Assembly (NCBI GenBank): GCA_044226625.1 | Contig: JBGAGQ010000004.1 | Location: 137,851 to 201,850, forward strand | Reading direction: 5' to 3' | Length of the DNA stretch: 64,000 nt | DNA from: Thermoanaerobaculia bacterium | GTDB taxonomy: Bacteria; Acidobacteriota; Thermoanaerobaculia; Multivoradales; UBA5704 | Part shown: in pieces, positions 1 through 64,000 of the stretch | Position numbering within the stretch: the stretch's first letter is position 1 | Layout: each line of letters opens with the position of its first letter | Notes under the pieces: generated by a model | The model's database searches: none | Seen by the model: the letters and a program-made list of their open reading frames with translations, nothing else | What the model was told of the DNA's origin: nothing | Made by a program: the position numbers and the translations under genes

Positions 1-531
1 GACGGATTCCGCCGAACGGAGGTTCCCCTTGAGCTTGGCGGCCCGCCGTGCGGCCAGGTACTCCCGCGGCGAGATTCCGGCGACGCGCAGGAACGTCCGT
101 TGAAGGTGCGAAGGGCTCGAGCCGGTTTCGCTCGCGAGGCGGGCGAGCGTGGGGGGCTCGGCCTCCGAGTCTTCCGCGGCCCGATCGAGCAGGGCGCGCA
201 CCCGCTGCGTCAAATCGAGATCGCTCGCGACCTCACCCGGCCGGCAACGGAGGCAGGCGCGAAATCCCGCGGCGAGCGCATCCGAGGGCTCGGGGAAGAA
301 GCTGACCCGCTCCCGAAGCGGCCGGCGGGAAGGACAGGAGGGGCGACAGAAAATGCCGGTCGACGAGACGGCGAAGACGAAGCGGCCGTCTTGCCCCCTG
401 TCGCGGGCGACGACCGCCGACCAGGCGGCTTCCTCGTCGAGCGCGGCGGCACGCGCCCCGGGCGTGGGCGATTTCTGGTTCGATTTCGGGTGCATCGGGC
501 GGCTCATCGGTACGGCGGTCGAGTTCCACAT
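1..531 (-). CDS. ada: Ada-family methylphosphotriester-DNA alkyltransferase / AraC-type regulator (5' part; runs off window start)
   Basis: Not in the ORF track. Manual translation from ATG 531 (AAGGAG upstream) gives ...WSAVVARDRGQDGRFVFAVSSTGIFCRPSCPSRRP...AGFRACLRCRP...SPSHLQRTF, i.e. the Ada Zn domain (CRPSC/CxRC) followed by an AraC HTH. Confidence 0.92.
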   Translation of the reverse strand, partial: MWNSTAVPMSRPMHPKSNQKSPTPGARAAALDEEAAWSAVVARDRGQDGRFVFAVSSTGIFCRPSCPSRRPLRERVSFFPEPSDALAAGFRACLRCRPGEVASDLDLTQRVRALLDRAAEDSEAEPPTLARLASETGSSPSHLQRTFLRVAGISPREYLAARRAAKLKGNLRSAESV

Positions 532-713
532 GTCGGCGTCTCCTTAGATCCTGGCGCAGGATGCCGCGGAACGCCAAGGCGTCGCACTCCGAAACTTGTC
601 GTCAAACCGCCAACCCCCGGAGGTGGTCCGATCACCGGCTCGACGGGCTACCATTGTGCCGACGGCCTGCCGCGCGGACCCGTCCGCAGGGTGGCAGAGA
701 AGGAGTCTCCAAC

Positions 714-1739
714 ATGAAGCCCCACCCCATCGGACTCATGGGGCTCGGGAGGATCGGACGCAACCTGGCCCGGATCCTCTACTCGAGCGACGAATTTCCC
801 ATCGCCGCGATCAGCGACATCGCCGATCACGCGGCGCTCGCCTATCTGCTCCGTTTCGACACGTTGCTGGGGGTCTTTCCGGAGCCGGTCTCCCTGGGCG
901 CCGACGGCCGGCTCGATCTCGCCGGACGAAGCGTCCCGATGCTCTCGGGAGAGAAGCCGGGGGACGTCCCCTGGGGCGACCTCGGGGTCGAGACGGTGAT
1001 CGAGGCGACCTCGAAATACCGTTCCCGGGGGGAGATCGAGAAGCACCTCGAGCGGGGCGCCAAGCGGGTCATCCTCTGCTCGCCGCCGGCCGATCCGCCG
1101 GACCTCACGGTCGTCGTCGGCGTCAACGACGGCGAGCTCCGCCGCGAGCACCGGATCGTCTCGAACGCTTCCTCGACCGCCCATGCCGCGGCGCCGCTGC
1201 TCGAGATCCTCGGCGACGCGTTCGGCATCGAGCGGGCGTTCCTCTCGACCGTCCACGCCTTGAGCAACCGGCAACGTCTGGCCGACGTCCCCTCCGACGA
1301 TCCGCGCCGCGGGCGCGCCGCGGCGGAGAACATCATCCCGCAGAGCAGCAACTCGGCCGAGGTGCTGGTCGGCCTCCTCCCCTCGCTCGCCGGGAAGATC
1401 ACGGGCATGGCGATGAACGTCCCGGTCGCGAACGGCTCGATCGTCGACCTCGTCTGTTGGCACGAAAAGCCGGTCACCGTGGCGGCGATCAACGACGCGC
1501 TGCGTTCGGCCGCCGCGAGCGAGCGTTGGCGGGGCATCTTGGCCTACGAAGAGGATCCGATCGTATCCTCCGACATCTTGAAGAGCACCTACTCCTCCAC
1601 CTACGACTCGCTGCTCACCATGGTGCTGGGCGAGAAAGTCTCGAAAACCCTGGCCTGGTTCGACAACGGTTGGGGATACGCGCACCGGGTCATCGACCTG
1701 CTGCGCAAGTTCCGCGCGCTCGACGGCGAGGAAGGTTGA
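714..1739 (+). CDS. GAPDH-like protein lacking the catalytic cysteine (probable pseudoenzyme)
   Basis: AGGAG RBS before ATG 714. GLGRIGR, PWGDLGV and WFDNGWGY show the type I GAPDH fold, but the active site reads SNASSTAH rather than SNASCTTN. Confidence 0.9.
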   Translation: MKPHPIGLMGLGRIGRNLARILYSSDEFPIAAISDIADHAALAYLLRFDTLLGVFPEPVSLGADGRLDLAGRSVPMLSGEKPGDVPWGDLGVETVIEATSKYRSRGEIEKHLERGAKRVILCSPPADPPDLTVVVGVNDGELRREHRIVSNASSTAHAAAPLLEILGDAFGIERAFLSTVHALSNRQRLADVPSDDPRRGRAAAENIIPQSSNSAEVLVGLLPSLAGKITGMAMNVPVANGSIVDLVCWHEKPVTVAAINDALRSAAASERWRGILAYEEDPIVSSDILKSTYSSTYDSLLTMVLGEKVSKTLAWFDNGWGYAHRVIDLLRKFRALDGEEG

Positions 1740-1744
1740 ACGAC

Positions 1745-2773
1745 ATGGACAGCGCCACGCACCGCTCGCCCACCCGCATCGGTATCAACGGCTTCGGACG
1801 CATCGGCCGGAGCGTCTTTCGCATCCTCTCCGACCGCGAGGATCTCGAGGTGGTCGCGATCAACGACCTCTACGAGAACGAGCAGCTCGCCTATCTCTTG
1901 AAATATGACTCCCTGATGCGCACCTTCCCGCGCGCGGTGAAGACCGACGACGATTTCCTCTACGTCGACGATCGGAAGATCGCGATGACCGCGGAAAAGG
2001 ATCCGGCGCAGATTCCCTGGGCCGGGCTGGGCGTCGATCTGGTGATCGAGTCGTCGGGCGTCTTCACCAAACGGGAGAAGCTCGAGAAGCACCTGACGGC
2101 GGGAGCGAAGAAGGTGGTCCTCACCGTTCCGGCGAAGGACGAGATCGACGCCACGATCGTCGTCGGCGTGAACGACGACACGCTGCTCCCCTCGCACCGG
2201 ATCGTCTCGAACGCCTCGTGCACCACCAACTGCCTGGCGCCGATCGCCAAGATCCTCGACGACTCGTTCGGCATCGTCGAAGGCTTCCTGACCACGGTGC
2301 ACGCCTACACCAACGACCAGCGTCTCGCCGACGTCCCCCACAAGGATTTTCGCCGTAGCCGGGCGGCGACCCAGAACATCATCCCGACGACCACCGGCGC
2401 CGCGCGCGCGGTGGGAAAGGTCCTGCCGAAGCTCAAGGGCAAGCTCGACGGTCTCGCCATGCGCGTGCCGGTGCCCGACGGATCGACGATCGATTTCGTC
2501 TGCCGTCTGAACGCGAGGCCGAACGTCGCGGACGTCAACGCGGCGGTGCGGACGGCGGCCGAGGGCTCCTTCCTCCGGCTGGTCGAATACAGCGAGGTGC
2601 CTCTGGTTTCCTCCGACATCATCGGCAACCCGCACTCGTCGATCTTCGACGCCCTCTCCACCCAGGCGACCGGCGACGGCTTCGCGAAGGTCGTCGCCTG
2701 GTACGACAACGAATGGGGCTATTCGAACCGCCTGGTCGACCTGATCGACCGGATGGTGGCGGTGGGAGGCTAG
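1745..2773 (+). CDS. gap: Type I glyceraldehyde-3-phosphate dehydrogenase
   Basis: IGINGFGRIGR, SNASCTTNCLAP, TTVHAYT, NIIPTTTGAA, MRVP and WYDNEWGY are all intact. Start ATG 1745. Confidence 0.97.
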   Translation: MDSATHRSPTRIGINGFGRIGRSVFRILSDREDLEVVAINDLYENEQLAYLLKYDSLMRTFPRAVKTDDDFLYVDDRKIAMTAEKDPAQIPWAGLGVDLVIESSGVFTKREKLEKHLTAGAKKVVLTVPAKDEIDATIVVGVNDDTLLPSHRIVSNASCTTNCLAPIAKILDDSFGIVEGFLTTVHAYTNDQRLADVPHKDFRRSRAATQNIIPTTTGAARAVGKVLPKLKGKLDGLAMRVPVPDGSTIDFVCRLNARPNVADVNAAVRTAAEGSFLRLVEYSEVPLVSSDIIGNPHSSIFDALSTQATGDGFAKVVAWYDNEWGYSNRLVDLIDRMVAVGG

Positions 2774-2818
2774 CCGGCCGCCCACCGCGATGCCGGCCCG
2801 GCGCGGACTACGGCCGGC

Positions 2819-3385
2819 CTACCGCCGGGCGACCGAGGTGCCCGGCTTGGCGCCGCCGAGGAGCCGGATTTGCTCGTCGATCGCCTTCGTCAGTTGCGCG
2901 CCCGCGGAGGATCCCCAGTCAATCTGCTGGTGGGCGATGCGCCCCTTGCCGTCGATCACGAAGTAAGTGGGAAATCCCTGGACGCCGTACGCGCGGCGCA
3001 GCTTGCCCTCACCATCCCAAACCTGCGTAGCGGGTGAGGGGTTGGCTTCGAGGAACAGGCGAAGCGTCGCGAGCGTCTGGTCCCCGCTCACGGAGATCAT
3101 CGTGAACTTCGCCGGGTCGTACCGCCGGACGATCGCGTCGAGCTGCGGCAACGCCGCGCGGCATGGACCGCACCAGGTGGCCCAAAAGTCGAGCAGGACG
3201 ACTTTTCCCGCCAAATCTTTGGCGTGAATCAGATGCCCGTCGACGGTCGCAAACTCGAGCGTCGGAGCCGGGATCAGGGCGGGGGCCGGGGCGGCGGCCG
3301 GTTCCGCGCCGCGCGCCTCCGCCGGCGTCACTCCCGCCCAGATCGCGAGCGTAGCGGCGAAGCAGGCGGCCGTGAGTGCTCTCAC
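2819..3385 (-). CDS. TlpA-family thiol-disulfide reductase (exported)
   Basis: Signal peptide; GKVVLLDFWATWCGPC; GFPT cis-Pro loop. Confidence 0.9.
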   Translation of the reverse strand: MRALTAACFAATLAIWAGVTPAEARGAEPAAAPAPALIPAPTLEFATVDGHLIHAKDLAGKVVLLDFWATWCGPCRAALPQLDAIVRRYDPAKFTMISVSGDQTLATLRLFLEANPSPATQVWDGEGKLRRAYGVQGFPTYFVIDGKGRIAHQQIDWGSSAGAQLTKAIDEQIRLLGGAKPGTSVARR

Positions 3386-3918
3386 GCCTTGCTCCGGCCG
3401 GCCGCGAGCTTGCCGAGCTCCGCCGTTATCGCCCGGTCGAGATCCGGTCCGTACCCGTCGCGCCAGCCGTAGAGGGTGTAGACCACTCGCCCCTCGGGAT
3501 CGATCAACAGATGGGTCGGCAGGCCCTGGACGTTGAACTGCGCGCTCAGCTGACCTCGTCCGTCCCAGACCTGATGTGACATCGGCGGATGCTGGGTGAG
3601 GAAACGCCGCACCGGCTCCTCACTCGAGTCGGCGCTGATCGAGATCCGGGCGAACGGCTTACCGGAGAGGCGTTGGGTGATCGCCTCCACTTCCGGCCGC
3701 GATTTCGCGCAGTAGCCGCACCAGGTCGCCCAGAAATCGACCAGCACGACCTTGCCGGCGAAATCCTTCGGACCGATCTCCTTGCCGTCGATCGTGCGGA
3801 ACTGGAGCGTCGGGGCCGGGTAGGGCTGGACGGCCGAAGTCCGAGTCGGAGCGGCGTCCGCGGCGAAGGCCAGCAACGCGAGGCCGCAGGCGGCGAACAG
3901 GGCATAGATTCGTTTCAC
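3382..3918 (-). CDS. TlpA-family thiol-disulfide reductase (exported)
   Basis: GTG 3918 after AAGGAG; signal peptide; DFWATWCGYC; GLPT; GTGA overlap with the downstream paralog. Confidence 0.9.
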   Translation of the reverse strand: MKRIYALFAACGLALLAFAADAAPTRTSAVQPYPAPTLQFRTIDGKEIGPKDFAGKVVLVDFWATWCGYCAKSRPEVEAITQRLSGKPFARISISADSSEEPVRRFLTQHPPMSHQVWDGRGQLSAQFNVQGLPTHLLIDPEGRVVYTLYGWRDGYGPDLDRAITAELGKLAAGRSKA

Positions 3919-4119
3919 GATCTCTCCTTCGAGTCCCAACGGTCCGAGAGGCGGTCGGCCAAAGCGGCGTGTCTCGACCGAACGGCGGGCCAAGCTGCAA
4001 ACCGCATGCACGGCTTTCGTGGCGGTGCTAGGCTCTACTCCCAACCCGATCGAGAACCCTACCCTTCCCGGTCCAGCTCCTCCATCCCTCCCTTTCCTCT
4101 ATCGAGGCAACGAGCGAAT

Positions 4120-5160
4120 ATGGCCGACGCACCCCGATTCCGGGTCCAATCCCAGTTTCTACAGCAGGTCCGCGCCAGATTCGGCAAGCTGGCCCGATGG
4201 GTCCTGCTCCTCATCATCCCTCTCGTGCTGCTGCGCGCCTGCCTGGTCACGTACGTACCGCCCGACCAGATCGGCGTCCGGCAGATCGCGTTCGGTGTGA
4301 CCAAGGGCCTACAGAAGGAAGCGGTCTATCCCGGCTGGCGCCGCGAGGTTTCCGGCTTCGAGCGGATCGAGACCTTTCCCCGCAACATCCAGGTGGTCGA
4401 GTTCACCAACAACTCTCAAGAGACGTCGGAAGGCCATCGCCAGATGGCGGCGATCCGCGTGCCGACGGTGGACGGCTATCCGGTCGACATCGACGTGACG
4501 GTCCAGTTCCGGATCGCCGATCCGTATCTGGTCGTCTCGAAGTTCGGCTTCGGCAAGAACTACGAGGACGCCGCGGTGGTTCGCCTGACCGATCCGCTCG
4601 CCAAGCAATATCTCGGCGACTTGCTCGCCGAAGAGTTCTATAAGCACGCGCGCCTAAACAAGGTGAAGTCGCTCAAGGCCGCGCTCCAAGAGCGCCTGAA
4701 GGCGAACGGCCTGCACCTGGTCGACGTGCTGGTTCGCCAGTACGACTATCCCGAGACGTTCCAAACCCTCACCGAGCAGCGCAAGCTCCAAGATCAATCG
4801 GTCCTCACCAACCGCGAGCTCGCCAAGCAAGCGGAGGTGCAGACGCGGTTGAACCAGGTGATCGCCCAGGGACAGAACCTGGTCAACGTCGAGACGGCCA
4901 AATTCGAGGCGCAGATCACCGAGATCAACGCCAAGAAGGACCTCTACGAGCGGCAGAAGCACGCCGAGGCCGACCTGCTGGTCAAATCGGCGGAGGCGAG
5001 CGGGACCGAGGCGATCAACCGCGCGCTCGAAGGCTCGGGCTCGTCGAAGCTGCTGCGCCTGCGGCGCGGCCTTGCGCTCCTCGACGCGATTCATGGGCCG
5101 ATCTACATCACCGAAGATCCGACCAACCTCGACAAATACGTCGGCGGGAACCAGAAATGA
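4120..5160 (+). CDS. SPFH/band-7 domain membrane protein
   Basis: N-terminal TM; YVPPDQIGV, TVDGYPVDIDVTVQFRI (SPFH); Ala/Glu/Gln-rich coiled-coil C-terminus. Confidence 0.85.
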   Translation: MADAPRFRVQSQFLQQVRARFGKLARWVLLLIIPLVLLRACLVTYVPPDQIGVRQIAFGVTKGLQKEAVYPGWRREVSGFERIETFPRNIQVVEFTNNSQETSEGHRQMAAIRVPTVDGYPVDIDVTVQFRIADPYLVVSKFGFGKNYEDAAVVRLTDPLAKQYLGDLLAEEFYKHARLNKVKSLKAALQERLKANGLHLVDVLVRQYDYPETFQTLTEQRKLQDQSVLTNRELAKQAEVQTRLNQVIAQGQNLVNVETAKFEAQITEINAKKDLYERQKHAEADLLVKSAEASGTEAINRALEGSGSSKLLRLRRGLALLDAIHGPIYITEDPTNLDKYVGGNQK

Positions 5161-6227
5161 AACGGCTCTCCAACCTCTCCGCCCGCCCGCTCGGCTCCGG
5201 TCTCGCGCTCGCCGCGCTGCTCCTCCCGCTCGCTCTGGCCGGTTGCGTTCCGTCCCATACCGGAGCCACGGAAGTCGGCGTTCGGTTCAACAAGCTCACC
5301 GGTAGCTATTCCGAATACCCTCCGGGCGCCACCTACTTCTTCGTCCCGGTCGTCGGGGACTGGCAGGTGTTCGACATCTCGCTCCGGAACCTCGCGATGA
5401 CGGCCGACGCGAAGTCCGGCGACCGCACGGGCAAGGACGACCTGCGCTTCAAGACTCGGGACGGCAACGACATCGAGACCGACGTGACGATCCGCTGGCG
5501 CATCGATCCGACCAAGGCCGCCTACGTCTGGAAATTCGTCGCGGGCTCGACCAACGAGGTCGAGGAGCGCCTGGTCCGGCCGCAGGCCAGGACCTACATC
5601 CGCGACGTGCTGAACCGGCTCGACTCCGAAGAGTTCTACAACCCGACCAAGCGGTTCGCTGCCGCCAACGATGCGACGCGAATCCTCGCCGCCCATCTAG
5701 AGCCATATGGCGTGTTGGTCGAACAGGTGCTGCTCGGCGACTTCCAGTTCAAGCCGGAGTATCAGGCGCTGATCAACAAGCGGAAAGAAGCCGAAAAGCA
5801 GGCCGAGAAACTCGAGTCCGAGATCAAGGCGACCGCCCAGTTGAATCAGGCGAACCTCCAGGCGAAGATCGCCGAGCTGACCGAGAAGCTCACGCGCGCG
5901 GACGGCGAATACCAGCAAGCCCAGAAGGCGGCCGACGCCTATCTCGTCCAGCGCCAACAAGAAGCGACCGCCACGCTCGCCGAAAAGAAGGCGACCGCCG
6001 AGGGAATCCGGCGCGAGCGCGATGCTCTGAACGGCAGCGCCGGCGACGCCTACGTCAACCTCCAGCTGATCGACGCGCTGCGCAAGAAAGAGCTGCGGCA
6101 GATTCCGAAGCTCCCCGGCGGCAACACGATCATCGACGGCAACCGGCTGCTCGAACAGCTCGGCCTGATCCGCTACGCGGAGCGTGCCGAAAGCGCGGCG
6201 ACCGAGAGCTCGGAGCCGCCACGATAG
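5157..6227 (+). CDS. SPFH/band-7 domain protein, probable lipoprotein
   Basis: Lipobox-like LAGC; EVGVRFNK, TRDGNDIETDVTIRWRI; coiled coil; ATGA overlap with the previous gene. Confidence 0.85.
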   Translation: MKRLSNLSARPLGSGLALAALLLPLALAGCVPSHTGATEVGVRFNKLTGSYSEYPPGATYFFVPVVGDWQVFDISLRNLAMTADAKSGDRTGKDDLRFKTRDGNDIETDVTIRWRIDPTKAAYVWKFVAGSTNEVEERLVRPQARTYIRDVLNRLDSEEFYNPTKRFAAANDATRILAAHLEPYGVLVEQVLLGDFQFKPEYQALINKRKEAEKQAEKLESEIKATAQLNQANLQAKIAELTEKLTRADGEYQQAQKAADAYLVQRQQEATATLAEKKATAEGIRRERDALNGSAGDAYVNLQLIDALRKKELRQIPKLPGGNTIIDGNRLLEQLGLIRYAERAESAATESSEPPR

Positions 6228-6235
6228 GCACCGCC

Positions 6236-6925
6236 ATGATCAACCTCGCGGGCACGTCGTTCGATTTCGGCAACGTCCTGTTCGCCGTACTCCAGGAGTG
6301 CGAGCACCAGCGCCGCGCGCTCCTTCCCGCGGAGGCCGAAGGGAGGCTCCAGGAGATCGCGGCCCGCAAGCTCGCCGAGATCCGCGCGAGCTATGAAGAG
6401 GCAGGAGGGTTGCCGAGCTATTGGCAGATGCTCGAAAAGGAAGTGATGGTCGCAACCCTCCCCCAGTACATCAAGCACGCGATCGAGCAGACCCGTCTCG
6501 AGCAATCGAACTTCGACCTCTGGCGCCACGGCGACCCGGCCTCCCGGATGATTTACGCGCTCGGCGGCCTGGTGATCGGCGGTCTGATCTGGTGGGCGCC
6601 GTTCATCCCGATCTACGAGAAATGGCTCGCGCCGGCGCTGGCGGGCATCGGATTCATCTATCCCGAGTTGCGCCGCTGGGTTTTCGAGCTACGCCACATC
6701 CGGATGCTGAATCGGCTGGTCGGCCACGCCGAGAAGTATCAAAAAGACCGTCGCCTGCACGCCTACTCGACGCAGAAGGAGCTCGACGAGGCGCTGGGCG
6801 CACTGGGTGGGCGAACCTCGTCCGCGGCGCCGAGCGCCGAGCCGGTGATTCCCATCCGTCCCTTCGATTCCCAGCCGTCAAACGGCGCCACGGCTTCGCG
6901 ACCACCGGGGGAGAGGTCGCGATGA
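6236..6925 (+). CDS. Hypothetical membrane protein (helical N-domain plus two TM segments)
   Basis: 229-aa ORF 8 bp after the SPFH pair; two hydrophobic segments (ALGGLVIGGLIWWAPFI, WLAPALAGIGFIY). Confidence 0.75.
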   Translation: MINLAGTSFDFGNVLFAVLQECEHQRRALLPAEAEGRLQEIAARKLAEIRASYEEAGGLPSYWQMLEKEVMVATLPQYIKHAIEQTRLEQSNFDLWRHGDPASRMIYALGGLVIGGLIWWAPFIPIYEKWLAPALAGIGFIYPELRRWVFELRHIRMLNRLVGHAEKYQKDRRLHAYSTQKELDEALGALGGRTSSAAPSAEPVIPIRPFDSQPSNGATASRPPGERSR

Positions 6926-7638
6926 GCGACGGCTGCATCGTCTGCGGCGAGCATGCCGGAGAGCATGCCGGCGATCTGGTACCGGCGGAGCTGGTTCGAC
7001 CGGCGCTCGCCCGCTTGATCGCGACCGATCACCCCTCCTGGAGCCCCCAGAGCAGCGTTTGCGTCCAAGACCTCGCGCGCTATCAGGCGCGGCAGGCCGA
7101 GAGCCTGCTCGAGTCGGAGATCGGCGAGCTGACCGATCTCGAGCGCGAAGTCGTCTCGATGATCGAAAGCCAGAGCCTGCTTTCGGCCAGCCTTCGCGCC
7201 GACCGCGAGCCGGAGCTCTCGCTCGGGGATCGGGTCGCGGACCGGGTCGCGAAGTTCGGCGGCAGCTGGAAGTTCATCTTGAGCTTCGGCGCCCTTTTGG
7301 CCGTCTGGATCGCGATCAATTCGATCGTCCTGCTCGCCCGGCCGTTCGATCCTTATCCGTTCATCCTGCTCAACCTGATCCTCTCCTGCATTGCGGCGCT
7401 CCAAGCTCCGGTGATCATGATGAGCCAGAACCGGCAAGAGGCCAAAGACCGGGCTCGCGCCGAAAACGACTATCAGGTCAACCTCAAGGCCGAGCTCGAG
7501 ATCCGCCTGATCGCGAGCCGGATCGACCATCTGCTCCACCACCAGTGGAAGAAGCTGCTCGAGGTCCAGCAGATCCAGATCGACTTGATCGAGCAACTCG
7601 CGCGGACCCGGAAGCCGGACGAGGTGAAGACGCCGTGA
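6922..7638 (+). CDS. DUF1003-family membrane protein
   Basis: DRVADRVAKFGGSWKF, FDPYPFILLNLILSCIAALQAPVIMMSQNRQ, DYQVNLKAELEI. Confidence 0.92.
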   Translation: MSDGCIVCGEHAGEHAGDLVPAELVRPALARLIATDHPSWSPQSSVCVQDLARYQARQAESLLESEIGELTDLEREVVSMIESQSLLSASLRADREPELSLGDRVADRVAKFGGSWKFILSFGALLAVWIAINSIVLLARPFDPYPFILLNLILSCIAALQAPVIMMSQNRQEAKDRARAENDYQVNLKAELEIRLIASRIDHLLHHQWKKLLEVQQIQIDLIEQLARTRKPDEVKTP

Positions 7639-8783
7639 GCACCCCGGCCGACCGGGATGCCGAGGCTGTCGCGCGGTATCTCCGCAACCTGCAGGCCGAG
7701 ACCGACGGTGCCTTCCTCTATCGAGCCCTCGCCGAAGCCGAGGACGAGGCGGCGATCGCGGAGGTCTATCGCGGCATGGCCGACGCGGAAGAGCGCCATG
7801 CCGCGCTCTGGCGCGAAAAGCTCGAACGGTCGGGCTGGAAGGGCCCGTCGCCGCGGCCGAGCGGTCGCTCGCGCGTCCTCGCCTGGCTCGCCCGCAGGTT
7901 CGGACCGCGAATGATTCTCTCGACCGTGGTCGGTATGGAACGGGCGGACATGGGCGGGTACCGCTCGCAAGCGGAAGCCGAAAGCGCCGGCCTCCCGGCC
8001 GAGGAGAAGCGGCACGGCCGGCTACTCGGCGAGATCCTTCGCGGCACGGCAGGAAGCGGTCTCGAAGGGGCGCAGGTCGCCCGTTACGAGCGGGGCCACC
8101 GGGCGGTCGGCGGCAACGCGCTGCGAGCCGCCGTCCTGGGCGCGAACGACGGCCTGGTTTCGAACCTGAGCTTGGTGATGGGCGTCGCGGGGGCGAACCT
8201 TTCGAACCAAGCGATCCTGATCACGGGCCTCGCGGGGCTGCTCGCCGGAGCGATTTCGATGGCGCTCGGCGAATGGCTTTCGGTCCAGAGCTCCCGCGAG
8301 CTGTTCCTGCGCCAGATCGCGGTCGAGCGCGACGAACTCGCGGCCGATCCGGCCGGCGAGGCGGAAGAGCTCGCGCGGATCTATCGCCGCAAAGGGCTCG
8401 AGCCCGCCCAGGCGCGAGCGGTCGCCGACCGTTTGATGGCCGACCCGGAGTCGGCGCTCGATACCCTGGCGCGGGAAGAGCTCGGAGTCGACCCGGGAGA
8501 GCTCGGCGGCTCGGCCTGGGAAGCCGCGTTCACCTCGTTCGCGCTGTTCGCGGTGGGGGCGGTCGTACCCGTCGCGCCGTTCCTCGTCTCTTCCGGGCTC
8601 ACGGCGGTCGGCGCGAGCCTGGCGGTCTCGGCGATCGGCCTGTTCGGGATCGGCGCGGCGATCACTCTGTTGACCGGCCGGACCGTCCTCTTCTCCGGCA
8701 GTCGCCAGATGCTGTTCGGGCTCACCGCGGCGGCCGTGACCTTCGGCATCGGAAAGCTCATGGGGGTGGCGGTTTCAGGCTGA
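7635..8783 (+). CDS. VIT1/CCC1 Fe/Mn transporter with N-terminal rubrerythrin-like domain
   Basis: ExDGAxLY...EERH...EEKRH ferritin-like motifs; LRAAVLGANDGLVSN; GAISMALGEWLSV. Confidence 0.92.
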   Translation: MSTPADRDAEAVARYLRNLQAETDGAFLYRALAEAEDEAAIAEVYRGMADAEERHAALWREKLERSGWKGPSPRPSGRSRVLAWLARRFGPRMILSTVVGMERADMGGYRSQAEAESAGLPAEEKRHGRLLGEILRGTAGSGLEGAQVARYERGHRAVGGNALRAAVLGANDGLVSNLSLVMGVAGANLSNQAILITGLAGLLAGAISMALGEWLSVQSSRELFLRQIAVERDELAADPAGEAEELARIYRRKGLEPAQARAVADRLMADPESALDTLAREELGVDPGELGGSAWEAAFTSFALFAVGAVVPVAPFLVSSGLTAVGASLAVSAIGLFGIGAAITLLTGRTVLFSGSRQMLFGLTAAAVTFGIGKLMGVAVSG

Positions 8784-9021
8784 GCGGCACTCATTTCACG
8801 CTCGACGCCCCACCTCGACGGCGACGTCTTCCAGGACCAAGCCCCGAAGTTGCAATTTTTCTGTAACGAAGGCCCGTACCGGAGCGCCCCTCTCCTTCGA
8901 GCCGCCTTCGACGCGCGATGAAGGATCCGCTGAAATCTCCTTCCGCGGCCGTCTAGTTGGGCGTGCGAGCCGCCGCCTTCGCGCGAGCCTTGCCGGCCCG
9001 CGCTTCGAGAGGAGAACCGCC

Positions 9022-10068
9022 ATGGCCTGCTGTCCGAATCCGCTCCACTGCATCCTGCCGCCGTACGTCCTCGACCACATGGCCCAGTCGGACGATCCGA
9101 AAGTGCGCAAGCTCGCCGTCGAAGCGATCGCCCGGTCGGCCACCCTGCGCGCCACACGCGTCGCCCTCGCCGACTTTCCGACCGTCGCCTCGCTCGCGGT
9201 TCCGGACACGAGGAAGAACCGCGTCGTCTACGACAACAAGAACAACGGCTCCTCGTTCCTGCCCGGCAAAATCGTCCGCCGCGAGGGCGATCCGAAGTCG
9301 AAGGATCCGGCGGTGAACGAAGCCTACGACCACGCCGGCACCACCTGGGATTTCTACAAGAAGGTCTTCGATCGCAACTCGCTCGACGACCAGGGGATGA
9401 CCCTCGTCTCGAGCGTCCACATGGGGAGCCGCTACAACAACGCGTTCTGGAACGGCCGCCAGATGGCCTACGGCGACGGCGACGGCCAGATCTTCATCCG
9501 GTTCACCAAGTCGCTGGACGTGGTGGGACACGAGCTGACCCATGGCGTCGTCACGTTCACGGCCGATCTCGAGTACCTGAACGAATCGGGTGCGCTCAAC
9601 GAGCATTTCGCCGACGTCTTCGGCTCGCTGGTCAAGCAGTGGAAGAAGAAGCAGAAAGCCGACAAGGCCGATTGGCTGATCGGTCCCGACATCATGGGTC
9701 CGGCCACGACGGCTCGCGCGCTCCGGACCTTCAAGGACGAGAAGGCCTTCGTAAACGACTCATGGCTCGGCACCGACCCGCAGCCGAAGCACCTGGCCGA
9801 CAAGTACAAGGGCACCTCCGACTCGGGCGGCGTCCACATCAACTCCGGCATTCCGAACCACGCCTTTTATCTCGTCGCGCGCGCTCTCGGCGGCTACGCC
9901 TGGGAGCGGGCGGGCAAGATCTGGTTCGGGACGCTCAAGGCGCTCAGTCCCACCAGCCAGTTCGCCGACATGGTCGCGATGAGCGTCCAGACCGCGGGCG
10001 GGCTCTACGGCGCGGGCAGCACGGAAGAAAAGGCGGTCGCCAAGGCCTGGAAAGATGTAGGCTTCTAA
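9022..10068 (+). CDS. M4-family metalloprotease, protealysin-like
   Basis: Short propeptide with CILPPYVL; NNAFWNG, HELTH, GALNEHFAD, GGVHINSGIPN; no signal peptide. Confidence 0.95.
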   Translation: MACCPNPLHCILPPYVLDHMAQSDDPKVRKLAVEAIARSATLRATRVALADFPTVASLAVPDTRKNRVVYDNKNNGSSFLPGKIVRREGDPKSKDPAVNEAYDHAGTTWDFYKKVFDRNSLDDQGMTLVSSVHMGSRYNNAFWNGRQMAYGDGDGQIFIRFTKSLDVVGHELTHGVVTFTADLEYLNESGALNEHFADVFGSLVKQWKKKQKADKADWLIGPDIMGPATTARALRTFKDEKAFVNDSWLGTDPQPKHLADKYKGTSDSGGVHINSGIPNHAFYLVARALGGYAWERAGKIWFGTLKALSPTSQFADMVAMSVQTAGGLYGAGSTEEKAVAKAWKDVGF

Positions 10069-10113
10069 GCCGACGCCCCACTGGATTCCGGGGCGAGCGG
10101 AGGACGCCCCCCG

Positions 10114-10446
10114 ATGACGATTCGCAAGATTCGGTTTCGCCAATCGGGGGGCTTCGCGGGCCTGATCCGCGGCTGCGACCTCGAGCTTTCGTCCCTCGAC
10201 CCTCGCGAACGGACGAAGCTCGAAAAAGCGGTGGAGAAAAGCGGGCTCATCGACGAGCCCTCCGAGGCCGGCGCCAAAACCGGCCGTTCCGCCGCCGCGC
10301 GCGATACGGCGCAGCTCGAGATCGAGATCGAGACCTCGTCCGGCGTAATCCGCCGCGCGCTGGACGAGCTCGATCTACCCCAGCGAGCCGAGCCGCTCGT
10401 CTCGCTGCTCCAGGAGCGTTCCCGTCCCCTTCCTCTCGACCCATAG
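10114..10446 (+). CDS. Emfourin-like protealysin inhibitor
   Basis: IRFRQSGGFAGL N-terminus and ARD-x-YxI-like motif; directly downstream of a protealysin-like gene. Confidence 0.8.
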   Translation: MTIRKIRFRQSGGFAGLIRGCDLELSSLDPRERTKLEKAVEKSGLIDEPSEAGAKTGRSAAARDTAQLEIEIETSSGVIRRALDELDLPQRAEPLVSLLQERSRPLPLDP

Positions 10447-10455
10447 ATTGCACCG

Positions 10456-10890
10456 ATGAGCGAGCAGCCCACCGTCCGACCGGCGCGCCTCGACGACGCG
10501 CCTTCGATCGCCGCCCTCTCCGACCAGCTGGGCTACCCGACCTCTCCCGATCGGATGCGCGAACGGCTGGCCGTGCTGCTCCCTCGCACGGACCAGCAGC
10601 TGTTCGCCGCCGAGCGCGAGGGGCAAATCGTCGGCTGGCTCCACGTGGCCAAGATCGAGATGGTGGAAAGCGACCCGTTCGCCGAGATCTACGGCCTGGT
10701 CGTTCGCGACACCGAGCGCGGACGAGGCATCGGCCCCCTCCTGATCCGTGCCGCGGAAGGTTGGGCAGCCACGCAGGGCTTGCCCAAGGTGCGAGTACGC
10801 TGCAACGTAGTCCGCGAACGGACCCATCGCTTCTACGAGCGCGAAGGCTTCGTCGTGACCAAGTCGCAGAAGATCTTCGACAAGGGCTAA
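10456..10890 (+). CDS. GNAT acetyltransferase
   Basis: LVVxxxxRGRGIG acetyl-CoA motif; HRFYEREGF. Confidence 0.9.
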   Translation: MSEQPTVRPARLDDAPSIAALSDQLGYPTSPDRMRERLAVLLPRTDQQLFAAEREGQIVGWLHVAKIEMVESDPFAEIYGLVVRDTERGRGIGPLLIRAAEGWAATQGLPKVRVRCNVVRERTHRFYEREGFVVTKSQKIFDKG

Positions 10891-10912
10891 GGGACGAAAA
10901 CGCCCCCGAAGA

Positions 10913-11770
10913 CTAGAGCGGCAGAAGCCGGTACGCCGGTGCCAGGAGTACCTTGCCGCGCCGCGCGACGATCAGCGTGTTGCCCCACCCACGGCGCCAG
11001 AGCGGGATGGCGCGCAACGCCTTCCTCAGCCAACCGCGCGGCCCGGAAGGATCGGGCCGGTGCGGAAGCGATCGGTGCTCCAGAATCTCCATTCCCGCGG
11101 CCTTGAGGAAACGGACCATCTGATACGACTGCGCCACGTGGACCGCGTCGGCGTCCGGCACATAGCCCTCCGAGAGAACCCGCGGCTCGGCGACCGTGTC
11201 GAAACGATGACGTCCGTCGACCGCCGAAATCGCCTGGCGCCCTAGCCTCCGCAAGGCCACTTCCAACCGTCGCTTGGGGTCCAGGCTCGGGGGCATCTCA
11301 TACGGCAGGTCCCAGGCCGAGCCGACCAGGAGGAGCAGACCTCCCGGCCGGACGATCCGCGCCGCCTCGAGCAGGGTCCGCCCCGGTTCGGCGAAATGCT
11401 CGAGCGCGTAGGTCGAGAGCACCGCGTCGACGCTCTCCGAGGCGAGCGGCAGGATCTCCCCGTCGCCGCGCAGCCGGAGCGCCACCGGTCGTTTCTTCTC
11501 GCCCGCCATGACGAGCGCGGCCGTCGAGACGTCGAAGCCGACCATCCGTACGCCTTCGGGCATCCAGAGCGAGTTCTCGCACGAGCCGCAACCGAGGTCG
11601 AGAACCACCTGCCCCGGGGCGAGGTACGAGAGAAGCATCCGCCGCTCGAGCGAGGCCTCGGCGTTCGCCGCCTCGGCCTGCTCGTAGTAGTCGCGGCTCC
11701 CGTTCCAGAACTGGTCGAGGCGTCGCTTCGCTTCGGTTGGCGGCGCGGAGGTCGGTTTGGCGGCGGGCAT
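10913..11770 (-). CDS. Class I SAM-dependent methyltransferase
   Basis: VLDLGCG; LPLASESVDAV; LEH; RIVRPGG. Confidence 0.9.
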   Translation of the reverse strand: MPAAKPTSAPPTEAKRRLDQFWNGSRDYYEQAEAANAEASLERRMLLSYLAPGQVVLDLGCGSCENSLWMPEGVRMVGFDVSTAALVMAGEKKRPVALRLRGDGEILPLASESVDAVLSTYALEHFAEPGRTLLEAARIVRPGGLLLLVGSAWDLPYEMPPSLDPKRRLEVALRRLGRQAISAVDGRHRFDTVAEPRVLSEGYVPDADAVHVAQSYQMVRFLKAAGMEILEHRSLPHRPDPSGPRGWLRKALRAIPLWRRGWGNTLIVARRGKVLLAPAYRLLPL

Positions 11771-11820
11771 CGGATCCGAATCCTACCAGGGGGCTGCTAC
11801 CATCGGCCCGGAGGTTGGCC

Positions 11821-13542
11821 ATGGTTCTCGACTTCGATCGTCTCCTTCGCCGCAGGTGCTTTCCCGTCGCTCCGGCGGCTCTGGTGGCCGTCCTCTTCGC
11901 GCTAACGGCCTGCGTCTCGGGAACGTCCCCCGACGCGGCGAAGACCGCACCCAACGGATCCAATACCGCGCCCCCGGCTCGGGCACGAACGGCGGTGCTA
12001 CTCGCGATCAACGACGTCTATCGGATCGAGGGGGTCGAAGGCGGTCGCCAGGGAGACCTCGCCCGCGTCCGCGCGCTTCGCCGAGAGCTCGAACGGGAAC
12101 ATCCCGATCTCCTGTTCCTCCATGCGGGCGACCTCCTCTATCCCTCGTTCGCCAGCCGCATGTACGACGGCGAGCAGATGATCTCGGTGCTCAACCGGCT
12201 CGACGGCTCGGACGAGAGCGACCCGCGGATGTTCGTCACCTTCGGCAACCACGAGTTCGAGAAGCGGAAGAAGAAGGATGCCGGCATCCTCGCCAGCCGC
12301 ATCGCCCAATCTCGCTTCACCTGGTTGGGAAGCAACGTGAACCTCGCGCCCGGCGACGACGGTCGGCCGTTCGCTCCCGTCGGCGCGGTCGAGCGGTCAG
12401 TGCTGGTGACCAGCGGAGGAATCCGGATCGGCCTTTTCGGTATCACGATCCCGACTCCCGAGATCCAATACGCCACGTTCGACCGGCCGAACGAGACCGC
12501 CCGGAAGCTCACCGCCGAGCTTCGGCGCGCGGGTGCCGAGGTGGTCGTCGCGGTCACCCACCTGACCGCGCTCGAAGACCGGGAGATGCTCGAAACCCTC
12601 GGCCCCGACGGGCCCGATCTGATCGTCGGCGGACACGACCACGAGAAGATGGCGTTCGAGGCCGACGGCCGATGGGTGATCAAGGCCGACGCCGATGCGC
12701 GCACCGCCTCGGTGATCACGCTCCGCCTCGACGATCGCCATCGGCTCGACGTCTCCTACGAACATCGGCCGCTCGGCGCCGGCCTACCGCGCTCGCCGGA
12801 GCCCGACCCGGAGGTCCAGACGTTGGTCGACGGCTGGCAGCGGCGCCACGAGCGGGAGTTCTGCGCCAAGAAGAACGCTCCGGAGGACTGCCTCGAAGAG
12901 GTCTACGGCCGGACGCTCACCGAGCTCGAAGGGGAAGAGAACAAGAGCCGAGGCCGCGAAACCTCGCTCGGCGATTGGATCGCCGACCGGATGCTCGAGA
13001 CGTTCGCTCCCTGCGGCGCTCAAGTCGCCTTCCTGAACGCGGGCACCCTCCGCCTCAATCAAGACCTCGCCGCCGGCAGCACTCTCACCCGCCGACAGGT
13101 GGAAGAGCTGATCGGCTTTCCGACCCCCCTCCACCTGATCCGGCTCGACGGCAGACTGCTGCAGCAGACCGCGGAGCAGTCGGTCTACGGCTGGCCGGGA
13201 AGCGGCACCTGGCTCCAGATCGCAGGATGGGCGTTCGTCCATGATGCCGAAAAGAAAGCGGCGACTGGGCTGGGCCGGCTTACGCCAGACGGCGCGGTCC
13301 CGGTTCGATCGGACGACGCGATCCTCGCCGTCACCGGCGATTACCTCGTGAACCCGGGCATCGGCGATCAGGACGGCTACACCTTTCTCCCCACCGAGGA
13401 AGTTCCAGGCTGCCCGGCGAGCGGCAAGGACCTCAAGGACGTGATCATCGAGGCGCTCCGCGCCACCCCGCAGGGCATCGCGCCCCGCGTCGAAGGAAGG
13501 ATCTGCCAGGGGGCCGAAGGCCCCTGCCTGGCGAAGCGCTAA
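11821..13542 (+). CDS. Bifunctional metallophosphoesterase / 5'-nucleotidase family lipoprotein
   Basis: GGAGG before ATG 11821; LTAC lipobox; NDVY, AGD, GNHEF, GGHDH; NAGTLR in the C-terminal domain. Confidence 0.9.
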   Translation: MVLDFDRLLRRRCFPVAPAALVAVLFALTACVSGTSPDAAKTAPNGSNTAPPARARTAVLLAINDVYRIEGVEGGRQGDLARVRALRRELEREHPDLLFLHAGDLLYPSFASRMYDGEQMISVLNRLDGSDESDPRMFVTFGNHEFEKRKKKDAGILASRIAQSRFTWLGSNVNLAPGDDGRPFAPVGAVERSVLVTSGGIRIGLFGITIPTPEIQYATFDRPNETARKLTAELRRAGAEVVVAVTHLTALEDREMLETLGPDGPDLIVGGHDHEKMAFEADGRWVIKADADARTASVITLRLDDRHRLDVSYEHRPLGAGLPRSPEPDPEVQTLVDGWQRRHEREFCAKKNAPEDCLEEVYGRTLTELEGEENKSRGRETSLGDWIADRMLETFAPCGAQVAFLNAGTLRLNQDLAAGSTLTRRQVEELIGFPTPLHLIRLDGRLLQQTAEQSVYGWPGSGTWLQIAGWAFVHDAEKKAATGLGRLTPDGAVPVRSDDAILAVTGDYLVNPGIGDQDGYTFLPTEEVPGCPASGKDLKDVIIEALRATPQGIAPRVEGRICQGAEGPCLAKR

Positions 13543-13572
13543 CGCCTGAACGCGTGAAGAGGGCGGGAAAGG

Positions 13573-14472
13573 CTACCGCCCGCCACCCCGGTACACCTCG
13601 GCCCATCCTTTCGCGCTTCGCTCGAAGATCGAGAAGCGGACCGCGGTGGTCGAGAAGCGGCGGACGATCAGCTCGTAGGAGCCGTCGCGGTCGAGGTCGG
13701 CCGAGGCGAAGAACTCGGAGTCGAAGAAGCCTTCGCCGCTCGAACCAAGCAGCTTGGTGTCCTTCATGAGCTCCGTCACTTTCGGCGTGTCGGCGATCGG
13801 CAGGGTGTCGAGCTTGCGGAAGGAGACCAAGAGCCGCTGCCCCTGGTGGAATTCGAGGTCCTCGGGCGCGAGACGGAACGATCCGAGCCCGGCACCCGAC
13901 GGGGACGGCTCCCAGGAAGCGATTTTCGCGCTCCCCACCTGCCGCCCCTCGTTGTAGAGGTAGACCGTCCGGCCCGGTCGCAGGATCCAGTTGCCGAGGA
14001 ACGAGTAGATCGGATCGCCGGACTGGTCGACCAAGTGGTTGCCGCTCATCACGGTCGCAACGTAATCGGCCGGGCTCTCCGGGTCGCGCGCGAGATGGAG
14101 TGCCCAGATCACGTCGTAGCGGCGGACGATCTTCGCCATCCGCTTCTCGACCTCCGCCTCGGAAAGGAACTCGACGTCCGCCTCGGTGAACCCGGAGTGA
14201 GCGGCCCGGTGCATGCCGTCGACCAGATAGAGCCATGGGGCGCGCACGGCGACCATCTCCCCTTCGCCGGCCTGGAAGTTCCGGCCGCTCTCACCCTCCA
14301 CGTCGAAGGGAAGAGCGCGCGTGAGCCGGGCGAGCCGCACCGGCGGTGTTTCGATCGCCGCGGGGGGCGTCGCGGGGATCGCCGGGGTGGGTGGCTCCGC
14401 CACGGCCGGCCATGAGGAGCCGAACGCCAGGCACCAGGGAACGAAGAGCGAGAAGAATGAAGCGCGTCGCAT
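13573..14472 (-). CDS. Hypothetical exported protein
   Basis: Signal peptide; Pro-rich linker; C-terminal DLDRDGSYEL Ca-binding-like loop. Confidence 0.7.
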   Translation of the reverse strand: MRRASFFSLFVPWCLAFGSSWPAVAEPPTPAIPATPPAAIETPPVRLARLTRALPFDVEGESGRNFQAGEGEMVAVRAPWLYLVDGMHRAAHSGFTEADVEFLSEAEVEKRMAKIVRRYDVIWALHLARDPESPADYVATVMSGNHLVDQSGDPIYSFLGNWILRPGRTVYLYNEGRQVGSAKIASWEPSPSGAGLGSFRLAPEDLEFHQGQRLLVSFRKLDTLPIADTPKVTELMKDTKLLGSSGEGFFDSEFFASADLDRDGSYELIVRRFSTTAVRFSIFERSAKGWAEVYRGGGR

Positions 14473-14539
14473 CGGCCGGCGGATCCTCGAGCAAGTTTCG
14501 AGGACAAACTACCATCGAAGCCGTTTCGGCGGAGCGCCC

Positions 14540-16399
14540 TCATCTCGACGCGCGGCTCTCGATGTATCGGGCGAGGTCGGCATCCCCCTCGGGCTCGGGG
14601 AAAATCCGGTTGCACCGTCGGCGCTGCTGCCACGCGCCATCGATGTCGCCCCGATGCGCGATCACGATCGCCAGATTGCGGCAGGCGATCAGGGCGTGCG
14701 GATCCTTTTCCAGAGCGTTCCGAAGCAGCCCCTCGGCGCGAGGTCCATCCCCTTCGTCCATCGCCTCTCGCGCCTTGGACATCAGTTGGTAAAGGCTCTG
14801 ACTCCTTCGGACCGGAAGCGCCGGAACGACCGGCGAATCCGCACGGACGAGCATGGCGCCGACGAAATCCTCGGCGACCTTGCGCCAACGTCCCGTGGCG
14901 AGCAGCGCATCGACCTGTCCGACCCAGGGCAGCTGGGGGGTCTCCGTCGTGGGCCAGAGGAAGAACCGCGCTCCCGAGCGTTCGACCACCTGGATCCAGT
15001 CGCCGCGCCCGTATTGGACCCGCCGGTACGCTTCGTACGTCGGCCCGTCGAAGACGGTATCCGCCCGGCTGTCGATCGCGACCGGCAGGCGGCCGTCGGT
15101 CCGCCAATGGAGGTAACCACCCCATCCGAAATAGGCGTAGACCGGGCCGCTCCAGCCCGCCCGCTCGGCACGGTCCATCACATCCACCGGAAAGGACTCC
15201 TCCCCCACCAGCAGGGCGAATGTACCCGGGCCGAAGGGATAGCGGGCGAGGCAGGCCGCCAGGATCACACACAAGCCAACCGGAACGCCCAAAAGGAGAA
15301 ATCCGGGCCGCGGAGCAGTCACCTTGCGGCGCGGCGAGGCCTGCGGGTCGGCGCGAAAGACCTCCGCCAGGAGCAGGGCCGCGCCGATGCCGAACAGGGG
15401 AAGGAAGCGGGAGGCCCGGAGAGCCATGCCGCAGGTGAGAAGCGACAGCCCAAGAGCCGCCCAGAGCGGCCGGAGGACCGGCAAGGGCACCCGACCCCGG
15501 AGGCGCCAAAGCGCGGCGACGAGGATCGCGCAATATCCGGTGAGAACGAGGGGAAAAGCCGGAACTCCGATCCCGTCGGGCGAGAAGGGTGACAACCATT
15601 CCTGGAGCGAGTGGAAAGGCGAGGAGGAGGCCGCGAAGCGCCAAGGGAGAAGAAATTGGTAGATCGGCTCCGGATGGATCAAGGTCGCGAGGAACGCCGG
15701 CAGGAGGTAGGACCCGAGCTCCAGCGCGGCCGCGAGGGCGCGAGTGCGTCGTAGAGGTTTGGGCTCCCGCGCGACCGCTACGAGGGCCTCGGCTCCGAGG
15801 AGCACGGCGAGCGCGGCGAGCCCGAACGGCGCGCTCCGGTGAAGGTTCGCCCAGAGGACGAACAACACCCCCAAGGCAATCCGGCCCCGGGAAGTCGAAC
15901 GCGATTCCGACCGCCACCAGGTCAATAGGAGGACGAACGCCAGAAGGCTCAAAAGGTGGGGGCGCAGCTCGACAAACGGCTGGACCATAGCCAGCGCCGC
16001 GATGGAACCGAGCGCGGCGACGGCAAATCGACCGCTTTCGCGCCAGAGGAGACGGAAGAGCAGCACGTAGGTCGCCGCGAGGGTCAGCTGCAGCCAGATC
16101 CAGAGATTCTCGGTCCCCAGGGAATGGGACCAAGCGTAGAGCAGCAGATCGGCCAGCCATTCGTGGTTGTGCCAGATCCGCGTGAGCGGCGGGAACGAGA
16201 AGGGATCGAGGCTCGCCATCTCGCCGGAGATCCAGATCCTTCGCCCCGCGGCGAGGTGCCACCAGAGGTCGGCGTTGCGCATGGGGTGGGAGGAGACGAG
16301 CAGCGCGGCGAGGAGGGCCGCGACGTGCCATGCCAGGGTCGTGAAGCTACGGAGGAGCGTGTCCTCGCCGGGTTTCCGGCCGAGGGGACGGGTCGACAT
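14540..16399 (-). CDS. Polytopic membrane protein (GT-C-like) with C-terminal TPR
   Basis: DLWWHL..G first loop; about 11 hydrophobic segments; WANLH; WGGYL, IDSRAD; TPR-like C-terminus. Start could be 16429. Confidence 0.75.
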   Translation of the reverse strand: MSTRPLGRKPGEDTLLRSFTTLAWHVAALLAALLVSSHPMRNADLWWHLAAGRRIWISGEMASLDPFSFPPLTRIWHNHEWLADLLLYAWSHSLGTENLWIWLQLTLAATYVLLFRLLWRESGRFAVAALGSIAALAMVQPFVELRPHLLSLLAFVLLLTWWRSESRSTSRGRIALGVLFVLWANLHRSAPFGLAALAVLLGAEALVAVAREPKPLRRTRALAAALELGSYLLPAFLATLIHPEPIYQFLLPWRFAASSSPFHSLQEWLSPFSPDGIGVPAFPLVLTGYCAILVAALWRLRGRVPLPVLRPLWAALGLSLLTCGMALRASRFLPLFGIGAALLLAEVFRADPQASPRRKVTAPRPGFLLLGVPVGLCVILAACLARYPFGPGTFALLVGEESFPVDVMDRAERAGWSGPVYAYFGWGGYLHWRTDGRLPVAIDSRADTVFDGPTYEAYRRVQYGRGDWIQVVERSGARFFLWPTTETPQLPWVGQVDALLATGRWRKVAEDFVGAMLVRADSPVVPALPVRRSQSLYQLMSKAREAMDEGDGPRAEGLLRNALEKDPHALIACRNLAIVIAHRGDIDGAWQQRRRCNRIFPEPEGDADLARYIESRASR

Positions 16400-16641
16400 C
16401 GCCAAGAGAGAATCCCTCCTCTCGCCCACCTCGATGAAGGTCGAGGATCGGCCTTGGAGCGAAACCGTTCGTCCCGCGGACGGCGCGGGAGGTCGGATCG
16501 AATCGGCTTCAAAGCGATTGGCGTAGAGCAGAAGAACTTCGAATCACCGAAACGGCGCGGGGAGCGCCGTGCCTTCCACGGTCGAACGCTCCGCGGCGCG
16601 CCTACCTCACGCAGCCGAAGGGAACCCTGTGGACGGCGCCC

Positions 16642-17067
16642 TTACCTCTCGGCGTCCAGGACGACGCTTTCGAGCAGACCGGTGCCCTGCCCGAGACCGA
16701 GCCGGAGATCACCCCAGGGATAGGCGTAGACCTGATAGCGCGGTGAGTTCGGCGGCTGCTGGGCGTTCGGGAACTGGACGTTGAACCTCGCGCCGAAACG
16801 GGCGGTCAGCTCGGCTTGGCGGAGGCCGACCGAGGAGGAATCGAGATCGACGATCAACAAGCCGTCCCGCCGAGTGGCACCGGGGCGGGGCAGCCGCAGC
16901 TCGACGCCGACGACCGGCGGTCGCGTCGAGGCGGATCGAAGAATCGTAAAGTAAGGATTCGTTGTGGAGAGGTCCTCACGCAGACGAACGCCCGTAGTTC
17001 GCTCGACTCCCCATTGGGAAAACGGCCGGGAGTCGATCAGTCGGGCGATGAGATCGAGCACCTCCAT
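16642..17067 (-). CDS. Hypothetical protein
   Basis: 141-aa ORF starting 17 bp after the ppdK stop, with GAGGA upstream. Confidence 0.6.
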   Translation of the reverse strand: MEVLDLIARLIDSRPFSQWGVERTTGVRLREDLSTTNPYFTILRSASTRPPVVGVELRLPRPGATRRDGLLIVDLDSSSVGLRQAELTARFGARFNVQFPNAQQPPNSPRYQVYAYPWGDLRLGLGQGTGLLESVVLDAER

Positions 17068-17084
17068 CCGGAGCGGGTTCCTCG

Positions 17085-19811
<2,727 letters not shown>

Positions 19812-19903
19812 CGCGTCTCCTTCCCCTTCGGTCCAGCTCGCAATCTAGGCCGAATCATAGCGTTCCCGCCCCGCACGACAAGGTGGGGCGAGAGGCCTCC
19901 GGG

Positions 19904-20986
19904 CTAGACTCGCATCAAGACGGATCCCCAGTGGAGCCCCGCGCCGAGCGCGGTCAAGGCGACCAACGCGCCCTCGGGCGCTTTCCCCGCCTGCCGGGCT
20001 TCGTGAAACGCGAGGGGCAACGTCGCCGACGTCGTGTTGCCGAATTTCTGAATGTTGTTCCAGACCTTCGCGTCCGCGAGGCCCAGGGCTTTCTGCGACG
20101 CCTCGTTGATCCGCAGGTTCGCCTGATGCATCACGAGCAGGTCGAGGTCGTCGAGCGTGTAGCCGTGCCTGGCGAGCACCTCCCGCGTCACCTCCGGCAT
20201 GCGGGTGACGGCGAGCTTGAACACCGCTTTGCCGTCCATCACCGGCACCGTCTTCGCCGCGGCGATCATCTCCGCGGTGACGAACGGCCGGTTCGCCGAG
20301 CCACCGCCCGGGACGAACAGGATGTCCTTGTGGTTGCCGTCGCCGTAGAGCGCGGAGCCCAGGATGCCGCGCTCGGCTTCGCCTTCCTTTTTCTCCCAGG
20401 CGCGAAAGACCATCGCCCCCGCGCCATCCCCGAACAGGACGAGCAAGTGGCGGAAGTTCGAGTTCCAGGCGAAATCTTCCGCCGAGAGCGGGCCCGGATC
20501 GCGGCCGTGGAGGACCTCGAACGTGCGCTCGGAAAACGGCATCAACGACGTGTGGACGTCGGTGCCGACGAGGAGCACGGTCTTGGCGAGCCCGCCCCGA
20601 ATCAGGGCGTCGACCAGCTGCAGGCCGTACGCGAAACCGGCGCATTGCTGCCGGATGTCGAGCGTCGGCAGCGCCTTCAATCCGAGCTTCTGCTGGATCA
20701 GCGTCGCCGATCCAGGGAAGTAGTGATCGGGGGTCATCGTCGCGCAGACCAGGTAGTCGACTTCCGCGAGATCGATTCCGGAATCCTGGATGGCCGCGCG
20801 CGCCGCCTCGACACCCAGATCGGACGACCCGACTCCGGGGTCGACGTAATAGCGGGTCTTGATGCCGCTCCTTTCGCGGATCCATTCGTCGCTCGTCTCG
20901 ATGATCCGAGCGAGCATGTCGTTGGTGATCTCGTGGGGGGGAATCGCCACACCGGTTCCGGCGAGGACGGCGCGGTACTCGGGCAT
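19904..20986 (-). CDS. fabH: 3-oxoacyl-ACP synthase III family protein
   Basis: TSDEWI.ERSGI; QCAGF (Cys); LFGDGAGA; HQANLRI; GNT. Confidence 0.92.
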   Translation of the reverse strand: MPEYRAVLAGTGVAIPPHEITNDMLARIIETSDEWIRERSGIKTRYYVDPGVGSSDLGVEAARAAIQDSGIDLAEVDYLVCATMTPDHYFPGSATLIQQKLGLKALPTLDIRQQCAGFAYGLQLVDALIRGGLAKTVLLVGTDVHTSLMPFSERTFEVLHGRDPGPLSAEDFAWNSNFRHLLVLFGDGAGAMVFRAWEKKEGEAERGILGSALYGDGNHKDILFVPGGGSANRPFVTAEMIAAAKTVPVMDGKAVFKLAVTRMPEVTREVLARHGYTLDDLDLLVMHQANLRINEASQKALGLADAKVWNNIQKFGNTTSATLPLAFHEARQAGKAPEGALVALTALGAGLHWGSVLMRV

Positions 20987-21073
20987 CGGAATCGAATCTC
21001 CTTGCGTAGGCGTTGCTTGGGCGCCGATCCTACCAGCATGGCGCTCCGGCCCGGCGAGGAGTGATGGGCGGCC

Positions 21074-21694
21074 TCAGCCCGGTGGGCGCCGCTGCGGACG
21101 GACGGGGGCGCGGCCAGGGGCGAACGGCACCGTGAGCCCCCCCTGCTTGATGAAGCGGAAGTTGCCGAACGGTTTCTTGCCGTCCAAACCGTAGGAAGAT
21201 TTCTCGTCGTAGTGCCAAACCTCGAGCGCCTGGTTGCCGCGCACCGAGGTCATGTCGAAGTCGATCTTGGCGGGCGCCCCGTAAAGCACGAAGAGCGCTC
21301 CGCGGGCTGTATGCCGGCCGAGGATGCCCGCCTCGGAATAGAGACGATCCGCCTCTTCCGAACGGGCGTCGAACACTTCGCGAGCGGGATTGCCTTCGCT
21401 GCCCGGGCTGATATCGCGCCGCTTCCAGAACGACTCGATGAATACGGCGGCCGACTCGTCGTTCTTCAACGCGAGGAACTCGTCGATCTCGCCATCGCTC
21501 GCCATGCGCGAAATCGCCCCGAGCATCCAAGCCGCGTAGTCGGGTCCGAGCAGCGGGTTGGTGAGGTCCTCGTAGCGTCGAGGCTTCGGTTTCGAAGCCC
21601 CCGGGGCCGGCGCGGCGCAGATCCCGAGCCAGGCGATCAGCCCCCCAGCACAGAAGAGGCCACAGAGCAGCCGGCGGGACGACGGCAGGTTCAC
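21074..21694 (-). CDS. GWxTD-domain exported protein
   Basis: Signal peptide; FIESFWKRRD.P..NP, G..TARG...LYGAP, EVWHY; GTGA overlap with folE. Confidence 0.8.
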   Translation of the reverse strand: MNLPSSRRLLCGLFCAGGLIAWLGICAAPAPGASKPKPRRYEDLTNPLLGPDYAAWMLGAISRMASDGEIDEFLALKNDESAAVFIESFWKRRDISPGSEGNPAREVFDARSEEADRLYSEAGILGRHTARGALFVLYGAPAKIDFDMTSVRGNQALEVWHYDEKSSYGLDGKKPFGNFRFIKQGGLTVPFAPGRAPVRPQRRPPG

Positions 21695-22305
21695 GGCCGT
21701 CTCAACAGATCGAGGAACTCTTCGCGTACGGGCTTCTGGTGGAAGATCCCGCGCAGCGCCGAGGTCACCGTCTCGGTCCCAGGTTTCTTGACCCCTCGCA
21801 TCTCGACGCACAGGTGGCGCGCCTCGATCACCACCATCGCCCCCTGCGGCTTCAGCTGCTCGTCGAGATAGGAGACTACCTGCTCGGTCAGCCGTTCCTG
21901 CAGCTGGGGCCGCTTGGCGTAGAACTCGAGGATGCGGGAAAACTTCGACAGCCCGATGATCCGGTCGTTGGGAATGTAGGCGATGTGGGCGTGGCCATAG
22001 AAAGGCACCAGATGGTGGGCGCACATCGAGTAGAACGGGATGTTCTTCTCCATCACCATGTGGCTGTAGTTCTCTTCGTTCGGAAACGTGGTGATCGCCG
22101 GCTCGGCTCCCTCGGAAAGGCCATGGAACATCTCGATGTACATCTTCGCCACCCGGCGATCGGTCTCGAGGAGGTTCGGATCGGAAAGGTCGAGGCCCAG
22201 GGCGGACAAAATGCCCCGAACGTGGTGAGCGACCGTCGCGACCTTCTTCTGATCGGCATCCGAGATCCCCGCGATCGGTTCGAGAAGGTCGATGTCGTGA
22301 TTCAT
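21691..22305 (-). CDS. folE: GTP cyclohydrolase I
   Basis: AAAGGAG RBS; SMCAHHLVPFYG, GLSK, RPQLQERLT, HLCVEMRG. Confidence 0.96.
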   Translation of the reverse strand: MNHDIDLLEPIAGISDADQKKVATVAHHVRGILSALGLDLSDPNLLETDRRVAKMYIEMFHGLSEGAEPAITTFPNEENYSHMVMEKNIPFYSMCAHHLVPFYGHAHIAYIPNDRIIGLSKFSRILEFYAKRPQLQERLTEQVVSYLDEQLKPQGAMVVIEARHLCVEMRGVKKPGTETVTSALRGIFHQKPVREEFLDLLRRP

Positions 22306-22464
22306 GTGCGCTCCTTTCCCGCGCGAAAACGCAGAGACTATCCCATGCATTCCTGAACCGCGGACCGAGGGAGATGGAGTAGGCTTACCGCCACCGCCCC
22401 CGAGCGGCGGACTCTGCCCCGAAAGCCCGCCCAAGGCGGGCCCCGCACGAGAAGGAGCCCCACG

Positions 22465-23124
22465 TTGGACGCCAAGACCTTCGTCACCCAACTGCTTTCC
22501 GAAATGGACGAGCTGTTTTCTCGCCTCGGCGAAACCGAGACCTTGGAAGCCGAAGCCGGCGGTAAGGTGGACGTCGTCACCCTGCTCAAGCTCGCCTTGA
22601 AGAGCGAGCTCGAGGCGAGCGAGCTCGCCGGCTTCTGGATGACCTCGACCCCCGAAGTCGAAGCCAAGATGATCCTCGCGCTGCAGTGCGGCGACGAGAT
22701 GAAGCACTACGGCATGATCGTCGAGCGCCTCGCCCAGATCGGCGAGGACGCTTCGAAGTTCGACCCGCTCGCCGAAGGGCACAGCCCCCTCTATCAATAC
22801 CTCCGAGGCCTCAAGACGACCGTCGAGCGGATCGCCGCCGGACCGTTCGCTTCGGAGGCGATCGCCAAGGTGCGCAACGCCCAATTCGTGAACTATTGCC
22901 GATCCGTGGGCGACCACGGCACGGCGGACCTCTACGACCGGACGATCCAACCCGAAGAGGTCCATCATTACGACCTCGGACGGCAGTACCTCGAAAAGCA
23001 CGCGACCACGCCGGAGAACCAGGAGCTGATCTCAGCCGCCGTCCGCAACACCCTTGCGATCGCCGACGAGCTTTCCAACCTGGCCGCGAAGACGACCGGC
23101 GTCCATACGATCCCCGTCTCCTGA
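22465..23124 (+). CDS. Ferritin-like di-iron protein
   Basis: AAGGAG then TTG start; E..E, DEMKH, SE and EEVHH carboxylate/His ligand pattern. Confidence 0.85.
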   Translation: MDAKTFVTQLLSEMDELFSRLGETETLEAEAGGKVDVVTLLKLALKSELEASELAGFWMTSTPEVEAKMILALQCGDEMKHYGMIVERLAQIGEDASKFDPLAEGHSPLYQYLRGLKTTVERIAAGPFASEAIAKVRNAQFVNYCRSVGDHGTADLYDRTIQPEEVHHYDLGRQYLEKHATTPENQELISAAVRNTLAIADELSNLAAKTTGVHTIPVS

Positions 23125-23181
23125 TCTCGCAGCCACTCTCCCCGCTATCGAGCGACCCGCCCCGAACGACCCGAGGACGCT

Positions 23182-24057
23182 ATGACCGAAATCTCCACCC
23201 TCGCCGTGCTCGGCGCCGGCACGATGGGCCGCGGCATCGCCCACGTCTCGGCGTTGGCCGGCTATCGCACCCGACTGTTCGACGTCTCCCGGTCGATGCT
23301 CGACCAGGGTCAGGCGACGATCCACAAGAACCTGGACAAAGGGGTCTCGCTGGGCAAAGTGGCGGCCGACGCTGCGGCAACCGCCAAGGCGGGCCTCACG
23401 CTTCACGTCGATCTCGCCGAGGCGGTAACGGACGCCGATCTCGTGATCGAGGCGATCCCCGAGCGGATGGGGCTCAAGATCGAGACCTTCGGCGCGGTCG
23501 CCCAAGCGGCCCCGGCCCACGCGCTCTTCGCCTCGAACACCTCGGCCCTTTCGATCACCGAGATGGCCGCCGCCTCCGGCCGCCCCGACCGCTTCGCCGG
23601 CATGCATTTCTTCAACCCGGTCCACGTAATGAAGCTGCTCGAGCTGGTCCGCGGCCTCGAAACTTCGGAGGAGACGCTCGCGGCGATGCGCACGGTAGGC
23701 GAACGCATGGGGAAAGAGGTCGTCCTGGTCCGCGAGGCCCCCGGCTTCGTCACCACGCGCATTAACGCGATGATCGGCAACGAGGCGTTCCGAATGCTCG
23801 AGGAGGGGGTGGCGAGCGCCGCCGACATCGACCGGGCGCTCAAGCTGGGCCTGAACCATCCGATGGGACCGTTCGAGCTCGGCGATTTAGTGGGCCTCGA
23901 CGTGCGCCTGTCGATCCTCGAGTTCCTCCACCAATCGCTCGGCGAGCGCTACCGGCCGAACAACCTGCTGGTCCAACACGTCCGCGCCGGGCGGCTCGGG
24001 CGGAAGAGCGGTCGCGGCGTCTACGAATACGACGCCGAAGGCAAGAAGAAGGAGTAA
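23182..24057 (+). CDS. 3-hydroxyacyl-CoA (3-hydroxybutyryl-CoA) dehydrogenase
   Basis: GAGTMG, IEAIPE, SNTS, GMHFFNP, HPMGPF. Confidence 0.93.
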
Positions 24058-24059
24058 CG

Positions 24060-24845
24060 ATGGGCCAATCGCTCGCGGGCAAGGTCGCGCTGGTCACCGG
24101 AGGCTCCTCGGGGCTCGGCCTCGCGACGGCGCGGGCGCTCGGCGCCGAGGGCGCGCGAGTCGCCATCGCGAGCCGCGGGGGCGACAAGTTGGAACGGGCG
24201 CTCGAGTCGCTCACCACGGCCGGAATCGAGGCGATCGCCGTCCCGGTCGACGTGCGGGAACGGGAGTCGATCGACAATCTGACCTCGGAGGTCGCGTTGC
24301 GCCTCGGCCCCATCGACGTCCTGATCGCCAACGGCGGCGGTCCGACCTCGAAGCCCGCCGTCGACTTGACCGACGAGGATTGGGAGCAGGCGATTCCGCT
24401 CGTTCTGCTGTTCGTGCCACGTCTGGTCAATCGGGTGCTGCCGGGGATGCGCGAAAGGCAGTGGGGCCGGATCGTCGCAATCAACTCGGTCTCCGCCCGC
24501 CAGCCGATCCCCAACCTCGCGCTCTCGAACGCGCTGCGCCCGGCGGTCCTCGGCTATCTCAAGACCCTCTCCCAGGAAGTCGCGGTCGACGGCGTTACGG
24601 TCAACGCCGTGCTGCCGGGCTACACCCTCACCGAGCGCCAAGAGGAGCTCTCGCGTGCCGCTTCGGCACGTACCGGCAAACCGGTCGAAGAGGTCATCGC
24701 CGGCTGGATCGCCAATACCCCCGCGGGCCGGATGGGCGAACCGAAAGAGCTCGCGGCGGCGGTCGCCTTCCTCTGCTCCCCCGCGGCGTCCTACGTCACC
24801 GGCCAGGCGCTCGCGGTCGACGGCGGATACGTGCGCGGCCTATAG
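24060..24845 (+). CDS. SDR-family oxidoreductase
   Basis: TGGSSGLG; VTVNAVLPG; GQALAVDGG; atypical SNALR in place of YxxxK. Confidence 0.9.
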
Positions 24846-24949
24846 ACCTCTTGACATCTGAAGAGAGGTAGAGCCTAGGAAGCGCGCAGTCGGCTCCTGG
24901 CGCGCCCCTCGCTCACCTCATCGCCGATCGGCTAGACTCCCGCCTCGCC

Positions 24950-26041
24950 ATGGCGACCGCATATCGATTCCCCGATTTCTCCCGCGACCCGTTCGCGAAC
25001 GCCCCCGAGGCGCAGTTCGCGCCGATCCCGGCCGACGGCATCCTGCCCGACGGCTTCTTCTCCACCTCGAACCTGCCCACCTACGTGAAAGTCGGCGGCA
25101 CCTGGAAGCTGCCGAGCCGGCCGCGCATGGACTGCGTGATCGTCCGCCGCGGCGAGGAGGTGGAGGTCATCGAGCCGCGCCGCCTCAAGGCGGGCGAGCT
25201 GATCGCGATGGGGCTCGAAGAGGACGGCACAGCGGGGATCTTCGTCCATACCGAGGGATTCCTCGCCGGCGCCCACGGCGCGAACGAGTTCCGTTTCATG
25301 TCGACCGAGGTGAGCCGCGAGCGCCCGGTCAACTACGAGGAGCTCGCCGAGCGGCTGGACGACGAGCGGAGGAAGGGGGGCTATCTCGTCTGGGTCGCCG
25401 GCCCGGCCTTCGTGCACTCCCGCGCCCGCGGCGATTTCGAATGGTTCATCCGCAACGGCTACGTCCACTGCTTCCTCGCGGGCAACGCCGTGGCCGTCCA
25501 CGACATCGAGGCGGCGATGTTCGGCACCACGCTCGGCATGGACAATCTCGGCCATCCCGCCGAAGGGGGCCACGGCCTGCACATGCGGGCGATCAACGCG
25601 GTCCGCGCTTCGGGCTCGATCGAAAAGGCGGTCGAAGAGGGAAAGATCCAGTCGGGGATCATCCACACGTTGGTCGAGTGCGGCGTCCCCTACGTGCTCG
25701 CCGGCTCGATCCGCGACGACGGACCGTTGCCCGGAGTCCTCTCCGACTCACTCGCCGCCCAGGACGCGATGCGCGAGCAGACCGCCCGGGCGACCGGCGC
25801 GATCTTCGTCGCGACGGCCCTCCACGCGATCGCGGTCGGCAACATGCTGCCGGCGTACCACACGCATTACGACGGCGTGCCCACCGACCTGATGACCATC
25901 TGCGTCGATCAGACGGAGTTCGTGGTCAACAAGCTCAAGGATCGGGGAACCCACCAGGCCTACGGCGTCGTCACGAACGCCCAGGACTTCATGCACGTCC
26001 TGCGGTTCTACTGCGAGCGGCGGCTGGAAAAGCAGGCCTAA
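24950..26041 (+). CDS. TIGR00300 / LOR-SDH-type ornithine cyclodeaminase-like protein
   Basis: FFSTSN.PT, F.FMS.EVS.E, GNAVAVHDIE, LAGSIRDDGPLP, LHAIAVGN, KL.DRG. Confidence 0.85.
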   Translation: MATAYRFPDFSRDPFANAPEAQFAPIPADGILPDGFFSTSNLPTYVKVGGTWKLPSRPRMDCVIVRRGEEVEVIEPRRLKAGELIAMGLEEDGTAGIFVHTEGFLAGAHGANEFRFMSTEVSRERPVNYEELAERLDDERRKGGYLVWVAGPAFVHSRARGDFEWFIRNGYVHCFLAGNAVAVHDIEAAMFGTTLGMDNLGHPAEGGHGLHMRAINAVRASGSIEKAVEEGKIQSGIIHTLVECGVPYVLAGSIRDDGPLPGVLSDSLAAQDAMREQTARATGAIFVATALHAIAVGNMLPAYHTHYDGVPTDLMTICVDQTEFVVNKLKDRGTHQAYGVVTNAQDFMHVLRFYCERRLEKQA

Positions 26042-26060
26042 GCCGCACCCTCGGCCCCCA

Positions 26061-26101
26061 CCTCGGTCCTTCCCCGCACGCGGGGGAGGAAGGACTCGAG
26101 G
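26061..26101. repeat. GC-rich palindrome (REP-like element or bidirectional terminator)
   Basis: CCTCGGTCCTTCCCCGC-AC-GCGGGG(GAG)GAAGGAC(T)CGAGG between convergent genes. Confidence 0.5.
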
Positions 26102-26141
26102 CCGGCGGGTTCGATTTCGGATGAGGGGATGCGAGGACAGT

Positions 26142-27287
26142 CTAAGCCTGGGCGAGGGAGCGGATCCCCCGTTCCAGGCGTCTGACCAGCTCCGGGATCG
26201 CGTCGACGGCGACGGAGCAATGGGCGATCCGGAGTAGGCGCGGCTCGATCGAGATGAGGCCGACGCTTTCGGCCTCGATCAGGTGACGGCGTACCCGGTC
26301 GGAATCGAGCCCCAGCGCCTCGGGAACCTCGACCAACGCGAAGCAGCCCGAATTGAAGGGGTGGGTCCGGACGAGCTTCGGATCGACCAGCGCGAGCGCG
26401 TCGCGGAGCGCCAGGTACCGCGCCTCGAGAACGCTTCGGACCGCCTCGATCCGCTCTTCGATCCGGGGGTCGCGGAGACCTTGGAGCAGGACCGTTTGGC
26501 TGATCGCGCTGGGAGCCCCCGCACCCGCGCGGACGTAGCGAACGAGGCTCGCCTCGCGGGTCGAGGCCGGCTCGCTTCCCGGCTCTTCGGCGAACGTGAG
26601 GAAGCCGATCCGGCCGCCGAAAAAGCTGAGCTCCTTCGTGGCGCCGTCGATCTTCACGGGCAGCAGGTTCGGCGCCTCGGCCCGACGTGCCACGAGATCC
26701 CAGAACAAGGAGCCGCGCGGAATCTCCGCTTCGAAGACCAGCCCGGCGTAGGCGTCGTCCAGAACCACGACCAAGGGCCGGCTCGGCGCCTCCGCAGCCA
26801 CCCCGAGCAGCAATTCGATGAGCCGGAACCGCTCCTCCGGGGTCGGAGAATACCCTCCCGGATTCGAGGGGAAGTTGAGGATCGCGATCGCGGTCCGATC
26901 CCGAGGGAGCGTCGCGATCGCCCGGCCGATCGACTCCGGATCGAACCGTCCGTCGACGAAGCTGGGCGCCGGCACGATCCGCGCACCGCGGCGGACGCCA
27001 AACGCCTGACGGTAGTTGCCCCAATAGGGATCGGGGACGACGACCGGCGTCCCCTCCGTCACGAACAGGTCGGCCACGAGGGCGAGCCCGTGCGAGAGCC
27101 CGGAGACCGCGAACGGCAGGCTCGACGGCAAATCGGACGGAAAGTGCGAAGGAAGGCCGCGCCGCTGGCGGGCCCGCCAGAGCGCTCGCACTTCCGGTAG
27201 GCCGCCGAGCGGGGAGCAGGCGGCGAGCGAGGTTCGATCGTCCACGGCGACACCGCGGAGCAGAGAACCGGTCGGCAAGAAGGACAT
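26142..27287 (-). CDS. Class I/II PLP-dependent aminotransferase
   Basis: PYWGNY, NFPSNP.G, DDAY, DGATKE (PLP Lys)...RIGF. ATG 27287 lies 7 nt after TATACT. Confidence 0.88.
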   Translation of the reverse strand: MSFLPTGSLLRGVAVDDRTSLAACSPLGGLPEVRALWRARQRRGLPSHFPSDLPSSLPFAVSGLSHGLALVADLFVTEGTPVVVPDPYWGNYRQAFGVRRGARIVPAPSFVDGRFDPESIGRAIATLPRDRTAIAILNFPSNPGGYSPTPEERFRLIELLLGVAAEAPSRPLVVVLDDAYAGLVFEAEIPRGSLFWDLVARRAEAPNLLPVKIDGATKELSFFGGRIGFLTFAEEPGSEPASTREASLVRYVRAGAGAPSAISQTVLLQGLRDPRIEERIEAVRSVLEARYLALRDALALVDPKLVRTHPFNSGCFALVEVPEALGLDSDRVRRHLIEAESVGLISIEPRLLRIAHCSVAVDAIPELVRRLERGIRSLAQA

Positions 27288-27346
27288 CAGCCGCAGTATA
27301 CGGGTCCTGGCGCGACGGTTTCGGTTCGGGTAAGGTGCCCGCGCCG

Positions 27347-29188
27347 ATGTCCGCCCCGATCCGTCACACCCTTCGGTTCGCCGCGCCGGAGAGCCACTAC
27401 CTCGAGGTCGAATCGAGCTTTCCCGCCTCAGCCGGCCCGGAAGCCGATCCGGAAGCCGGTCTCGAGCTCTTGATGGCGGTCTGGACACCCGGTTCCTACC
27501 TGATCCGCGAGTACTCGCGGCATCTCGAGTCGATCTCCGCCACGGCCGAGGACGGCGGCCCCCGCGCGATCGCCAAGACGCGAAAGAATCGTTGGCGGAT
27601 CGCTCCGCGCGGGGCCGAACGGATCGTCGTCCGCTATCGCCTCTACGCGCACGAGCTGACCGTCCGGACCAATTTCGTCGAGGCGGACTTCGCCCTGCTC
27701 CTGGGTGCCGCGACGTTTCTCGTTCCGATCGACGGCCACCATCTCGCCGCCGAGGTGCGCGTCGAGCGCCCCGCCACCTGGGCGGTCGCGCTCTCCCCGC
27801 TCCCGCGGGTCACCGACGGCGACGTCTTCCTCGCGCGCGACTACGATCATCTGGTCGATTCGCCCTTCTACGCCGGCAATGCCCCGGTCCACCGCTTCGA
27901 GGTGGCAGGCCGCGAGCACCTCCTGGTCACCGAAGGGGCCGACGCGCGGTGGGACGGCGAGCGCGCCGCCCGCGACGCCGCGCACCTGGTCGCGACCGAA
28001 GCGGCGTTCTGGGGGGGCCTACCCTACGAGCGCTACGTCGTGATCAACGTGCTCGCCGAATCGACCGGCGGCCTGGAGCACGCCGATTCGACCGTGCTGA
28101 TGGCAAACCGTCTCGCGGTGCGCCGTCCGGATGGCTATCGCGATTGGCTCGGCCTGGTCGCCCACGAGCTGTTCCACGCCTGGCACGTCAAACGCCTGCG
28201 GCCCGCGGAGTTCGAGCGCCTCGACTACGAAGCCGAGGTCTACACGCCGAGCCTCTGGGCGGTCGAGGGGGTCACCAGCTACTACGAGGAGATCCTGCTC
28301 GCGCGCGCCGGATTCACCGACCTCTCCGAGCTGCTCACTCAGCTGGGCAAAACGATCGACACCGTGGAAACCGGGGCCGGCCGCCTGGTGCAAGGACTCG
28401 ACGCCGCGTCGTTCGACGCCTGGATCAAGTACTACCGGAAGGACGAGAACTTCGCCAACTCGGGCGTCAGCTACTACACCCGGGGGCATCTCGTCGCCTT
28501 CCTGCTCGACGTGGAGATCCGCCGCGCGACGCGCGGCGCCCGCTCCCTCGACGACGCGATGCGCGTCGCCTTCCGGCGATTTTCGGGCGAGCGCGGGTTT
28601 TCTCCCGAGGACCTGGCGAACACGCTGTCCGAGGTGGCCGGGCGGCCGCTCGACGGCTGGCTCGAACGGGCGCTCGCCCCCGGCGATCTCGATTATGACC
28701 CCGCGCTCGAGCTGCTGGGGCTCCGTTTCGCCTCGAGCCGGGGAGGCGCAGAGCGGAGCGACGCACCACGCGGGGCGGCCCTCGGCGTCGAGACCGACGA
28801 CTCTTCCGGCCGGCTGTACGTGACCCACGTCGCGCGAGGCGGTCCGGCGTCCCGTGCCGGGGTGGCGCCGGGCGACGAGATCCTCGCGTTCGACGACGAC
28901 CGCATTCCGCCCCAGGCCTTGGGCGACCGGCTACGCGACCATCGGCCGGGCGAAACGGTGTCGCTACTCGTCGCGCGGCGGGATCGGCTTCGGCGCCTAC
29001 CGCTCGTTTTCGGTGAGCGCCCTCGCTCCCGAGGCGCTCTCGAGGTCGATCCCGCGGCGACCCCCGAGCAACTCCGGCAGCTCGCCTCCTGGTGGAAAGG
29101 GGTTCCCCTGGGAGCCTCCGAGCGCGAATCGCCTGCCGCGCCGGAAGAGCCGCTCGCCCGCGGCGGGACGCGCCGAATCAGAACCTGA
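27347..29188 (+). CDS. M61-family glycyl aminopeptidase with PDZ domain
   Basis: WTPGSY, GLEH, HELFHAW, EGVTSYY, SYYTRG; C-terminal PDZ. Confidence 0.93.
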   Translation: MSAPIRHTLRFAAPESHYLEVESSFPASAGPEADPEAGLELLMAVWTPGSYLIREYSRHLESISATAEDGGPRAIAKTRKNRWRIAPRGAERIVVRYRLYAHELTVRTNFVEADFALLLGAATFLVPIDGHHLAAEVRVERPATWAVALSPLPRVTDGDVFLARDYDHLVDSPFYAGNAPVHRFEVAGREHLLVTEGADARWDGERAARDAAHLVATEAAFWGGLPYERYVVINVLAESTGGLEHADSTVLMANRLAVRRPDGYRDWLGLVAHELFHAWHVKRLRPAEFERLDYEAEVYTPSLWAVEGVTSYYEEILLARAGFTDLSELLTQLGKTIDTVETGAGRLVQGLDAASFDAWIKYYRKDENFANSGVSYYTRGHLVAFLLDVEIRRATRGARSLDDAMRVAFRRFSGERGFSPEDLANTLSEVAGRPLDGWLERALAPGDLDYDPALELLGLRFASSRGGAERSDAPRGAALGVETDDSSGRLYVTHVARGGPASRAGVAPGDEILAFDDDRIPPQALGDRLRDHRPGETVSLLVARRDRLRRLPLVFGERPRSRGALEVDPAATPEQLRQLASWWKGVPLGASERESPAAPEEPLARGGTRRIRT

Positions 29189-29951
29189 AGCGATAGGAAG
29201 CAACGCGGCGGATTTCCGCCGGGTCGTCGAGCTCCACCGCGACGGCGCCCACGTAACGCGGCTCCGGATCGAGATGGAGGTAGAACCAGCGCTCGGCCGC
29301 GTGGGTATCGCCGTTGAGCGCGAGCATCCGCGCCGGCTCGCCGGGCGCGAGCGTGACGTCGAAGGAGGAGAGCGCCACCGCAAGCCCCTCGCCCACCGCT
29401 TTCAGATAGGCCTCCTTGCGCGTCCAGGCGTTGAAGAACGCGATCTCCTTCTTTGCGCCTGGCACGCGGTGGAGCACCTCGCGCTCCGGGATCGAGAAAA
29501 AGCGCTCGCCGATCTCCTCGGCATCCGGCATCGGTTTCAGGAACTCGACGTCGACCCCGACCTCTCGGGAGTGGAGGAAGCCGACGAGCGCGAGCTCCTC
29601 CGAGTTGGAGAGGTTGAACTGCAGATCGGCGCCCGCGTGGCGCGCGGCGAGGAACGGCTTGCCACGAGGCCCGTAGTCGAAGCTGATCGCCTCGGGTGTG
29701 ATACCCAGCTCGCGCCCGAGCAGGCGCCGGAGCGCTCCCCGGCCGACGGCGTAGCGCCTGCGATGCTGCTCGAAGCGGAAACGGGCGGCGCGCTCGCGCT
29801 CATCCGGGGAAAGAAGGGCCGAAAGCACCGCGACGACGTGAGGCGGTGGATCGAGCGGAATCGTCCAGAGGCGCAGCTCGCCCCGCTCCAGAAGGGGCAG
29901 ATCGCGCTCGCTGGCGAGGGGGAAATCGTCGGGGCGAAGCGGTCGCTCCAC
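29178..29951 (-). CDS. Sfp-type 4'-phosphopantetheinyl transferase
   Basis: GKP, FNLSNS, VGVDVE, WTRKEAYLKA.G. Confidence 0.95.
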   Translation of the reverse strand: MERPLRPDDFPLASERDLPLLERGELRLWTIPLDPPPHVVAVLSALLSPDERERAARFRFEQHRRRYAVGRGALRRLLGRELGITPEAISFDYGPRGKPFLAARHAGADLQFNLSNSEELALVGFLHSREVGVDVEFLKPMPDAEEIGERFFSIPEREVLHRVPGAKKEIAFFNAWTRKEAYLKAVGEGLAVALSSFDVTLAPGEPARMLALNGDTHAAERWFYLHLDPEPRYVGAVAVELDDPAEIRRVASYRFRF

Positions 29952-30059
29952 CGAAAGGTCTCCTAGAGAAAGATCTCTCTTCGACGCCGCCGCTTCAAGG
30001 CGCAGCTCCGGTTTCCGCCCGCCGCGTCGGCGCGCGGTCTCCGGATGCCAGACGCCGCC

Positions 30060-30839
30060 TCACCGGGCGGCGACGGCGAGCTCGGCAAGGTCGCGCGCCA
30101 GGGAGTCCAGGATCAGCTCCTTGCCGCTGTGGATGAAGAAGTGATCCCCCGGCAGCATGCGCAGCCGGAACCTACTCCGCGTGAGGTCGTTCCAGGCTGC
30201 CAGATCCTCTTTCGTCACCTCGAGGTCGCCCAAGCCACCGAACGCCGAGACCCCCATCTCGAGGGGCTCACCCGGCACGTATTCGTAGGTCTCATTGACC
30301 GCGAAATCGGCGCGCAGGATCGGCGTGAGCAGCTTCATCAGCTCGGCGTGCTGAAGGACCTCCTCCGGCGTGCCGTTCAGCTCCCGCAGCTTGTTCGAGA
30401 ACTCGGGCTCTTCCAGATCGTGGATCGGTTCCTCGCGGCTCGGCACCTGCGGCCCGCGACGACCGGAGACGAAGAGGTGCAGCGGCTCGGGGCCGCCGCG
30501 CCGTCGCAGCTCACGCGTGAGTTCAAACGAAATCAGACCGCCCATGCTGTGCCCGAAAAAGGCGAACGGCAGGTCGAAATAGGGCGCGAGCGCGTCAGCG
30601 AGCGCCACGATCATCGGCTCGAGGCGATCGAACGGCTTGTCGCGCAGGCGTCCCTCTCGCCCCGGCAGCTGCACCGGGCAGACCTCGACCTCGGCCGATA
30701 AGGCACTCCCCCATCCGCGATAGGCGGAGGCCCCGCCCCCGGCGTACGGAAAACAGAACAGCCGCAGGCGCGCACGGGGATTCGGCTCGCGATAGGCGAG
30801 CCAGCGGTCCGGAGCGGACGCGGGGGAGGAGGCGATCAA
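30060..30839 (-). CDS. Type II thioesterase (GrsT-like)
   Basis: LFCFPYAGG, GHSMG, LRADF, GDHF; probable TTG start 30839. Confidence 0.93.
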   Translation of the reverse strand: MIASSPASAPDRWLAYREPNPRARLRLFCFPYAGGGASAYRGWGSALSAEVEVCPVQLPGREGRLRDKPFDRLEPMIVALADALAPYFDLPFAFFGHSMGGLISFELTRELRRRGGPEPLHLFVSGRRGPQVPSREEPIHDLEEPEFSNKLRELNGTPEEVLQHAELMKLLTPILRADFAVNETYEYVPGEPLEMGVSAFGGLGDLEVTKEDLAAWNDLTRSRFRLRMLPGDHFFIHSGKELILDSLARDLAELAVAAR

Positions 30840-30888
30840 AGGCGGAATCCGATCTGCGAGCCGGCGAGGAGCGAGCGCCGCGCGCGGG

Positions 30889-31122
30889 TCAGTTGGACTG
30901 GCGCTCCCGCTCCATCTCTTCCATCTTCTTGCGCAGAGAGAGCGGCCGCATGTCGGTCCAGACTTCCTTGATGTAGTCCAGGCACTCCTGCTTCTGCCCT
31001 TCCTTGCCGACGGCGTTCCAACCGAGGGGCAGCTCACGATGGGCGGGCCAGATCGAGTACTGCTCCTCGTGATTCATGACGACCTTGTAGATCGTGGTGT
31101 CTTCGCGTTCTTCCCAACTCAT
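30889..31122 (-). CDS. mbtH: MbtH-like protein
   Basis: [10 protein letters not shown]...P.GW...CLDYI...WTDMRPLSL. Confidence 0.97.
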
Positions 31123-31167
31123 CGTGAAATCTCCTCGAACGGTTCCTGATGCGCGGTCCGTACCGGC

Positions 31168-31219
31168 ACCCTATTAGAGTGTCGAGATCCGTCAGGACGT
31201 GACACTTTAGGGCAGTCTA
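31168..31219 (-). promoter_or_regulatory. Putative promoter and inverted repeat upstream of mbtH
   Basis: Minus-strand TAGACT (31219-31214). TAGAGTGTC (31175-31183) and GACACTTTA (31201-31209) form an 8/9 inverted repeat. Confidence 0.4.
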
Positions 31220-31338
31220 ACGCAAGGCCTGGGGTCGCGACCTCCACGGCCGGGAGGCGGGCCGCTTTCGCGAAGGGAGACCCGGCAAGAAACGACCGGC
31301 GGGAAATTTTCGGGACCGCAGCACGGGTTTCCCGCGGG

Positions 31339-31746
31339 GTGAGCCCACCCGCCCCGCCGCTTCGACCTTGCCGCCGCCAGAACTGCGTCTCGAGCCAAGA
31401 GACGCGCGAAGAGTATCGGATCGAGCCGCTCGGCTTCGCCGCCGATCCCGATCGCGCCTGGGAGGTGCTTCTGGACCTGCTGCGCGGCTGGCCGCGCACG
31501 ACGATCCTGGAAGAGGGTCCCGGCCGAGCGCGAGCCCGATTCCGCTCGCTCCTTTTTCGCTTCCCCGATTTCGCCGATTTCGTGCTCGACCGAGAGGGAC
31601 ACCAGGTCCATTTCCGCTCGGCGTCTCGCTACGGACGGCGCGACTTCGGCGTCAACCGCCGCCGGATGGAGGCTCTTCGCGAGGCGTTCGCAACCGCCCT
31701 GTCCGGCGATCTCTCCACCAGCTCCTCCGTCGACCGATATCGATGA
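31339..31746 (+). CDS. DUF1499-family protein
   Basis: L.PC...NCVSSQ; FRF.D; RSASR.G..DFGVNRRR. Confidence 0.88.
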   Translation: MSPPAPPLRPCRRQNCVSSQETREEYRIEPLGFAADPDRAWEVLLDLLRGWPRTTILEEGPGRARARFRSLLFRFPDFADFVLDREGHQVHFRSASRYGRRDFGVNRRRMEALREAFATALSGDLSTSSSVDRYR

Positions 31747-32291
31747 CCTACCTCCTCTCGGCCAAGACATTTCTCCCCCGCCCACGCGCGGAGGTCTTCG
31801 CCTTCTTCTCCGACGCGGGGAACCTCGAAGCCCTCACCCCGCCGCTCCTCCGTTTCGAGATCCTCACCCCTCGTCCGATCGACCTTCGTCCGGGAGCGCT
31901 GATCGATTACCAGCTGAGGCTCCACGGCGTGCCGATTCGCTGGCGCACCGAGATCTGCGTCTGGGAGCCGCCGCTCCGCTTCGTCGACCAGCAGCTCCGC
32001 GGGCCGTACCGGCTCTGGCACCATGAGCACCGGTTCGAAGAAGCGGACGGTGGGACGATCGCCACGGACCGGGTCCACTACGCCTTCCTGCCGATTCCCG
32101 GAATCCACCGGCTGTTCGTCGAGCCGGACCTCGTGCGGATCTTCAAATACCGCCAGGAACGGATGCGCGAGATCTTCGGCGGCGCCGAACGCGCGACGAT
32201 CGAGATCCGCGCCCTCACGAGGGCCGAAGAGGCCTCGGCCCCTCGGCGTCCCAGCCGCGCTCGCCCGGGCGGCGAAGATCGGGCCGCGTGA
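31743..32291 (+). CDS. SRPBCC-family protein
   Basis: VFAFFSDAGNL..LTPP; F.D.Q.RGPY..W.HEH.F. Confidence 0.88.
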   Translation: MTYLLSAKTFLPRPRAEVFAFFSDAGNLEALTPPLLRFEILTPRPIDLRPGALIDYQLRLHGVPIRWRTEICVWEPPLRFVDQQLRGPYRLWHHEHRFEEADGGTIATDRVHYAFLPIPGIHRLFVEPDLVRIFKYRQERMREIFGGAERATIEIRALTRAEEASAPRRPSRARPGGEDRAA

Positions 32292-33292
32292 CCGCGGCCG
32301 TCTTCGACCCGGCCGCCCTCGACGCGCCCCACCGCGATCCGGACGGAAACTTCTTCAACCCCTGGGGCCGTCTCCCGGTCCGCTTCGTCGACCTCCTCAA
32401 GTGGAAGCTGGGGCGGAACGAGTACCGAGGGCGTCCCGAGCCGCTGGTGCCCAGGGTGGAGAACGACGGCGGTTACCTCTCCCGATCGGGCGAGCCCGAT
32501 TCGCTCACCTGGGTCGGGCATTCGACGTTCGCGATCCACGACGGCGCCGACGTCGTCCTCACCGATCCGCACTGGGGCGCCCGCGCGCTCGTCCCGCCGC
32601 GGCGGAGCCCGCCGGGGATTCCGCTCGAGACGGTCGAGCAGGCGGCATTCGCCGTCCTATCGCACGATCACTACGATCACCTGGACGCCTCCACTGTCCG
32701 CCGGCTGCCGGCTTCACTCCCCTGGTGCGTGCCGCTCGGCCTAAGACGCTGGTTCGAGCGGCGGGGATGTAAGGCCGTGGAGCTGGACTGGTGGCAGAGC
32801 GCCGAGATCGGACGATGGCGCGTCACCGCAGTCCCCGTCCAGCATTGGTCACGGCGAACCTTCACGCCGAACCGGTCGCTCTGGTGCGGCTGGCTGCTCG
32901 ATTCCGGCGTTCGGCGCTACTTCTTCATGGGCGACTCGGGCGCCTTCGGAGGCTGGCCGGAGATCGGCCGGCGCCTCGCCCCGATCGACGTTGCGATGGT
33001 GCCGATCGGTGCGTACGAGCCGCGCTGGTTCATGAGGTACCAGCACATGGATCCAGCCGAGGCCTATCAGGCCTTCCTCGACCTCGGCGCGCGGCACATG
33101 GTGCCGATGCACTGGGGGGTGTTCGACCTGACCGACGAGCCGGTGGGCCTCGCCCCGATCGTCCTCGCCGACCACCTGGCGAAGATCGGCGGCGATCCGA
33201 GGGTGCGGATCCTCGCGATCGGCGAACGGTGGATGCTGCCCGACGGTCCCCCTACGGTACGAACCGGTACCCAACACCGCGAACGCTTTTGA
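32288..33292 (+). CDS. MBL-fold hydrolase (NAPE-PLD/RomA-like)
   Basis: TWVGHST, SHDHYDHLD, QHWS.R, PIGAYEP, PMHWG.F.L. Confidence 0.9.
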   Translation: MTAAVFDPAALDAPHRDPDGNFFNPWGRLPVRFVDLLKWKLGRNEYRGRPEPLVPRVENDGGYLSRSGEPDSLTWVGHSTFAIHDGADVVLTDPHWGARALVPPRRSPPGIPLETVEQAAFAVLSHDHYDHLDASTVRRLPASLPWCVPLGLRRWFERRGCKAVELDWWQSAEIGRWRVTAVPVQHWSRRTFTPNRSLWCGWLLDSGVRRYFFMGDSGAFGGWPEIGRRLAPIDVAMVPIGAYEPRWFMRYQHMDPAEAYQAFLDLGARHMVPMHWGVFDLTDEPVGLAPIVLADHLAKIGGDPRVRILAIGERWMLPDGPPTVRTGTQHRERF

Positions 33293-33998
33293 TGTGACGG
33301 GGATTCGAGGAATCTTCCTCGAAGTGCTGGCGCAGCGCGACGATCACGTTGTCGACCACGCGTTCGTTCGGATGGTGCGGCAGGTGCCAGACCTCGGCGA
33401 GCAGCTCGCGGCGAGTCACCACCTGGTTCGGCCGGGCGAGGAATACCCGCATCACCGAGATCTCCTTTTGCGACAGCTGAACCTTCCCCTCTTGCGTCGC
33501 CGCCTCGAAGCTGTCGAGGTCGATCCAGTAGCGGCCGAACGACTTCCGCCCTTCGCCTTCCACCGCGGTCCCTCCGTTCCCTTTGCGGCGCGCCCATTCC
33601 TGGCGGCGGAGGAGCCCCTCCACCCGGGCGAGCAACTCCGCGAGATCGAACGGTTTGATCACGTAGTCGTCGGCCCCCATCTTCAGCCCGAAGATCACGT
33701 CGTCGGGTTGGCCGCGCGCGGTGAGCATCAGAATCGGCGTGAAGTTCCCCATCGAGCGCAGCCGCTGGCAGACCTCGAATCCGTCGATCCCGGGGAGGCG
33801 AACGTCGAGGACGACCAGATCGAACGGCCGGCGAATCGCCCGGTCGAGCGCCTCGGTGCCGTCCGCCACGACCTCGACCTCGTACCCTTTGCGCTCGAGG
33901 TTGAAAGCGAGCCCGGTCGCGATCGCCTCGTCGTCCTCGACGACCAGGACCCGGGCCGGAGGCGCCGGCGCACCCGATCCGCCGATTCCGATCGTCAT
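33252..33998 (-). CDS. OmpR/PhoB-family response regulator
   Basis: VVEDD, LDVRLP..DG, GADDY..KPF; winged helix ending SVRGVGYRF. Confidence 0.95.
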   Translation of the reverse strand: MTIGIGGSGAPAPPARVLVVEDDEAIATGLAFNLERKGYEVEVVADGTEALDRAIRRPFDLVVLDVRLPGIDGFEVCQRLRSMGNFTPILMLTARGQPDDVIFGLKMGADDYVIKPFDLAELLARVEGLLRRQEWARRKGNGGTAVEGEGRKSFGRYWIDLDSFEAATQEGKVQLSQKEISVMRVFLARPNQVVTRRELLAEVWHLPHHPNERVVDNVIVALRQHFEEDSSNPRHIKSVRGVGYRFVP

Positions 33999-34939
33999 CA
34001 GGAGGCCGGCTCCACGATCGGCAGGTCGACGACCAGACGCGTACCCGGGCGATCCTCCTGCGAATAGGCGCGCACGGCGCCGTGCATCTCGCGGACCAGG
34101 CCGGACACGATCGAAAGCCCTAGCCCCGTGCCGCTCCCCCGGGTTCCTCCCTCGCGGCTCGCCTGATGGAAGCGCTCGAAGATCTTCGGCAGCTCCTTTT
34201 TCGGAATGCCCACCCCGTCGTCCTCGACCTCGATCCGGACTTCCGGGCCCCGTTCGGTCACACGGCAGCGAACTTCGCCGCCCGGCTCGGAGAAGCGGAC
34301 GGCGTTGTCGATCAAGTTGTCCATCACCCGCCGCAGCGCCTCTTCCGAGCCGAGGACCCAAGCATCCGTTTCGACCACGGTCTGAAGTCGGATGCCGCGG
34401 CTCTCTGCGTGGGGGCGCGCCTCGGCGAGGTACGCGGTGAAGAACGTGGCGAGGTCGACCGGTCTGAGCTCGAGACTCGCCTTACCCGAGAGCAGGCGGC
34501 CGCTTTCAAGGACCGCGTCGACCAGGGCGGCCATCCGGTCGGCCTGCTGCCCGATGATCGAGAGGAAGCGCCGCCGCAGCTCGGGCGAGAGATCGGCTTC
34601 GCGCTCGAGCGTCTGGGCGTGGAGCTTGATCGCCGCAAGGGGCGACTTCATCTCGTGAGTGATGTTGGCGACGAACTCGTCCTGCTTCTGCGCGTAGCGC
34701 CGTGCGGCGAGCGCCTGCGCGAGCTGGTAGGTAAAGCCGACGATCAGGAAGAACAGGAGGACGCAGCCGAGGATCAGGAGCGGCCAGTGGATCGAGCGTC
34801 CGGAATGGGCCGGCGCGCTCGGAGACCCGGAGCGGACGGCATAGACCACCCAGAGCACCAGCAGCGTGATCGTCGTGGCGAGCGACAGGACGAACATCGT
34901 CACGAGCTGGGTGGAGCGGCGGGTCGGCACGGAAAGCAT
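33998..34939 (-). CDS. Sensor histidine kinase with two TMs and a very short extracellular loop
   Basis: THEMKSPL H-box; NLIDNA, DDGVG, IFERF, GTGLGL; 313 aa. Confidence 0.94.
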   Translation of the reverse strand: MLSVPTRRSTQLVTMFVLSLATTITLLVLWVVYAVRSGSPSAPAHSGRSIHWPLLILGCVLLFFLIVGFTYQLAQALAARRYAQKQDEFVANITHEMKSPLAAIKLHAQTLEREADLSPELRRRFLSIIGQQADRMAALVDAVLESGRLLSGKASLELRPVDLATFFTAYLAEARPHAESRGIRLQTVVETDAWVLGSEEALRRVMDNLIDNAVRFSEPGGEVRCRVTERGPEVRIEVEDDGVGIPKKELPKIFERFHQASREGGTRGSGTGLGLSIVSGLVREMHGAVRAYSQEDRPGTRLVVDLPIVEPAS

Positions 34940-35049
34940 GCTATCCGACCGGAGCGGCCGGCACGGGAATGGGGGGCCGAAGCCCTACGACCCGTGACGC
35001 GCGGGCCGACGCGTAACCCCATGGCTTACCGCGCAACTTCCGCGCCGTC

Positions 35050-35103
35050 TGACACTTCCGTGACAAAGAGCTGACCTCGGAGGGCGGCCTTCCCTGGCAT
35101 ACT
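35050..35103 (+). promoter_or_regulatory. Three TGAC(A/C) direct repeats at 11-bp period plus -10 element of the desaturase promoter
   Basis: TGACA 35050, TGACA 35061, TGACC 35072; CATACT 35098-35103, 8 nt before the ATG. Confidence 0.65.
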
Positions 35104-35111
35104 CCGCGCCC

Positions 35112-36152
35112 ATGCAGAATCCCGAGACCCTCGTCCCCACCGACGTGCCCACCAACGCCCCGACCAGCGAAGCCGACTGGCGCCGCCTCCTCGCCCCCTA
35201 CAAGAAGGCGAGCTGGGGAAGCGCGCTGTTCCAGCTCGCGAATACGCTGATCCCCTTCCTGCTGCTCTGGACCGCGACGGCGTACGGCGTCTCCCGCTCG
35301 CAGCCGCTCGCCTTCCTGCTGGTGATCCCGACCGCCTTCTTCTTCATCCGCATGTTCATCATCCAGCACGACTGCGGCCATGGGGCCTTCTTCCCGTCGC
35401 GTTTCGCCAACAACCTGGTCGGCGCGGTGCTCGGCGTCTTCACCCTGTTCCCCTACGGCTATTGGCGGCGGACCCACGCGATCCACCACGCGACCAACGG
35501 CAACCTCGACCAGCGCGAGTTCGGCGACATCAAGACCCTGACGGTTCGGGAATACCGCGAGCTCTCCCCGGCGAAGCGCTTCCTCTATCGCGCCTATCGC
35601 CATCCGCTGGTCCTGTTCGGCGTCGGCCCGACCTACCAGTTCGTGCTCAAGCACCGGCTACCGATCGACATCCCCTGGTCGTGGAAGAGGGAGTGGCGGA
35701 GCGTGATCACCACCAACCTCGCGCTCGGCGCTACGCTCTACGGGCTCGCCTCGATCTTCGGCTGGGCCACCGTGGCGTTGGTTTCGTTCCCGGTCATCGT
35801 CCTCGCCGGCGCGATCGGGGTCTGGCTGTTCTACGTCCAGCACCAATTCGAGGGGACCTACTGGCAGCCGACCGAGTCCTGGGACTACTACCGGGCCGCC
35901 GTGGACGGCAGCTTGTTCTACGACCTGCACCCGGTCCTCCATTGGCTCACCGGCAACATCGGGTTCCACCACATCCACCACATGGCGAGCCAGATTCCGA
36001 ACTACCGCCTTGCCGAAGCCTTCCGCGACAACCCGTCGCTCCAGAACGTCACCCGCCTCTCCTTACGGCAAAGCCTGCGTTGCGCGAGCCTGCGGCTCTG
36101 GGACGAGGAGCGTAGGGAGATGGTCCGGTTCCGCGACCTCGCAAGCTGCTGA
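35112..36152 (+). CDS. Membrane fatty acid desaturase (Bacillus Des-like)
   Basis: His boxes HDCGH, HAIHH and HHIHH; WLFYVQHQFE. Confidence 0.95.
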   Translation: MQNPETLVPTDVPTNAPTSEADWRRLLAPYKKASWGSALFQLANTLIPFLLLWTATAYGVSRSQPLAFLLVIPTAFFFIRMFIIQHDCGHGAFFPSRFANNLVGAVLGVFTLFPYGYWRRTHAIHHATNGNLDQREFGDIKTLTVREYRELSPAKRFLYRAYRHPLVLFGVGPTYQFVLKHRLPIDIPWSWKREWRSVITTNLALGATLYGLASIFGWATVALVSFPVIVLAGAIGVWLFYVQHQFEGTYWQPTESWDYYRAAVDGSLFYDLHPVLHWLTGNIGFHHIHHMASQIPNYRLAEAFRDNPSLQNVTRLSLRQSLRCASLRLWDEERREMVRFRDLASC

Positions 36153-36164
36153 GCGGGGATCCCA

Positions 36165-36191
36165 GGGAGGGGGCCGAACCGGCCCCCTCCC
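36165..36191 (+). terminator. Strong hairpin after the desaturase gene
   Basis: GGGAGGGGGCC-GAACC-GGCCCCCTCCC; no clear U-tract. Confidence 0.45.
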
Positions 36192-36361
36192 CGCCTCGAC
36201 GATCCAGACCGGTGCCTCGGCGCTTCCTCCCGGCTCGATTCGAGCGCCGCCAGCCTTGAAGCAGGCTCCCGACGGAGCCCCGCCGTTCCGAAACGCCCCG
36301 GAGGCGCGGCGAAAATACCCTCTACAGCGGCCGGAGAACCCGCGTTAGACTGCCGCGCGCC

Positions 36362-37267
36362 ATGCTTCGGAAGGATCGCGATCCGCGGCAGATGTCGCTG
36401 TTCGACCCCTCGACGCCGAGCCTATCGGGGCGCGGCAAGCCGCCTTCCGAAGGGCCCGCCCGAGATTCCGACCTGGGCGCAGCGATCGCGGCCAGCGATC
36501 ACGCCGCCGCCCGAAAGCTCGAGGACCTCCGGGAGCGGGACCTGTTCCGGCACCTCTCGCGGCTCCTCGACCGCCGCCTGTCGACGCTCAAGCTGACCGA
36601 CAACCAGCGGACGATCCTGTCGTTCCGCCCCGAGGGAGCCGCCCCGGCGCGGTTCCAGATCCGCCTCCATCGGTCGTTCCTTTGGGCGCCGGAAGAGGTG
36701 CTGCGGGCGGTCTCGATCTTCGTCCAGAGCCGAAAGAAAAGCCCTCGCGCCCAAGAGGCGCTGCTCCGCATCCGCGAGCATTTCGACCAGAACCGCGGCG
36801 GTTCCGGGCGCAAGAGGCGGATCGTCCTTCGCCCCGTCGGCGAGGCTTACGATCTCGAAAAGCTCCGCGATCGCCTGGTGGAAGGGCATTTCGCCGCCCA
36901 GAACGCGACCGGCCGGCTCACCGTGCCGATCACCTGGGGACGCCAGAGTCGCTGGCGTAAGCCCACCCGGCGCCGGACGTCGACGATCCAGCTCGGCAGC
37001 TACAACTTCGAAGACCACGTGATCCGGATCCACCCGTTGCTCGACGACGCGGAGGTTCCCCGCTACGTCGTCGAATCAGTGATCTACCACGAGCTCCTCC
37101 ACGCCGCGATGCCCCCGGTCGCCTCGGGCAACCGCCGTTGCGTCCATTCGCCCGAATTCCGCCGCCGCGAGCAGCAGTTCCCCGAACACCGCCGCGCCGA
37201 GCGCTGGATCGCAGAAAAGCTCCCAGAGTTCCTGGTTTCGAAGACGCCCCGCCGGAGCACCCGATAG
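36362..37267 (+). CDS. SprT-like / minigluzincin HExxH metalloprotease
   Basis: ITWG, LGSY, IRIHP.LD, VIYHELLH, H...FR..E; N-terminal QMSLF. Confidence 0.85.
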   Translation: MLRKDRDPRQMSLFDPSTPSLSGRGKPPSEGPARDSDLGAAIAASDHAAARKLEDLRERDLFRHLSRLLDRRLSTLKLTDNQRTILSFRPEGAAPARFQIRLHRSFLWAPEEVLRAVSIFVQSRKKSPRAQEALLRIREHFDQNRGGSGRKRRIVLRPVGEAYDLEKLRDRLVEGHFAAQNATGRLTVPITWGRQSRWRKPTRRRTSTIQLGSYNFEDHVIRIHPLLDDAEVPRYVVESVIYHELLHAAMPPVASGNRRCVHSPEFRRREQQFPEHRRAERWIAEKLPEFLVSKTPRRSTR

Positions 37268-37294
37268 CGAGGGAAGCCGTGTCCTCTTCTCGGA

Positions 37295-38020
37295 TCAGGA
37301 CGCGGTGCGGCGGCGAGCGACCGCCTTCCAACCTCCAAACCCCAAGAGCGCGACGAGGGCGGCCAGGCCCCAGCCATCCAGGGTGGGGATCCGCGCGGGC
37401 GGCGGCACCGTTCCGTTCACCCCGAACGCGGGCGCCGCGAAATCGATGATCGCCATGTTGCCGTTGAGCCCCACGGAAGTCACCCCGAGGCGATAGTCCG
37501 CGGAGAGCGCCCCGGCTGGCGCGGCGGCGACGCTTTCGAGCCGGGTCCAAGGCACGGCATCGGTCGTCAAGTAGGTCGAAGGACCCGCCTCGGCGCCGCT
37601 ACAGTCGATCGAGGAGAACCAACGGACAACCAAATACGGCCGGCCGTTTTGATGGAGAAGGTCGTCGGTCCGCCGAGACCGCACGCTGAACTCATACGCC
37701 GTGCCCGCCGTCACCGGAACACATTGAAAGAGATCGCGCCACGCAGTGCTCACGGTCGCGGGGGCGCTCACGCCGTTTTCGGGCGATCCGGCGCAGCAGT
37801 CGACCGGAACCACGGAAAACGACGCGCAGGTCTGCGCCGTGGTGCAAGTCACCGGCGGCGGAAAGAAGCCGTCGAAAACGGTCCAGCCCGAAAGCCCGGC
37901 GGAAAACTGAAAGTCGGGGTTCGCTAGCAGGTTTTGGGCGGCGAGGGGAATCGCTCCGCCCAGCGCGACCGCCAGAGCCGCTACGGCAACCGCGCGCCGA
38001 ATCACGGGCCCTCTCGACAT
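37295..38020 (-). CDS. Exported protein with IPTL-CTERM sorting signal
   Basis: Signal peptide; NLLANPDF CBM-like start; C-terminal IPTLDGWG + TM + RRR. Confidence 0.85.
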   Translation of the reverse strand: MSRGPVIRRAVAVAALAVALGGAIPLAAQNLLANPDFQFSAGLSGWTVFDGFFPPPVTCTTAQTCASFSVVPVDCCAGSPENGVSAPATVSTAWRDLFQCVPVTAGTAYEFSVRSRRTDDLLHQNGRPYLVVRWFSSIDCSGAEAGPSTYLTTDAVPWTRLESVAAAPAGALSADYRLGVTSVGLNGNMAIIDFAAPAFGVNGTVPPPARIPTLDGWGLAALVALLGFGGWKAVARRRTAS

Positions 38021-38106
38021 GGCTTCTCCTTTCGAAGTGGCTGAGAAGCGGATGCTAGCCGACTTTCAGCCCCTCTTCGAGCCATTCCACCCCTCGCTTC
38101 GCCTTC

Positions 38107-39486
38107 TTAGCCCGTGAACGGCAACGCCGCACCTAGCTTTCTCACGATCCGGTCTCGGATCCAGTGGGGATCCCACCATTCGACCGGGTTCACCGGTAGG
38201 CCATCGAGCAGGTAGGTGAAGTGGAGGTGGTCGCCGCCGGCGAGTCCGGTCATGCCCGAGCGGCCGATCTCTTGGCTCCGCTCGACCATCTGCCCCTCTT
38301 TGGCTGCGATCGAAGAAAGGTGGCCGTAGAGGCTCATCAGGCCGTAGCCGTGGTCGATCACGACCGCGTTGCCGTAGATCCCGAAATAGCGGGCGAGGAC
38401 GACCTTGCCGCGGTTCGAGGCGCGGATCGCGTCGTGCTCGACCGAGGCCATGTCGAAACCGAGGTGGTCCTGCTGGTCGACCGGTTTGTTCTGGTAAACG
38501 TAGGTGCGCCTGTCGGCGAACGCCGCGGTGATCTTGGCGTTCGCCATCGGGAGAAATGGCTCGTTCCAGAGGAATTTGGGCTCGCTCTGCTTGGCCAGCT
38601 CCTTCAAGGTCGCGGCGTTCTTCTTGCGCAGGTTGCGGTTGATCTCCAGGTAGCTCTTGAGCAGATCTCCCTGGTCGCTCACCTCGGGCGACTGCGACAG
38701 GATGGCCGGCACCACGCGACCGAGGAACGCATCGTCGAGCGGGATCGTGTCGGTATGGATCGGCCGTGGCTTGAACTGGTCGACGAAGCTCGCGGTCGAC
38801 TCGTTGCCCATCTCGTCGACCGCCAACACCCGCACCTCCGCCGCCGTGGGATGGTCGTACGGTACCGCGAACAGAGCGAAATGCGTCCCCGCGGGAGCGC
38901 CAGGCAGCGGAAAGCCGGGGAAGAACCAGTCGCCCGCCATGACGCCGTCGCGCTCGCTCTCGCCCACCTGATAGACCACGACCTCACATCCGCCCTGGGA
39001 CGCGTAATGCTGGGTCGAAACGACCGATAAGACGGGAGGCGCGAGCCGAACCGGAAGCTTCACCTCCGCGATCGCCGGGTCCGGCGTGCGGACGATGCTG
39101 CCCGCCCGTTCGGCCGTCGCGCGGACCACGGCCTCACCCGCCCGCAGTCCTTTGACCGTCTCGCGGCCGACCTCGACGGTGAACGACTCGGGCTTGGCCG
39201 CGCGCCAGAACGCCCAACCGGGAATGGGGTCGTATTCCTTCGCGGTCACCTCGATCTTGTCCGCTCCTTGCACGACTTCGACGACTACCCGCCGGAGATG
39301 CGTGACATCGTCGATCTTGACCTCGATCGGAGTGCGCTTGCCGATTCCCTTGAGCTTCGAGATCAGCTCGACCTTGGGAGCGCGCCCTGGCCAAAACGTC
39401 AAGGCGCCGAAGAGCACGAGCGCCACCGCCGAAAGAATCAAGAACCGGCGGAGCCACCGCGCCGCGTTCGACTGTCCATACGCCAT
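38107..39486 (-). CDS. M23-family metallopeptidase
   Basis: N-terminal TM; HLGFD, YGNAV.IDHG, YGHLS, HLHF. Confidence 0.93.
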   Translation of the reverse strand: MAYGQSNAARWLRRFLILSAVALVLFGALTFWPGRAPKVELISKLKGIGKRTPIEVKIDDVTHLRRVVVEVVQGADKIEVTAKEYDPIPGWAFWRAAKPESFTVEVGRETVKGLRAGEAVVRATAERAGSIVRTPDPAIAEVKLPVRLAPPVLSVVSTQHYASQGGCEVVVYQVGESERDGVMAGDWFFPGFPLPGAPAGTHFALFAVPYDHPTAAEVRVLAVDEMGNESTASFVDQFKPRPIHTDTIPLDDAFLGRVVPAILSQSPEVSDQGDLLKSYLEINRNLRKKNAATLKELAKQSEPKFLWNEPFLPMANAKITAAFADRRTYVYQNKPVDQQDHLGFDMASVEHDAIRASNRGKVVLARYFGIYGNAVVIDHGYGLMSLYGHLSSIAAKEGQMVERSQEIGRSGMTGLAGGDHLHFTYLLDGLPVNPVEWWDPHWIRDRIVRKLGAALPFTG

Positions 39487-39552
39487 GGAGTAACTCCTCG
39501 CTCGAAAGTTGCCGAGACCTCGGAGATCCCGGGGAGCGCGAGTTTACCGCGC

Positions 39553-40659
39553 CTACTCGACCGTCTTGCGGAATGCCCGGGCGCTCGCGGCGACCAGGAC
39601 GAATGCGATCGCGAGCAGCGCCGCCACGTGCTCCCAGAGGTCGGAGAACGTGGCACCGCGGATGATGATGCCGCGCGAGATGGCAATGAAGTGCGTGGCG
39701 GGAAGGATCTGCGAGACGTAGCGCAGGACGATCGGCAGCGACGAGAGCGGGAAGATGTAGCCCGAGAGCATGATCGACGGCAGCAGCAGCATCTGGGCGA
39801 GCTGGACCGCCTCCATCTGCGTCTTGGCGCGGGACGAGACCAGCAGGCCGAGCGAGAGGAGCGCGAGCAGGTAGATCGAGGCGAGGCCGAGCAACAGGAT
39901 GAGACTGCCGTGGATCGGCACGCCGAAGACGGTCGTCATCAGGATCAGGATCAGGAGCAGCTGGAGAAAAGCGAGCGCGAGGTACGGCAACAGCTTGCCG
40001 AGCACCACGGCGACGGGGGTGGCGGGGGTCACCATCAGCTGCTCGAGCGTGCCGCGCTCCCGCTCGCGGACGATCGCGAACGCCGAGAGCAACGTACCCG
40101 AAAAAGTCAGAAGAATCGCCACGAGGCCGGGGATCAGAAGGTTCGCGCTCCGCGAGTCGGGGTTGAACAGGAGCGTCGGCCGCACCTCGACCGGCAGATC
40201 GGTCACCTTCACCTTTTTGCGGATCTCCTCGATCGAGCGCGAGAGCGCGACGCCGTTGGCCGCGCCGAGCGCCTGGGAGGAGATGCTCGAATCGGACCCG
40301 TCGATCAGCACCAGGACGACCGCCGACTTGCCCGCGAGGCGTCGCCGGGCATAGTCGGGAGGGATCTCGACGCCCACCTGAGCGTGCGCCGCGACGATCT
40401 CCCGCCGCAGATCGGCGCGCGAGCCGACGAACCGGGTGACGAGGAAGTAGCTCGTGTTGGTGAACTCGTCGAGCAACGCGCGGCTTTCCGAAGTGCGGCT
40501 CTGGTCGAAGACGACCGTGGGGACGCGACGGACGTTGGTGTCGATCAAACCGAACAGGACGAGCTGGAAGACCGGCACCATGATCGCGAAGCGGAGCGTG
40601 CCCACATCGCGCACCATCTGCAGGAACTCCTTTTTGAGGATCGCCCCGAACCCCCTCAC
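39553..40659 (-). CDS. ABC-2 transporter permease (YbhS/R-like)
   Basis: KEFLQ..RD; [13 protein letters not shown]; LSGYIFP. Confidence 0.93.
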
Positions 40660-41678
40660 GACGCCTTCCTCCCCGAGCCCGCGCGCTGCTTGCCGGAGGC
40701 GGCCGACGCCCCTTCCTTGTCGGCCGCTTGCAGGGCGGTCAGGCGGACGAAGACGTCCTCGAGCGAGGCGGCGATCGGGCGGACGTGGACGCCGGCCCCG
40801 GCACGCTCGGAGAGATCGGCCGCAATCTCCTGATCGCTCAACTCGTTCTTCACCAGCAGGTGTAGCGCGTTACCGAAGATCGTCACCTCCTCGACGTACG
40901 GCCGTTCGCGAGCGAGCCCCATCACCGCCGCCGCGCCGTGTGCGCATTCGACCTCGACCCGGCGCGTCCCCTCCGGCGTGACCTCGGGCAGGTCGACCAG
41001 TTCGTCGGGTTTTCCTTCCACCAGCATGTGCGAGAGGTAGAGGTAGCCGACCGTACCGCAGCGCTCGGCCTCGTCCATGTAATGGGTGGTCACGAGCAGC
41101 GTGACGCCGGAGCCCGCGAGGTCGAACAGCAGGTTCCAGAGTTCGCGCCGGGCGACCGGATCGATGCCCGCCGTGGGCTCGTCGAGAAACAGGACCCGGG
41201 GCCCATGCATGACCGCGGCGGCGAGGGAGAGCCGCTGCTTCCAGCCGCCCGAAAGATTGCCAGCGAGGCGGGTGAGGTATGGTCCGATGCCGGTGAGCTC
41301 GACCGCCCAATCGCGACGTTCGCGCTTCTTCGCTCCTTCGAGGCCGTAGACCGAGCCGAAGAACTCGAGGTTTTCCGCCACCGACAGATCGGTGTAGAGA
41401 GAAAACTTTTGCGGCACGTAGCCGATCCGACGCCGCACCTCCTCGCCGTGCCGGACGACGTCGAGGCCGTCGATCGCGGCCTTGCCCTGGGACGGGGCAA
41501 GCAGGCCACAGAGAATGCGGATCAGCGTCGACTTGCCCGAACCGTTCGGACCGAGCAGTCCGTAGATCTCCCCCCGCCGCACCCGCAGCGAGACGTCGTC
41601 GAGCGCGCGGACGGGACCGAAATCGCGGGTGACGTGGTCGGCCTCGATGCCAAACTCCGAGGCGGCCTCCGGACTCAT
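40656..41678 (-). CDS. ABC transporter ATP-binding protein
   Basis: [22 protein letters not shown]. Confidence 0.95.
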
Positions 41679-42643
41679 CGAGTGCCCTTCGCCTCGGTGG
41701 ACGTCTGGGCGGCCGACGCGGTTGGAAGCCTGGCGATCGCGGTCATCCCCGCCTTGAGCTCTGGCGCCGGCTCGACCTCGATCTTGGTGCCGAAGACGAG
41801 GTCGCTCCGTTGCTCGAGCGTCTGCAGGTTCCTCGGCGTGTACTCCCCCTGGTCGCGGATCTCGACCACCCGGCCGGCGAACGTCCGATCGGGAAAGGAG
41901 TCCACCGCGATCCGCATCGTCTGGCCCACGCGGACCTTACCGAGCTCGGGCTCCGGCACGTAGACGCGCACCCAGAGCTGGCCGTCTTCGAGCAGGGTGA
42001 GCGCCGCTTGATTCGGGGTCAGAAGATCACCCGGCCGCAGGTCGAGAGCCTCGACCACACCAGCGGCTGGCGCGACGATCGAAAGCTCCTTCCTCTGCCG
42101 TTCGAGATAGGCGAGCTGCGTCTCGAGCCGTTCGACCACCGCGGTGCCCGCCGAGCGGTCCTCGCTCCGGCCGCCGCGTTGCGCCTGGCGCAGAGTCTCG
42201 AGGGCGCTCGCCTCGCGCACCGCCGCGGTGTCGAAATCCCGCTTCCCGATCACACCGGATTGGTAGAGCGATTCGAAGCGGTCGCGGTCGGTCTTGGCCG
42301 CCCGCCAGTCGATCTCGGCTCGGCGCAGCTCCTCGCTACGCGGTCCCTTGGTCACCTTGGCGAGGTTCGCCCGCGCCTCGGCGATCGCCGCCTTCTGCTG
42401 CTCGATCTGCAAGTCCAGCAAATCGGGCTCGAGCTCGAGGAGCGGCTGGCCGACTTGGACGCGATCCCCTTCGTCCACCAGCACGCGGGAGACCCGGCCG
42501 CCGACCAGAGACCCGAGCTCGACGCTTCGCGCTTCGAGCGAGCCGGCGAGTCGCAGCTCCTGGGGCTCGGGCTTGCGATGCCAGTAGAACCAACCGCCGG
42601 CGGCCCCTCCGACGAGGAGCAGAAGGACGATCGCTTTGCGCAT
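41675..42643 (-). CDS. HlyD-family membrane fusion protein (YbhG-like)
   Basis: N-terminal TM; GGRV..VLVDEGD.V; EYTPRNLQT. Confidence 0.92.
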
Positions 42644-42711
42644 CCCCGATCCTTTCTCAATCCTCTCGCGGCCTGTCCGCGCGCGATCTTCCGACGTGGA
42701 ACGCGTTCGAC

Positions 42712-43185
42712 TTACCGGCCCGGAGGGGGGCTCGGGGGCGGTTCATGGCGGCGGATTTCGATCTTCGAAGGCGCCGCGGGAGCGGCGGGAGGGGTCGCCG
42801 TCTCGGAACCGCTCTCGGTTCCGGCCGGAGCCTCAGCCGAAGGCGATTCGGGCACGGGAGCCTCCGCCTCGATCGGAACGATCGGTTTCGACTGCCGCTC
42901 GGACGGTGGCGGCGGCTCATTGCCGCCCCCTTCCGGCGCGGTGGTGGGAGCCGGCGCCTCGGGAGCGGACGCCGCCGGATCGGCATTCGGCGACGGAGAT
43001 TCCCCGCGACGACGGAAGAGGAACAGCGCCACCGCCAGAGACACGACGACCAGCGCGACGAGGACGAAGATCCATACGGGGCGGCGTGAGCCGCTCCGCG
43101 CGACGTAGACCCGAGACTCGGACCGGCTGCGATCGCCGCGTCCTCCCGGTTCCACCGAACCGTTTGGGTTCAAGTTTTCTGGCAT
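42712..43185 (-). CDS. Hypothetical single-TM Pro-rich protein
   Basis: TM followed by a low-complexity stalk; ends KIEIRRHEP like its neighbour. Confidence 0.6.
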   Translation of the reverse strand: MPENLNPNGSVEPGGRGDRSRSESRVYVARSGSRRPVWIFVLVALVVVSLAVALFLFRRRGESPSPNADPAASAPEAPAPTTAPEGGGNEPPPPSERQSKPIVPIEAEAPVPESPSAEAPAGTESGSETATPPAAPAAPSKIEIRRHEPPPSPPPGR

Positions 43186-43278
43186 TTGAGCCGGGCTCCA
43201 GGGTTCGGTTCGCGGCGGGTTCCGCGTTCGCGAGCCACCTGGACTTTACCAGCGGGAAGATTCGATCGTCAGTGCCTC

Positions 43279-44055
43279 TCAAAACCCCGGCTCGTGGCGG
43301 CGAATCTCGATCTTGGGCTCCGGGCGTTCCGGCGGCAGCTTAACTCCCGCGACGATCGAGATCCGGCCGATCGCGTCATTGCAGGTGGTCTCGAAGTCGG
43401 TTACCAACCGAAGGACCTTACGGTCCGCCTCCACGCCGTACTCGAGGACGTGAAACTGGCCTTCCTCCTCGTTACAACCGCCCGTTTCGACGGAGAAGTC
43501 GATACCCGCGTAAGGACCTTTGTTGAAGGGCCAGCGCTCCGCCCTGGAGTAGAAGCCGCGAACGAGGCGTTCTCCCTTGCGCGGACCGAAATCGAGGTGG
43601 TATTGGCTCCTACCCTCGACCTCGATCGACACGCTGCTGGACTCCATCATTCGGATCGAGAACGACGCGAGGTCTTCGGTTAGGACTAGCCGGGCACCGC
43701 CGGCCGCGACCTCGCTTCCTCGGTTGAGCAGACAAAGAAAATTCGAGTGCTTCTCCATCAGGTCGCCGCAGGCGTCTTCGATATCGGTGAAGGCGAGCCT
43801 CCTCCCGGGAGAGACCGGAGCCTCGAACGATGGCGCCGAGCGGCGTCGGGAAAGGGGAGCCGCGGGCAGCTCGGGCTGCCGCACCGGTTCTCGGCTCTCT
43901 ACGACCGGCGGCGCGGCCTCGACCGCGATGGCGGGCGGCGGAGCGAGGACCACCGACCTCCGCCCGAGGAAAAAGCCGACGATACCGAGGCAGAGATCGA
44001 AAGCGAGAACGATCGAAAAAAGGAACACCGTCGATCGGCGCAGATGGTCGTACAT
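43279..44055 (-). CDS. Hypothetical single-TM protein with 4-Cys extracellular domain
   Basis: Paralog of 44079..44924 (AF.D..DACGDL, LCLLNR, FGP.KG..L..GFY, DF...CN.AIGRISI). Confidence 0.7.
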   Translation of the reverse strand: MYDHLRRSTVFLFSIVLAFDLCLGIVGFFLGRRSVVLAPPPAIAVEAAPPVVESREPVRQPELPAAPLSRRRSAPSFEAPVSPGRRLAFTDIEDACGDLMEKHSNFLCLLNRGSEVAAGGARLVLTEDLASFSIRMMESSSVSIEVEGRSQYHLDFGPRKGERLVRGFYSRAERWPFNKGPYAGIDFSVETGGCNEEEGQFHVLEYGVEADRKVLRLVTDFETTCNDAIGRISIVAGVKLPPERPEPKIEIRRHEPGF

Positions 44056-44078
44056 TGGGCTCTGGGCTCCGGAGCTCT

Positions 44079-44924
44079 CTAACGGGTCGAGTCTCCCGCC
44101 AGCTCACGAGGGTGCGGGTCGAGCGGCGGCCTTGGCTTGACCGGACGGTCGGCCCGAATGATGGAAATACGCCCGATGGCTCCGTTGCAATCGGAATCGA
44201 AATCCGCCACGAACCGCAAAATCCTGCCATCGCCGGTTTGGGTGTAGTCGAGGATCAGGAATCGGCCGTCCTGGACTTCACAGGTCGAACCCGTCGACAC
44301 ATCGAGCCCGGGATAGGGTCCGGCGTGGGAAAACGAGCTCAACGCGCCGCCATAAAATCCCGGGATGAGCGGCTTACCTTTGGGCGGACCGAAACGGAGG
44401 GAATATCTTTCCTTTCCTTCGACCCCGATCGACACGCCGTTGTTGGACATCGCAGAGATCGAAAATTTCGCCAGCGCCTCGTCGACGACCAACCGGGAGC
44501 CACGAGCGAGAAGCTCGCCTTCTCGATTCAACAGGCACAAGTAGTTTCGACGCGAGGCCAGGTCGCCGCAGGCGTCTTGCACATCCTCGAAGGCCAAAGG
44601 GTCACCCGGCGAGGTAGGCGGCGCATCGGCGCGGTTCGACTCCCGCTCAGGGGGCGTCGCGTCCTTCTCGATGGGCGCGCCGCCCGAAGGGCTCTTCGTC
44701 GCCTCTGGACCGACGGGGGACGCGGCGACCTGAAGAGGGACGGATCGTCGCCCGAGGAGGAATCCCAAGAGCCCCAAAACCCCGCCGAGAAGGAGCGCGA
44801 CGGCTAACAGGATCACCGCGTGGCGGCGTTCGTCGGCCTGATCGACGAAGACTCGAACCTCAGGCCGGCCGCGGTCGGGGCTCCGCCGCGCGAGCGAGCC
44901 GGGGCTCGGAGAAATCTCAGGCAT
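44079..44924 (-). CDS. Hypothetical single-TM protein with 4-Cys extracellular domain
   Basis: GGGGAG RBS; paralog of 43279..44055. Confidence 0.75.
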   Translation of the reverse strand: MPEISPSPGSLARRSPDRGRPEVRVFVDQADERRHAVILLAVALLLGGVLGLLGFLLGRRSVPLQVAASPVGPEATKSPSGGAPIEKDATPPERESNRADAPPTSPGDPLAFEDVQDACGDLASRRNYLCLLNREGELLARGSRLVVDEALAKFSISAMSNNGVSIGVEGKERYSLRFGPPKGKPLIPGFYGGALSSFSHAGPYPGLDVSTGSTCEVQDGRFLILDYTQTGDGRILRFVADFDSDCNGAIGRISIIRADRPVKPRPPLDPHPRELAGDSTR

Positions 44925-44997
44925 TCCAGCTCCCCTCTCTGCGCACGAAAATGTTCGCCCTTTAGATGGCGGATTTTAGCATTCGCCCCGATCGGGC

Positions 44998-45026
44998 TTG
45001 ACTTCGTCTCCTAGGACTTCAATACT
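44998..45026 (+). promoter_or_regulatory. Sigma70-type promoter of the aromatic leader / pheA-aroF
   Basis: TTGACT (44998-45003), 17-bp spacer, AATACT (45021-45026). Confidence 0.65.
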
Positions 45027-45035
45027 CCGGGTCCC

Positions 45036-45107
45036 ATGACGACGTTTGGCTGGCACTACTACTTTACGTACCGTGACGCGGGGACTTCCGCGTTCGCGTC
45101 CGGGTAG
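45036..45107 (+). CDS. Attenuator leader peptide MTTFGWHYYFTYRDAGTSAFASG
   Basis: 23-aa ORF with 3 Phe, 1 Trp and 3 Tyr, double TAG stop, directly before a terminator and an aromatic biosynthesis gene. Confidence 0.88.
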   Translation: MTTFGWHYYFTYRDAGTSAFASG

Positions 45108-45131
45108 TAGCGCCCGCACGACTCGAACCCG

Positions 45132-45170
45132 AAAGCGCCCCGCCGGAAACGGTGGGGCGCTTTTGCTTTT
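45132..45170 (+). terminator. Attenuator (intrinsic terminator)
   Basis: AAAGCGCCCCGCCG-GAAA-CGGTGGGGCGCTTT followed by TGCTTTT. Confidence 0.9.
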
Positions 45171-45212
45171 GGCGCGACTTTCGAGACGACGGGTCGGCCG
45201 AGGAGAGATCGG

Positions 45213-46949
45213 ATGCGAGTAGCGATACAGGGAACCCGAGGATCGTTCAGCGAAGCGGCCGCCCGCAAACAATGGCCCGATTTGGAGCTGCTCCCCCTAC
45301 GCACGGTCGCGGAGGTGGTCGAGGCGGTGCGCGACGGCGCCGCCGACGCCGGATGTCTCCCCTTCGAAAACTCGCTGGTCGGCTTGGTAGAGACCACCGA
45401 GGACGTCCTCCAACAGGCGTTTCGCGATCAGAGCCTCCATCTCGATCGGGAGATTCTGCTTCCGGTCCATCATGCGCTGCTCAGCGTGCCGGGCGCGTCG
45501 AAGTCGACGGTGCGCCGGGTCCTGTCGCATCCGGTAGCGCTCGATCAATGCCGCATTTGGCTCGGCAAGCACCTGCCGCAGGTGCAGAGGGTGAGCGAGT
45601 GGGACACGGCCGGCGGCGCCGAGATCGTGGCGCACGGCGCCGATCCCTCGCAGGCGGCGATCGGCTCCCTGCTCGCCGCTGAGATCTACGGCCTCGAGGT
45701 GATCGAAGACCGGATCGAGGACGACCCGACGAACCAGACCCGTTTCCTCACCTTCACCCGCGAGCCGCAGCCCGAGGTGCTCGACGGCCGTCCCAGGAAG
45801 ACCTCCCTCGTCGTCTGGACCGACCATCGCCCCGGCATGCTCGCCGCGGTCCTCCAGGCGTTCGCCACGCGCGGCATCAACCTGACCGCGCTCCAGTCGC
45901 GGCCGGAGAAATCCGCGCCCTGGACCTATCGGTTCTACATCGACGTCGAGGGCTCGGCCCGAGAACCGTTGGTAGCCGAGGCGATCGAAGCGATCGAGGC
46001 GCTCGCCAACCAGCTCGTCGTGCTCGGTAGCTACCTCGCCTGGCAAGGCCCCGCCTCGGCGAACGGCGATGCGGCCGCCGCGGGCGCGGCCTCGGCGCCG
46101 AACCACCGGCCGAAACCTGCCTTCCCCTTGTTCGACCGGCGGTATCAGCCGGAGGACACGATCGTCCGCATCGGCTCGATCGAGATCGGCGGCGGGACAC
46201 CCCTTCTGATCGCCGGCCCCTGCTCGGTCGAGAGCGAGGAGATGCTGATCGAAACCGCGCGCACGGTCGCCGCGGCGGGCGCCGACATGCTGCGAGGCGG
46301 CGCGTTCAAGCCGCGCACCTCTCCGTACGATTTCCAAGGTCTCGGAGTCCGCGGGTTGAAGATTCTCGCCGAGGCGCGGCGCGTCTCGGGGCTTCCGGTG
46401 GTCACCGAGGTGATGAGCTGGGAAGAGGTGCCGCTCGTCTCCCGCTACGCCGACATGCTCCAGATCGGCGCGCGCAACATGCAGAACTTCGCGCTGCTTC
46501 GCGCGGCGGGCCGCAGCGGCAAGCCGGTCATGCTCAAGCGCGGAGCCGGTGCGACGATCGACGAGTGGCTCCACGCGGCGGAGTACGTCCTCGCCCACGG
46601 CAACCCCCAGGTGGTCCTGTGCGAGCGAGGGATCCGGACGTTCGAGCGGGCCACCCGCCATACGCTCGATCTGAACGCCGTGGCGATCGTGCGCGAGCGG
46701 ACCCACCTGCCGGTGATCGTCGATCCGAGCCACGCCGCGGGCCTCCGCTCGATCGTGCCGGCGCTCACCCACGCGGGTCTCGCCGCGGGAGCGCAGGGGA
46801 TCATCGTCGAAGTCCATCCCGATCCCGACCACGCGCTCTCGGACGGCGCGCAAAGTCTCACCTTCCAGGGCTTCGCCGATCTCGCGGCGCAGCTCGGGAG
46901 AAAGGGGAAAGCACCCTCTGTGGAATCGGCGGAGCTCGCGGTGGTCTAG
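45213..46949 (+). CDS. Prephenate dehydratase (PDT-ACT) fused to type I-beta DAHP synthase
   Basis: QG..GSFS, PFENS..G, SHP.AL.QC, NQTRF, INLT..QSRP; then IAGPCSVES, GGAFKPRTSPY, IGARNMQN, CERG, DPSH, SDG.Q. Confidence 0.95.
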   Translation: MRVAIQGTRGSFSEAAARKQWPDLELLPLRTVAEVVEAVRDGAADAGCLPFENSLVGLVETTEDVLQQAFRDQSLHLDREILLPVHHALLSVPGASKSTVRRVLSHPVALDQCRIWLGKHLPQVQRVSEWDTAGGAEIVAHGADPSQAAIGSLLAAEIYGLEVIEDRIEDDPTNQTRFLTFTREPQPEVLDGRPRKTSLVVWTDHRPGMLAAVLQAFATRGINLTALQSRPEKSAPWTYRFYIDVEGSAREPLVAEAIEAIEALANQLVVLGSYLAWQGPASANGDAAAAGAASAPNHRPKPAFPLFDRRYQPEDTIVRIGSIEIGGGTPLLIAGPCSVESEEMLIETARTVAAAGADMLRGGAFKPRTSPYDFQGLGVRGLKILAEARRVSGLPVVTEVMSWEEVPLVSRYADMLQIGARNMQNFALLRAAGRSGKPVMLKRGAGATIDEWLHAAEYVLAHGNPQVVLCERGIRTFERATRHTLDLNAVAIVRERTHLPVIVDPSHAAGLRSIVPALTHAGLAAGAQGIIVEVHPDPDHALSDGAQSLTFQGFADLAAQLGRKGKAPSVESAELAVV

Positions 46950-47070
46950 GCGGAATTTCGCGCTTCTGCTGCGGCGGAAAAGCTTCGCTACGAAAAAATC
47001 GGTGAGGCGCGGCGACGAAGCGACTTTAGGGAGCGGGAGCTCATCTCGCCTCAGGAATCTGGCGCGTACG

Positions 47071-47330
47071 GCCTGGGAAGTGACTTCCCAGGCCAGGAAG
47101 CGACTTCCTGGTGCAGGAAGTGACTTCCCAGCTCAGGAAGTGACTTCCCAGCTCAGGAAGTGACTTCCCAGCTCAGGAAGTGACTTCCCAGACCAGGAAG
47201 TGACTTCCCAGACCAGGAAGTGACTTCCCAGACCAGGAAGTGACTTCCCAGCTCAGGAAGTGACTTCCCAGACCAGGAAGCGACTTCCCAGACCAGGAAG
47301 TGACTTCCCAGACCAGGAAGTGACTTCCTG
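47071..47330. repeat. Tandem array of 13 x 20-bp palindromic units
   Basis: Consensus G(AC/CT)CAGGAAGTGACTTCCCA with core GGAAG-TGA-CTTCC; degenerate in-register units on both flanks. Confidence 0.97.
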
Positions 47331-47562
47331 GCTCCGAAAACGTGATTCCGCCGCGGGAAGTCGCTTGGCGGTTCCGGGAGAGGCGATCGGCCGCCGAAAG
47401 TCGCTTCATGACCCGAAGCGTGACGCTCGGGCTCAGAGCTTCGATTCCGCCTGCGTTTGGCGTCTTGCGCGCCGAGACTGGGAAATCTGCGCCCCCGACC
47501 TTTCTCGCTCCGCCCGAATCCGCGATAGGGCCGTCGGACCGGCGGGGCGGAAACGACGCGCG

Positions 47563-49953
47563 TCAACGCGACGAGAACGCCTCGCCCGGCGCGATCAGAC
47601 GTTGGGTCGGACGGTCGGGCCGAGGCGCCTCCTCGGCGCCGACGACCTCGATCGCCGCGATCTGCAGGCTGATCGGCAGCCGGTCGGTCCCCCACTGGGA
47701 GCTCCGCGGGTCCTGCGGTGACTCGTCCGCGGCCTCGATCCGGATCTCGCTCCAGCCTTTCGGAGCGAGGAACGGCTCGCTGGTGAACCAGCGGTAGAAG
47801 ACCGGGTTCGCGCGCAGCCGGATCAGCTCCTGGCCGCCCGAAAGGCGAGGAACCGGTACGTTTCCGCCGAGACCCCGTGCCTCACCCGGCAGGAGCACCA
47901 CCTTGGCCGAATGCGATGCGAGGAAGCTCGTCGCCCCGAGCCGGAAGACGATCGGCTTCTCCGGAGTCGGATTGTAGAGAGCGAACGTTGCCTCTCGGCC
48001 CATCCGCGCCGCCCACCGACCGCGCCAGGGCTGCCGGTTGCGGAGTCCCGCGGCGGGGACCAGGACGGCCGCCTGCGGCGCGGGCAGGCGGTCGGCCGCG
48101 TAGGCGATCGCCGCTTCGTCTCGGTCGATCTCCGCGGGCGCGAGCAGCGGCAGGAGCGGGACGGTCTCGCCTCGGAGATCGGAGAAATAGGCCCTGTCGG
48201 TATAGATCACCGCGTACCGGAACCCGTTGTAGTGGAGGAACGCCCAGACGTAGTCCTGCGCGTCGGCCCGAACCACGTCGAAGAACTGATTCTTCGGATC
48301 CGAGAGATAACCCACGAGCGACAAATTTCGCGCGAAGAACGGCGACGGGAAGCCGACCTTCTCTTCGAGGACTGCGTTGATCATCCCGCTGTAGCCGCCG
48401 CTCGTCCGGCCGCGATGCTCGAGCTGCCAATAGGCGGTGGCCGACGGGAGAAAGAGCCCGCGGGTGCCGAAGAACGGCGCCTCGTGAAAGGTCGCCTTCG
48501 GATCCTGCGCGACGATCCGACGGTAGAGATCCGGCATCGGCGGCGGCGTCGCGCCCGGATAAGCCGGCGGCGAGAGGTCGAGGATCGTCACGGCGAACAG
48601 ACCGAAGAGGGCGAACTGGCGCAGCCTCGGGTTCTCGATCGAACGGCGCAAACGGGAGAGCCCGCTCGCCGCGATCACCGAGGCGAAGACCACGGCGAAG
48701 AGATTGAAGCGGGCCGGTACGCGCAGGTCGCGCATCGGTGGAAAGATCCGCCAGAGCCAGTCGGCCGGCAGGGGCACCGGCTCCAGCCGAAACGGCCGAA
48801 ACGCGCCGAGCGAGAGCACGACGGCCACGGCGAACGCCGCCCAGATGTAGCCGGAATGCGGGAAACGGACCCGGCGCGCGGCGGCGTAAGCGATCAGGCC
48901 GATCGACACGAGCCCGAGGTACGAGGACCGTTCGACGCCCGACGCACCGAATGCGGCCTTGGTGTAGGGGTGCCAGGGGATCAGCGCCGACGCCGGCTGC
49001 TGCTCGGTGGGGATGAAGTAGCCCCAAAGGGGCGCCCAGTAACGCGCGAACTCGATCCTGCCGCGCGCCGCTGGAAAACCGTGGCTCTTCGCCCAGAGCT
49101 GGCTCGAAAAGAGGAGCGCGAGCCCCGCCGCCGCGATCAGAGCGAACGCCGCGAGCCAGACGACTCGGGAGCGCAACCAGGAGCCGAAACCCGCGCGGAT
49201 CGATCGCGCGGCGCTCCAGAGGACGTAGAGGGCCGCCGGAATGGTGGCCATCACCGCGAAATAGGCGGCGCTCGCCGAGACCAATAGGTAGGTTCCGAGG
49301 GCCGCGAGCAGCGAGCGCTTCCGCGGGCGCTCCACCAGCTCGATCCAGGCGAGAAGGAAGAACCCAAGGACGCCGACGTAGATCAGCTCGAGGTGGGCGA
49401 GCGCGTGGAGGGTGACCGGCGTCGCGAGCATGCAGACGAGTCCCCCGAACACCGCCGCCACCCGGTCGCGAAGCAGGCGCCACGAGAGGTAGAAACCTCC
49501 TGCGGCCGTGAACAGGAAGCCGAACGCCCAGATCAGGTTGTAGCGGGCAAAGTCGGTCGGAAGCGCCCAGCCGACCAGATTCCAGATCACCGCCTGGAGA
49601 TGGAGCGGCGAGAACAAGCCGAGCGGCGCGCCCACCGGGTACATCACGTCGGGCGCGAGAAACGGCAGCCGACCCGCTGCGAGGCAATCCTGGTACCAGC
49701 GCAAGATCCAGAGATGCTGGAGCGGATCGGCGAAGGTCGCCGGCACGTCCGAAGCGAAGCGCGCGAGGACCCGGTGGCCGATCCAAAAGAGGCACGCCAG
49801 ATAGAGCGCGGCCGCAGCGAGCACCGTCTGGCGCCCTGGGCCGCCGCGCGCGCCGTCTCCGCTCGGGGTCTCGATCGCGCCCGCCCGCAAGGCCTCTCCC
49901 GGGATTCCTCTTTCGATCACTCCTTCGCTACCGACCGGCTCGTTCAAGCGCAT
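47563..49953 (-). CDS. Polytopic membrane protein, YfhO/GT-C-like glycosyltransferase
   Basis: GGAGG RBS; D..QHLW first loop; many TMs; YLG, LRVPARF, GYSG. Confidence 0.75.
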   Translation of the reverse strand: MRLNEPVGSEGVIERGIPGEALRAGAIETPSGDGARGGPGRQTVLAAAALYLACLFWIGHRVLARFASDVPATFADPLQHLWILRWYQDCLAAGRLPFLAPDVMYPVGAPLGLFSPLHLQAVIWNLVGWALPTDFARYNLIWAFGFLFTAAGGFYLSWRLLRDRVAAVFGGLVCMLATPVTLHALAHLELIYVGVLGFFLLAWIELVERPRKRSLLAALGTYLLVSASAAYFAVMATIPAALYVLWSAARSIRAGFGSWLRSRVVWLAAFALIAAAGLALLFSSQLWAKSHGFPAARGRIEFARYWAPLWGYFIPTEQQPASALIPWHPYTKAAFGASGVERSSYLGLVSIGLIAYAAARRVRFPHSGYIWAAFAVAVVLSLGAFRPFRLEPVPLPADWLWRIFPPMRDLRVPARFNLFAVVFASVIAASGLSRLRRSIENPRLRQFALFGLFAVTILDLSPPAYPGATPPPMPDLYRRIVAQDPKATFHEAPFFGTRGLFLPSATAYWQLEHRGRTSGGYSGMINAVLEEKVGFPSPFFARNLSLVGYLSDPKNQFFDVVRADAQDYVWAFLHYNGFRYAVIYTDRAYFSDLRGETVPLLPLLAPAEIDRDEAAIAYAADRLPAPQAAVLVPAAGLRNRQPWRGRWAARMGREATFALYNPTPEKPIVFRLGATSFLASHSAKVVLLPGEARGLGGNVPVPRLSGGQELIRLRANPVFYRWFTSEPFLAPKGWSEIRIEAADESPQDPRSSQWGTDRLPISLQIAAIEVVGAEEAPRPDRPTQRLIAPGEAFSSR

Positions 49954-50060
49954 TTTCCTCCAATGATATGATTGCATGTCTCGGGCGCGTCGCCCCGAGC
50001 CCAGCCGTTCGAAACGACCGTCGAAACTACCCTGTCCGAGAGTCTCCGTTCGAGCCCGCC

Positions 50061-50828
50061 ATGCGCGCAGTCGTCGTCATCCCCACCTACAACGAGCGAG
50101 ACAACATCGCGCCGCTCGTCTCGCGACTGATCGGGCTCGCAATTCGAGAAGGTGATCAAGCCCTACCGATGCCGCTCGACCTGTTCTTCGTCGACGACAA
50201 CTCACCGGACGGCACGGGGCGCTTGCTCGAGTCGATGCGCGCGGAGATTCCGAACCTACGCGTTCTCCATCGCGAGGGCAAGCTCGGTCTCGGCACCGCC
50301 TACCGCACGGCGTTTCGCCAGCTGCTCAGCGAAGGATACGACCGGCTCCTGTCGATGGACGCCGATCTCTCGCACGCGCCCGAATCGATCCCCGCTCTCC
50401 TGCGCGGAAGCGAGGACGCCGATCTGGTGGTGGGCAGCCGGTACGTCGAGGGGGGCGGAACCCAGCACTGCTCGGCCGCGCGGCGAGCCCTCTCGCTCAC
50501 GGCGAACGCCGGCGCCCGGGCGTTGCTCGGCCTCAAGCTACGCGACGCGACCGCCGGATTTCGCTGCTACCGCCGGGAGTTGCTCACCGATCTCGACCAA
50601 CGGGACATCCGTTCGAATGGCTATTCCTATCTGCTGGAGATGTCCTACTACGCGCAGCGCCTCGGCTATCGGTTGAGCGAGGTGCCGATCCGCTTCGACA
50701 ACCGCGTGCACGAGAAGAGCAAGATGAGCCGCAAGGAGATCTGGCTCGCTTCGAAGACCCTGTTCCGCCTCGCCGGGGGGCGCTTCTTCTTCGGCGCCCG
50801 CCGCGTCCATCGCGTGCTGCCGAACTGA
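50061..50828 (+). CDS. Polyprenol monophosphomannose synthase-like GT2
   Basis: IPTYNE, VDDNSPDGTG, MDADLSH, GSRY, D.T.GFR, EVPI.F. Confidence 0.92.
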   Translation: MRAVVVIPTYNERDNIAPLVSRLIGLAIREGDQALPMPLDLFFVDDNSPDGTGRLLESMRAEIPNLRVLHREGKLGLGTAYRTAFRQLLSEGYDRLLSMDADLSHAPESIPALLRGSEDADLVVGSRYVEGGGTQHCSAARRALSLTANAGARALLGLKLRDATAGFRCYRRELLTDLDQRDIRSNGYSYLLEMSYYAQRLGYRLSEVPIRFDNRVHEKSKMSRKEIWLASKTLFRLAGGRFFFGARRVHRVLPN

Positions 50829-50829
50829 C

Positions 50830-51375
50830 CTAGCGCGGCTCGACGCCCCCACGACCGAGCTCGGGCTCGTCGTCGATCTCGGACGGTATCTCCGCTTCGG
50901 ACGGATTCGGAGTGTCCGGCTCGGGCAGATCCCCTCGCTTCCATACCCCCCCGCAGCGGCGGCACACCCAACGCCGGCGAAAGAACGGGAACGGAAAGCC
51001 GAGCAGCACGGTACCGAGGAAGAACCCTTCGCGAGACCAGGTGCGGCGGTAGAGATCTTCGCTCCGGCAGCGCGGGCAGCGGGGTTCCGCGCCGTCCTCC
51101 GCGGTGACCAGCCGCAGCTGCGACAGCGGATTTTCCTTGCCGAGCAACTCTCTAGCCCGGGCGGCCTCCTCAATGGGGACCTTGAGCTTCACGCCGCCGA
51201 CCGCGCTCGAGAGCATCCAGTCCATGCCGATCAGGTGCAGATCGGCGACCACCGCCGAGATCCCTTCCCCTTCGAGGCGCGCGCGCGCGAGCTCGGCGTC
51301 CCATGGGTTCGAAAACGTCTCGACGATTTCGAGATGACGGACTTCCCAGTCGGGATCGCCCGCAGGCTCAGACAT
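50830..51375 (-). CDS. DUF2007-family protein with Zn-ribbon
   Basis: AELARARLEGEGI, GGVKL.V; CPRC...CRRC. Confidence 0.8.
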   Translation of the reverse strand: MSEPAGDPDWEVRHLEIVETFSNPWDAELARARLEGEGISAVVADLHLIGMDWMLSSAVGGVKLKVPIEEAARARELLGKENPLSQLRLVTAEDGAEPRCPRCRSEDLYRRTWSREGFFLGTVLLGFPFPFFRRRWVCRRCGGVWKRGDLPEPDTPNPSEAEIPSEIDDEPELGRGGVEPR

Positions 51376-51547
51376 CGGGCGCTCCGTGGAGCAGGAACAG
51401 GAGGCCCGCGGCAAGCGCGGCGAAGAACAGTAGGGTCCCGAAAGCTAGAACGAGCGCGATCTTGAGGCTCTTCGGCCGACCGATCAGATACGCCCCCACG
51501 ACCGAGAGGAGGGAGAAGACGACGAAGAGGGTGGTCGGCAGCCACAT
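51368..51547 (-). CDS. Small two-TM membrane protein
   Basis: Two hydrophobic segments; TACACT 11 nt upstream of ATG 51547; overlaps the DUF2007 gene start. Confidence 0.55.
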   Translation of the reverse strand: MWLPTTLFVVFSLLSVVGAYLIGRPKSLKIALVLAFGTLLFFAALAAGLLFLLHGAPDV

Positions 51548-51669
51548 GAGACGTTTCCAGTGTACCGCGCTCCGCAGGCTTCGTCCGAGCGCCAACCCGC
51601 GGTCGTATCTCCCCCGGTCCCGTCCCCTGCCCGCAAGCGTCCTTCAAGGAGCCGGGATATCAGCCCGGA

Positions 51670-53859
51670 TTAATCGGAGTAGAAGCGCTCCCCGCGCTCC
51701 GCCATTTCGACCAGCCGGGCTGCCGGCGCGAATCGGCGCCCGTGCCGGGCGGCGAGCCCCTCGAGCAGGCCGACCGTCGTCCCCGCTCCCCAGCGGTCCG
51801 CGGTGCGGAACAGACCGCCCCGGAACGGAGGGAAGCCGAGCCCGAAGATCGCGCCGACGTCACCGTCCTCGGCGTTCGAGAGGATCCCCTCTTCCAAGCA
51901 GCGGACCGCCTCGTTGAGCATCTGGAGGACGCACCGCTCCGTGATCTCGGAGGGGGAAATCTCCTTGCTTCGCCAGCCGAGCAGGCCGTAAACCGCGGGA
52001 TCGACGCGCTTGCCCCCTTTCTCGCGCTTGCCCGAGTAGTCGTAGAAGCCGCGCCCGGCTTTCCGTCCGAGCCGGCCGTCGGCGAGCATCTTGGCGAACA
52101 CCTCCGGCGTCTCGAATCGCTCCGGGAACGCCTCGGCCATCGTGCGTCCCGCGTGGCCGGCGACATCGAGGCCGACCTCGTCGAGCAGCGTGAACGGCCC
52201 GACGGGGAAACCCCAGCCGGAGAGCGCCGCATCGACCTGCTCGATCGACGCCCCTTCGAACAGCAGCCAGGCGGCTTCGTTCAGGAAGGCCGCGAGGATG
52301 CGGCTGGTGTAGAAACCAGGGCCGTCGGAGACGACGATCAGCGTCTTGCCCAACTTCCGACCGACGGCGACGGCGGTCGCGAGCGCCTGCTCCGAGGTGC
52401 CGGCGTGGCGGATCACCTCGAGCAGCGGCATCTTGTGGACCGGGCTGAAGAAGTGCATCCCGACCACCCGCTCCGGTCGCGAGCTCGATTCGGCGATCTG
52501 GCCGATCGGCAGGGTCGACGTGTTCGAGGCGAAGATCAGCCGCTCGGGGGCGACCGCCTCGACCGCGGCGATCACCTTCTTCTTGACCTCGAGATCCTCG
52601 AACACCGCCTCGATCGCGAGGTCGACCCGCGCGAACGGCCGGTCGTCGACCGTCCCACGGATGCGCCCCATCGCCTGGCGCATCTCCGGCTCGGTCATCC
52701 GGCGGCGCGCCACCCGCTCACGGAACCTCTCGCGGCAGAACCCCATCCCGCGGCCGACCGCCGCCGGGTTCTGGTCCTTGAGCACCACCCGATACCCCTT
52801 TTCGGCCGCGAGCTGGGCGACTCCGGAACCCATGAATCCCGCGCCGAGCACGCCGATCGTCTCGACCGGCAGGGCCCCTTTTGCGATCGAAGCGGCACGC
52901 GCCTCGCCCCGGGTCTTCAGGAAGAACAACCCGATGAGACTCTTCGCGACGTCGGAGACCACCAGCTCCGCGAACGCGCCGGCTTCGAGGTCGAGCGCCT
53001 TGGCGAGCGGCCGGCGCATCCCCTCGCGCACGATGTCGATCGCGACGAGCGGCGCCGGATAGTGCCCACCCGTCTTCTTGAGCACACCCGATCTCGCTTT
53101 GCCGTAGACCAGCGTGTCGGAGGCGACGGGGAGCTTGGCCAGCAACTCGGCCGCCCGAGCGGCGAGCCCCTGGCCCTTGCCGCGACGCTTTTCGATACCG
53201 ATCCGCATCGAGGCCGAAGCACGCGCGAGCTTCGAAGCCGCCGCCCGGAGATCGGCCGGGTGGCAGATCTCGTCGACCAGCCCGAGCTTCTGCGCTTTGC
53301 GCGCATCGACCTGGCGGCCGGTGAGGATCAGGTCGAGTGCTGCCGGTACGCCGATCAGGCGCGGCAGGCGCTGGGTGCCGCCGAGCCCGGGGATCAAGCC
53401 GAGCTGTACCTCCGGAAGGCCGAGCTTCGTCTTGGGATGCTGGGTCGCCACCCGGAACTTGCAGGCGAGCGCCAGCTCGAGCCCGCCGCCCAGGCAGGAA
53501 CCGTGGATCGCGGCGACGGTGGGAAACGGAAGGGCGACAAGACGGCCGATCAGTTCGTGCCCCCGCTGGAGGAGCTCGACTACCGCCTCGGAATCTTCGA
53601 GCGTCCCGAGCTCCTCGAGATCCGCCCCGGCGACGAACGAGTCGGCCTTGCCCGAGACGATCACCAGCCCGGCGGGCGGATCGTCGCGCAGCCGGCCGAG
53701 CTGCTCGCCCAGCCAGCTCATGGCTCGAGAGGAGAGCGTATTGACCTTCTTGCTCGGCTCGTCCAACACCAACCAGGCGAGGCCGTCCTCGACGACCATC
53801 CGCCCGGGAGCGGCACGCTCGGAGGTTCCTACGTCGGGGGTTTCGAGGGGGATGGTCAC
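51670..53859 (-). CDS. fadJ: Fatty acid oxidation complex subunit alpha
   Basis: FVAGAD, GGGLE, GLPEV; GAGFMG, EAVFE, SNTS, GMHFFSPV.KMPL. Confidence 0.93.
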   Translation of the reverse strand: MTIPLETPDVGTSERAAPGRMVVEDGLAWLVLDEPSKKVNTLSSRAMSWLGEQLGRLRDDPPAGLVIVSGKADSFVAGADLEELGTLEDSEAVVELLQRGHELIGRLVALPFPTVAAIHGSCLGGGLELALACKFRVATQHPKTKLGLPEVQLGLIPGLGGTQRLPRLIGVPAALDLILTGRQVDARKAQKLGLVDEICHPADLRAAASKLARASASMRIGIEKRRGKGQGLAARAAELLAKLPVASDTLVYGKARSGVLKKTGGHYPAPLVAIDIVREGMRRPLAKALDLEAGAFAELVVSDVAKSLIGLFFLKTRGEARAASIAKGALPVETIGVLGAGFMGSGVAQLAAEKGYRVVLKDQNPAAVGRGMGFCRERFRERVARRRMTEPEMRQAMGRIRGTVDDRPFARVDLAIEAVFEDLEVKKKVIAAVEAVAPERLIFASNTSTLPIGQIAESSSRPERVVGMHFFSPVHKMPLLEVIRHAGTSEQALATAVAVGRKLGKTLIVVSDGPGFYTSRILAAFLNEAAWLLFEGASIEQVDAALSGWGFPVGPFTLLDEVGLDVAGHAGRTMAEAFPERFETPEVFAKMLADGRLGRKAGRGFYDYSGKREKGGKRVDPAVYGLLGWRSKEISPSEITERCVLQMLNEAVRCLEEGILSNAEDGDVGAIFGLGFPPFRGGLFRTADRWGAGTTVGLLEGLAARHGRRFAPAARLVEMAERGERFYSD

Positions 53860-54012
53860 GGGCGATCCTCCGAACGGAGTGGGTTGATCCGCGAATTGCC
53901 GCTACGCGGCATAAACCGAACCTGATCGTAGGATCGATGCCGCGGTGTGTCAATCGCAGGGGCCCGCCGCAGCGGGCTGGCAGCCGGGTGCGAGGCGGCG
54001 TAGCATGCCGCC

Positions 54013-54231
54013 ATGTCGCGTCCGTTACCGGCCAAGATCGAATCGATCGACGACGCCATGGTTCCCATTCTCCGGTCCATGACGGGCGTCGAAAGGCTTG
54101 CGGTGGCAAACCGGATGTTTCTCGCCGCCCGCCGGATGCTCACCGGCCACCTTTCCGCGGAACACCCCGATTGGTCCGAGGAGCAAGTCCAGGCGGAGGT
54201 CTCGCGGAGGATCGCGCTTGGACCAGGATGA
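54013..54231 (+). CDS. Small helical hypothetical protein (antitoxin-like)
   Basis: LRSMT..ERL...M....R......HPDWSEE.V..EV.RR pattern; TAGCAT 6 nt upstream. Confidence 0.65.
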   Translation: MSRPLPAKIESIDDAMVPILRSMTGVERLAVANRMFLAARRMLTGHLSAEHPDWSEEQVQAEVSRRIALGPG

Positions 54232-54280
54232 GCTGCTGCTCTGCGTCTCGCGGCAGTTCAACATCCCGAGAGGCTCGCCC
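54218..54280 (+). pseudogene. Possible 5' remnant of a partner gene (MDQDELL...)
   Basis: GGAGG + TTG overlapping the previous stop; the frame runs into the convergent xseB after about 20 codons. Confidence 0.35.
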
Positions 54281-54541
54281 CTAGTCCTCCTCCCCCTCCA
54301 AGCTCTGGACGATCTGGGTCACTTCGACCTCGGCCTTGCGGATCTTGCCGCGGCAGAGCTCCAGGAGCTCGGTGGCGCGGCGGAGCTCGGCGGCCAGCTC
54401 GTCGACGTCGATCTCTTCGCTTTCGATCTTCTCGAGGATCGCTTCGAGCTCTTCCATGGCGACGCGGAAGCTCGGCGTTTCGGCCGGGTCAGTAACCGTT
54501 GCGGCGGGGGCGCCGGTCTCTTCTTCGAAGGGTAGCTTCAT
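54281..54541 (-). CDS. xseB: Exodeoxyribonuclease VII small subunit
   Basis: SF..AMEELE.I...IE...DVDEL......L...C..K. Confidence 0.92.
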   Translation of the reverse strand: MKLPFEEETGAPAATVTDPAETPSFRVAMEELEAILEKIESEEIDVDELAAELRRATELLELCRGKIRKAEVEVTQIVQSLEGEED

Positions 54542-55914
54542 GATTCCTCCGCGCGGCTGCGCAGCAGGCCGCGGGCGAGTCGGGTCGTGAGTTGGGTTCC
54601 TCGAGGAGCCTGCAGGGGATCCCGCACCAGGCGGCCGGCGGCGTCGCGCGTGATGCCGAAACCGCGCTCCAGCGTCCGCTCGGGACCCAGGCTCGCGCAG
54701 AGACGCTCGAGCCCTTGAAGACGGGCCGTCACTTCGCGCAGGCGCCCCTTGGCGCGCGCCGCCGCCCGTTCCGCGATCGCCGCGCGCCGGACCTCGGCGC
54801 GGGCGAGGCGGACCGGCGCGGCCTGGACCAGCGAGGTCTCGGCCGACCGGACGCGGCGGGCCGCGAAACGCAGGGTGCCTCGGCCGAAACCGGCGAGGGC
54901 GCGGGCGATCTCACTGAGACGCCGCGAGGCGGCGGCGAGGCGCATCCGGCCGAGCGCGATCCCCCGCTCGGCGCCGGCCAGGCGCTCCCGCGCGCGATGG
55001 AGCGGCTCCTCCGCCTCGCGCATCAACCGGCGCTTCGCGTCGATCCATCGCTGCTCTTGCCGGGCCAGCCGCTCGACCAAGAATTCCGCGACCTTGGTCG
55101 GCGTCTTGAGCGCCGTGTGGGCGACGAGGTCCGCGATCGACTGGTCGATCTCGTGACCTAGGCCGGAGAGCACCGGAAACGGCGCGCGCGCGACCGCCTC
55201 GGCGAGCGCCCGGCCGTCGAACACGGCGAGGTCCGAGCGGGAGCCGCCGCCGCGGATGAGCACCGCGGCGTCGAGATCGAGCCCCGCGAGCGCCGCGAGC
55301 GCCGACACGATCTCGCGCTCGGCCTCTCTGCCTTGGACCGCCGCGTGAAAGAACAGCACGCGGAAACCGTAGCCGCTCTCGACCAGCCCCGACAGGAAGT
55401 CGTGGTAGGCCGCGCTTCCTTCCGAGGTGATCAGGGCGATCCGCAGCGGCAGGTCGGCCAGCGGCAGCGAACGGTTGCGCTCGATCAGCCCCGCCGCTTC
55501 GAGCGCCGCCAGCGTCTCGCGGCGCCGGCGCTCGAGATGGCCGAGCGAGAAGACGGGATCGACGTCTTTGACCGTGAGCTGGAGCCGCCCACCCGGCGCG
55601 TAGAAATCGACCGCGACCCGGCAGCGGAGCATCACGCCATCGGCGATCTCCTGACCCGAAGCGCCGAGCATCCGGCGGAGCCGGAGGAGGTCGGTCTTCC
55701 AAATGACCGCCTCCAACCGACCGACGATGTCGTCGCGCTCCCCTTTTTCGACCAGCTCGAAGTAGAGGTGACCGCGCGAGGAGAGCTTGACGCGCTGCGC
55801 CTCCCCGGCCACCCAGACGGCTCCGAACGCCTCGCCGAGGACGTCGCGGATCTCGCCGCAGAGCAACGAGACGCTGTAGGTGGGTTCCGAGCCGTCGAAC
55901 AGAGATCGGTTCAT
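54538..55914 (-). CDS. xseA: Exodeoxyribonuclease VII large subunit
   Basis: VWV.GE, GHLYF.L, ITS..SAA..D, RGGGS..DL, GHE.D, TPT, LERGF. Confidence 0.95.
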   Translation of the reverse strand: MNRSLFDGSEPTYSVSLLCGEIRDVLGEAFGAVWVAGEAQRVKLSSRGHLYFELVEKGERDDIVGRLEAVIWKTDLLRLRRMLGASGQEIADGVMLRCRVAVDFYAPGGRLQLTVKDVDPVFSLGHLERRRRETLAALEAAGLIERNRSLPLADLPLRIALITSEGSAAYHDFLSGLVESGYGFRVLFFHAAVQGREAEREIVSALAALAGLDLDAAVLIRGGGSRSDLAVFDGRALAEAVARAPFPVLSGLGHEIDQSIADLVAHTALKTPTKVAEFLVERLARQEQRWIDAKRRLMREAEEPLHRARERLAGAERGIALGRMRLAAASRRLSEIARALAGFGRGTLRFAARRVRSAETSLVQAAPVRLARAEVRRAAIAERAAARAKGRLREVTARLQGLERLCASLGPERTLERGFGITRDAAGRLVRDPLQAPRGTQLTTRLARGLLRSRAEES

Positions 55915-55961
55915 CGAGCCGACGGCCAGGCGATTTCGAGCGACCGAGCCCTCACGAAACC

Positions 55962-56510
55962 TCAGTGGTACGACTTCAGCTCTTTGGCCGAGGCGAGCGG
56001 CAGCGACTCGGCCCACTCGACCGCCTTTTTCTCGCCGATCGTGAGCTTCGAGAGGAAGTCGATCGCCTCCTGGCGCTCCTTGAAGGTCCGCCAGATGAAC
56101 GTGTGCCCCGCGGGTGCGGTGAAATAGGTGTAGCTCTTCGCCCCGTCGGGCGAGAGGTCGAACCCGAGATTCGCCTCGCCGTTGATCCCCACGCAGGCGA
56201 TCCCGATCGAGCGCGTGGCGAGCGTCAAGGCGCGGAGCGCGTCCTCGTAGTCGGACAGCTCTTCGCGCGAAAGCGGCGAGTGGAAGACGCCGAGGCGGCT
56301 GCCGTCCTCTTCCGCAAGGAGGTTGTAGGGGATGTCGTGGCGATCCATCGCGTCGCGCGTCTCGCTGGTCGCGACGAACACGTCCTCGCTCCCCATCACC
56401 TTGTAGGTGATGGCGTAGATCTCGTGCTCGAACTGGGCGAAAGCCTCGGCCAAGATCCCCTCGTCCTCGATCGTGAAATAGAACAAACGATTGTTGATCC
56501 GTCGTGCCAT
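55962..56510 (-). CDS. Hypothetical protein
   Basis: AAGGA RBS; strongly GC3-biased, protein-like 182-aa ORF. Confidence 0.8.
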   Translation of the reverse strand: MARRINNRLFYFTIEDEGILAEAFAQFEHEIYAITYKVMGSEDVFVATSETRDAMDRHDIPYNLLAEEDGSRLGVFHSPLSREELSDYEDALRALTLATRSIGIACVGINGEANLGFDLSPDGAKSYTYFTAPAGHTFIWRTFKERQEAIDFLSKLTIGEKKAVEWAESLPLASAKELKSYH

Positions 56511-56877
56511 GTCCTGGAATTCCTTCGGCCGGTTCGCAAGATCGCCCGGAAAACAGGCGCCGGCCGTCTGTAGAAAAGGCTGCCTAGAGGGTGGGGCGAC
56601 GGGCGCCCCGAACCGCACATTGTAGCAGGCGGGGGGCGATCTCGCGCCCAGGCGTCTGCTCGCACCCGGATCGAACCGAAATCGCTCTGCCGTCCGTGCC
56701 GCTCCACCGGACCCTCCGCCTCCTCGATTCGAATCGGGAGGGCCCGGCTCCTTCTGTCCCGTTGTGGGAGGTTTCTTCACAAAGCTCTAGTAGGGGGTCA
56801 TGCCGTCGCGTCCGGGTCCGCCGTTCGGATCCGAAGGCGACATCCGTTCACCGTCGGTCTTTTCGGAGAGATATCGG

Positions 56878-57084
56878 ATGAAGAAGAGCAAGCTCAGGCT
56901 CCACCGGGAAACCCTGGTTCGACTGGACCGCGCGCGCCTTACCAGGGCCGCAGGCGGGTGGAGCAACTACTTCCTTTCCTGCACCTGCCCAGCCAGTGTC
57001 GAAGACTGCACGAATTCCTGCCAAACGGTCTGCTGGGGGTGCGATCCGCCGTCCGGCAAACCCACTGAGTGCGAGTGCCCCTGA
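56878..57084 (+). CDS. RiPP precursor-like peptide (double-Gly leader, Cys/Ser/Thr-rich core)
   Basis: GGAGAG RBS; MKKSKLRLHRETLVRLDRARLTRAAGG then a 41-aa core with 8 Cys and 9 Ser/Thr. Confidence 0.8.
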   Translation: MKKSKLRLHRETLVRLDRARLTRAAGGWSNYFLSCTCPASVEDCTNSCQTVCWGCDPPSGKPTECECP

Positions 57085-57109
57085 GCCGAGCGCAACGGCC
57101 CACCGTTCG

Positions 57110-57135
57110 AAGCGGCGCCCTCGGTCGCCGCTTTC
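57110..57135 (+). terminator. Hairpin after the precursor peptide
   Basis: AAGCGGCG-N8-CGCCGCTT between convergent genes. Confidence 0.45.
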
Positions 57136-57168
57136 CACATTGCACGAGATGCCGAAGGAAGGCGCCTC

Positions 57169-59940
57169 CTACGGGTAGTAGCCCCGCGCCACCCGCGCTT
57201 TGAGCCCCCGTTTCTTGAGCTCGACCTCGATCTTGCGGAAACCCTCTCGGCCGACGTCCTGGTCCGAAGGGTAGGCGAGCAGGTAGCGGCTGCGCAGCTC
57301 CTTCTCGATTTCAGAATAGGCGCCGGCGAGCTCGGCGGCCTTGTCGATGTAGAACGCCCGGCCTCCGGTCTCCTCCGCCAGAGCGTTCAGCTTGCCGCGG
57401 ATCGACAGATCGAGCCGGCTGACGTTCAGGCCGATCGCGTAGACCGCGACCCCGCTGCTTTTGGCGTACTCCAGCGTGTCTTTCCAGGCGAGCTTCGAAT
57501 TGGTGTCGTCGCCGTCGCTGAGAAGGACCAGAGCTTTTTGCCCGCGCTGGCCGCGGAAATAGAACAGCGAGGCGACGAGCGCGTCGTGGAGCGCCGTGCC
57601 TCCGAGCGCCCGCTGCGATTCGATCGCGGAACGGACCGCTCCAAGATCGTCGGTGGGCGAGATCAGCAGGTTCGGCCGATCCGAGAACGAGACCGCGAAT
57701 ACGCGATCTTTCGGCTTGACCAGGCGATCCAGGAAGCCGGCGGCGGCACCTTCGGCCTCGGAGAGCGAGCTCTCCATCGATCCCGAGACGTCGAGCGTGA
57801 GCCCGAGGATGAGCGGCAGATTCCCCACCGGCTCGAACTTCTGCAGCGCCTGCGGCCGGCCGTTCTCGGTGATCGAGAAATCCCCTTCGGAGAGCCCCTC
57901 GACGATCTGGCCCGAGCCGTCGGTCACCGCGGCGAACACCTCGATCAGGTCGACGTTCACCTCGGTGAAATCTTCCGGCGCGTTGAGCAGACGCACCGCC
58001 TCGGAGTGCGTGCCGTCGTCGAGCGTCGCGACAACCGAGAGGTACGCGAGGTCTCCCCCCTTCGGTAGGACGATTTTCGTCTTCCACGGGGGTTTGGAGA
58101 GCGTCGCCACCGACTGGTCGTCCAGCTTGAACTCGACCGATTCGATTTTTCGACCCTCCGGCGGCACCACGTCTGCGGAGGCCGAGAACGGTCCGGCGGG
58201 GACCTTCGCCCGGTCGGCCGGTTCGAGGATCTCGATGACGAACGCTCCGCGCGCCCGGTTGATCACGAACTGATCGGCGGCGACCAGGGCACCCTCGGCG
58301 TCGTACCCCTCGGCGCGGATCGTCTGCTCGCGCGGGGTGGACGACAGACGCACCTCCGCCTCGTAGGGCGGCCGGGTGCGCACGAGCTGCGATTCGCCGT
58401 CGACCTTGAAGATGACCTTCACGATGCGGGAGCCGGCGACCAGCGCCTCGGCGCGCCAGAGGCCGAGCGCCACCTCGTCGGACGGCGGCACGAGCAGCAC
58501 GGCGTCGGCCGCGATCGGCGGCGGCGGTAATTCACCCGCCAGGGGGTCGAGGTTTCCGAGCCGGTCTTCAGGCGTCGCCGGCACGGCGACGGTCCGAACC
58601 ACGCTTACCTCGCCTCCCCCCGTGTCGTCGCTCAGGTGGAGCCGCAGCAGGTAGGTCTGGCCCGAACGCAAAGGCGTCTCGAGCGCCAAAGAAAGCGGCG
58701 CGTCGCCGCTTCCGACCGGCGCGCGGAAACGCACCCGCATCTCCGAGAAGGGACGTCCCGCGAGCTCGACCACGCCCTGGGCGGTGAGCTTGTAGATCGT
58801 CCGGTTGCCGTCGACCACCGACTGGAGGGGCGCCGCCGGCTTCAGGCGGACCACCGCTCGAACGACCATCCGCTGCCCTTCCAACCGCGGGTAGTCGACG
58901 TCGATCCCCGCGAGCTCGAGCTTCGGCGGAATCGGCGAGGTTTCCGTCGTCAGGACCCCGAGGCTCCAGGCGAGTTTGTCGGTCGGCGGATCGAGAAGGC
59001 CTTCCGGCTTGGTCGCGCGGCCCCAGGGCCAGGGCCGCTCCGCGTAGGCGTGGATGTAACGGGTGGTCGATCCGTCCGGGTTCTTCTCGACGCCCTTGTC
59101 CTTCCAGCGGCCCGAGAGCCCCGAAACGCCCGTCGCACGATCGACGATCGGAGTCTGCTTGCACGCTTGGAGGTCGAATCGTTTGACCGAGGAGCGTCCC
59201 CGGAAAGCTTCCCACTCGCCGAGCCAGAAGGCCATTTCCTCGGTATAGAGGACGCGCTTTCCGTCGATCGGCCGCCACGCTCTCCAGGGCTCGCCGACTC
59301 CCGGCTGGTACACGAGGACGCGGCCCTTGAGCTCATCCTTTTTCAACCGGATGGGCAGGGTGTTCTCGTCGTCCCCTGGGCTCGAGTCGTCGTCGGTCGC
59401 CCCGGCCGAGCCGGTCGAGTCGGCAACGCCCGTCGGATCCGCCGAGCCGGTCGCTACCGCGGCAGTCGGGTTCACCTTCGCGTTCCGGGCGGCCCCCGCG
59501 CCGTAGACCCAGATCTCGATCGGTTTGAAGGCGAAGGCGCAATCGATGACGATCTTTTTGTCCGGCGTTCCGTTGAGGAATAGTAGCTGCGAGCGCACGT
59601 CGAGCGGCGTCGGATACTCCGACAGCGCAACGCGCTGGCGCCGCTCGATCGCGGCCGCGAGCTCGTTGATCCCCGTGGTCGGATCGGGATCCGCGAAGAA
59701 CCCGCGCATCAGGTCGGCTCGAGCCGCCTCATCGAGGTCGACGAAGCCGTCGCGGTCGGCCTTCGGCATCAGGAGCGCGGGGCCATCCTGGAGAAAAGCC
59801 CGCTGTTCTTCGGGGAGCGAGAGGGGATCGGAGGGGGGTTGGGCCACCGCCGGAAGGGAGAGACCGGCGGCGACCCCGAACATCGCCCAACGCGCTAGGA
59901 AACGCATCATCCGTTCGAAATGCACTGTCGGTGCCAGCAT
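57169..59940 (-). CDS. Exported GWxTD-like / Ig-like / VWA multidomain protein
   Basis: Signal peptide; DPDP.T..NE GWxTD-like N-domain; DVSGSM MIDAS, TALHDA, LSDGDD, ELRSRY. Start 59940 or 59910. Confidence 0.88.
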   Translation of the reverse strand: MLAPTVHFERMMRFLARWAMFGVAAGLSLPAVAQPPSDPLSLPEEQRAFLQDGPALLMPKADRDGFVDLDEAARADLMRGFFADPDPTTGINELAAAIERRQRVALSEYPTPLDVRSQLLFLNGTPDKKIVIDCAFAFKPIEIWVYGAGAARNAKVNPTAAVATGSADPTGVADSTGSAGATDDDSSPGDDENTLPIRLKKDELKGRVLVYQPGVGEPWRAWRPIDGKRVLYTEEMAFWLGEWEAFRGRSSVKRFDLQACKQTPIVDRATGVSGLSGRWKDKGVEKNPDGSTTRYIHAYAERPWPWGRATKPEGLLDPPTDKLAWSLGVLTTETSPIPPKLELAGIDVDYPRLEGQRMVVRAVVRLKPAAPLQSVVDGNRTIYKLTAQGVVELAGRPFSEMRVRFRAPVGSGDAPLSLALETPLRSGQTYLLRLHLSDDTGGGEVSVVRTVAVPATPEDRLGNLDPLAGELPPPPIAADAVLLVPPSDEVALGLWRAEALVAGSRIVKVIFKVDGESQLVRTRPPYEAEVRLSSTPREQTIRAEGYDAEGALVAADQFVINRARGAFVIEILEPADRAKVPAGPFSASADVVPPEGRKIESVEFKLDDQSVATLSKPPWKTKIVLPKGGDLAYLSVVATLDDGTHSEAVRLLNAPEDFTEVNVDLIEVFAAVTDGSGQIVEGLSEGDFSITENGRPQALQKFEPVGNLPLILGLTLDVSGSMESSLSEAEGAAAGFLDRLVKPKDRVFAVSFSDRPNLLISPTDDLGAVRSAIESQRALGGTALHDALVASLFYFRGQRGQKALVLLSDGDDTNSKLAWKDTLEYAKSSGVAVYAIGLNVSRLDLSIRGKLNALAEETGGRAFYIDKAAELAGAYSEIEKELRSRYLLAYPSDQDVGREGFRKIEVELKKRGLKARVARGYYP

Positions 59941-60016
59941 GTGAGGCTCTTTCGTTGGGCTCGGAGGGCGGTTCGGCAGCCGGGAGTCGGCACGCGGGAT
60001 GGTATGTTTCTCCGTC

Positions 60017-61225
60017 GTGGCAGCCAAGAAGAATCTTCCCGTGCGCTCCTGGCAATCGGGCGACACCGTCCAAGGGTTTGCCCTGCTGACCAAGAAAGAG
60101 GTGCGGCAGGACAAGAACGGCAAGTCGTTCATGGACCTGGAGGTCTCGGACGCCTCGGGTGCGATGCCGGCGAAGATCTGGGCCGACAGCCCGGCGATGC
60201 AGGGGCAGTTCGAGCTGCATCGGTTCATCGCGTTCCGCGGCCAGGTGAAGAACTACAAGGACCAGCTCCAGATCACGATCGACGAATGCCGCGAAGCGAC
60301 CGACGAGGATCGCAAGCACGGGTTCGACGAATCGCTGCTCGTGCCGTCCACGCGCGAGGACATCGACGACCTCTGGCGGCGTCTAACTTTTCTGGTGACC
60401 GAGCAGGTGGAGCGCCCGATCCTGCGCCGCCTGGGGAGCGAGACCCTGGCGCACCACGGCACCTCTCTCCGGGAGCACCCGGCGGCCAAGGGAATGCACC
60501 ACGCCTATCGCGGCGGCCTGCTCGAGCACATGGTCTCGATGGGCGAGCTCGCCGTCGCCGTCGCCGGCCACTTTCGCGAGATCGACCGCGACCTGCTGCT
60601 GATCGGTGTCCTGTTCCACGACCTGGGCAAGCTCTACGAGCTCGGAGCCATGCCGGCGAACGACTACACGCTGGTCGGCCGCCTGATCGGACACGTCGTG
60701 ATCGGCCGCGACCTGCTGCGGGATCGCTGCGCCGCGATCCCCGACTTTCCCGAGGATCTGAAGCTGCACCTGGAGCACCTGGTTCTCTCTCACCAAGGGA
60801 AGAAGGAGTTCGCCTCGCCGGTCGAGCCGATGACGGTCGAAGCGGTCGCCCTCCACTTCATCGACGATCTCGATTCGAAGCTCAACCAGCTGCGCACGGC
60901 GCGCGAGAACCAGCCCGGCATGCCGTTCCTCCGCGGCCTCGGCCGCCATATGTATCTGCCCGGAGCCCCCCAACCGGCGTCGGCCGAGAACGAGGTGACG
61001 CCAGCGGGATCCGCGGCAGGATCCGAAGCTCCCGTCACGTCTCCCGGCTTCGCCGGTCCGTCCGGTACCCCATCGCGAACCGGACCGCATCCCCCTCGGC
61101 GCGAAACACCGACGACCCTCGCGAGCATCGGCTCGATCCTGGCCGCCCACCGATCCGACGGCAAGGCGAGCGAGCCGGCCGACGAAAAGCCCGAGCCCCG
61201 ATCGCTGTTCGATCTCGGCGACTGA
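60017..61225 (+). CDS. OB-fold + HD-domain 3'-5' exoribonuclease, YhaM family
   Basis: N-terminal OB fold; PAA..MHHAY.GGLLEH, HDLGK, GH, SH.G, EA..LH..D.LD. Start 60017 or 59999. Confidence 0.9.
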   Translation: MAAKKNLPVRSWQSGDTVQGFALLTKKEVRQDKNGKSFMDLEVSDASGAMPAKIWADSPAMQGQFELHRFIAFRGQVKNYKDQLQITIDECREATDEDRKHGFDESLLVPSTREDIDDLWRRLTFLVTEQVERPILRRLGSETLAHHGTSLREHPAAKGMHHAYRGGLLEHMVSMGELAVAVAGHFREIDRDLLLIGVLFHDLGKLYELGAMPANDYTLVGRLIGHVVIGRDLLRDRCAAIPDFPEDLKLHLEHLVLSHQGKKEFASPVEPMTVEAVALHFIDDLDSKLNQLRTARENQPGMPFLRGLGRHMYLPGAPQPASAENEVTPAGSAAGSEAPVTSPGFAGPSGTPSRTGPHPPRRETPTTLASIGSILAAHRSDGKASEPADEKPEPRSLFDLGD

Positions 61226-61273
61226 TCGACGCCCCCCAGCTCCCCCTGCGGCCAGCCGCGATCCACCCGAGAA

Positions 61274-61335
61274 GGCGTAAGTCCGGCGCAAATTTCTCTT
61301 GACAACGGGAAGAATTAGGCGTAAACAGAGCGTAT
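61274..61335 (+). promoter_or_regulatory. Sigma70 promoter with two pairs of 11-bp-spaced GGCGYAA-like repeats
   Basis: TTGACA 61299, 17-bp spacer, TAAACA 61322; repeats at 61274/61285 and 61318/61329. Confidence 0.6.
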
Positions 61336-62287
61336 GTCGGCGCAAGCGCTCCTTCCGATCTTCCCCGCCTATCGCCCCCTGGGCCGTCCGGACCCCGATG
61401 CCGAAGCCGTTCGCAGCCGCGCGGGCGTCGAATACTTCCAGCTCCCGATCCGCGAGATCCTCAACCGCTGCACGGCCGAGCGGATGCCGTTCACCTGGAC
61501 GGTCAACCCCTACCGGGGATGCGAGTTCGGCTGCACCTACTGCTACGCGCGCTACACCCACGACTTCTTCGATCTCGGACGCTGGGAAGATTTCGAGCGG
61601 AAGATCTTCGTCAAGGAGGGAGCCGCCGAGTCGCTGCTCAAGAAGCTCAAGAGAGCGGCGCTCGCGGGGCAGCCGATCGCGATCGGAACCGCGACCGACC
61701 CCTATCAACCTGCCGAGCGGCACCACCGCGTCACCCGCTCCCTGCTCGAGATCTTCACCCGGGTCGAGGGGCTCAATCTCTCGATCACGACGAAGTCGCC
61801 GCTCGTCCTGCGCGACCTCGATCTGCTCACCGAGCTCGACGCCCGACATTCGATCTCGGTCCATTGCACGATCACCACCGTCGATTCGAAGCTCGCCCGG
61901 CGGATGGAGCCGTACGCCCCCGATCCGCGAGCGCGCCTGCGGACCGTCAAACGCCTAGCCGCCGCAGGCATCCAGACCGAGGTGTTCTGCATGCCCATCC
62001 TCCCCGGAGTCAACGATTCGGAAGCGGAGCTACGGCCCCTGCTCCTCGCCGCTCGCGACGCGGGGGCGAGCGACGTCCACGGCGCCGCGCTCTATCTGAA
62101 GCCGACCGCCCGCGCGCGGTTCATCCCCTGGATCGAGCAGGAGTTTCCGCAGCTCACGGCCCGCTACCGCCGCCTGTTCGGACGTCGGGACTACCTGGAG
62201 AACGCCGAGCGCGATCGCCTGCTCGCGACCTTCCGCCGACTCAAGCTGGAGTTAGGGTTTCCGAACGCCGTACCCGGCCGGGGCTGA
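61334..62287 (+). CDS. Radical SAM protein, Rv2578c/SplB-like
   Basis: NPYRGCEFGCTYCYAR (CxxxCxxC); GTATDPYQPAE; TKS...RD.D. Confidence 0.93.
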   Translation: MSAQALLPIFPAYRPLGRPDPDAEAVRSRAGVEYFQLPIREILNRCTAERMPFTWTVNPYRGCEFGCTYCYARYTHDFFDLGRWEDFERKIFVKEGAAESLLKKLKRAALAGQPIAIGTATDPYQPAERHHRVTRSLLEIFTRVEGLNLSITTKSPLVLRDLDLLTELDARHSISVHCTITTVDSKLARRMEPYAPDPRARLRTVKRLAAAGIQTEVFCMPILPGVNDSEAELRPLLLAARDAGASDVHGAALYLKPTARARFIPWIEQEFPQLTARYRRLFGRRDYLENAERDRLLATFRRLKLELGFPNAVPGRG

Positions 62288-63763
62288 GGCGCCGGAGCGG
62301 GAGGGCCGGGAAGAGAACGGGCCGGGAGCCGAGGCCGCGCCCGCGAGCAACGTCACGAGCCGGGCGAGGGCGACGTCCGGATCGCGGCTTTCCCCTTTGA
62401 TCTGAAGCTCCGTGTCGAGCACCTCGGCCGGCAGCCGCGAGGCGAGCTCGATCGGCAAACGGGACGCTGCGAGGTAAGCCTTGTGCAGCCGGAAGGGATG
62501 GAGACCCGCCAGGGGATTCTTCCCTCCGCCCGGAAGCTCGCGTTGCAGCGCCGGAGCCACCTTTTCCTTGAAGCGCGGGTAGTTCGTCTCGCCCGGCGAC
62601 GACCCCGAGAGCCGGAGCATGCCGGCCACGGCGGTGAGCTGTCGGCAATAGGCCGCGAGCAGGCCGAAGAAGGAGAGACGTGCCGCGACCGGCTCCTCCG
62701 CCGCCGCGAGCAGCCGCGACAGCCGGTCGAGAGCCTCTCCGGCCCGACCTCCGCCGATCGCGTCGAGTATCTGCCAGACGTCCTCCTCGCCGCGGTCTTC
62801 GGTGTTCTCCTCGACCATCTTGCGGTCGATTCGGCCCCCTGGCCCCGCGAGGTTTGCGAGCTTGCGGAATTCGCCGGCGAGGCGCGAGGACGACTCGGCC
62901 TCGGCCACGCCCCCCTCCTTCCGCCGCTCTCCCTGGCGCAAGGTCCGGCGCGCCAGCTCGGCCATAGCGTCACCCGAGATGCCGACCCCCGTCTGACGCG
63001 AAAGCTCCGCCGCGAGCGTGTCGAGCCCTTGCCAGCTCCCGCGATCGGACTCGATCTCGGCCAGCCGGACCACGGCGTTCCGCTCTTCGAGCGCGTCGAC
63101 GATCGGATGGCCTTCCGCCACGGCGCGCTCGGCGAGAACCAGGCAATGCCCCGCCGGTAAGCCCGCTCGGACCACCTCGGACAGGATCGCCGCGCTCCCC
63201 TCCGCCCAACCTTGCAGGTCCTCTCGGCGCGCCGCTTCGAGGAGCGCGGCCAGGCCGGCCAGAAGCTCCTCGTTCCCCTTCTTCCCTTTCCGCCGGCCGC
63301 TCGCCCCCTCGAGGGTCCAGTCGGGCAGCTCGGCCACCCGGTCCGCGGCGTTTCCCGAATACGGGTCGATCTCGAACAGGCGCAGCGCCTGGAGCAGACG
63401 CGCCGCCCCGAGCCGCTCTTTCCCAGACAGGGGTCGCTCTCCCCCGCCGGAGATCGGCAGGACCTCGCGAACGTCGTCGATCAGGGCCGCCGCGACCGAT
63501 CGATCGGCGAGCAGCGCCGTATCGATCACCAGCGCGACCTTCCCCGCGGAAAAGAGGGAGTAAGTCCTCAGATCCGCGAGGATCGCATCGACTCCTGGGG
63601 GGTGGCGGTGGGTTTCGACGGCACAACCGGTTCGTTCGGCGATCCGGTCGGCGATCCTTTGGGCGCCGGCTTCGGCGAGGGTGAGATCGCCGATCACCAA
63701 GGCCACGGCGGGAGGCGCCGCGGCCTCTAGATTCGCGAGCAGTCGATCGACGGTGATGGGCAT
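62252..63763 (-). CDS. holA: DNA polymerase III delta subunit-like protein (elongated)
   Basis: DLRTYSLF..K, E..KL, VWQILDA and C-terminal helical collar (HPFRL.K, D.ELQIKG); 503 aa. Confidence 0.65.
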   Translation of the reverse strand: MPITVDRLLANLEAAAPPAVALVIGDLTLAEAGAQRIADRIAERTGCAVETHRHPPGVDAILADLRTYSLFSAGKVALVIDTALLADRSVAAALIDDVREVLPISGGGERPLSGKERLGAARLLQALRLFEIDPYSGNAADRVAELPDWTLEGASGRRKGKKGNEELLAGLAALLEAARREDLQGWAEGSAAILSEVVRAGLPAGHCLVLAERAVAEGHPIVDALEERNAVVRLAEIESDRGSWQGLDTLAAELSRQTGVGISGDAMAELARRTLRQGERRKEGGVAEAESSSRLAGEFRKLANLAGPGGRIDRKMVEENTEDRGEEDVWQILDAIGGGRAGEALDRLSRLLAAAEEPVAARLSFFGLLAAYCRQLTAVAGMLRLSGSSPGETNYPRFKEKVAPALQRELPGGGKNPLAGLHPFRLHKAYLAASRLPIELASRLPAEVLDTELQIKGESRDPDVALARLVTLLAGAASAPGPFSSRPSRSGASAPAGYGVRKP

Positions 63764-63815
63764 CCGGCGGGGAGGCCGGACGGATCACCGTCCGGCGAAT
63801 CGATCCGTGGTCCGA

Positions 63816-64000
63816 TCAGTCGGAGTCGCCGAGCAGGCCCTTTTCCGCCAGCTCTTGGCAGTCGATGCAGTAGCGCGCCCACGGAACCGCCTCGAGGCGC
63901 GGGAGCGCGATGGGGTTGCCGCAGCTCGAGCAACGACCGTAGGTCCCCTCGTCGACGCGCCGCAGCGCTTCCTCGATTTGGAGCAACAGGACGCGCTCGG
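63816..64000 (-). CDS. TraR/DksA C4 zinc-finger protein (3' part; runs off window end)
   Basis: Not in the ORF track. Manual translation gives ...IEEALRRVDEGTYGRCSSCGNPIALPRLEAVPWARYCIDCQELAEKG...*. Confidence 0.93.
   Translation of the reverse strand, partial: ERVLLLQIEEALRRVDEGTYGRCSSCGNPIALPRLEAVPWARYCIDCQELAEKGLLGDSD

Follow-up and report, generated by a model that had tools for sequence, protein, structure and literature searches.

A conserved GAPDH paralog with a degenerate active site, encoded directly upstream of gap, is a candidate non-catalytic partner subunit of bacterial GAPDH

Well studied as GAPDH is, some bacteria probably possess a non-catalytic partner subunit of this enzyme that has gone undescribed. 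In a stretch of acidobacterial DNA of 64,000 nucleotides (hereafter the window) we have found a GAPDH-fold gene with a degenerate active site, which we call gapX, located immediately before a canonical gap gene, gap2. Judged by its orthologs, gapX is a conserved family and not the oddity of a single genome. We favor, with modest confidence, the explanation that its product serves in a hetero-oligomeric GAPDH as a non-catalytic subunit that probably binds NAD(H), and is kept for working together with the adjacent gap2, a proposal that draws on sequence comparison and on a modeled complex.

The gene gapX (P0001) extends over positions 714..1739 of the + strand, stop codon included, and codes for 341 amino acids. 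A spacer of 5 nt (1740..1744, +) separates it from gap2 (P0002), which occupies positions 1745..2773 of the same strand and codes for 342 amino acids. Both products contain the Pfam domains Gp_dh_N and Gp_dh_C (for gapX PF00044 at 4.3e-22 and PF02800 at 1.8e-46, i.e., the complete two-domain architecture) and they are identical at 152 of 336 positions (45%, E 1e-104). Against the model TIGR01534, for which the NCBI curated equivalog cut-off is 367.2 bits, gap2 scored 431.9 and gapX 306.8, above and below the cut-off, respectively. The Shine-Dalgarno-like motif AAGGAG is located 8 nt before the ATG of gapX (700..705, +), and a similar site for gap2, GAGGAAGG, is contained in the final part of gapX and precedes the ATG of gap2 by 9 nt (1728..1735, +). 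At the other side, the 5′ part of a gene for an Ada-like regulator/methyltransferase (1..531, − strand; Ada_Zn_binding 1.9e-28, HTH_18) diverges from the pair and runs off the window. It is also present in the closest relative (L035) and is a flank, outside the gapX-gap2 module. Elsewhere in the window genome an additional GAPDH-like gene adjoins pgk. Scanning positions 400-3000 gave zero promoter-like sites and one terminator-like site (454-470), which is no more than expected by chance. In the sequencing data the only near-identical match was a contig of 500 nt from an RNA library that matches positions 1414-1913 with three differences and crosses the gapX-gap2 junction. DNA may have been present in this library and a single contig across two genes is a weak hint of a joint transcript, not proof that there is a single one. 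Three sequencing runs covered only small shares of the stretch (0.05-0.25), and most of the pieces were conserved GAPDH segments from other organisms, which are the source of the apparent skipping joints.

The two proteins differ at several residues that matter for catalysis. In gapX a TCG codon (1173..1175, +) places Ser154 at the position of Cys149, which we take to be the catalytic nucleophile of type I GAPDH, whereas gap2 has TGC (2219-2221, +; Cys159) together with His186, Arg240 and the canonical TTTGAA loop. The Arg231 that binds the substrate phosphate is replaced by Asn235 (AAC, 1416..1418, +; GMAMNVP in gapX vs. GLAMRVP in gap2). The Pi loop reads QSSNSA (1341..1358, +; IIPQSSNSA vs. 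IIPTTTGAA), so that the Thr208-Gly209 positions are Ser-Asn, and the Glu314 position is occupied by Gly. The counterpart of the catalytic His176 is kept (His181, CAC, 1254..1256, +) within an intact TVHA motif, as are GLGRIGR and the S-loop QRLADVP. GAPDHs from the PDB matched gapX with a best E of 5.6e-85, and their active-site residues align in the way described by the initial annotation, whose account of the two GAPDH-fold ORFs 5 nt apart, of the Ser, Asn and Pi-loop changes and of the retained motifs, ribosome binding site and reading frame proved correct throughout when re-read. The Ser itself is, by comparison with the nearest relatives, a recent replacement particular to the window genome: Cys, encoded by TGT or TGC, is what its four nearest orthologs have (identity 84-86%; two share one sequence).

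The degeneration of the active site is also seen at the level of the family. Among 118 distinct gapX orthologs Gly209 was kept in none, and the Arg231 column contained N in 107, R in six, S in two, C in two and T in one. The nucleophile column was much more variable, with nine different residues (C 86, S 13, N 9, V 3, A 3, D 1, G 1, F 1, I 1). Cys was thus present in 73% of the orthologs and absent in 32, all 32 of which were also devoid of Arg231. On a tree of 110 rows the nucleophile residue changed at least 10 times, eight of them between Cys and non-Cys. The partners, in contrast, were uniform, and all 112 distinct gap2-type sequences had the Cys, His and Arg and the TGAA of the Pi loop. 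Six basal gapX members keep both Cys and Arg231 and have only the Pi loop changed, and these may be active enzymes. At the other extreme, three genomes of one genus (L115-L117) carry an upstream copy in which Phe replaces Cys149, Arg replaces His176, and Arg231 has given way to Asp or Asn. His176 was otherwise highly conserved (117 of 118 distinct orthologs and 70 of 70 in a set of 70 sequences), and in this same set of 70 Ser148 and Thr150 were invariant and few exceptions occurred at Thr179 and Arg195. Scoring covered more than 5000 homologs from the databases, of which the best 119 were 68-88% identical to gapX, had His176 in every case and showed C in 66, N in 42, S in 10 and V in one at the nucleophile position. 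When a representative library was clustered at 50%, the gapX family shrank to a handful of clusters, accompanied by other degenerate clusters. The S-loop sequence LADVP is common to gapX and the partner gaps (with RLVDSP and RLGDIP as exceptions among the latter), and only four other canonical representatives carry it (P0131, P0132, P0140, and P0224). This sharing, which could be due to co-evolution or to plain shared ancestry, carries no weight in our reading.

The loss of catalytic residues and the recent origin of the Ser in the window copy are what would be seen in a duplicate of gap that is decaying and has no function. However, full-length open frames were found in 118 of 118 distinct orthologs, belonging to two phyla, and the mean column identity in the same 70 genomes was 69% for gapX and 73% for gap2. 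The dN/dS values, which are rough in absolute terms since the genomes are GC-rich and the NG86 dS has probably reached saturation, and are reliable only as a comparison of gapX with its partner, were 0.154-0.170 for the window gapX against its nearest relatives (partner 0.114-0.148), 0.121-0.179 for close pairs of copies with Ser (partner 0.121-0.156), 0.207 for a close pair with Val (partner 0.165) and 0.196-0.251 for close pairs with Asn (partner 0.204-0.206). On these comparisons, the constraint on the copies devoid of Cys is about equal to that on the catalytic partner, and purifying selection is unaltered by the loss of Cys. Conservation and dN/dS, together with the large number of close homologs in the databases, rule out a decaying duplicate for practical purposes, and we give this reading almost no credence. 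The maintained pseudoenzyme proposed by the initial annotation is, on the other hand, well supported by the large conserved family, the lost Gly209 and Arg231, the variable nucleophile and the unaltered purifying selection. The same annotation had weighed against its own proposal the retention of Cys and Arg by close homologs, coupled with relaxed selection on this copy. Near homologs do keep the Cys, but they do not keep the Arg, and relaxed selection is absent.

In its genomic context gapX is coupled to gap. A canonical gap was found directly downstream and on the same strand in 79 of the 80 loci of the genome contigs (the 80th stops at the end of its contig) and in every locus from the search at the phylum level (29 of 29 and 16 of 16). 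The order was always gapX first and then gap, and the pair was never split in 124 assessable loci. The initial annotation had asked whether the adjacency is conserved, and it is so wherever it can be assessed, with overlapping stop and start codons. Of 80 distinct junctions, 74 had such an overlap (45 with a spacing of −1 nt and 29 with −4 nt), counted with the start codon nearest to the gapX stop, a choice that favors overlaps, and most of the 80 carry a GGAGG within the 3′-terminal part of gapX. The window genome, with its 5-nt spacer, is unlike these overlapping relatives. Carriers of the pair are found among Acidobacteriota and, with a patchy distribution, among Desulfobacterales, where 9 of 151 sampled genomes had gapX and gap, always as a pair, and we take this to mean that the two genes moved together between phyla. 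One complete Desulfobacterales genome has just two matches to the GAPDH C-domain, and both belong to the pair. The neighborhood of the pair in the relatives is glycolytic, including PFK, iPGM, PGK, FBA, pyruvate kinase and glycogen genes.

The cofactor site of gapX is conserved as well. In 70 sequences the NAD motif residues G10, G12, R13, G15 and Y322 were found in all, D35 in 68 and N318 in 66, and the protein is accordingly predicted to bind NAD(H). Conserved second-shell changes around the pocket (N to M at 9, N to S at 34, T to C at 122 and E to G at 319) may affect its NAD affinity. A model of the gapX-gap2 complex scored 0.66, with 0.42 for the best of three controls, and passed a mark that is reached by 116 of 157 solved complexes and by two of 215 mismatched pairs. 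The runs agreed in at least 99% of the contacts and the partner pLDDT was at least 91. Since GAPDH homotetramers have already been solved, the pass may reflect likeness to them and not binding by this particular copy, and the model does not distinguish hetero- from homo-oligomers. The positions of the modeled interface had a conservation of 0.88 vs. 0.75 elsewhere, and gapX and gap2 were 67% identical at them vs. 43% elsewhere.

These data can also be read as a gapX that forms an oligomer of its own, separate from that of the co-expressed gap, and binds NAD(H) or a metabolite as a stand-alone protein, for example as a regulator, as a buffer or in a moonlighting role. Conservation extends to the NAD motifs and to part of the anion site, co-expression from a single operon would explain the adjacency with no need of a complex, a homotetramer would show the same conservation of interfaces, and the complex model is blind to this difference. 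Overlapping junctions and an invariant order are nevertheless more typical of subunits made in fixed proportion, and the absence of split pairs among the 124 assessable loci and the higher identity between the paralogs precisely at the interface also argue against separate oligomers. We regard this reading as unlikely, at roughly the level of an outside chance that deserves attention.

Somewhat less probable still, in our opinion, is that gapX has acquired a new function as an enzyme in central carbon metabolism, using its pocket of His, Ser, Thr and Arg, together with NAD, for a chemistry that does not depend on a thiol or for another substrate, with the Ser of the window copy perhaps acting as a weak nucleophile. 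The conservation of His176, Ser148, Thr150, Thr179 and Arg195, the intact NAD motifs and the Cys kept in most orthologs fit this idea, and could indeed point to a residual or different catalytic or ligand-binding role for gapX. So do the six basal members in which only the Pi loop is changed, a changed Pi site being found also in Epd and other non-phosphorylating relatives. Erythrose-4-phosphate dehydrogenase is the name automatically given to the nearest language-model (Atlas) clusters, and we consider this just a lead. Against this stand the Asn, Val, Ala, Asp, Gly, Phe and Ile found at the nucleophile. Lineages with such varied residues are under the same constraint as those bearing Cys, which argues against any conserved function that depends on this residue. 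The copies of L115-L117, altered at Cys, His and Arg alike, point in the same direction, and there would be no need for an enzyme acting independently to be so strictly coupled to gap in translation. Membership in Epd/E4PDH proper was rejected (TIGR01532, 249.9 bits vs. a cut-off of 530.55). The ArsJ-associated GAPDH was discarded as well (257.9 vs. a cut-off of 450), and arsJ was absent from the Pfam matches of the scanned neighbors.

The partner-subunit explanation would work as follows. The product of gapX would no longer perform GAPDH chemistry. Both genes would be transcribed and translated as one unit, and coupled translation in most of the relatives would provide roughly equal amounts of the two proteins. 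These would then form a mixed GAPDH oligomer through the usual dimer and tetramer interfaces, with working active sites only in the gap2 subunits. The gapX subunits, in which the NAD(H) pocket and some of the anion site would persist, would act as a structural, activating or regulatory (e.g., NAD(H)-sensing) subunit of this glycolytic enzyme. We infer physical association, its stoichiometry, NAD(H) binding and any effect on activity; the idea of a hetero-oligomer and of NAD(H) sensing is built on the gene order, the translational coupling, the NAD motifs, the interface residues and the complex model. More tentatively, and with somewhat less than an even chance in our estimation, GAPDH might be an obligate hetero-oligomer in a sizeable group of bacteria, comprising many Acidobacteriota and a lineage of Desulfobacterales that acquired the cassette laterally, in which the live subunit is activated, or tuned allosterically, by a dead paralog that binds NAD(H), i.e., a bacterial “prozyme.” If this were true, the gapX series would record the evolution of a subunit, from the change in the Pi loop through the loss of Arg231 and the repeated loss of Cys to the loss of His176 too in one genus.

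To our knowledge, bacterial GAPDH is generally treated as a homotetramer, and with a conserved, translationally coupled and catalytically degenerate partner gene glycolysis would gain a subunit or regulator so far overlooked, in bacteria that are abundant in soils and sediments. A search of the full-text literature outside subscription journals did not find any description of a bacterial GAPDH paralog that is degenerate or devoid of Cys and adjoins gap. The pseudoenzyme mentioned in passages of an ALDH/GAPDH superfamily review is the vertebrate ALDH16 and not a GAPDH (PMC12041015). Current databases name gapX “glyceraldehyde 3-phosphate dehydrogenase” (JGI) or “GAPDH NAD-binding domain-containing protein” (NCBI), and as a result metabolic reconstructions may count a second GAPDH. 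The family also offers a natural series for the study of how pseudoenzymes originate. There are carriers with finished genomes (the one-contig genomes of genus g7) and both proteins are small and look soluble, which makes the partner hypothesis directly testable.

Among the closest known systems is the type I phosphorylating GAPDH (GapA; EC 1.2.1.12; TIGR01534), represented by that of Geobacillus stearothermophilus (PDB 1gd1, 1nq5). The two-domain fold is shared, as are GxGRIGR, Asp32, Asn313, Tyr317, His176, Ser148, Thr150 and the S-loop. However, the window gapX differs by Cys149 to Ser, Arg231 to Asn, Gly209 to Asn and Glu314 to Gly and scores below the family cut-off, and in the gapX family at large the nucleophile is freely variable. 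Epd/GapB of gamma-proteobacteria (TIGR01532) is also a GAPDH paralog, often adjoining glycolytic genes, but it is thiol-dependent and many gapX members have no Cys. The chloroplast A2B2 GAPDH (GapA/GapB) combines two GAPDH paralogs in a hetero-oligomer that serves regulation, and plant GAPDH A and B chains were among the PDB matches to gapX. The analogy is a loose one, given that both plant subunits are catalytic, whereas gapX is devoid of catalytic and substrate-binding residues. GapB has in addition a regulatory C-terminal extension that is missing in gapX, which has 341 amino acids and can be aligned with gap2 over its whole length (up to residue 338 of 341). Bacterial luciferase, the product of the tandem paralogous genes luxA and luxB, is a heterodimer with the active site in one subunit only; fold and function are different and the likeness is just an analogy. 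Finally, the trypanosomatid “prozyme” is, according to the abstract of PMC6221367, a dead paralog of AdoMetDC that forms a heterodimer with this enzyme and thereby activates it. This system is from eukaryotes, has another fold and pathway and its genes are not adjacent, but it too pairs a dead paralog with a live sister enzyme, and binding of this kind is what we propose for gapX, with activation as one possible role.

gapX (P0001, positions 714..1739, 341 aa) and gap2 (P0002, 1745..2773, 342 aa) are ORFs on the same strand, separated by 5 nt. Their products are 45% identical (152/336, E 1e-104), and a domain search found Gp_dh_N and Gp_dh_C in both. P0002 passes the NCBI type I GAPDH equivalog (TIGR01534, cut-off 367.2) with a score of 431.9, whereas P0001 fails with 306.8. 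The residue differences reported in the initial annotation are all correct, i.e., TCG (Ser) at 1173-1175 in gapX vs. TGC (Cys) at 2219-2221 in gap2, AMNVP vs. AMRVP and IIPQSSNSA vs. IIPTTTGAA, and the retention in gapX of GLGRIGR, the catalytic His and QRLADVP was borne out by sequence and alignment. The correspondence of gapX residues to Cys149, His176, Arg231 and Thr208-Gly209 was taken from an alignment with PDB GAPDHs, and we assume for these positions the roles and numbering of the G. stearothermophilus enzyme. The same genome has a third GAPDH-like gene on another contig (C11, L003:1024-2037, + strand), adjoining pgk (L003:2130-3359). It retains Cys, His and Arg231, has PTPTSAP in place of TTTGAA at the Pi loop and lies on a long branch in FastTree. 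Its score of 332.7 is below the cut-off, so that P0002 is the only equivalog-passing copy of the genome; judging from its sequence, the pgk-linked copy may also be other than a standard phosphorylating enzyme.

The Ser alone cannot support a description of gapX as catalytically dead, because the four nearest orthologs (84–86% identical; L006 does not differ in sequence from L036) carry Cys in the motif SNASCTAH, encoded by TGT or TGC. What supports it is that Gly209 and Arg231 have been lost family-wide and that the nucleophile is dispensable. The Ser of the window copy is recent. A word-indexed search scored 5073 homologs of P0001, the best 119 of which (68–88% identical) came mostly from Acidobacteriota and Thermoanaerobaculia MAGs and are named plainly “GAPDH” by JGI or “GAPDH NAD-binding domain-containing protein” by NCBI. 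Every one of these best 119 has Asn at the Arg231 position, Gln at the start of the Pi loop and the His, and the nucleophile column contains C 66, N 42, S 10 and V 1. Pooling the genome-derived orthologs and removing duplicates gave 118 distinct gapX (without L019, from an unpublished genome, and L115 and L116, placed on the wrong side by the classifier). Here the nucleophile is C 86, S 13, N 9, V 3, A 3, D 1, G 1, F 1 and I 1, the Arg231 position N 107, R 6, S 2, C 2 and T 1, and the His176 position H 117 and R 1, with Gly at the Gly209 position in none. Arg231 is absent as well from every one of the 32 orthologs (of 118) without Cys. The distinct downstream partners all have Cys, His, Arg and a TGAA Pi loop (112/112). 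A rapid ML tree, built from 110 gapX rows of which 108 are distinct (with L019 and with the nucleophile column left in), requires the nucleophile to have changed at least 10 times, eight of them between Cys and non-Cys.

Six basal upstream copies (L016, L018, L023, L024, L028 and L030) have both Cys and Arg231; in them only the Pi loop is changed (PSxTNAx), and Leu or Ser stands instead of Arg195. They might still be enzymes, and they may represent the first step of a degeneration series. Degeneration follows a separate route in genus g7, where the three genomes checked (G206, G296 and G186; L115-L117) have an upstream copy in which Phe replaces Cys149, Arg replaces His176 and either Asp or Asn replaces Arg231, the TGAA Pi loop being retained in two. 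Several g7 genomes are in one contig, which suggests cultured strains usable for experiments. Clustering of the representative library at 50% gave more degenerate clusters, with V, P, N, A, S or G as nucleophile. The top-scoring representative (P0122, 2089 aa, 31% identity) contains four GAPDH-like stretches and may be a fusion, a read-through tandem array or an assembly artefact.

The adjacency to gap is conserved. Of 80 loci, from contigs of one genome per species, 79 have a canonical gap as the next gene downstream in the same orientation, and the 80th (L079) stops at the contig end. Seven of the 79 were checked by tblastn because the ORF was broken by contig ends or long-read assembly frameshifts. 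In two long-read MAG contigs (L045 and L084) the gap downstream is spread across different frames, which probably reflects assembly frameshifts and not genuine pseudogenes. The gapX stop and gap2 start overlap by 1 nt in 45/80 distinct junctions (TAATG or TGATG) and by 4 nt in 29/80 (ATGA or GTGA), the other six having a spacer of 0–3 nt; the start codon was the one nearest to the stop, a rule biased toward overlaps, and this choice is backed by the Shine-Dalgarno position, with GGAGG inside the 3′ end of gapX. Such a tandem was present among the matches listed in at least 52 of 401 sampled genomes of the phylum, including the window's own. In 36 of these its two genes were the only matches listed (E <= 1e-30), although matches are not copy numbers. 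All 45 tandems checked by sequence (29 + 16; six of genus g7 lie outside this check) have the degenerate copy upstream and the canonical one downstream.

By label, the closest orthologs belong to Thermoanaerobaculia, Holophagales and other Acidobacteriota, and Desulfobacterales/Desulfosarcinaceae MAGs carry orthologs 63–70% identical. Single bins labelled Anaerolineales, Gammaproteobacteria and Multivoradales also have them, although bin labels may be wrong. Sampling of 151 genomes from the order to which one Desulfobacterales carrier belongs found gapX in 9, with gap directly downstream in 9/9, and the remaining matching genomes had only GAPDHs 37–44% identical to gapX, a patchiness from which the pair looks to have been laterally acquired as a unit in this order. 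In one complete Desulfobacterales genome a Pfam C-domain search found the pair only, so the partner is probably its only GAPDH. FastTree, run on 235 rows, parts all 122 degenerate rows from all 113 canonical ones at a branch of support 100. With four different canonical outgroups as root, the degenerate clade (support 92) groups as sister with some of the partner gaps. At FastTree level and with long branches, this is suggestive of an old tandem duplication after which the upstream copy diverged. Genome G024 (L019), which is unpublished, is among the 110 tree and selection rows and the 29 checked loci; no conclusion rests on it.

The gapX-gap2 module belongs to sugar catabolism. In relatives PFK is found near the pair, after gap2 in the closest of them (L035, L039 and L042) and on the upstream side in L107; the order in L062 is iPGM-gapX-gap2-PGK-FBA, and L080, L087 and L091 have glycosyltransferase, alpha-amylase, pyruvate kinase or phosphoglucomutase neighbors. 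At the place directly after gap2 in the window PFK is absent (2774-2818 vs. L035:8068-10244). There, two tandem thioredoxin-like (Redoxin/AhpC-TSA) genes (2819-3385 and 3382-4044, − strand, overlapping by 4 nt) converge on gap2, and next to them stand two SPFH/Band 7 genes, also in tandem (3589-5160 and 5157-6227, + strand, overlapping by 4 nt). The thioredoxin-like and Band 7 neighbors are also found in L035, where a DUF4351 gene also follows gap2.

Mean column identity over a common set of 70 genomes was 69% for gapX and 73% for gap2. Nei-Gojobori dN/dS is meaningful here only as a comparison of gapX with its partner, because the genes are GC-rich and their dS has probably reached saturation. 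The window copy against its clade gave 0.154–0.170 (gap2 0.114–0.148), S-S pairs, neither with Cys, 0.121–0.179 (0.121–0.156), V-V pairs 0.207 (0.165) and N-N pairs 0.196–0.251 (0.204–0.206). Over every pair with dS between 0.05 and 1.0, the medians were 0.372 (0.290) when both were non-Cys (290 pairs) and 0.425 (0.357) when both had Cys (896 pairs). Divergence of gapX/gap2 was 14.7%/11.2% in the window lineage and 11.6%/8.9% in Cys-bearing relatives, the same ratio. Constraint on gapX is not relaxed by the loss of Cys, and we give almost no credence to its being a decaying duplicate. Neither do we consider it likely that gapX is a neofunctionalised enzyme, as nine different nucleophile residues under unchanged constraint are hard to reconcile with one.

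The NAD motif is well preserved in 70 gapX, with G10, G12, G15, R13 and Y322 in 70/70, D35 (Asp32) in 68/70 and N318 (Asn313) in 66/70. The equivalents of Ser148, Thr150, Arg194 and Arg197 are invariant, the Thr179 position is T 63 and S 7, and Arg195 is found in 60/70. Only 10 positions are conserved within gapX and within gap2 yet different between them, among them N to M at 9, N to S at 34, T to C at 122, T to A at 156, R to N at 235 and E to G at 319, which we take to be near NAD or the active site in GAPDH structures. With these motifs conserved, binding of NAD(H) by gapX is plausible.

A complex model of gap2 with gapX scored 0.66 (best of three controls 0.42), passing a mark reached by 116/157 solved complexes and 2/215 mismatched pairs, which is rough here since our own gap2 and gapX alignments were used. 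Runs agreed in at least 99% of contacts, with gapX pLDDT at least 91. Conservation within gapX is higher at the modelled interface (residues 174-313) than elsewhere (0.88 vs. 0.75), and at this interface the paralogs are 67% identical, vs. 43% outside it. The model supports rather than shows gap2-gapX binding and is blind to hetero- vs. homo-oligomers, and its pass may reflect likeness only, because GAPDH homotetramers have already been solved. Three sequencing runs covered small shares of the stretch only. A metatranscriptomic library yielded one 500-nt contig that spans 1414-1913, and with it the gapX-gap2 junction, with 3 differences, although such a library may contain DNA and a contig over two genes does not prove a single transcript. 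A separate NAD(H)- or metabolite-binding protein, co-expressed with gap, is a less likely reading of gapX. With somewhat better than even confidence, we regard gapX as a GAPDH paralog without catalytic function, which probably binds NAD(H) and would be co-produced and most likely assemble with the catalytic GAPDH.

A full-text literature search found no account of a GAPDH partner of this sort in bacteria. In passages of a superfamily review (PMC12041015) the pseudoenzyme named is ALDH16, not a GAPDH. Pseudoenzyme partners are known as a kind, e.g., the trypanosomatid prozyme, as in the abstract of PMC6221367.

Follow-up and report, generated by a model that had tools for sequence, protein, structure and literature searches.

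Results

Organization of the locus

The window, by which we mean the whole stretch of 64,000 nucleotides that was analysed, contains on its forward strand a gene in which a prephenate dehydratase (PDT) is fused to a DAHP synthase, with a Shine-Dalgarno (SD) sequence of its own:

45213–46949, + strand: prephenate dehydratase + ACT + type I-beta DAHP synthase fusion (pheA-aroG), 578 aa
45200–45205, + strand: Shine-Dalgarno GAGGAG of the structural gene, seven bases before 45213

The fusion carries the Pfam domains PF00800, PF01842 and PF00793 and matches NCBIfam NF008865 (236 bits) and TIGR01361 (390 bits), both over their cut-offs. It is the sole prephenate dehydratase match in the window's genome (6.6 Mb, 68% G+C). 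The second DAHP synthase of that genome has no leader or terminator upstream. A sequence-only reading of this DNA had placed a trpL/pheL-type leader-peptide attenuator before a gene joining DAHP synthase and prephenate dehydratase, a proposal that is supported by these domains and by the conservation described below.

The promoter named in that reading, TTGACT-17-AATACT, was recovered as the only sigma-70-like site on either strand of 44500–45700, where shuffled sequences gave a mean of 0.1 sites:

44998–45003, + strand: -35 box TTGACT, with a 17-nt spacer to the -10 box
45021–45026, + strand: -10 box AATACT (promoter span 44998–45026)

Downstream of the promoter, a short ORF with clustered codons for products of the pathway precedes the biosynthetic gene, as in an attenuator:

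45036–45107, + strand: leader ORF of 23 codons, from the ATG at 45036 to the TAG at 45105–45107, encoding MTTFGWHYYFTYRDAGTSAFASG
45108–45110, + strand: second in-frame TAG, directly after the leader's TAG (feature span 45036–45110)
45045–45071, + strand: regulatory codons F4 G W6 H7 Y8 Y9 F10 T Y12

Six aromatic codons and a His codon do lie within codons 4–12, as had been claimed. Stop-free stretches of nine codons with at least six F, W or Y codons are rare in the genome, numbering 99 among 11.8 million in six frames and falling in 55 places. Inspection of the sequence upstream of the leader ATG revealed no SD, likewise in the family alignment A1 (see below), in which GGAG is conserved before the start of the structural gene.

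Alternative folds of the leader RNA

As is also expected of an attenuator, the leader ORF is followed by an intrinsic terminator that precedes the structural gene:

45130–45170, + strand: intrinsic terminator, stem 45130–45145 paired with 45150–45165 (16 bp), GAAA loop, then UUUUGCUUUU

A GAAA-loop terminator with a U-tract had been seen earlier at 45132–45170, and we recovered it with a 16-bp stem and a hairpin energy of -30.6 kcal/mol. A simple consensus scan of the region listed no terminator, which may reflect the first four U being inside the stem. The region 45030–45175 as a whole folds with an energy of -74.9 kcal/mol (z = -4.81), and none of 200 shuffled sequences reached a value as low. 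When the RNA was cut at 45150 and folded without a ribosome, the minimum-energy fold (-44.9 kcal/mol) left the terminator arm unpaired. This fold state comprises two nested elements:

45040–45125, + strand: terminator-permissive long hairpin, 45056–45063 paired with 45103–45110, lower helices 45040–45054 paired with 45112–45125
45072–45098, + strand: inner hairpin ("pause hairpin"), 45072–45082 paired with 45087–45098 in the minimum-energy fold, sequestering GCGGGG 45078–45083

In the long hairpin, the pairing of codons H7–F10 with the stop-codon region closes around the inner hairpin, which covers the pause hairpin previously proposed at 45075–45100.

A different structure emerged from folds constrained by a ribosome on the leader:

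45078–45143, + strand: antiterminator, 45078–45090 paired with 45130–45143, stacked on 45092–45105 paired with 45112–45128 (constrained folds)

Its helices are 45078–45083 with 45138–45143, 45085–45090 with 45130–45135, and 45092–45105 with 45112–45128; the stop codons lie at and in its apical loop. With the RNA cut at 45150, placing the ribosomal A site at codon 4, 8, 9 or 10 gave the antiterminator fold, at -36.0 kcal/mol for codon 4 and -33.9 kcal/mol for codons 8–10. An A site at Y12 covers the strand 45078–45083 and the antiterminator fold is lost; in these models Y12 probably lies too near that strand for a stall there to be productive. Folding with and without ribosome masking thus switched the window RNA as expected. 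An alternative pairing that sequesters the left arm of the terminator had been predicted between 45089–45105 and 45121–45137; this overlaps the lower helix found here (45092–45105 with 45112–45128), and the capture of the terminator 5' arm falls to 45078–45090 and not to 45089–45105. The antiterminator shares a strand with the terminator and the two are mutually exclusive, as judged from constrained folds and from covariation (below).

Conservation of the element in two phyla

We assembled 82 related loci, namely four loci of the window's genus and 78 of 79 loci on public MAG contigs; the remaining one, L107, is a fragment without a 5' end and was left out. A further locus, G007, ends inside the gene and its upstream region is unreadable. 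One of the 82, L072, comes from a genome flagged as unpublished, and none of our conclusions hinges on it. The 79 contig loci comprise two same-genus Thermoanaerobaculia MAGs and three other Acidobacteriota, the rest being Gemmatimonadota. The fusion gene is 86–91% identical within the window's genus; the Gemmatimonadota fusions, mostly labelled Gemmatimonadales, show 61–80% identity. The same layout was found upstream of the fusion gene in all 82 loci (six of the window's genus, three of other Acidobacteriota and 73 of Gemmatimonadota), so that conserved aromatic-rich upstream ORFs do precede the orthologs. A first filter for ATG ORFs with at least four aromatic residues detected the leader in 74 of 78 loci, and anchoring on the -35 box detected it in 82 of 82. 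Those missed at first were L058 and L060 (three aromatic codons), L077 (overlapping ATGs) and L109 (GTG start). As a side observation, two metatranscriptome runs contained contig pieces of the coding region only, from relatives or near-identical DNA, and a 212-nt contig from a run of unknown kind spans 45021–45232 and shows neither strand nor ends.

A TTGAC-type -35 box and a -10 box, at a fixed spacing from the leader's start codon, are present in every one of the 82 loci. From the -35 box to the start codon there are 36 nt in 57 loci; the values span 35–39 nt overall and are 38–39 nt in the window's genus. The start codon lies about 7 nt past the -10 box in most of the family and 9 nt past it in the window. 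Transcription usually begins about 7 nt past a -10 box. A start codon 7–9 nt past the -10 box implies a leaderless leader peptide, and this promoter geometry suggests that transcription starts at the leader AUG or within a few bases of it, making the leader RNA itself leaderless. The earlier suggestion that the leader is translated without an SD fits this conserved geometry. The window's spacing of 9 nt, against the family's usual 7, would allow a leader of 2–3 nt. Across the window's genome, long ORFs that start at the leaderless-type spacing from a -10 box are in weak excess.

Conserved alternative hairpins followed by a terminator would also fit a switch that works independently of translation, such as a riboswitch or a tRNA-sensing or protein-binding leader, in which the ORF is incidental. 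The leader ORF nevertheless bears the marks of a translated frame: in all 82 loci a whole number of codons separates the start codon from an invariant TTTAC, although five different spacings occur (24–36 nt), and promoter and start codon keep their fixed distance. Synonymous exchange is seen among the Phe and Tyr codons (TTC 164 and TTT 89, TAC 47 and TAT 13 in the Gemmatimonadota leaders), the codon content of the leader matches the product of the pathway, and no Rfam riboswitch or T-box was matched at E <= 10. We therefore regard a translation-independent switch as very improbable; the kept frame and the synonymous codons suggest that the leader is translated by ribosomes. In L080 and L090, one-base indels 3' of the regulatory codons alter the peptide and a stop is still nearby. 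The toleration of these frame changes indicates that the C-terminal peptide sequence itself is probably not selected.

Covariation supports both predicted folds

RNAalifold on the whole alignment returned the terminator core only, and structures were then taken from constrained folds of each sequence. For the antiterminator, each RNA was cut before the 3' arm of the terminator and its 5' part masked up to a point 12 nt beyond the last UUU. Under these conditions one long nested structure formed in about 72 of the 82 sequences, with the ORF strand paired to the terminator 5' arm and a second helix bringing the stop codon into the apex. When the full-length sequences were folded unmasked, about 49 of the 82 formed the inner hairpin and 73 the terminator. 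We scored these structures against slid partners and against shuffles; the percentages paired are inflated, since folds of these very sequences supplied the structures that were counted, and the covariation shuffles ignore relatedness:

Antiterminator, alignment A1: 77.5% of cells paired, 34–49% slid; covariation 0.140, at most 0.073 slid; 0/500 shuffles
Antiterminator, alignment A2 (better aligned): 83.6% of cells paired, 34–50% slid; covariation 0.130, at most 0.063 slid; 0/500 shuffles
Terminator state, alignment A1: 87.6% of cells paired, 42–53% slid; covariation 0.136, at most 0.063 slid; 0/500 shuffles

Base-pair exchanges are evident at single positions. The antiterminator pair in A2 columns 63–126 is UA in 23 sequences, GC in 14, UG in 5 and AU in 4; among the inner-hairpin pairs of A1, columns 53–64 are CG in 24 and GC in 18, and columns 54–63 are GC in 49 and CG in 19. 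The terminator helix (helix 3) is 92.4% paired across the family. Little covariation is seen where the regulatory codons pair with the downstream strand; this helix is 76% paired and changes mostly by wobble. Both folds are present in all six members of the window's genus, where the long hairpin is kept and built from different letters, including those of the helix between codons and stop region. Covariation therefore supports both the predicted terminator-state fold and the mutually exclusive antiterminator.

Spacing and order of folding

Where would a ribosome act on these structures? In 81 of 82 loci, the antiterminator strand begins 12 nt beyond the last UUU, about the reach of a stalled ribosome. 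The stop codon lies 13–16 nt past the inner hairpin in 68 loci and about 13–17 nt before the next helix strand in 63, a spacing that in most of the family would seat a terminating ribosome in the apex of the antiterminator. Leaders of the window's genus have a shorter ORF, a stop 1–7 nt past the hairpin, and direct pairing of the regulatory codons with the stop region.

Equilibrium folding of RNAs that end before the 3' arm gives the terminator arm a mean pairing probability of 0.84 in the free state versus 0.87 in the stalled state over the 82 sequences. Equilibrium pairing separates the two states clearly in four of the 82, the window being among the better ones (0.58 free, 0.75–0.87 stalled), and the full-length RNA always favours the terminator thermodynamically. 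Given this near-equal pairing and the preference for the terminator, the switch must rest on the order of folding, and we infer a kinetic mechanism of the kind generally assumed for such attenuators. The direct-path barrier between the two window folds is estimated at about 41 kcal/mol, so whichever fold forms first should persist.

Which amino acids may be sensed

The leaders of the two main groups differ in their codons:

Gemmatimonadota leaders (n = 73): means F 3.47, Y 0.82, W 0.47, H 0.01; F, Y and W together in 33; F only in 28
Leaders of the window's genus (n = 6): means F 1.83, Y 2.33, W 0.83, H 1.0; F, Y and W together in 5; F only in 0

Within the genus, codons are conserved as F4 5/6, W6 5/6, H7 6/6, Y8 5/6, Y9 3/6, F10 6/6 and Y12 6/6. 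Codon content hints at which amino acids would count, and it can be read in two ways.

The same attenuator could be in effect a sensor of Phe only, its Tyr, Trp and His codons being passengers or kept for RNA pairing and the fusion being a Phe-dedicated isozyme. The 73 Gemmatimonadota leaders are Phe-dominated, 28 of them holding F alone, and UUU is the sole invariant regulatory codon of the family. The fused partner is the enzyme of the Phe branch. The Tyr codons of the window pair with the stop region, and RNA structure alone could keep them. The copy number of DAHP synthase points the same way. We counted matches to the type I-beta model in 50 genomes, which took in 23 of the 28 F-only loci and 23 of the 33 loci with F, Y and W. 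There were two matches in 4 of 4 genomes of the genus; 22 of 23 F-only genomes had two and one had one; and among the 23 genomes with F+Y+W leaders, 17 had two, four had three and two had one. All third matches fall below the family cut-off (two weak, two fragments), and with the two weak ones discounted 19 of these 23 genomes, and 45 of the 50, have two. With a second, unfused DAHP synthase in nearly all genomes, the argument that control of the entry step calls for all three amino acids is weakened. A prediction that mixed leaders would go with the fusion as the only DAHP synthase was not borne out, copy number being independent of leader type. In addition, the aroR leader of Corynebacterium (F-Y-F) is reported, in the summary given by PMC11802643, to raise aroF transcription under Phe limitation, the availability of Tyr having no effect.

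Set against sensing of Phe alone, the stall zone in the window's genus keeps about two Phe codons against two or three Tyr and one Trp, with Trp present in 5 of 6 leaders. By the standard of known Phe leaders, a signal of two Phe codons would be weak. Moreover, F, Y and W occur together in 40 of the 82 leaders, within 5–9 codons. We give the Phe-only sensor a substantial chance that falls short of even. Joint sensing of Phe, Tyr and Trp is plausible from the codons present.

Origin and spread

In a tree of 78 fusion proteins (FastTree) the window's genus is nested inside Gemmatimonadota with a support of 96, and with 97 in a quick IQ-TREE of 40; both trees were rooted on two 48%-identical fusions of the same order, and the outgroup branches are long. 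The other three Acidobacteriota are placed elsewhere in the same half of the tree, which suggests two separate transfers into Acidobacteriota. An AU test, whose groups were named after the first tree was seen, does not reject a single group of all seven Acidobacteriota (p = 0.168). It is likely that gene, promoter and switch were transferred together between the phyla.

To look beyond the fusion gene we used a covariance model, R1, built on the terminator-state structure. In the window's genome R1 scored this locus at 75.8 bits and the next match at 23 bits, with no second copy. Among 151 genomes of the order, 37 matched at E <= 0.01. We inspected eight of the best R1 loci in the order together with the second match in the window's genome. 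Genuine Phe-rich leaders, each preceding a chorismate mutase-prephenate dehydratase gene, account for four of the nine: G141, G128 and G039 have runs of F and what looks like a 5' leader of some 26 nt, and G027 has a leader containing TTTACC. The remaining five are nothing but terminators at gene ends, and since one of these scored E = 7e-8, the E-values of R1 are untrustworthy. A strict, if rough, scan of the window's genome for promoter, ORF and terminator returned this locus and three unconvincing matches. A looser scan, equally rough, gave 41 candidates, of which the top two, one ORF with a run of Phe and one with a run of Trp, fall within other coding regions and were rejected.

That R1 also matches gene-end terminators, at E-values down to 7e-8, is what one would see if a chance ORF lay beside a constitutive terminator or a small-RNA gene, and the best Rfam match of the region is a weak one, in which the terminator hairpin resembles a family of antisense RNAs (26.8 bits, for a gathering score of 50). 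Against a chance arrangement, the element accompanies the same gene in all 82 loci and in two phyla, and R1 gave no second copy in the window's genome. A peptide with an unrelated function of its own likewise sits poorly with the frame changes tolerated past the regulatory codons in L080 and L090. We find explanations of this kind barely credible.

Discussion

We conclude, with a probability of roughly 0.85, that the element controls the prephenate dehydratase/DAHP synthase fusion gene by ribosome-mediated (leader-peptide) attenuation of transcription. In the mechanism that we propose, transcription would start at or near the leader AUG and a ribosome would load on the leaderless RNA. When charged aromatic tRNAs are plentiful, it would reach the stop codons (45105–45110) and occupy what would become the apex of the antiterminator. 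Upon its departure, the regulatory codons would pair with the stop region and GCGGGG (45078–45083) would be locked in the inner hairpin, so that the terminator (45130–45170) could form and transcription would end before the gene. If Phe-, Tyr- or Trp-tRNA were scarce, the ribosome would stall on codons 4–10 and the regulatory codons would stay single-stranded; the helix 45092–45105 : 45112–45128 would then form, and 45078–45090 would capture the terminator 5' arm (45130–45143), allowing read-through.

A bolder version holds that the element is a multi-input sensor, in which a ribosome stalled at a Phe, a Tyr or a Trp codon would in each case open the antiterminator, that the family has been retuned by codon turnover, and that gene and switch moved together. 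Taken as a whole, we consider it rather unlikely. If it were true, a leaderless mini-gene would integrate three aromatic supplies for an enzyme that joins the first step of the pathway to its Phe branch, with retuning from the Phe-only leaders of some Gemmatimonadota to the Tyr-rich F/W/Y leaders of the Thermoanaerobaculia genus.

The attenuation mechanism itself is textbook. What we describe is very probably a well-conserved attenuator of the classical kind, whose family is uncatalogued and common to two poorly studied phyla. The Rfam leader families for Phe, Trp, His, Leu and Thr were unmatched in a cmscan of 44000–46000 at E <= 10, which gave four weak matches to others. A literature search for leader-peptide attenuation found no description in Gemmatimonadetes and, for Acidobacteria, a background mention only; a fusion of PDT with DAHP synthase was not described in any title or abstract of the search. 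The 82-member alignment with its two covarying folds suffices to seed an RNA family for annotation. The passage from Phe-only to mixed Phe/Tyr/Trp leaders on one scaffold constitutes a natural experiment on how codon composition relates to attenuator input, and the fixed spacing between promoter and start codon may add a case of leaderless translation in regulation.

How does the element compare with known systems? The gamma-proteobacterial pheL-pheA attenuator, as outlined in PMC3082878 and PMC11802643, has a short leader ORF with a run of Phe codons, alternative hairpins and an intrinsic terminator, and works by ribosome stalling. The window element resembles E. coli pheL-pheA, to the extent of that outline, in placing a leader ORF, alternative hairpins and a terminator upstream of a prephenate dehydratase gene. 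It differs in having no similarity to the pheL family in sequence or by Rfam model, in a leader that has no SD and starts 7–9 nt past the -10 box, in a PDT fused to DAHP synthase and not to chorismate mutase, in codons that mix Phe, Tyr and Trp, and in its hosts, Acidobacteriota and Gemmatimonadota.

In Corynebacterium glutamicum, a Phe-Tyr-Phe leader (aroR) precedes the DAHP synthase gene aroF, and stalling raises transcription (Neshat et al. 2014, as summarised in the reviews PMC11802643 and PMC7356990). Compared by description, both systems place mixed aromatic codons upstream of a DAHP synthase gene; unlike the window element, aroR-aroF belongs to another phylum, has no Trp codon reported in those summaries and controls an unfused enzyme. 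Leaderless leader peptides, for their part, are predicted to control attenuation in Deinococcus deserti (abstracted in PMC4007540), and Cys-rich leaderless short ORFs were shown to do so in mycobacteria (abstracted in bioRxiv 10.1101/834739). There, too, the RNA begins at the start codon, which in the window is suggested by promoter geometry; as those accounts present them, these leaders concern other amino acids, genes and phyla. Finally, the thrL and ilvL leaders of E. coli are multivalent, reading the end products of one branched pathway via several codons each. The window leader may likewise respond to more than one amino acid, but its Trp input would rest on a single codon.

Descent of the fusion gene and its leader

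Among loci L031-L109, PDT-ACT-DAHP synthase fusions are found widely in Gemmatimonadota, whose copies share 61-80% identity with the window's gene at 45213-46949. In our trees, the window's Thermoanaerobaculia genus was placed within the Gemmatimonadota fusion sequences. This nesting suggests that the fusion gene, its predicted promoter and the putative attenuator were transferred jointly between the phyla. A single Acidobacteriota group was not rejected by the AU test (p = 0.168).

In two relatives the fusion match is split or partial, and both keep the leader. On contig C2 of genome G004 (locus L006), the match comes as two segments that overlap, one covering residues 1-212 and the other 207-569, suggesting a frameshift or an assembly error. 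On contig C18 of genome G006 (locus L007), a clean match is limited to residues 1-327.

Besides the fusion, the window's own genome encodes another type I-beta DAHP synthase, on the minus strand of contig C72 at about 2670-3900.

The N terminus of this protein is extended by about 90 residues, and its gene has neither a leader nor a terminator upstream. The genome yielded no other match to prephenate dehydratase, leaving the attenuated fusion as its sole PDT match.

Codon usage in the leader

For the last regulatory Phe codon, 80 of the 82 loci use UUU (TTTAC column of both alignments of the leader family, A1 and A2; window 45063-45067) and the other two, L108 and L109, use UUC. The remaining leader Phe codons are mostly UUC (164 UUC versus 89 UUU in Gemmatimonadota). 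The preference for UUU at this position may reflect pairing with a downstream GGUAG or, alternatively, slow decoding. The His codon of the stall zone (H7, window 45054-45056) is present in 6/6 leaders of the genus versus 1/73 in Gemmatimonadota. It is paired within the long hairpin, and we found no evident link between His and the aromatic pathway.

Possible leaderless starts

In several ordinary pheA (CM-PDT) genes of the same order (L024, L025, L027, L028 and L030), a TATACT/TAATAC-like box precedes the gene's own start codon by ~7 nt. Judged from this spacing, the lineage may commonly use leaderless mRNAs. In the window's genome, long ORFs were only weakly in excess at this ~7-nt spacing.

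A 212-nt contig of X4 (one run, library kind not given) is an exact match to window 45021-45232, a stretch that starts within the -10 box and takes in the first 20 nt of the gene. As a contig, it carries no information on ends.

Distant leaders

The covariance model built on the terminator-state structure also matches plain ORF-end-plus-terminator sites (L119, L123, L124, L125 and L111) with E down to 7e-8; its E-values are too optimistic in G+C-rich genomes. More distant Phe-run leaders with terminators were found at L118, L120, L121 and L122 (genomes G141, G128, G039 and G027, respectively). These come from other families of the order and lie upstream of chorismate mutase-PDT(-DAHP synthase) genes. 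In three of the four, an apparent 26-nt 5' leader takes the place of a leaderless start.
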